Part shown: piece after piece, positions 1 through 15,679 of the stretch
Layout: every line of letters starts with the position of its first letter
Position numbering within the stretch: position 1 is the first letter of the stretch
DNA from: a virus
Taxonomy: Duplodnaviria > Heunggongvirae > Uroviricota > Caudoviricetes
Strand: one strand, 5' to 3'
IMG/VR virus record: IMGVR_UViG_2563366799_000007
DNA length: 15,679 nt
Program-made: the position numbers and the translations under genes
Notes under the pieces: generated by a model
The model's database searches: none
What the model was told of the DNA's origin: nothing
The model's input: only the letters and a program-made list of their open reading frames with translations

Positions 1-1284
1 TTACAGACTTCTGGAAGGTTGCGCAGCTCTTACAACACGCGGTTGATCTTCCGCAGCGTCTTCCAGCGCACTTAAATCACGGTCTTTCACCTCTGGCATT
101 TTCAGCGCAGAGATTAAACCAATCACTGAATATGCCATGATCATAATGGCGATCGGATACCAGGATTCCGTCATGGTGCAGAAAATACCCGCCAGGATAG
201 GACCAAAACCGGAAGCGATAAGACCACCAATTTCTTTAGAAATAGCCATCCGGGTAAAGCGGTTTTTACAGCCGAACATTTCTGCCATGGTAATGTTTTC
301 CAGAGCAAATAATCCCAGCACCGCACAGTTATGAATCACAATCAGTGCAACCATAATGGTGCTCGGGGCATAGCTTTTATCTACAATGATAGAAAGCATT
401 GGCCATGCCAGCACAATCGCGGAGGTATTCATAATAATATACGGGATCCGGCGACCAATTTTATCGGATAACCAACCAAGGAACGGAATGGTCATAAAGC
501 CGAGAATCGAACTGATCATCAATGCATCTGTTGGAATTGCTTTGTTAAACAATAACGTCTGCACTAAATAGCCTGCAAGGAAAGTCTGAATTAACCCGGA
601 GTTACCCGCCTGACCAAAACGCAGCCCTGTTGCCAGCCAGAAGGATTTGCTCTGGAACATGCTACCAGCAGGTGCAGGTTTTGCTGTCGGTTGGTTACTG
701 TCGTTAACCTTCTCAAAGACCGGGCTTTCTTTCAGATTCATACGCAACCAGATAGCAAAGACCATCACGACAACGCTCGCCAGGAACGGTATACGCCATC
801 CCCACGCCAGCAGTTCCTCTTTACTGAGAATGAAGAACATAAAGGCCCAGATTGCCGTTGCGCTCAAGGTTCCGCAGTTAGTTCCCATAGCCACAAATGA
901 GGAGATAATTCCGCGCTTACCTTTTGGCGCATATTCCGCCAGCATCGTACCGGCACCGGAAATTTCCGCACCTGCACCCAACCCCTGAATAATACGCAAC
1001 GTCACCAGCAAGATGGGTGCAAAAACACCAATCTGTGCATAGGTCGGTAACACACCAATTAAGGTGGTACAGATCCCCATCATGGTGATGGTAATAAAGA
1101 GCACTTTTTTACGCCCTATTCTGTCGCCCATTTTGCCGAAAATAAATGCTCCGACAATACGCGCCACATAACCTGCACCGTAGATTCCCATTGCCAGAAT
1201 TAACGCCATTGCCGTTGATGATTCAGGAAAAAATATTTCATGAAACACTAACGCTGCGCCGAGCGAATATAACTGGAAATCCAT
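1..1284 (-). CDS. ydfJ: MFS transporter (metabolite:H+ symporter family), 427 codons; probably the 3' portion of a gene split by prophage insertion
   Basis: Track ORF with 12-TM-like hydrophobic profile and MFS motifs (GKMGDRIGRKK, WGWRIPF). The ORF starts inside the region that aligns with the middle of TM1 of paralogues ShiA/ProP (DFxxY...FFP), and a TGA lies two codons upstream in frame. Confidence 0.85.
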   Translation of the reverse strand: MDFQLYSLGAALVFHEIFFPESSTAMALILAMGIYGAGYVARIVGAFIFGKMGDRIGRKKVLFITITMMGICTTLIGVLPTYAQIGVFAPILLVTLRIIQGLGAGAEISGAGTMLAEYAPKGKRGIISSFVAMGTNCGTLSATAIWAFMFFILSKEELLAWGWRIPFLASVVVMVFAIWLRMNLKESPVFEKVNDSNQPTAKPAPAGSMFQSKSFWLATGLRFGQAGNSGLIQTFLAGYLVQTLLFNKAIPTDALMISSILGFMTIPFLGWLSDKIGRRIPYIIMNTSAIVLAWPMLSIIVDKSYAPSTIMVALIVIHNCAVLGLFALENITMAEMFGCKNRFTRMAISKEIGGLIASGFGPILAGIFCTMTESWYPIAIMIMAYSVIGLISALKMPEVKDRDLSALEDAAEDQPRVVRAAQPSRSL

Positions 1285-1654
1285 AATTCACAGGTGTTTT
1301 TTCCCATCCTGTGGTTTCCTTGGCGTTTTCTAGGTTTTTTCAGATAGTTGCATTTTTTTAAAAGCATCCTAAGTTCGATCTCAGTGTCTATCTGGGGCCT
1401 ATTTCTGTCCCATATATGCCCCAAAAAACTCCCCAACAGATAAGTAGTTTTTTCATGGATTTACGCGTAAAATCAATAACGGCTGGAAATCATTCAATAC
1501 TCGCACTATCGAAAAATTTACCAGCCAACCGCAGCACGTTCTTGCATAAGGCGTGTCTGCGGTTTTTCAACTATTCAGATACATCACTCCCATCACATTC
1601 ATTCCTCCGCATCAAAGGCATATAGGCTATATCACCTTGATATTTTTCTTCTTC

Positions 1655-1846
1655 AGATAAAAATTGTTATCTATGTATACTTTTAAACCCAATCCGTGTA
1701 GAGTCTCTGCATAAGATAGTTTGCAGTTGCCACTTCAGATTGCGCCATAAACCGCCTGATTTTTGCCGCCACCTGTTAGCATTCCTGTATACCTGAAACG
1801 ACAATGTTTATCTACGAACTTTAAGAACACCCAAGATAAAAATTGT
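1655..1846. repeat. Two exact copies of the 13-mer AGATAAAAATTGT (1655-1667 and 1834-1846), each followed 3 nt later by CTAT, in the AT-rich region between the prophage junction and ydfK
   Basis: Read directly from the sequence; copies are 179 bp apart in the same orientation. Function unknown; possible protein-binding sites. Confidence 0.4.
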
Positions 1847-1886
1847 CAACTATATCATATATAACACATTACTAATTCGAGGCTAT

Positions 1887-2000
1887 ATGAACAGCATACT
1901 GATAATCACTTCTCTCCTTATCATATTCAGCATTTTTAGTCATGCCCTAATAAAATTAGGGATTGGCATATCCAATAACCCAGACAAAACCGATGTATAA
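1887..2000 (+). CDS. Candidate small membrane protein, 37 aa ([37 protein letters not shown])
   Basis: ATG at 1887 with GAGG 4 nt upstream; hydrophobic helix then polar tail. AT-rich context makes a chance ORF plausible. Confidence 0.2.
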
Positions 2001-2068
2001 GTCAACATATCCTGAATCAGACATACAATATCGCAATGAAAATCAATAATATTTTAAGGAATATCTTC

Positions 2069-2302
2069 ATGAAATCAAAAGACACCCTAAAGTGGTTCCC
2101 TGCGCAGCTTCCTGAAGTAAGAATTATCCTAGGGGATGCTGTAGTGGAAGTAGCAAAACAGGGAAGACCTATCAATACCAGAACATTGCTTGATTACATT
2201 GAAGGAAACATAAAGAAAAAATCATGGCTGGATAACAAAGAATTATTACAAACAGCGATATCAGTTCTTAAAGACAACCAAAATTTAAATGGTAAAATGT
2301 AA
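2069..2302 (+). CDS. ydfK: Qin-type prophage small protein YdfK (77 aa, cold-shock inducible in K-12 as I recall)
   Basis: Track ORF 2036-2302; the internal ATG at 2069 has AAGGA 9 nt upstream and gives the 77-aa product MKSKDTLKWFPAQLPEV... Confidence 0.8.
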   Translation: MKSKDTLKWFPAQLPEVRIILGDAVVEVAKQGRPINTRTLLDYIEGNIKKKSWLDNKELLQTAISVLKDNQNLNGKM

Positions 2303-2618
2303 TATAACAAACTTACTTTTTTATCATTTTTCCACTTTAACAACATTTTGCTCCACTTTTCCACGACCAAACAAATTGAAATCTGGTTAAAATAACACGC
2401 AACACTATTCTTCTTCCTTGAGTCTGCCCGGAACTCGAAAAACAAACCGAGTTAAAGCCATTTTTCACAAAATCGATTTTGGGTCTCACCAAAATTACGG
2501 GGTTGCATACGCATTCGTTTATTTTCGAACGTGTACATACAAATATGCACAAAAATAATCAAAATTATTTTCTGAGATGCATTATGATATGAACACCAAT
2601 TTCGTATAGAGTCTCACT

Positions 2619-3209
2619 ATGTCTCGAATTTTTGCTTACTGTCGGATATCAACGCTGGATCAGACCACCGAAAATCAACGCCGGGAAATCGAAAGTGCAG
2701 GTTTTAAAATCAAACCTCAGCAAATAATCGAAGAACACATTAGCAGCTCAGCAGCAACCAGTGAGCGTCCTGGTTTTAACCGGTTGCTTGCTCGCCTGAA
2801 ATGTGGTGATCAATTGATTGTGACAAAACTGGATCGCCTTGGTTGTAATGCAATGGATATCAGGAAAACAGTGGAACAACTGACCGAAACAGGTATCAGA
2901 GTGCATTGCTTAGCATTGGGGGGCATTGACCTGACCAGTCCAACAGGAAAAATGATGATGCACGTAATTTCAGCAGTCGCTGAATTTGAACGAGACCTTT
3001 TACTTGAACGCACTCATTCCGGGATAGTAAGAGCCCGCGGCGCAGGGAAACGTTTTGGTCGACCACCTGTGTTAAATGAAGAACAGAAACAGGTGGTATT
3101 CGAACGAATTAAGTCAGGTGTAAGTATAAGTGCCATTGCCCGGGAATTCAAAACCTCGCGGCAAACCATTTTAAGAGCCAAAGCAAAACTTCAGACACCT
3201 GACATATAA
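2619..3209 (+). CDS. pinQ: Serine recombinase / DNA invertase of the Gin/Hin/Pin family (196 aa)
   Basis: N-terminal catalytic motif YCRISTLDQ with the active-site serine, resolvase catalytic domain and C-terminal HTH ([20 protein letters not shown]). Confidence 0.93.
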
Positions 3210-3306
3210 AAAATAATCTCGGTGTGAGATGCTTTACGTCTTCCAAGCCCCCTTCCTTGCCGTAAATGGAAAGATACATCTAATTATAGAATTTATATGT
3301 TTTACC

Positions 3307-3882
3307 CTACGGCAGTGCTGGCCATTCAATATCCTGTGCAGTTGATGTATCAACACGGTTCAGCAACACCCGATACTTTTTCCAGGCTTCCAGCAATGAG
3401 GTTTCTTCCTCCGTTGCGATTTCCAGATCTACAGCATCCTGAAGTGGCGCTATATGCTCACTGGCTACCTGCATCAGGCTGTTTTTTGTTTCTTCCGCCT
3501 CCCGGATCCGGAACAGTTTTTCTGCTTCCGTATCCTTCACCCAGACTGTACCGTTCCACTTCTGAAACTCCCCTTCCGGCGATAACCAGGTAACATTTTC
3601 CGGTAACGGACCGAGTTCAGAAATAAATAACGCGTCGCCGGAAGCCACGTCATAAACCATTTTACCCCGATGATCTTCAACGAGATGCCACGATGACTCA
3701 TCACTGTTGAAAACAGCCACGAAGCCAGCCGGAATATCTGGCGGTGCAATATCGGTACTGTTTGCTGGCAGACCTGTATGAGGCGGAATATATGCATCAC
3801 CTTCACCAATAAATTCATTAGTTCCGGCCAGCAGATTATAAATTTTTATGGTCCGTGGTTGTTCACTCATTCTGAATGCCAT
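3307..3882 (-). CDS. tfaQ: Tail fibre assembly protein (191 aa)
   Basis: Full track ORF; its start ATG overlaps the stop of the upstream tail-fibre frame by one nucleotide (TAATG), the usual stf-tfa arrangement. Confidence 0.9.
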
Positions 3883-4105
3883 TATGCAAGCCTCACAATA
3901 TAGTTAAATGCGATGTTTTTGACGGTGTTTTCCGCGTTACCAGCAGCGTTAACGGTGATGGTGTGTCCATGTGAACCAATCGCAACGGAGTGCGTATGAG
4001 CACCAATACCCACAGTATGTGCGTGTGCACCTGCGCTTGCAGCAGTACCCGATACAGAGTGCGTATGAGCGCCTGCAGAAGAAGTGTTAACACTGTATTT
4101 AGAAT
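3882..4105 (-). pseudogene. stfQ: 3' fragment of a side tail fibre gene (about 70 codons, no start codon)
   Basis: Hand translation of the minus strand gives ...[74 protein letters not shown], the His-rich C-terminal repeat typical of lambdoid side tail fibres. The long track ORF reads this region in the wrong frame. Confidence 0.7.
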
Positions 4106-5272
4106 AACGGGCGCTGAATAATGCTCTTTCCGCTCTGCCATCACTTCAGCATCCGGACGTTCACCGATTTTCGCTTCCCACGTCTCACCGAGCGTGGTGT
4201 TCACGAAGGTTTTACGTTTTCCCGTATCCCCTTTCGTCTTCATCCAGTCTTTGACAATCTGCACCCAGGTGGTGAACGGGCTGTACGCCGTCCAGATGTG
4301 AAAGGTCACGCTGTCAGGCGGTTCAATCTCTTCACCGGATGACGAAAACCAGAGAATGCCATCACGGGTCCAGATCCCGGTCTTTTCGCAGATATAACGG
4401 GCATCAGTGAAGTCCAGCTCCTGCTGACGGATGACGCAGGCGTTATGCTCGCAGAGATAAAACACGCTGGAGGGGTCATCCGGCGTCCATTTGAGGCCAA
4501 ACGGCGTCTCTTTATCGCCAAATTTAAGGTACTGCTCCTCCCCGCAGTGCGGGCAGGCAACATGAAAACGCATAAAATGCGGGGATTCACTGGCTGCACG
4601 CTCAATCTGGCAGGTGCCTCTCACTTTGGGCGTGGAGCCACGGATGGACTTTGGCCAGACCGAGCCTTCAATACGTTTGTCGCCAAGGAACGTCGGAGAG
4701 CCTTCCTGTTCAATATCCTCATCAAAGGCAGCAAGTTCATCATAACCCGCCACATCCACCGACTTTTCACGGTAGTTTTTTGCCGCTTTACCGCCCAGGC
4801 ACCAGAAGCCACGACCATTGGAAAAACGCTTCATGGTGAGCGTGTTATCCCGGTGCTTTTTGCCATACCACGGAGCCAGCGCCAGCAGCGACGGAATATC
4901 GCGGATGGTCGGCTCAACGTGGGTTTTCATAAAGTTCTCGGCATCACCATCCGTCGGCAACCAGATAAGGGTGTTGCGCTGCTTATGCTCTATGAAGTAG
5001 GCATAAACACCCAGCAGCATTTTGGAATAACCAACACGGGCAGACTTCACCACATTCACCTCGCGGACGTAGTCACTGCCCATCGCATTCATGATGGCCC
5101 GCTGAAAGGGCAGTGTTTCCCAGCGCCCTTCCTGGTATGCGGATTCTTTCGGGAGATAGTAATTGGCATCCGCCCATTCAACGGCGGTCTGTGGCTCCGG
5201 CCGGAACAGTGAGCGAAGCCCGGCGCGGACAAAATGCCGCAGCCTGTTAACCTGACTGTTCGATATATTCAC
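4106..5272 (-). pseudogene. 5' fragment of a lambda gpA-type terminase large subunit (first ~389 codons); track ORF 3893-5272 continues out of frame into the tail fibre remnant
   Basis: Translation starts MNISNSQVNRLRHFVRAGLRSLFRPEPQTAVEWADANYYLPKE... and matches lambda gpA as I recall it up to ...[11 protein letters not shown]; after that the track ORF gives low-complexity text ([20 protein letters not shown]...). Confidence 0.88.
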
Positions 5273-5792
5273 TCAGCAACCCCGGTATCAGTTCATCCAG
5301 CGCGGCTGCTTTGTTCATGGCTTTGATGATATCCCGTTTCAGGAAATCAACATGTCGGTTTTCCAGTTCCGGAAAACGCCGCTGCACCGACAGGGGGATC
5401 CCGTCGAGAATACTGGCAATTTCACCTGCGATCCGCGACAGCACGAAAGTACAGAATGCGGTTTCCACCACTTCAGCGGAGTCTCTGGCATTCTTCAGTT
5501 CCTGTGCGTCGGCCTACGCACGCGTAAGTCGATGGCGTTCGTACTCAATAGTCCCTGGCTGGAGATCTGCCTCGCTGGCCTGCCGCAGTTCTTCAACTTC
5601 CCGGCGCAGCTTTTCGTTCTCAATTTCAGCATCCCTTTCGGCATACCATCTTATAACGGCGGCAGAGTCATAAAGCACCTCATTACCCTTGCCACCGCCT
5701 CGCAGAACGGGCATTCCCTGTTCCTGCCAGTTCTGAATGGTACGGATACTCGCACCGAAAATGTCAGCCAGCTGCTTTTTGTTGACTTCCAT
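5247..5792 (-). pseudogene. nohQ: Lambda Nu1-type terminase small subunit, interrupted by an in-frame TAG at 5514-5516
   Basis: Track ORFs 5514-5792 (MEVNKKQLADIFGASIRTIQNWQEQGMPVLRGGGKG..., winged-HTH) and 5247-5471 (VETAFCTFVLSRIAGEIA...) are in the same frame and together span a full Nu1. The stop sits where lambda has CAG, so it is a single C-to-T change (RA*ADAQELKNARD). Its end overlaps the gpA start as in lambda. Confidence 0.85.
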
Positions 5793-5794
5793 TG

Positions 5795-6060
5795 TTCATT
5801 CCACGGCCAAAAACAGAGAAAGGAAACGACAGAGGCCCAAAAGCTCGTTTTCAGCACCTGTCGTTTCCTTTCTTTTCAGGGGGTATTTTAAATAAAAACA
5901 TTAAGTTACAACGAAGAAGAACGGAAACGCCTTAAACCGGAAAATTTTCATAAATAGCGAAAACCCGCGAGGTCGCCGCCCCGTAACCTGTCGGATCGCC
6001 GGAAAGGACCCGCAAAATGATAATAATTATCATCTGCATGTCACAACGTGCATCTACGCC
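5795..6060 (-). other. Phage cohesive-end site (cosQ-cosN-cosB) of lambda type
   Basis: Minus strand reads ...CGACAGGTTACG GGGCGGCGACCT CGCGGGTTTTCGCTATTTATGAAAATTTTCCGG..., essentially the lambda right-end/left-end junction, about 180 bp upstream of the Nu1 start. Inverted 15-mers GAAAGGAAACGACAG (5818-5832) and CTGTCGTTTCCTTTC (5858-5872) resemble Nu1-binding R elements. Confidence 0.85.
5970..5981 (-). other. cosN 12-nt cohesive-end sequence (GGGCGGCGACCT on the minus strand)
   Basis: Exact match to the lambda cohesive-end sequence as I recall it. Confidence 0.8.
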
Positions 6061-6180
6061 ATCAAACCACGTCAAATAATCAATTATGACGCAGATATCG
6101 TATTAATTGATCTGCATCAACTTAACGTAAAAACAACTTCAGACAATACAAATCAGCGACACTGAATACGGGACAACCTC

Positions 6181-6414
6181 ATGTCAACGAAGAACAGAAC
6201 CCGCAGAACAACAACCCGCAACATCCGCTTTCCTAACCAAATGATTGAACAAATTAACATCGCTCTTGAGCAAAAAGGGTCCGGGAATTTCTCAGCCTGG
6301 GTCATTGAAGCCTGCCGCCGGAGACTGTGCTCAGAAAAAAGAGTTTCTTCTGAAGCAAACAAAGAAAAGAGTGACATTACTGAATTGCTCAGAAAACAGG
6401 TCAGACCAGATTGA
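6181..6414 (+). CDS. ynfO: Small basic protein, 77 aa, with a predicted ribbon-helix-helix DNA-binding fold
   Basis: Track ORF; RNIRFPNQMIEQINIALEQKG...NFSAWVIEACRRRL fits a beta-strand/helix/helix pattern. Fold assignment is inference. Confidence 0.6.
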   Translation: MSTKNRTRRTTTRNIRFPNQMIEQINIALEQKGSGNFSAWVIEACRRRLCSEKRVSSEANKEKSDITELLRKQVRPD

Positions 6415-6471
6415 AGCAATTTAGATAATCGTGCAGACTACGCCCCCTCATATCACATGGAAGGTTTATCT

Positions 6472-6882
6472 ATGGATCAGGTAGTCATTTTTAAACAAAT
6501 ATTTGATAAAGTTCGAAACGATTTAAACTATCAATGGTTTTATTCTGAGCTAAAACGTCACAATGTCTCACATTACATTTACTATTTAGCCACAGAGAAT
6601 GTTCATATTGTATTAAAAAATGATAATACAGTGTTATTAAAGGGCCTAAAAAACATTGTGTCTGTCAAATTTTCAAAGGATAGGCATCTTATAGAAACGA
6701 CCTCTAATAAGCTGAAATCCAGAGAGATCACATTTCAGGAATACAGAAGAAACCTTGCTAAAGCAGGAGTTTTTCGGTGGGTTACAAATATCCACGAACA
6801 AAAAAGATATTACTATACCTTTGATAATTCATTACTATTTACTGAAAGCATCCAGAAAACTACACAGATCTTACCACGCTAA
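6472..6882 (+). CDS. ydfO: Prophage hypothetical protein (136 aa from the ATG at 6472; track ORF starts at 6457)
   Basis: Track ORF; the second ATG has GGAAGG about 7 nt upstream, the first has no ribosome-binding site. Confidence 0.6.
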
Positions 6883-6890
6883 ACCATAAC

Positions 6891-6919
6891 GTCCGGCTTC
6901 TCTCACTCCTGAGCCGGAC
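6891..6919 (+). terminator. 8-bp stem-loop (GTCCGGCT...AGCCGGAC) just after ydfO; weak T tract, so uncertain as an intrinsic terminator
   Basis: Inverted repeat read from the sequence, 9 nt after the ydfO stop. Confidence 0.3.
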
Positions 6920-6982
6920 TGCATTGGTTTAATAAAAACCATCAACAATTGTGATTTAGATATTCGGAACCATTCAAATATA

Positions 6983-7004
6983 ACAAAACCCCGTAAAAAC
7001 GAGG
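6983..7004 (-). terminator. Putative intrinsic terminator downstream of gnsB
   Basis: Minus-strand hairpin CCUCG-UUUUUA-CGGGG followed by UUUUGUUAUAUUU, about 30 nt past the gnsB stop. Confidence 0.45.
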
Positions 7005-7033
7005 TTTATGGATAAATTTTATTATTGAATACA

Positions 7034-7207
7034 TCAGATTAAATTAATCTTGACATCATAGCTTTCAAGACCCGTCATTTTTTCCCGTGCGGTAAACTGA
7101 ATACTGGTAACTTCTTTCCCGGTCTTTTTCTTAAGTTCAATAATTTTTTTTGTTATATATTCAGAAATATCTGCTTCTGCTTTTGTTTTTAAGTTTTCAA
7201 TATTCAT
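7034..7207 (-). CDS. gnsB: GnsB-type small protein (57 aa); too short for the ORF track
   Basis: Hand translation gives MNIENLKTKAEADISEYITKKIIELKKKTGKEVTSIQFTAREKMTGLESYDVKINLI; AGAGGA lies upstream of the start. Confidence 0.85.
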   Translation of the reverse strand: MNIENLKTKAEADISEYITKKIIELKKKTGKEVTSIQFTAREKMTGLESYDVKINLI

Positions 7208-7378
7208 CATTTCCTCTTTTAGTCTGTTATGACTTTCCAGTTACACAGTAAGTCGATTATATGGTGCAAACGTGTAAAAGATAAGATGAAACATCGCAAT
7301 AATCAACATACGATAGTCTAAATTTTACACAAACAGACAAAGAGAATTTTCCTGAATTATCAATGCAATAGCATCAAA

Positions 7379-7609
7379 TCAACTCAAGAGCCTTATTGCT
7401 GCTTCCAGAATTTCTTCTGAAGTAACATGTCGATCCGCGGCTACATAAATGACTTTATGATCTCCGGTCAGAGATGGAAACCCTGCGGCCATTACAGTAA
7501 GGTGTGTTTTTTCGCCATTTGGATATTCACGCATGATGGTGTTAACTCCAGTCATCGCTGGCACTACCACTGCTGGTTCAGAGTTAAAAAAAACTATGAT
7601 TTTTTTCAT
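7379..7609 (-). CDS. ynfN: Prophage small protein YnfN-like (76 aa from MKKIIVFF...; track ORF runs to 7651)
   Basis: Track ORF; start choice is uncertain because a hairpin at 7660-7673 lies inside the longer version. Confidence 0.6.
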   Translation of the reverse strand: MKKIIVFFNSEPAVVVPAMTGVNTIMREYPNGEKTHLTVMAAGFPSLTGDHKVIYVAADRHVTSEEILEAAIRLLS

Positions 7610-7652
7610 GATGTTACCGTAGTATGTGAGTATCCATCGAATAGACACCAAG

Positions 7653-7673
7653 CCAAAAAGCTCCCGAAGGAGC
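7653..7673 (-). terminator. GC hairpin GCUCC-UUCG-GGAGC followed by UUUUUGG on the minus strand
   Basis: Read from the sequence; lies between cspI and ynfN. Confidence 0.5.
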
Positions 7674-7880
7674 CTTCATTTTCACTTTTTTAAATCCAAC
7701 GACAGACGGCTGGCATTTAAGTATTGTGAAATATTATCAAATGTAATCATCATTGATTTACAAAAGATACATTTTGCCCCGAAAGGATTCATGTCAGAAA
7801 CATCAAAAGATGATGTTCTATACTGGGAACCATGACAACACGGGCATCTAAAGTGAATATGGTTTGTAATATTGTCTACC

Positions 7881-8093
7881 TCAAAGCGCCACTACATGAA
7901 CAGCGGCAGGACCTTTAGGTCCGTTCTCAATACCAAATTCAACTTCCTGATTCTCAGTTAATGTTTTGAAATCGTTGCTCTGAATTGCTGAGAAATGGAC
8001 AAACACATCTTTGCTGCCATCTTTCGGCGTGATGAAACCAAAACCTTTTTCAGGGTTAAACCATTTTACTAAACCAGTCATTTTGTTAGACAT
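7881..8093 (-). CDS. cspI: CspA-family cold shock protein (70 aa)
   Basis: Cold-shock domain with RNP1 motif KGFGFI and RNP2 VFVHF. Confidence 0.95.
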
Positions 8094-8455
8094 AATTATT
8101 ACCTTTTGAAGAAATTAGCCCTTGGGCAGAATGGTCCGAAAAAAAATATCAGAGAGAAAAACCAACAAGGAAATCTCAAGAGGTACAAATAATAAAATTA
8201 TAACAATGACTGCTTCAGATAAATTTGTAACAAACCAGAACACCATTAACGCATGATTAACCACCCATAGCAAGGATTACTTTTGTAAAGAAAAACACAG
8301 CAATGAAAGAATAGCTTTATTTATTAATAAAACGTGTCATTCTGATTAAGACCTTTTATCTTACCCTTAAGATTTCAGGAATTTTGGCTCATGGAAGAGT
8401 CCTTTTTATTTAAATTTTACATTCCGCGATGTAAATGTTCCGATTTAATATTACC

Positions 8456-9483
<1,028 letters not shown>

Positions 9484-9794
9484 AGATATTTATGATGAGG
9501 ACGCTCGTGCTTATTGGCAGGATTTTCAATCTTAAAGGAGTACTGATGCTGCAGATAAGACTCAACTTTTCTGACAATTTTTCTGCTACTTCCAGGAAGA
9601 CTTGCCGGACGCTCATTCTGGCTGCTGCCTCATAAAACTCCAGCGTAGCTCCTTCAACACGGTCCATGGCGACATCCAGGCCAAAAATTTCACCGTCAAA
9701 GCGTTCTTTGTCCTGTAAGGCTACAGTTACCGTAACTTTATTCTCAAAATTACGGACTCCTTTCACAACCAGTTCATAGCCTTGAGTCATTGGA

Positions 9795-10010
9795 TTATTC
9801 TCCTCTCGCAGCCTTACGCCTGTCTTCTTTAATCTTGAAATAAAGATTTGTCAGATACGTCAGCAGGCCAAAAACCAGGCTACCCAGCACACCGATTGCA
9901 GCCCACTGTGACGGAGTTACTTTATCGAGTAACTGCAATGCCCAGAAACCAGCATTACCCGCCGATGTGCCATAGGCAACACCTGTTGTTAACTTATCCA
10001 TTGATTTCAT
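9795..10010 (-). CDS. essQ: Class II holin / pinholin of phage-21 S type (71 aa) with dual-start motif M-K-S-M
   Basis: [71 protein letters not shown]: two TM segments and a charged C-terminus; Met1 and Met4 fit the holin/antiholin start pair. The track ORF (to 10085) has an unsupported N-terminal extension. Confidence 0.9.
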
Positions 10011-10229
10011 ATCCTCACCCCGATGTACACGGATGGTGCAATATGTTTGAAAAGATCGGAGTCTACGGGGTAGTTTTGACAGCACACGCTGTTCTCAACG
10101 GCGCTAAAGAAACATACACATTAAAAATGTGAGTAATTATTTTGAAAGAAAGTCATATATAAAATAATAATACGAGAAATGTTTTCATATTTAGTGTACT
10201 GTATACGGCCATTTATACAGGAAAAGCCT

Positions 10230-10400
10230 ATGTCAGAACGTAAAGACTCAAAATCACGCCGTAATTATCTCGTTAAATGTTCCTGCCCAAACTGCACCCA
10301 AGAGTCAGAACACAGTTTTTCAAGAGTACAAAAAGGTGCCCTTTTGATCTGCCCTCATTGCAACAAAGTATTCCAGACAAATCTTAAAGCTGTAGCCTGA
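10230..10400 (+). CDS. Small zinc-ribbon protein, 56 aa, two CxxC pairs (CPNC...CPHC); may correspond to the K-12 small protein I recall as YnfU
   Basis: Internal ATG of track ORF 10179-10400 with AGGA 7 nt upstream; sits on the opposite strand inside the lysis/late region. Confidence 0.5.
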   Translation: MSERKDSKSRRNYLVKCSCPNCTQESEHSFSRVQKGALLICPHCNKVFQTNLKAVA

Positions 10401-10454
10401 TTGATTTTATTAGTAACAAGTATTTTTTATATTTTAATAATATATTTAAAGCAG

Positions 10455-10481
10455 ATAATAAAAAACCCGCCTGAGCGGGTT
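10455..10481 (-). terminator. Intrinsic terminator, mainly minus strand: AACCCGC-loop-GCGGGTT followed by UUUUUAUUAU
   Basis: Read from the sequence; about 280 nt past the cspB stop. Confidence 0.6.
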
Positions 10482-10763
10482 TGAGATTGTGGTGCTTTTT
10501 GTGGGAGTCATCCACTTACGCACTTTGTTTTGCCATGCCAGCAGTTAGCTTCTGCTGTAAAACTATTCATGCAGCAAACCTGCACTTCACCACAATGGTT
10601 AGCATACTTTTCCTGATTAAGATTTTGCCAAATATGCTGGCCATTGTTTCATGTATTGGACCTCCTTAATTTTTATTAAAGAAATCCAATATTCACTACT
10701 CTGTCCGTATCTCTACTCAGGCATCAGCCTTCTTCGTTATCGTATACAGACGAGCGATGAATT

Positions 10764-10979
10764 TTAATCAGTAATGATGACATTTGCTGCTGCAGGACCT
10801 TTAGCACCACTCTCTATAGAGAAGGTAACCTTTTGACCTTCAAATAAGGTTCGATAATTATCATTCTGAATCGCAGAAAAATGCACAAACACATCTTTAC
10901 TACCATCAACAGGAGAAATAAAGCCGAAACCTTTATCAGCGTTAAACCATTTTACTAAACCAGTCATTTTATTTGACAT
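10764..10979 (-). CDS. cspB: CspA-family cold shock protein (71 aa)
   Basis: Cold-shock domain with KGFGFI and VFVHF motifs. Confidence 0.95.
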
Positions 10980-11140
10980 TCTACATTCCTTAACTTGAGC
11001 CTTTCGGCATAAATGGTTTGCATAACAGAAACGACTTCGTACTTAATTGGAGAGACTCAAAGAAGGAATAAGTGAATAACACCTGAAATGAGAACTGCTT
11101 TAGTAAACTACTTCGTATATCGTCTGTTCTTCAAACCGAC
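10980..11140 (-). promoter_or_regulatory. Long (~160 nt) cspB 5' leader with a cold-box-like element at its 5' end
   Basis: Minus strand near 11121-11139 reads GGTTTGAAGAACAGAC, like the cspA cold box as I recall it; a GCCGAAAGGC element lies just upstream of the start, also as in cspA. Confidence 0.5.
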
Positions 11141-11279
11141 GCAATCATTAACGCATAGTTGAACATATGAAGCAATGTTTATTTTAGACATCCAGCCATC
11201 TTCAACCCCATCAAAAAACTATAGCTTTCTTCAGGAACGTGTGTATAGTGCGCCAAGTTATCAGTATTAAGGAATTTTT

Positions 11280-11492
11280 TTGTCCCGTAAAATGACAGGA
11301 ATTGTCAAAACCTTTGACGGCAAAAGCGGCAAGGGTCTTATCACCCCATCCGATGGTCGTATCGATGTCCAGCTCCATGTTTCAGCGCTCAATCTCCGCG
11401 ATGCAGAAGAAATTACCACCGGATTACGCGTGGAATTTTGCCGGATAAATGGTCTGCGTGGCCCTTCAGCTGCCAATGTTTACCTTTCATGA
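11280..11492 (+). CDS. cspF: CspA-family paralogue (70 aa); apparent TTG start
   Basis: Track ORF; AAGGA 7 nt upstream of the TTG; cold-shock-domain-like sequence with degenerate RNP motifs. Confidence 0.88.
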
Positions 11493-11546
11493 GCTATATT
11501 AAAGCTTTAATTTCAGGCCCCATCGGATCACACATGGAGAGTTTTT

Positions 11547-11636
11547 ATGAATAACCCCGTCTGTCTTGATGACTGGTTGATTGGCTTTAAAAGCTTATGC
11601 TGTACTTTGGCCGTAATAGCTCTGCTAATAATATAA
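11547..11636 (+). CDS. Candidate small hydrophobic protein, 29 aa ([29 protein letters not shown])
   Basis: ATG at 11547 with GGAGA 6 nt upstream, 54 nt downstream of the cspF stop. Speculative. Confidence 0.25.
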
Positions 11637-11781
11637 TAAGCAGACTCATTGTGTTTAGGGACATTGTACTGGAAGAAAACATTTTAAACATCAGGCAAAT
11701 AACCAAGTCACCAGCTAAATAATAAGTTAACAGACATGAGTCCCGGGATGAGATTCAACATTACCATTGCCCCATTTAAAG

Positions 11782-11806
11782 CACAAAACCCGCTCATCAG
11801 CGGGTT
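11782..11806 (-). terminator. Candidate tR'-like terminator downstream of the late promoter
   Basis: Minus-strand hairpin AAACCCGCU-GAUG-AGCGGGUUU followed by UGUGCUUU, about 45-65 nt downstream of the predicted late start site. Confidence 0.55.
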
Positions 11807-11853
11807 TTCTACTTTTTCTTAACGTCGGGTATACAAAGCCCATCGTTGAAAAA

Positions 11854-11882
11854 ATTTTATCCATATTTTTTGAAAAATGCAA
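11854..11882 (-). promoter_or_regulatory. Candidate late promoter (pR'-like) immediately downstream of the Q gene
   Basis: Minus strand TTGCAT-17 nt-TAAAAT, 30 bp past the quuQ stop. Confidence 0.5.
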
Positions 11883-11913
11883 ACATCATGTCGCCATCTT
11901 CAGCAAAAATCAT

Positions 11914-12666
11914 TTATCTCGTCACCTTCCTCAATTGCGCTTCCGCGTATGCTTCTTCCTGCCAGCACTTTGTTACCAGTTTACCAATGACGTCCGCATA
12001 CCCCTTATACCACTGATAATCGGTCAGGTCTGGTACCAGCTTCTGGACATGACGTCGTGCCAGCGTGGTCGGTAAACGACTAAACCGGTTTCCATTACAA
12101 CGCCCACAAATCTTATATACCGGTACGCCATGAAACCGGGTTCTTTTTTCATCCAGAACAATCCCTTTACCCTTACACCCTCTGCACGCTGTGCTGGCTT
12201 CGCCCTTACCATGGCAATGCTGACATAGTTCCTTCACCCATTCTTCCTTGATTACAGATTCCCCGCGTCTGTAGTGTTTCACCACTTCGCGCAATACATT
12301 ATAAAATCCCGTACCTGAACAATGCTCACAGCGAGCCTTACTTGCCGCAGACCTGGAGTAATCAGCAAAGGCAAAACTCACGAGGTAAGGAATAATCTGT
12401 AACCGGATTTCTTCACTCAATTTGTTCAATGTCGGGTTATCCAGTGCCATCGCGTAATTTAGCAGGCCTTCAATCGCAAACTGAGGGTCCTGAACACCAA
12501 CTTTTGCCAGAAATAAGGCCAACCCAAGTGGTGCTTTCGACTGCACCATCCCCTGCGCTGCCATTACATCCGTAATTGTTAAACAACCGGTGCCTGTCGC
12601 TGGAGCGTCATCGCTCAATTTTGGAGATTTTGGGGAGTAATATTTTGGTAAGGCTTCAAGGTTCAT
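11914..12666 (-). CDS. quuQ: Late-gene antiterminator Q (250 aa)
   Basis: Track ORF trimmed to the ATG at 12666 (GGAG 7 nt upstream); Cys/His zinc-binding motifs (CEHCSGTG, CQHCHGKG, CRGCKGKG, CGRCNG). Confidence 0.9.
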   Translation of the reverse strand: MNLEALPKYYSPKSPKLSDDAPATGTGCLTITDVMAAQGMVQSKAPLGLALFLAKVGVQDPQFAIEGLLNYAMALDNPTLNKLSEEIRLQIIPYLVSFAFADYSRSAASKARCEHCSGTGFYNVLREVVKHYRRGESVIKEEWVKELCQHCHGKGEASTACRGCKGKGIVLDEKRTRFHGVPVYKICGRCNGNRFSRLPTTLARRHVQKLVPDLTDYQWYKGYADVIGKLVTKCWQEEAYAEAQLRKVTR

Positions 12667-12679
12667 GCTCGTTCTCCAC

Positions 12680-13729
12680 TTACGCCAGTACGCCAATTGC
12701 CAGCGCGCGATCGATAAAACGAAATATCAGCTCCAGTTGGGAGCCATACTTCTCTTCAAATGCCACTGTATCCGTATGCAGCTCGTTGTGATGCTTTCTG
12801 CACAAAGGCAACACAAAGAGATCATGTGCTTTTGTTCCCATTCCGCCCTGCCCGTGACCAATCAGATGATGCGGATCGTCGGCTGGCATACCGCAGCAAG
12901 CACACGGCTGTGTCTTAACCCAGCGTGTGTATTTCTCCTTAACCCACCGGTGACGTTTAGGCAGCTTCATGAAAGATTCCGGAGACTCTGGATCAACGGT
13001 GATGCTTACCACCGTCTTTTCCTGTGATGGGTTTTGTTGCTGGTGGGCGTGAGGCAACGGTGCAAGATTTTTTGTGCGCTGTTTCAATATGCTGGTGGCG
13101 GTCTGCTCTCCCGGTACGATGTCGCTTTCGCGGTACACCGAGCAGATTTTTTCCGCTGGTAATCCCAGCGAGCGACGTAATACCGCTTCCGGTAGCGCGT
13201 CCGCCAGCTGATTGCGGACCGCCCACCAGGATAATTCAGCCAGAGATAATTCACGCTCCTGCGTACCGCTTATTGCGTGACCGATGACGTCAATCATCCA
13301 TGCTGACAGGTTTTGATGAGCAAGTTGCTCGAGTGATTCGGATGTCTGGTCACGCAGCTGGTTGTCGCAGTGCCAGCACAACACCATTGCGCCGGTACCA
13401 TATCGGTGAATAACGGTTTCGCTGTGATGATAATCGCCGTGTGGCCACTGGCAGGATTTAATATGGCGCAACAGCCAGTCAGACAATGCACCAGCACCAC
13501 CAGCAGCACGAATTACCCGTGTGTTACTGAAAAACGGCAGCAATGTTTTGTCTTCCACCAGCGGCTGGCGAACGGCAGGAACGACCCCGGACGGCAGATT
13601 ACGCATGCTTTTCGGTTCCGGCTCCACCAGTACCCGGGTATTGTGGAATACCGGCATGGATTCACGGCCCGGCTTAACGACCACCAGCCCGAGTTCCGGT
13701 ACCAGAACAGGTCGAAGTAATACCCGCAC
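12680..13729 (-). CDS. ydfU: Prophage protein YdfU (349 aa) with a C-terminal HNH-like Cys/His motif
   Basis: Track ORF; C-terminus CACCGMPADDPHHLIGHGQGG...LCRKHHNELH; apparent GTG start directly after the rem stop. Confidence 0.85.
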   Translation of the reverse strand: MRVLLRPVLVPELGLVVVKPGRESMPVFHNTRVLVEPEPKSMRNLPSGVVPAVRQPLVEDKTLLPFFSNTRVIRAAGGAGALSDWLLRHIKSCQWPHGDYHHSETVIHRYGTGAMVLCWHCDNQLRDQTSESLEQLAHQNLSAWMIDVIGHAISGTQERELSLAELSWWAVRNQLADALPEAVLRRSLGLPAEKICSVYRESDIVPGEQTATSILKQRTKNLAPLPHAHQQQNPSQEKTVVSITVDPESPESFMKLPKRHRWVKEKYTRWVKTQPCACCGMPADDPHHLIGHGQGGMGTKAHDLFVLPLCRKHHNELHTDTVAFEEKYGSQLELIFRFIDRALAIGVLA

Positions 13730-13730
13730 G

Positions 13731-14120
13731 TTACCTCCAGAGGCGTTGCTGGAATGTACGGGACGGACGCGGTGGGCGTTCGGAGTAAGGCAATCTGACT
13801 GAGATTATCCAGTGACGGTAGTCGAGGCTAAGGGCTTTTTTAACCTCGTATCCGCGCCTGCGGTAACACTGAATTATCCATTCAGCCTGCTCTTCAGTGC
13901 ATGGTGGATGCTGGAACCAGTCCGATTTGAATGCATGAAAACGCCGTCCGCACCTGCTGGCAAAGACGGCAGAATCATCAGAATTGTGTAATTTGGTATC
14001 GTGCGCCATCGGTTGTCTCTGCTGGCGCAGCAGGTGCCAGTTGTTCAGGCTGGCGTATAAAGTATAAATAAACTGGTTCCAGTGTAAAGCCCCTACATTA
14101 ATGGAATAAAAGTCAAACAA
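13731..14120 (-). CDS. rem: Prophage protein Rem-like; start uncertain (TTG at 14120 or ATG at 14009)
   Basis: Track ORF; stop abuts the ydfU start, suggesting translational coupling. Confidence 0.6.
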   Translation of the reverse strand: MFDFYSINVGALHWNQFIYTLYASLNNWHLLRQQRQPMAHDTKLHNSDDSAVFASRCGRRFHAFKSDWFQHPPCTEEQAEWIIQCYRRRGYEVKKALSLDYRHWIISVRLPYSERPPRPSRTFQQRLWR

Positions 14121-14370
14121 CAGATTGTTGGGATAAACACAACGCTTATTATTAAAAGCGATTAGATAAATTAAATTTTAATGTTATGCAATTTTACCAG
14201 ATCACCATAACATCTCGTTTGAAACCACCAAAACAACAACCATATCAATATTGATTATGTTAAAGTGAGTAAATATGGAAAACAACAAATCTGCACATTA
14301 CGCTCCTTTTTTATCTGTGATACTTTTTGTTTTATGCTGTGTGTGGGCATTATTTTTATAAAAATATTTA

Positions 14371-14462
14371 CAGATAAAATAAACCCGCCGAAGCGGGTTA
14401 AGTGCGGGTGCATTGAGGATGCCTGACACATCAGAGGTGGCGAGGGATTTCTCCCTCGCCTG
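14371..14462 (-). terminator. hok mRNA 3' end: 9-bp hairpin (14439-14460), fold-back element (14404-14418) and terminator (14382-14399 plus U tract)
   Basis: Terminator on the minus strand is AACCCGC-UUCG-GCGGGUU followed by UAUUUUAU. The segment at 14404-14418 is complementary, with a single-nucleotide bulge, to the predicted mRNA 5' end at 14781-14794. Confidence 0.55.
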
Positions 14463-14467
14463 GTCTC

Positions 14468-14623
14468 TTACTCCTCAGGTTCGTAAGCTGTGAAGACAGC
14501 GACCTCCGTCTGGCCGGTTCGGATTCGTACCTCGCAGAGGTCTTTCCTCGTTACCAGTGCCGTCACTATGACGGTTAAACAGATGACGATCAGGGCGATT
14601 AACATCGCCTTTTGCTGCTTCAT
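14468..14623 (-). CDS. hokD: Hok-family type I toxin (51 aa), closest by recall to HokD/RelF and Gef
   Basis: MKQQKAMLIALIVICLTVIVTALVTRKDLCEVRIRTGQTEVAVFTAYEPEE. The track ORF extends 19 codons upstream in frame to an ATG at 14680 (a Mok-like position). Confidence 0.9.
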   Translation of the reverse strand: MKQQKAMLIALIVICLTVIVTALVTRKDLCEVRIRTGQTEVAVFTAYEPEE

Positions 14624-14827
14624 AGCCTGCTTCTCCTTGCCTTTCGGCACGTAAGAGGCTAACCTACATGTGTCTAGCATGAAATTGGCCTCAGATTAAT
14701 GTTAAGCGTCTTGCAGGACGCGTAATGTTAACTGGGGCTTTTCTCTATCTGCCTTTGGTGTTCATGCCTGAGGCAGATAGCCTCAAGCACCCGCAGCAAT
14801 TCTACTTAACTCACGTCACCTCGCCAA
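14624..14827 (-). promoter_or_regulatory. hok leader and promoter: candidate -35 TTGGCG (14822-14827) and -10 TAGAAT (14799-14804), predicted start near 14793
   Basis: Promoter hexamers with 17-bp spacing read from the sequence; the predicted 5' end coincides with the segment complementary to the 3' fold-back element, giving a transcript of about 420 nt. Confidence 0.5.
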
Positions 14828-14834
14828 TATAAAA

Positions 14835-14924
14835 TCAATCAGAAAGGCGATCCGTAAGAACAACAGCAAGACAATAAATTGCCATTACAGCCGCAATAGC
14901 TAGCGCACATTTGAGAACCAGCAC
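14835..14924 (-). CDS. Candidate 29-aa membrane peptide (MLVLKCALAIAAVMAIYCLAVVLTDRLSD); possible type-I-toxin-like small protein
   Basis: GTG start with a perfect AGGAGG 5 nt upstream (14930-14935); candidate promoter TTGAAT-17 nt-CATATT at 14962-14990; ends 8 nt before the hok -35. Overlaps, in another frame, the Cys-rich 98-aa track ORF. Confidence 0.3.
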   Translation of the reverse strand: MLVLKCALAIAAVMAIYCLAVVLTDRLSD

Positions 14925-15238
14925 GACAACCTCCTGTATTGGACGTACACCAGTCCTGATAAATATGAGGCTGTCTCATCATTGATTCAATATAACTATT
15001 GGGTATAGTTTCTGTGATTTTGTTCTGTAGAAATGGAACACAACAACCAGTCTCCACCAGCACTTCTTTAAATACGCCAAGTCCGACGCAAGCTAACCTT
15101 CTAGTCCGCTTTGAGCGAACTGTGGAAGCTCGCAAATGTTGTTACATCTGATGAAGGCATTACTCAAAGGAGGGGATAGTAGTCAACGTGGAGCAGGCCA
15201 TGTTAGTATTTTTATACAATTCGACTAAGGGAAAAACA

Positions 15239-15679
15239 ATGAGGCTTTACATAATAGGAAATGGATTTGACATGCGTCATGGCTTACCAACAGGATACAA
15301 GCACTTTAAGTCGTATGTAGAAAAAAATGACCAAGATCTATATGACGCGATAGAAGAATACATTCCTGCTGGGGACGAGTGGAATGAGTTAGAAAATGCT
15401 TTAGGTGAAATTGATTATGAGCTTATCCTTCAAAACAGTGAGATATTTTTGGCTTCATACAATACCGATGATTGGAGCGATGCTTATCATCACGATTACC
15501 AATATGAAGTAAATAAAATCACACAAATGCTGTCAGCTCGTTTGAAGGAGCAATTCGCTGATTGGGTTAAGGAAGGTGCGAATAAGCGGGGAAATTCTTC
15601 TCGGCTGACTCAGTCATTTCATTTCTTCATGTTTGAGCCGATTTTTTCTCCCGTAAATGCCTTGAATCAGCCTATTTAG
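15239..15679 (+). CDS. AbiH-like abortive-infection protein, N-terminal domain only (147 aa from the ATG at 15239; track ORF starts at GTG 15188)
   Basis: Starts MRLYIIGNGFDMRHGLPTGYKHF, which I recognise as the N-terminal signature of the AbiH family; AAGGGA 7 nt upstream. Stops at the window edge at less than half the usual family length. Confidence 0.55.
   Translation: MRLYIIGNGFDMRHGLPTGYKHFKSYVEKNDQDLYDAIEEYIPAGDEWNELENALGEIDYELILQNSEIFLASYNTDDWSDAYHHDYQYEVNKITQMLSARLKEQFADWVKEGANKRGNSSRLTQSFHFFMFEPIFSPVNALNQPI

Follow-up and report, generated by a model that had tools for sequence, protein, structure and literature searches.

Known hok/sok systems

The archetype of the hok/sok family is the parB locus of plasmid R1, for whose hok mRNA nascent, full-length and truncated conformations have been described (PMC9841398). 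A phage-borne relative, hokW/mokW/sokW, is known from the Stx2 phages 933W (AF125520) and Sp5 (VT2-Sakai). HokW is toxic, and sokW counteracts it, partly via RNase III and Hfq (Takada et al. 2021, PMC8621323); moreover, hokW-sokW speeds lysis and doubles the release of Sp5 after mitomycin C (PMC8621323). HokD is likewise reported to be toxic on expression (bioRxiv 10.1101/2025.08.07.668861). In E. coli K-12, hokD is co-transcribed with relBE (PMC3598666), and a passage of PMC12214031, citing Pedersen and Gerdes 1999, describes it as inactivated by 'genomic rearrangements'. According to a passage in a survey that cites earlier work, the chromosomal hokA, hokB and hokC mediate no post-segregational killing (bioRxiv 10.1101/2025.08.07.668861).

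Here we describe a hok locus in IMG/VR record IMGVR_UViG_2563366799_000007, the whole 15,679-nt stretch of which is called the window below. The segment from 14827 to 14372 on the (-) strand is very probably a hok/mok/sok type I toxin-antitoxin cassette that is complete and belongs to the HokD/HokW clade. A Qin-like lambdoid prophage carries it as an accessory gene in the early-right region, between the replication genes and the Q antiterminator. Cassettes of this type are already known, having been named and studied as hokW/sokW, and the locus is thus an ordinary hok/sok of an E. coli lambda-like prophage.

Genes and transcript of the cassette

Read from 14827 to 14372 on the (-) strand, the order of elements is promoter, leader, mok, hok, 3' hairpin, fbi and terminator. 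The genes and the signals that delimit their transcript are as follows:

14799-14827, (-): putative sigma-70-like hok promoter, with -35 TTGGCG at 14827-14822, a 17-nt spacer and -10 TAGAAT at 14804-14799 (consensus scan, 9 of 12 matches)
14372-14792, (-): predicted full-length hok mRNA of about 415-420 nt, from a +1 near 14792 to the T-run of the terminator
14468-14680, (-): mok ORF, 70 aa, ATG at 14680, in frame with hok; Shine-Dalgarno sequence (SD) GAGG at 14692-14689, 8 nt upstream
14468-14623, (-): hok ORF, 51 aa, Pfam HOK_GEF; SD AAGGAG at 14638-14633
14382-14399, (-): intrinsic terminator stem-loop AACCCGCUUCGGCGGGUU with a U-rich tail to about 14372 (terminator scan)

The original prediction of a hok-type locus complete with promoter, leader, Mok start and fold-back pairing is borne out by the Rfam match, the scans and the folds; the interval proposed for it (14371-14827) brackets the hok unit exactly, and every element that it listed lies where it had been placed, on the (-) strand. 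Over 417 nt the locus is 94.3% identical to phage 933W, in which hokW, mokW and sokW are annotated, and the DNA from the -10 element to fbi is 94.3% identical to both 933W and VT2-Sakai.

The Hok protein matches Pfam HOK_GEF (PF01848) with E = 3e-23 and 81.6 bits (cutoff 22). It is identical to K-12 HokD, the same protein record (WP_000813254.1) standing for K-12 and for strain 503025, and shares 92% identity with HokW and 43% with R1-type Hok. The in-frame upstream ATG that had been noticed at the Mok position, at 14680, opens a 70-aa ORF with the same layout as the annotated mokW of 933W, and PHROG 251, 'MokW-like host killing', is matched with E = 7.7e-33. The in-frame arrangement of mok and hok was considered as a diagnostic trait and rejected, as homologues differ in the frame of mok with respect to that of hok. 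Within hok, the Tyr47 codon lies in a UACG motif (GCUUACGAA; 14482-14485, (-)), and the UACGAA stretch that includes this codon is nearly invariant across 36 aligned homologues; the local hairpin predicted at this site is weak. Low-level A-to-I editing that changes a conserved Tyr to Cys has been reported for hokD mRNA (PMC12214031).

Both a promoter of its own and an intrinsic terminator are predicted for the hok mRNA by consensus scans, the former with the promoter-like hexamers (TTGGCG and TAGAAT, 17-nt spacer) that had been pointed out before. The scan gave 3 promoter-like matches in a 750-nt region, the hok promoter among them, where 0.9 were expected. The leader, estimated beforehand at roughly 170 nt, measures 169 nt from the +1 predicted near 14792 to the ATG of hok at 14623; counted to the end of this ATG, its length is 172 nt, compared with 171 nt in the R1-type plasmid locus. 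It is clearly related to known hok leaders, since it matches Rfam RF01794 over the full model (positions 1-157) with 119.9 bits (gathering score 59) and E = 2.3e-27, and the match begins at 14792, which is the predicted +1. A leader profile seeded with the leader of the window and an R1-type leader likewise recovered full-length leaders in most of 80 related loci, which came from a scan of one genome per species. The RF01794 match extends over 14618-14792 (-), i.e., over the sense strand of the hok mRNA from tac through the hok start. Thus, this Rfam family, though named 'sok antitoxin', in fact describes the hok leader, and automated annotation from such a match would put 'sok' on the wrong strand.

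The cassette is closely preceded, on the strand of hok, by a 29-aa ORF with a strong SD (14924-14835), and on this ground it might be argued that hok is expressed mainly by read-through from upstream, as in K-12, and not from its own promoter. This is very improbable. The next sizeable upstream gene, which belongs to the AbiH family and begins at 15188, is on the opposite strand, and a terminator-like hairpin is found at 14900-14881. Furthermore, the predicted promoter, with its 17-nt spacer, ends exactly 7 nt 5' of the conserved mRNA 5' end, and the conserved pairing between tac and fbi (see below) needs a free and exact 5' end. Transcription of hok from its own promoter is therefore the reading followed here.

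Pairing of the mRNA ends and predicted fold states

The elements that would govern the folding of the hok mRNA were placed as follows:

14780-14792, (-): tac (translational activator element) GGGUGCUUGAGGC, the mRNA 5' end, partner of fbi in the fold of the full-length RNA and of ucb in that of the truncated RNA
14764-14790, (-): metastable 5' hairpin of the nascent transcript, nt 3-29 (fold of the first 30-50 nt, -19.6 kcal/mol)
14732-14740, (-): ucb (anti-SD box) AAGCCCCAG, predicted to pair across the mok SD region when the RNA is full-length and with tac when it is truncated
14695-14732, (-): leader hairpin of the truncated mRNA, nt 61-98 (truncated folds and Rfam consensus), within the stretch complementary to the Sok hairpin
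14651-14662, (-): dcb (downstream complementary box) UUAGCCUCUUAC, whose core GCCUC is the partner of the mok SD (GAGGC), both in truncated folds and in the consensus structure of Rfam
14439-14460, (-): 3' UTR hairpin GGCGAGGGAGAAAUCCCUCGCC, present in all folds
14404-14418, (-): fbi (fold-back inhibitory element) CCUCAAUGCACCCGC, pairing with tac

The complementarity that had been noticed between a 3' element at 14404-14418 and the predicted 5' end at 14781-14794 amounts to 14 pairs with one bulged U, formed by GCGGGUGCUUGAGG (14794-14781) and the fbi sequence (14418-14404). Its own template strand excepted, the best partner of the 5' 13-mer in the whole window is this 3' element. In a per-locus duplex search, most of 60 distinct homologues show the pairing 45-58 nt past the stop codon; these loci belong to Escherichia, Shigella, Kluyvera, Photorhabdus, Pantoea, Erwinia, Enterobacter and other genera; the complementarity of the 5' and 3' ends is thus conserved in homologues. 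The tac element is nearly invariant in 36 non-redundant homologues. Nonetheless, the tac/fbi core differs by clade, being GGGUGC/GCACCC in HokD/W, GGGCGC/GCGCCC in Photorhabdus, Pantoea and Erwinia, and GGCGC/GCGCC in R1-type loci, and the alignment of 36 non-redundant mRNAs contains a compensatory pair that is C:G in 19 sequences and U:A in 11. In the same alignment, the core helix is 89.8% paired, and the tac/fbi structure as a whole is 76.9% paired, compared with 43-50% when the 3' partners are slid by 1-3 columns. The distal half of the helix is 63.8% paired in the MAFFT alignment of these full-length mRNAs, in which R1-type and HokD-type sequences are out of register at this place, and the per-locus duplex search is the better measure for it.

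Among dinucleotide-shuffled 3' UTRs, 12 of 2000 gave an equally stable tac/fbi duplex, which is moderately significant and, taken alone, a weak test. The energy comparison discriminates weakly because the 3' UTR is G+C-rich, and it is therefore conservation and covariation that carry the argument for the tac/fbi pairing. These shuffles, together with the fact that short hexamer matches are common, could be taken to mean that hok is a lone ORF and that chance alone produced the promoter hexamers and the complementarity of the two ends. There is next to no probability left for such an explanation, which is refuted by the full-length Rfam match (E = 2.3e-27), by a complementarity whose distance from the stop codon is conserved in different genera, by its compensatory change, and by a predicted fold switch that behaves as expected. 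The pairing of tac and fbi is accordingly regarded as a genuine feature of this mRNA family.

Among the loci without the expected partner is a K-12-like hokC copy, the E. coli ECDA1023 locus at a hokC-like position (L022), in which fbi was not found at the expected site of the 3' UTR. The 3' UTR of this locus is interrupted by unrelated sequence (CATAAGCGCTAACTTAAGGG...), which we take to resemble an end of IS186, matching the published inactivation of hokC. The loss of fbi in this locus is consistent with the inactivation by insertion elements reported in the literature.

All fold states of the hok mRNA discussed here are predictions. When the transcript of about 420 nt expected from the original prediction was folded, its 5' and 3' ends were found paired; the 415-nt RNA has a minimum free energy (MFE) of -178.2 kcal/mol (z = -9.0), and none of 100 shuffled sequences was as good. 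The MFE fold of the full-length RNA is closed by the tac/fbi pairing, and the ucb box covers the mok SD region. By contrast, RNAs ending at nt 361-372, just upstream of fbi, are predicted to flip to a fold with tac/ucb and SD/dcb pairings, whereas an RNA ending at nt 376 is predicted to be closed, like the full-length RNA. In the truncated fold, GGG-GCUU pairs with AAGCCCC (tac/ucb), nt 61-98 form a hairpin, and GAGGC pairs with GCCUC; ucb is also the 3' arm of the first helix in the Rfam consensus. In the nascent transcript, the predicted 5' hairpin hides tac and is displaced once nt 53-59 have been made. These three predicted fold states correspond to the nascent, full-length and truncated states of the R1 hok mRNA. 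One pair of the 3' UTR hairpin at 14439-14460 is A:U in the window, G:C in 933W and G:U in K-12, and by analogy with R1 (PMC9841398) this hairpin likely protects the 3' end of the processed mRNA.

The Sok antisense RNA

The original prediction raised the possibility of an antisense RNA and of a Sok-like promoter and terminator on the plus strand. Indeed, a predicted gene homologous to sokW, with a putative promoter of its own and an end in UUUU, can be placed there:

14637-14665, (+): putative Sok promoter, with -35 TTGCCT at 14637-14642, a 17-nt spacer and -10 TAACCT at 14660-14665 (placed by homology to sokW and R1)
14672-14742, (+): predicted Sok RNA of about 71 nt (mapped from the sokW misc_RNA of AF125520)

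The predicted Sok begins with a single-stranded 5' tail of 15 nt, which is complementary to the region of the mok start; a long hairpin and UUUU follow, and the fold of the RNA has an energy of -28.7 kcal/mol (z = -5.1). In a generic sigma-70 scan of the 750-nt region, the Sok promoter stayed below the threshold, TAACCT being only a 3/6 match to the consensus. The 51 bases from 14625 to 14675, which extend from 12 nt upstream of the -35 element to Sok +4, are the same as in 933W except for the last two. The primer YO-421, which was used for the promoter-less sokW mutant, replaces exactly the -10 element of sokW that is the counterpart of 14660-14665 (PMC8621323). In genomes labelled only 'hokD', Sok (14672-14742, (+)) and mok usually go unannotated.

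Between the predicted Sok and SokW there are seven differences, six of which fall in the 5' 16 nt (14672-14687, (+)). Among five close relatives, variation reaches its maxima at the target of the Sok tail (mRNA nt 101-125), at hairpin loops and at the 3' UTR hairpin, and it is low in most regulatory elements. Changes in the Sok tail could reflect selection for orthogonality, by which co-resident hok/sok copies would not silence or de-repress each other; this suggestion is tentative and, on balance, rather doubtful. If it were true, each prophage would carry a privately addressed killer, which would be a refinement of known biology and not a new kind of system.

Distribution and genomic context

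The 173-nt leader is present, at a coverage of at least 80%, in 4260 of 5426 complete E. coli genomes, in which it occupies a median of 2 and a maximum of 10 places per genome, mostly on the chromosome and in some cases on plasmids. The relE-hokD junction of K-12, on the other hand, was found in 1177 of these genomes, and the complete state is thus commoner than the K-12 junction. The intact cassette is the norm in E. coli prophages, and it is K-12 hokD that is atypical. The interest attached to the locus by the original prediction was therefore too high, because the intact state is common and has already been named.

Sequence completeness is no guarantee of a post-segregational killing phenotype, and the cassette may be intact in sequence and still be physiologically silent, a hitch-hiking relic that is little transcribed or never releases Hok. 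This is unlikely, given that all regulatory elements are intact and that variation among close relatives is low in most of them, that the near-identical hokW-sokW acts as a toxin-antitoxin pair and aids phage release after mitomycin C (PMC8621323), and that the cassette is kept in so large a share of E. coli genomes, often in several copies.

In the phage genomes HannyBb, Tritos and mEp460, the cassette is found at the same relative place, i.e., 3' of the replication genes and ahead of a 92-aa ORF, a DUF968/HNH gene and Q. The window is of mosaic make-up: several strains have Qin-type prophages that share 98.4% identity with positions 1-14026, and on the hok/AbiH side positions 14300-14900 are 100% identical to E. 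coli 503025, which also has an AbiH-family gene upstream. Of the complete E. coli genomes in the collection, none spans the whole window in one place; the best one covers 1-14026. The stretch of about 14026-14380 holds the breakpoint of the mosaic, which lies near 14026, and an A+T-rich spacer that separates the hok terminator from the 92-aa ORF.

The AbiH-family abortive-infection gene (15188-15679, (+); Pfam PF14253, E = 8.5e-28) is cut by the end of the window. It is divergent from hok, so that a phage-defence gene adjoins a toxin-antitoxin cassette, and in strain 503025 it is followed by a hypothetical gene of 463 aa. The 29-aa hydrophobic ORF mentioned above (14835-14924, (-); MLVLKCALAIAAVMAIYCLAVVLTDRLSD) lies directly 5' of the hok promoter and has a GTG start with GGAGG 6 nt upstream. 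No match to it was found in Pfam or PHROG. Most of this ORF lies in DNA (14813-14900) that is about 97% conserved in many E. coli and in HannyBb, Tritos and mEp460; in Escherichia ruysiae the frame is open, with three synonymous and three non-synonymous (conservative) codon changes, and in HannyBb it is not annotated on this strand. Homology to the transmembrane segment of Hok was considered and rejected, the tblastn matches (E = 0.06-0.6 with composition correction off) being judged to reflect hydrophobic composition. The ORF may encode a small membrane protein that annotation has missed, or it may be no gene.

Elsewhere on the (-) strand of the window, a comparison with Rfam gave IS009 (226 bits) and, with 115 and 159 bits, two thermoregulator leaders of the cspA type, the matches lying at 3341-3539, 7854-8239 and 10748-11140. 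They fit the cold-shock gene paralogues of Qin-type prophages.

The truncated hokD of E. coli K-12

As stated in the original prediction, hokD of K-12 is the third gene of relB-relE-hokD and has no leader, the gene order being relB-relE-hokD-rem-ydfU, with relE ending 71 nt upstream of hokD. The relBE-hokD (relBEF) arrangement is absent from the window, where the leader and sok are present instead: a tblastn search of the window with K-12 RelB, RelE and Rem found none of them, the sole match being spurious (E = 8), which agrees with the previous remark that no RelB or RelE ORF stands upstream of hok. From 14637, which is just 5' of the SD of hok, homology to K-12 extends through the terminator. 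Over the hok coding sequence, 3' UTR, fbi and terminator, the two are 98.4% identical, whereas the promoter, tac, ucb, mok start, dcb and sok, all of which are found in the window, are missing from K-12, and relBE takes their place. The downstream neighbours are the same in both, namely the 92-aa ORF and ydfU/DUF968; however, K-12 carries rem downstream of hokD, and the spacer of the window is without it.

The fbi element of K-12 is retained as an orphan, for no stretch of the relBE-hokD RNA upstream of it pairs with it more stably than -11.8 kcal/mol. Truncation of a once-complete cassette is therefore the best explanation. It had been proposed that the locus might represent an ancestral or alternative state; in agreement with this and with the literature, K-12 keeps fbi and the terminator without a tac partner. 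To judge from the sequences, the window thus holds the intact form and K-12 hokD is a truncated, derived state. A strain with this prophage could conveniently serve, next to K-12, as a natural comparison in studies of a Qin-borne hok/sok on induction.

As loci L029, L033, L008 and L013 show, the relB-relE-hokD arrangement extends beyond E. coli and Shigella to a Kluyvera sp. and to 'Enterobacteriaceae bacterium G50', with RelB and RelE identities of 95-100%.

Proposed mechanism

From plasmid R1 hok/sok and Sp5 hokW-sokW, we infer how the cassette may be transcribed and processed, how Sok may act and what biological role may follow; the sequence and the predicted folds fit every step. The hok mRNA would be made from its own promoter, and the nascent 5' hairpin would hide tac. 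The finished 415-nt RNA would be locked by the tac/fbi pairing, with ucb lying over the ribosome-binding site of mok, and would therefore be neither translated nor bound by Sok. Slow trimming from the 3' end would then remove fbi, whereupon tac would pair with ucb and the mok SD would enter a hairpin with dcb, a conformation in which the R1 mRNA can be translated and is accessible to Sok. In a quiet resident prophage, the unstable 71-nt Sok would pair with the mok region via its 5' tail, block the translation of mok and of the translationally coupled hok, and target the duplex to RNase III. Once the supply of Sok ceases, Hok would be made and the inner membrane depolarised. Likely triggers are prophage loss, transcription shut-off and SOS induction, the last of which has been shown for sokW.

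Comparison with known systems

The comparison with characterised hok/sok loci, which had been proposed as a check, covered the R1 type and 933W. The closest relative is hokW/mokW/sokW of 933W and Sp5 (AF125520), which has the same mok frame, leader structure and sok promoter region, and in both cases the cassette resides on a lambdoid phage or prophage. The -10 element of hok and all sequence downstream of it are common to the hokW locus up to the end of fbi, whereas the sequence upstream of the -10 element differs, so that 933W has a different -35 element. The loci also part at their 3' ends: in the window, the intrinsic terminator stands right after fbi, as in K-12 hokD, whereas 933W diverges at this point and its hokW locus does not share this terminator. 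Furthermore, the cassette of the window lies in the nin/Q region beside ydfU, whereas that of 933W is near the right end of the genome.

The R1 locus shows the same order of elements, i.e., tac, ucb, mok SD, dcb, hok, fbi and terminator; its closed and open folds (PMC9841398) match those predicted for the window, and sequence comparison places its Sok promoter at the same position with the same 17-nt spacer. The two differ in the tac/fbi core, which is GGCGC/GCGCC in R1 and GGGUGC/GCACCC in the window, and in their location, R1 hok/sok being carried by a plasmid and the present cassette by a prophage; plasmid stabilisation has been shown for R1 only. The leaders of hokC/sokC (gef) and of the other E. 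coli hok paralogues belong to the same family and follow the same tac/fbi logic, and in hokC-like chromosomal loci (L028, L025 and L026; about 80-83% Hok identity) fbi is found 47-52 nt past the stop codon. Nonetheless, these are different paralogues at non-prophage sites. The anatomy predicted for the cassette of the window involves no departure from either the R1 or the hokW model.

Follow-up and report, generated by a model that had tools for sequence, protein, structure and literature searches.

A conserved 29-codon open reading frame in front of hok/sok meets a variable cargo slot and an IS5-interrupted AbiH gene in a Qin-like prophage

The window analysed in this work is a stretch of 15,679 nt of viral DNA (IMGVR_UViG_2563366799_000007). 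At its right edge, between positions 14835 and 15679, three independent things appear to meet, namely a unit formed by a 29-codon open reading frame (ORF) and the hok locus, a slot for cargo genes, and an insertion of IS5; to this explanation as a whole we give a probability of about 0.8. The 29-codon ORF is probably a real gene, and its neighbour on the other strand is a fragment of an AbiH defence gene.

The bulk of the window is Qin-like prophage DNA, including ydfJ, pinQ, an antiterminator gene and ydfU/DUF968, and is matched in many E. coli genomes. Early rightward transcription therefore corresponds to the minus strand, along which come the replication genes, the cargo slot, the 29-codon ORF, hok/sok, a 92-aa gene, DUF968 and Q, in that order. 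Positions 14835-15679 fall ahead of Q, in the accessory (nin-like) region of a cryptic lambdoid prophage of the Qin type, and this context agrees with the first-pass annotation of the window, which had placed the locus where lambdoid phages carry accessory genes. The 29-codon ORF and the AbiH ORF are divergent and separated by 314 nt.

The small ORF occupies positions 14835-14924 of the minus strand and encodes a predicted single-pass membrane peptide, MLVLKCALAIAAVMAIYCLAVVLTDRLSD. Its start codon is a GTG (14924-14922), and a Shine-Dalgarno sequence, AGGAGG (14930-14935, minus strand), could be read directly in front of it with a spacer of 5 nt; the perfect ribosome-binding site ascribed to this ORF earlier was thus confirmed. 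The peptide of 29 aa contains an 18-residue hydrophobic core (residues 6-23), as expected of a small hydrophobic membrane peptide, and is most likely a single-pass peptide of the inner membrane.

The frame is conserved in the manner of a coding frame, in line with the first-pass annotation. It was intact, with shared start and stop, in 43 of 43 distinct viral-contig or genome sequences, and 93 of 95 metagenome copies, which were picked by a pattern containing AGGAG, are also 29 codons long. The 43 distinct sequences comprise 12 peptide variants (17 in all after the metagenome copies were added), and the replacements among these sequences are conservative (A/T/V, V/I, M/T/V/I, D/E and L/F). The numbers of variable sites at codon positions 1, 2 and 3 were 10, 6 and 16, respectively, an excess at the third position that is modest with 29 codons. 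The ratio of synonymous to non-synonymous changes was 17:17 in the frame of the ORF, the best of the six frames, and 10:24 and 5:29 in the other two sense frames. The dN/dS values were between 0.12 and 0.54 in nine of ten pairs, mostly about 0.2-0.3, and the comparison with the most distant copy, that of the Shigella/EIEC plasmid pINV, gave 0.20 at a dS of 0.71; the remaining pair, the window and phage HannyBb, gave a value of about 1. The start codon is changed from GTG to ATG at the same position on Shigella pINV and in one further sequence. Most of the 33 distinct upstream variants retain AGGAGG, and AGGAGA takes its place in two diverged lineages (4 variants).

These results bear on whether the ORF is translated at all. 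It is very short, belongs to no family and is not annotated by PGAP, and the non-coding DNA flanking it is also well conserved, so it could be a frame that is open by chance in conserved regulatory DNA upstream of the hok promoter. The intact frame alone is weak evidence on this question, since most copies are more than 90% identical. However, a dN/dS of 0.2-0.3 that holds even against the pINV copy, a synonymous fraction that is highest in this frame and a start codon that switches at a fixed position are all against it. Moreover, about 160 copies of the small ORF are free of indels, whereas the adjacent block has several. We therefore consider it unlikely that the ORF is untranslated.

The gene is widely distributed in E. 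coli, and strains with the locus include UTI89, E. coli W and S. flexneri M90T. By blastn, the block at 14828-15210 was matched in 1971 of 5426 complete E. coli genomes, mostly just from 14828 to about 15120, and PGAP annotates no gene at the small-ORF block. If the ORF is a gene, as is probable, a gene for a membrane peptide that about 36% of complete E. coli genomes carry, as does Shigella pINV, has been omitted by RefSeq annotation. On pINV, in Shigella and EIEC, the copy lies about 290 bp upstream of icsP, and its ATG start follows an AGGAGG that has not changed; of the hok locus, the promoter and the beginning of the leader are preserved there, and the hok coding sequence is lost. Database entries for the peptide are named solely 'membrane protein' or 'uncharacterised protein'. 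Some of these are versions of 34 and 37 aa in which a non-standard codon that overlaps the Shine-Dalgarno sequence is taken as the start; the form of 29 aa is favoured because ATG variants occur at the position of the GTG.

The peptide could not be assigned to any family in Pfam (E<=1), NCBIfam, PHROGs or PADLOC, and a phmmer search of 1.84 billion representative proteins returned only close relatives. A scan of genome contigs with a 15-mer gave chance matches alone, in unrelated taxa; in viral contigs the 15-mer, which is located upstream of the start codon, retrieved about 60 true homologues, and as it lies outside the ORF it places no constraint on the ORF itself. The divergence available for analysis is limited because the peptide family does not extend beyond Escherichia and Shigella. 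Only 4 of 50,697 phage records contain the peptide, which also occurs on plasmids of the pINV type. Since hok is far more widespread than that, this distribution suggests that the 29-codon ORF is specific to the present hok lineage. Our search of the literature found no published account of the peptide, of small ORFs upstream of hok or of the region upstream of icsP on pINV.

The hok/sok locus, which the first-pass annotation had reported next to the two ORFs, was verified by Pfam and Rfam and lies at 14468-14792 on the minus strand; PGAP calls hokD in homologous loci. The leader of the hok mRNA covers 14618-14792, where the Rfam sok family (RF01794) was matched with 119.9 bits against a gathering score of 59, and the Rfam alignment places the 5' end of the mRNA at about 14792. 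The hok coding sequence is at 14468-14623, with the mok extension in frame from an ATG at 14680, and the mok/hok frame matched Pfam HOK_GEF with 81.6 bits (E=3e-23). A terminator of the hok locus is found at 14399-14382. The hok promoter given by the promoter scan, TTGGCG-17-TAGAAT (14799-14827, minus strand), begins 8 nt past the stop codon of the small ORF.

The small ORF and hok are firmly linked. In every locus that holds both, among about 60 loci on viral contigs, the start of the peptide is located 300-301 nt upstream of the start of hok on the same strand, and in the annotated examples the left neighbour is always hok. Other prophage hok/sok loci, such as hokD of Qin and hokW-sokW of Sakai prophage 5, share with this one the Hok protein, the in-frame mok, the leader/sok region and the terminator; what distinguishes the lineage in the window is the conserved 29-codon ORF at a fixed upstream position. 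The paper on hokW-sokW names no small ORF upstream (PMC8621323).

A putative sigma-70 promoter of the small ORF is present on the minus strand at 14962-14990 and consists of TTGAAT (14990-14985), a spacer of 17 nt and CATATT (14967-14962). Three diverged lineages (L006, L007 and L258), the spacer sequences of which differ, retain the two hexamers at the 17-nt distance, as would be expected of a promoter. The site is below the threshold of the consensus scan, and it is called putative here because five variants (13 copies) replace the -35 hexamer by CTCATC. No terminator was found between the small ORF and the hok promoter, so read-through of the transcript into hok is likely. The small ORF would accordingly share its message with hok in the following way: it would be transcribed from its own TTGAAT-17-CATATT promoter, together with any read-through from further upstream, and translated from the strong Shine-Dalgarno sequence, and the transcript would run on into the hok locus.

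Such a peptide might itself be a type I toxin under the control of a dedicated antisense RNA, which would make the locus a second toxin-antitoxin module in tandem with hok/sok. It is small and hydrophobic, has a charged tail and adjoins a known type I toxin. In its size of 29 aa, its one hydrophobic helix, its polar tail and its location in a prophage, it is similar to TisB, ZorO, ShoB, DinQ, Ibs, Ldr, Fst and the small prophage membrane proteins. A 9-bp stem (GACAGCCTC/GAGGTTGTC) could mask the Shine-Dalgarno sequence in transcripts begun upstream, and a promoter-like site on the opposite strand, TTGATT-16-TATAGT (14982-15009, plus strand), was found by the promoter scan in the conserved block upstream of the ORF.

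Against this explanation, the peptide matched neither Hok/Gef nor any other family in the four collections searched, and its similarity to Hok, TisB, ZorO, ShoB, DinQ, Ldr, Ibs and Fst was not above that of shuffled controls. The score of its local alignment with HokD was reached by 8.7% of shuffles, which does not place it in Hok/Gef. A sequence relationship with those small toxins was thus not detectable, nor was an antisense partner found. The duplex energy observed between the candidate divergent RNA and the mRNA was reached by 70% of shuffles, so that their complementarity is that of chance; the masking stem has no support from compensatory changes and does not occur on pINV; a search for a terminator of an antisense RNA found none, and the promoter-like sites are weak only. 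The dS of 0.71 also argues against strong constraint from an overlapping RNA, and no Rfam family other than sok was found at the locus. Since the divergent RNA has no complementarity beyond chance and the stem no compensatory changes, we regard a type I toxin with a dedicated antitoxin RNA as the less likely view, to be held with considerable doubt.

As a working guess, the peptide would act alongside Hok or modulate Hok and would not be a classical type I toxin. The most far-reaching form of this idea is that the peptide is a functional partner of this hok lineage, either a second membrane-active toxin or a transmembrane modulator of the production or activity of Hok, co-transcribed with hok and standing beside a slot that exchanges defence cassettes by hairpin recombination; taken in full, it is improbable. 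If it were true, hok and the peptide gene would share a transcript in about one in three E. coli genomes, and the retention of the peptide gene on the Shigella virulence plasmid would be part of the same picture. A link to the regulation or activity of Hok would be easily testable, given the fixed position in front of hok. To our knowledge, a small upstream ORF does not belong to the hok/sok locus as it is known.

Between the small ORF and the cargo slot lies a conserved block (14925-15103), which shows 87-100% identity across E. coli genomes and is not coding, because its homologues carry indels of 1, 9 and 14 nt. A 98-aa ORF on the minus strand (14839-15135) runs over this block; it has a TTG start and no Shine-Dalgarno sequence, and no family match was found for it. 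It begins within the AbiH cassette and terminates within the hok module. The ORFs in the equivalent frame range from 11 to 102 aa in the 43 homologues and from 47 to 104 aa in databases. Because it crosses the junction of two modules, varies in length and overlies a block with such indels, the 98-aa ORF is not a gene, and the doubt cast on it in the first-pass annotation was justified.

On the plus strand, the ORF facing the small ORF opens with MRLYIIGNGFDMRHGLPTGY at ATG 15239, and its TAG is the last codon of the window. A second possible start, ATG 15200, is the choice of PGAP; ATG 15239 is favoured because the residue matching it is where the PHROG and Pfam profiles start. The N-terminus reads MRLYIIGNGFD...HGLPTGY, and the suggestion that it is AbiH-like proved correct: the 146-aa product matched the Pfam family AbiH (PF14253) with 99.1 bits (cutoff 30.9, E=6e-28) and also the AbiH model of PADLOC (E=1.2e-8). 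The Pfam match spans only positions 1-132 of the 260 in the profile, while an intact homologue (P0024) covers positions 1-258.

Comparison with intact loci showed where the gene stops. By megablast against the 5426 complete E. coli genomes, 91 genomes matched 14700-15570 with up to 100% identity, and none of them continued past 15570. The gene in these genomes encodes a 302-aa 'bacteriophage abortive infection AbiH family protein'. Of the full-length AbiH family protein (289/302 aa), the window retains the first 110 residues, encoded by the pseudogene at 15239-15570 (plus strand), which are identical to the N-terminal 110 residues of the E. coli AbiH family protein WP_001297700.1. Identity to the intact protein runs through ...FADWVK (residue 110); from codon 111 onward the intact gene reads AGGGATTAACATAGCC..., and in the window the frame continues into a tail, EGANKRGNSS...NQPI followed by the stop, that is read from IS5.

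Bases 15571-15679 are the terminal 109 nt of IS5 and are 100% identical to the IS5 ends in more than 1700 genomes, including those of E. coli K-12 type, in one of which (L002) an annotated IS5 transposase adjoins the same end. At the junction (15570/15571), TTAA is followed directly by the IS5 terminal inverted repeat, GGAAGGTGCGAATAAG, to give TTAA-GGAAGG; IS5 prefers YTAR as its target. The final 36 codons plus TAG of the apparent 147-aa ORF are thus supplied by IS5, and the 147-aa ORF is not a natural reading frame. Of the earlier description of an AbiH-like ORF of this length, the N-terminal motif and residues 1-110 stand and the last 36 residues with the stop do not; similarly, the suspicion that the ORF is incomplete was right, but the C-terminal part is missing because of a transposon insertion at 15570/15571 and not because of a frameshift. 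The remainder of AbiH was not found elsewhere within the window, and this particular IS5/AbiH junction has no counterpart in IMG/VR or in any of the 5426 complete E. coli genomes.

Four motifs of AbiH, GNGFD, FNYT, IHG and G[HY]SL, are invariant in an alignment of six sequences that includes distant relatives. The window therefore holds no complete AbiH domain: GNGFD is present, and FNYT, IHG and G[HY]SL fall beyond the IS5 break. Because the insertion after codon 110 removes three of the four invariant motifs, the copy here is dead. Compared with the known AbiH (Lactococcus lactis; Pfam PF14253, PADLOC, DefenseFinder), the 110 residues match the first half of the profile, including GNGFD, and the copy differs in being truncated by IS5 and in lacking the other three motifs. 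In other genomes the AbiH cassette has been damaged independently: AbiH is interrupted by an IS1 or truncated at residue 75 or 189, or the partner gene carries an insertion. None of this is unusual, as an insertion sequence has inactivated a gene of an annotated defence family in a prophage that is decaying. A 2026 review (PMC13064643) describes AbiH as sirtuin-like and as possibly acting through the depletion of NAD+, a mechanism that is so far a proposal.

At intact E. coli AbiH loci, a 463-aa gene is found downstream of AbiH, as in strain 503025 (NZ_CP025892.1, 1641.7-1644.2 kb). AbiH is catalogued as a single-gene system, whereas the E. coli version has this conserved neighbour. The 463-aa protein gave no match in Pfam, PADLOC or NCBIfam and no meaningful one in PHROGs, and neither protein has a relative in the PDB by sequence. 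The pair recurs at about 90% identity on two IMG/VR contigs (L356 and L357) that have neither hok nor the small ORF nearby, and AbiH without the 463-aa gene was found, also outside the hok context, on two others (L355 and L358), where it is downstream of another ORF, the N-terminus of which we take to be UmuC-like. The homology of these non-hok contexts to the window begins at 15103/15104, so that the 135 nt in front of AbiH are part of its cassette. From the other side, the hok-side homology with other cargos reaches about 15118, and the motif at 15104-15118 is common to both modules. The peptide ORF and AbiH therefore belong to two modules that are inherited separately, with their boundary within this 15-nt motif.

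The proposal that the membrane peptide and the AbiH-like protein form a two-component toxin or defence unit with a shared divergent control region could appeal to their head-to-head arrangement 314 nt apart, to the recurrence of exactly this arrangement at 100% identity in about 91 E. coli genomes and to the clustering of hok and several defence genes at the same place, but it is largely refuted by the distribution of the genes and is very improbable, since the intergenic region is a composite of the two modules, AbiH stands beside the peptide in only about 91 of 1971 genomes and other cargo is carried by the remaining 95% or so of the peptide-bearing ones, AbiH is accompanied in non-hok contexts by a 463-aa partner and an upstream region of its own, and it is destroyed by IS5 here and damaged in several other genomes where the peptide stays intact. 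The adjacency of the peptide and AbiH is a by-product of a variable slot next to the fixed unit of small ORF and hok.

This slot was characterised in 75 related loci, where the stretch beyond about 15118 on the right is filled by inserts of 1.0-6.7 kb, at least 34 of them different. The right neighbours in annotated genomes include AbiH with the 463-aa gene, two hypothetical proteins (UTI89), a hypothetical protein with a SAM methyltransferase and an SMEK protein, and a HAD hydrolase with a NUDIX hydrolase. Among nine cargo proteins scanned with PADLOC, matches were obtained to PDC-S39, PDC-S06 (PrrC-like), Tmn and NsnA/PD-T4-2, and the other five had no match.

Both borders of the slot carry a hairpin. 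The hok-side hairpin (15104-15127), the only one that falls inside the window, consists of the outer arm GTCCGCTTT, the loop GAGCGA and a degenerate inner arm, ACTGTGGAA. The far-side hairpin, located about 70 nt past the DUF977 gene in a related locus (L001), has the order inner arm, TGGCAC and AAAGCGGAC, and contains TGGCACAAAGCGGACAACCACG. One 9-bp stem (GTCCGCTTT/AAAGCGGAC) is common to both borders. In the 75 related loci the hok side is marked by GTCCGCTTTGAGCGA and the far side by TGGCACAAAGCGGAC, so that the slot is bracketed in all of them; the arms on the outer side do not vary, and those facing the cargo differ from one cargo to another. GTCCGCTTTGAGCGA also borders the AbiH cassette in a non-hok context, and several copies of it separate genes in one such contig (L358). 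Covariation of the two cargo-side arms, which would be a sign of insertion into the loop of a hairpin, gave mixed results.

These sequence patterns suggest that the cassettes are exchanged by recombination at short shared hairpin sequences. From strain to strain the slot carries other defence or accessory cassettes, here that of AbiH with its 463-aa partner, the transcription of which is directed away from the phage early operon; IS5, inserted at TTAA after codon 110, killed this copy of AbiH.

Our literature search found no description of this slot. In T4-type phages, mobile cassettes are reportedly flanked by stem-loops, and this is the closest description we know of. The likeness lies in the short conserved stem-loops at the cassette borders. 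The present slot differs in its host, a Qin/Rac-like lambdoid prophage, in its place between the DUF977 gene and hok, and in the single 9-bp stem at both borders, where the hairpins may have a role in exchange. A comparable organisation, with one fixed position for many alternative defence or accessory cassettes, is that of the defence hotspots of P2 and P4 prophages (PMC9122126). The hairpins with identical stems suggest how the cassettes may come to be exchanged, and the slot between the replication genes and hok is a practical place in which to seek new defence genes.

The predicted membrane-peptide gene next to hok, an ORF of 29 codons (window 14835-14924, minus strand), was also observed apart from it. 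In two viral contigs (L201 and L226) the ORF is intact and the DNA directly past its stop codon is unrelated to the hok promoter; therefore, the peptide gene is separable from hok. A diverged copy, which has an ATG start, is located in the icsP upstream region of the Shigella/EIEC plasmid pINV (locus L006, about 2950-3100). This region also carries the promoter of hok and the initial segment of its leader, and it lacks the hok coding sequence. The peptide was found in 124 Shigella plasmid records.

On the other side of hok, immediately past its terminator, lies a second small hydrophobic ORF, which consists of 28 codons with an ATG start (window 14275-14361, plus strand; MENNKSAHYAPFLSVILFVLCCVWALFL) and is convergent to hok. 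This ORF is unbroken in 45 of the fetched loci, and its product occurs in 7 peptide variants. Further along, between DUF968 and hok, a gene for 92 aa (window 13731-14009, minus strand) matches phrog_1212, a family of unknown function, with an E value of 1.4e-35; the mechanical ORF call at this gene, 129 aa from a TTG start, exceeds the annotated gene in length.

The variable cargo slot, which separates the replication genes from the 29-codon ORF and hok, is bordered by two hairpins with an identical 9-bp stem (GTCCGCTTT/AAAGCGGAC) and different loops. The hok-side hairpin lies at window 15104-15127, and both members of the pair are seen in the related locus L001, at 6405-6428 and 9056-9084. 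Such same-stem bracketing was observed in 75 loci carrying about 34 different cargos. In an element without hok, the motif also occurs at the border of the AbiH cassette, and locus L358 has repeated copies of it between genes.

Within the slot of L001, in a part that lies beyond the window, the intact AbiH gene is followed by a gene for 463 aa (7499-8890) that belongs to no known family. This gene accompanies AbiH in other contexts too, at about 90% identity, and the 90%-identity cluster of its product also includes Klebsiella and Salmonella proteins. The two genes together may represent a two-gene AbiH variant.

The neighbourhood of the slot is a repeated target of insertion sequences. An IS5-type end is situated at the hok-side hairpin in the related locus L173, AbiH is interrupted by IS1 in five genomes, and in a further locus (L345) IS1 has probably inserted into the 463-aa gene.
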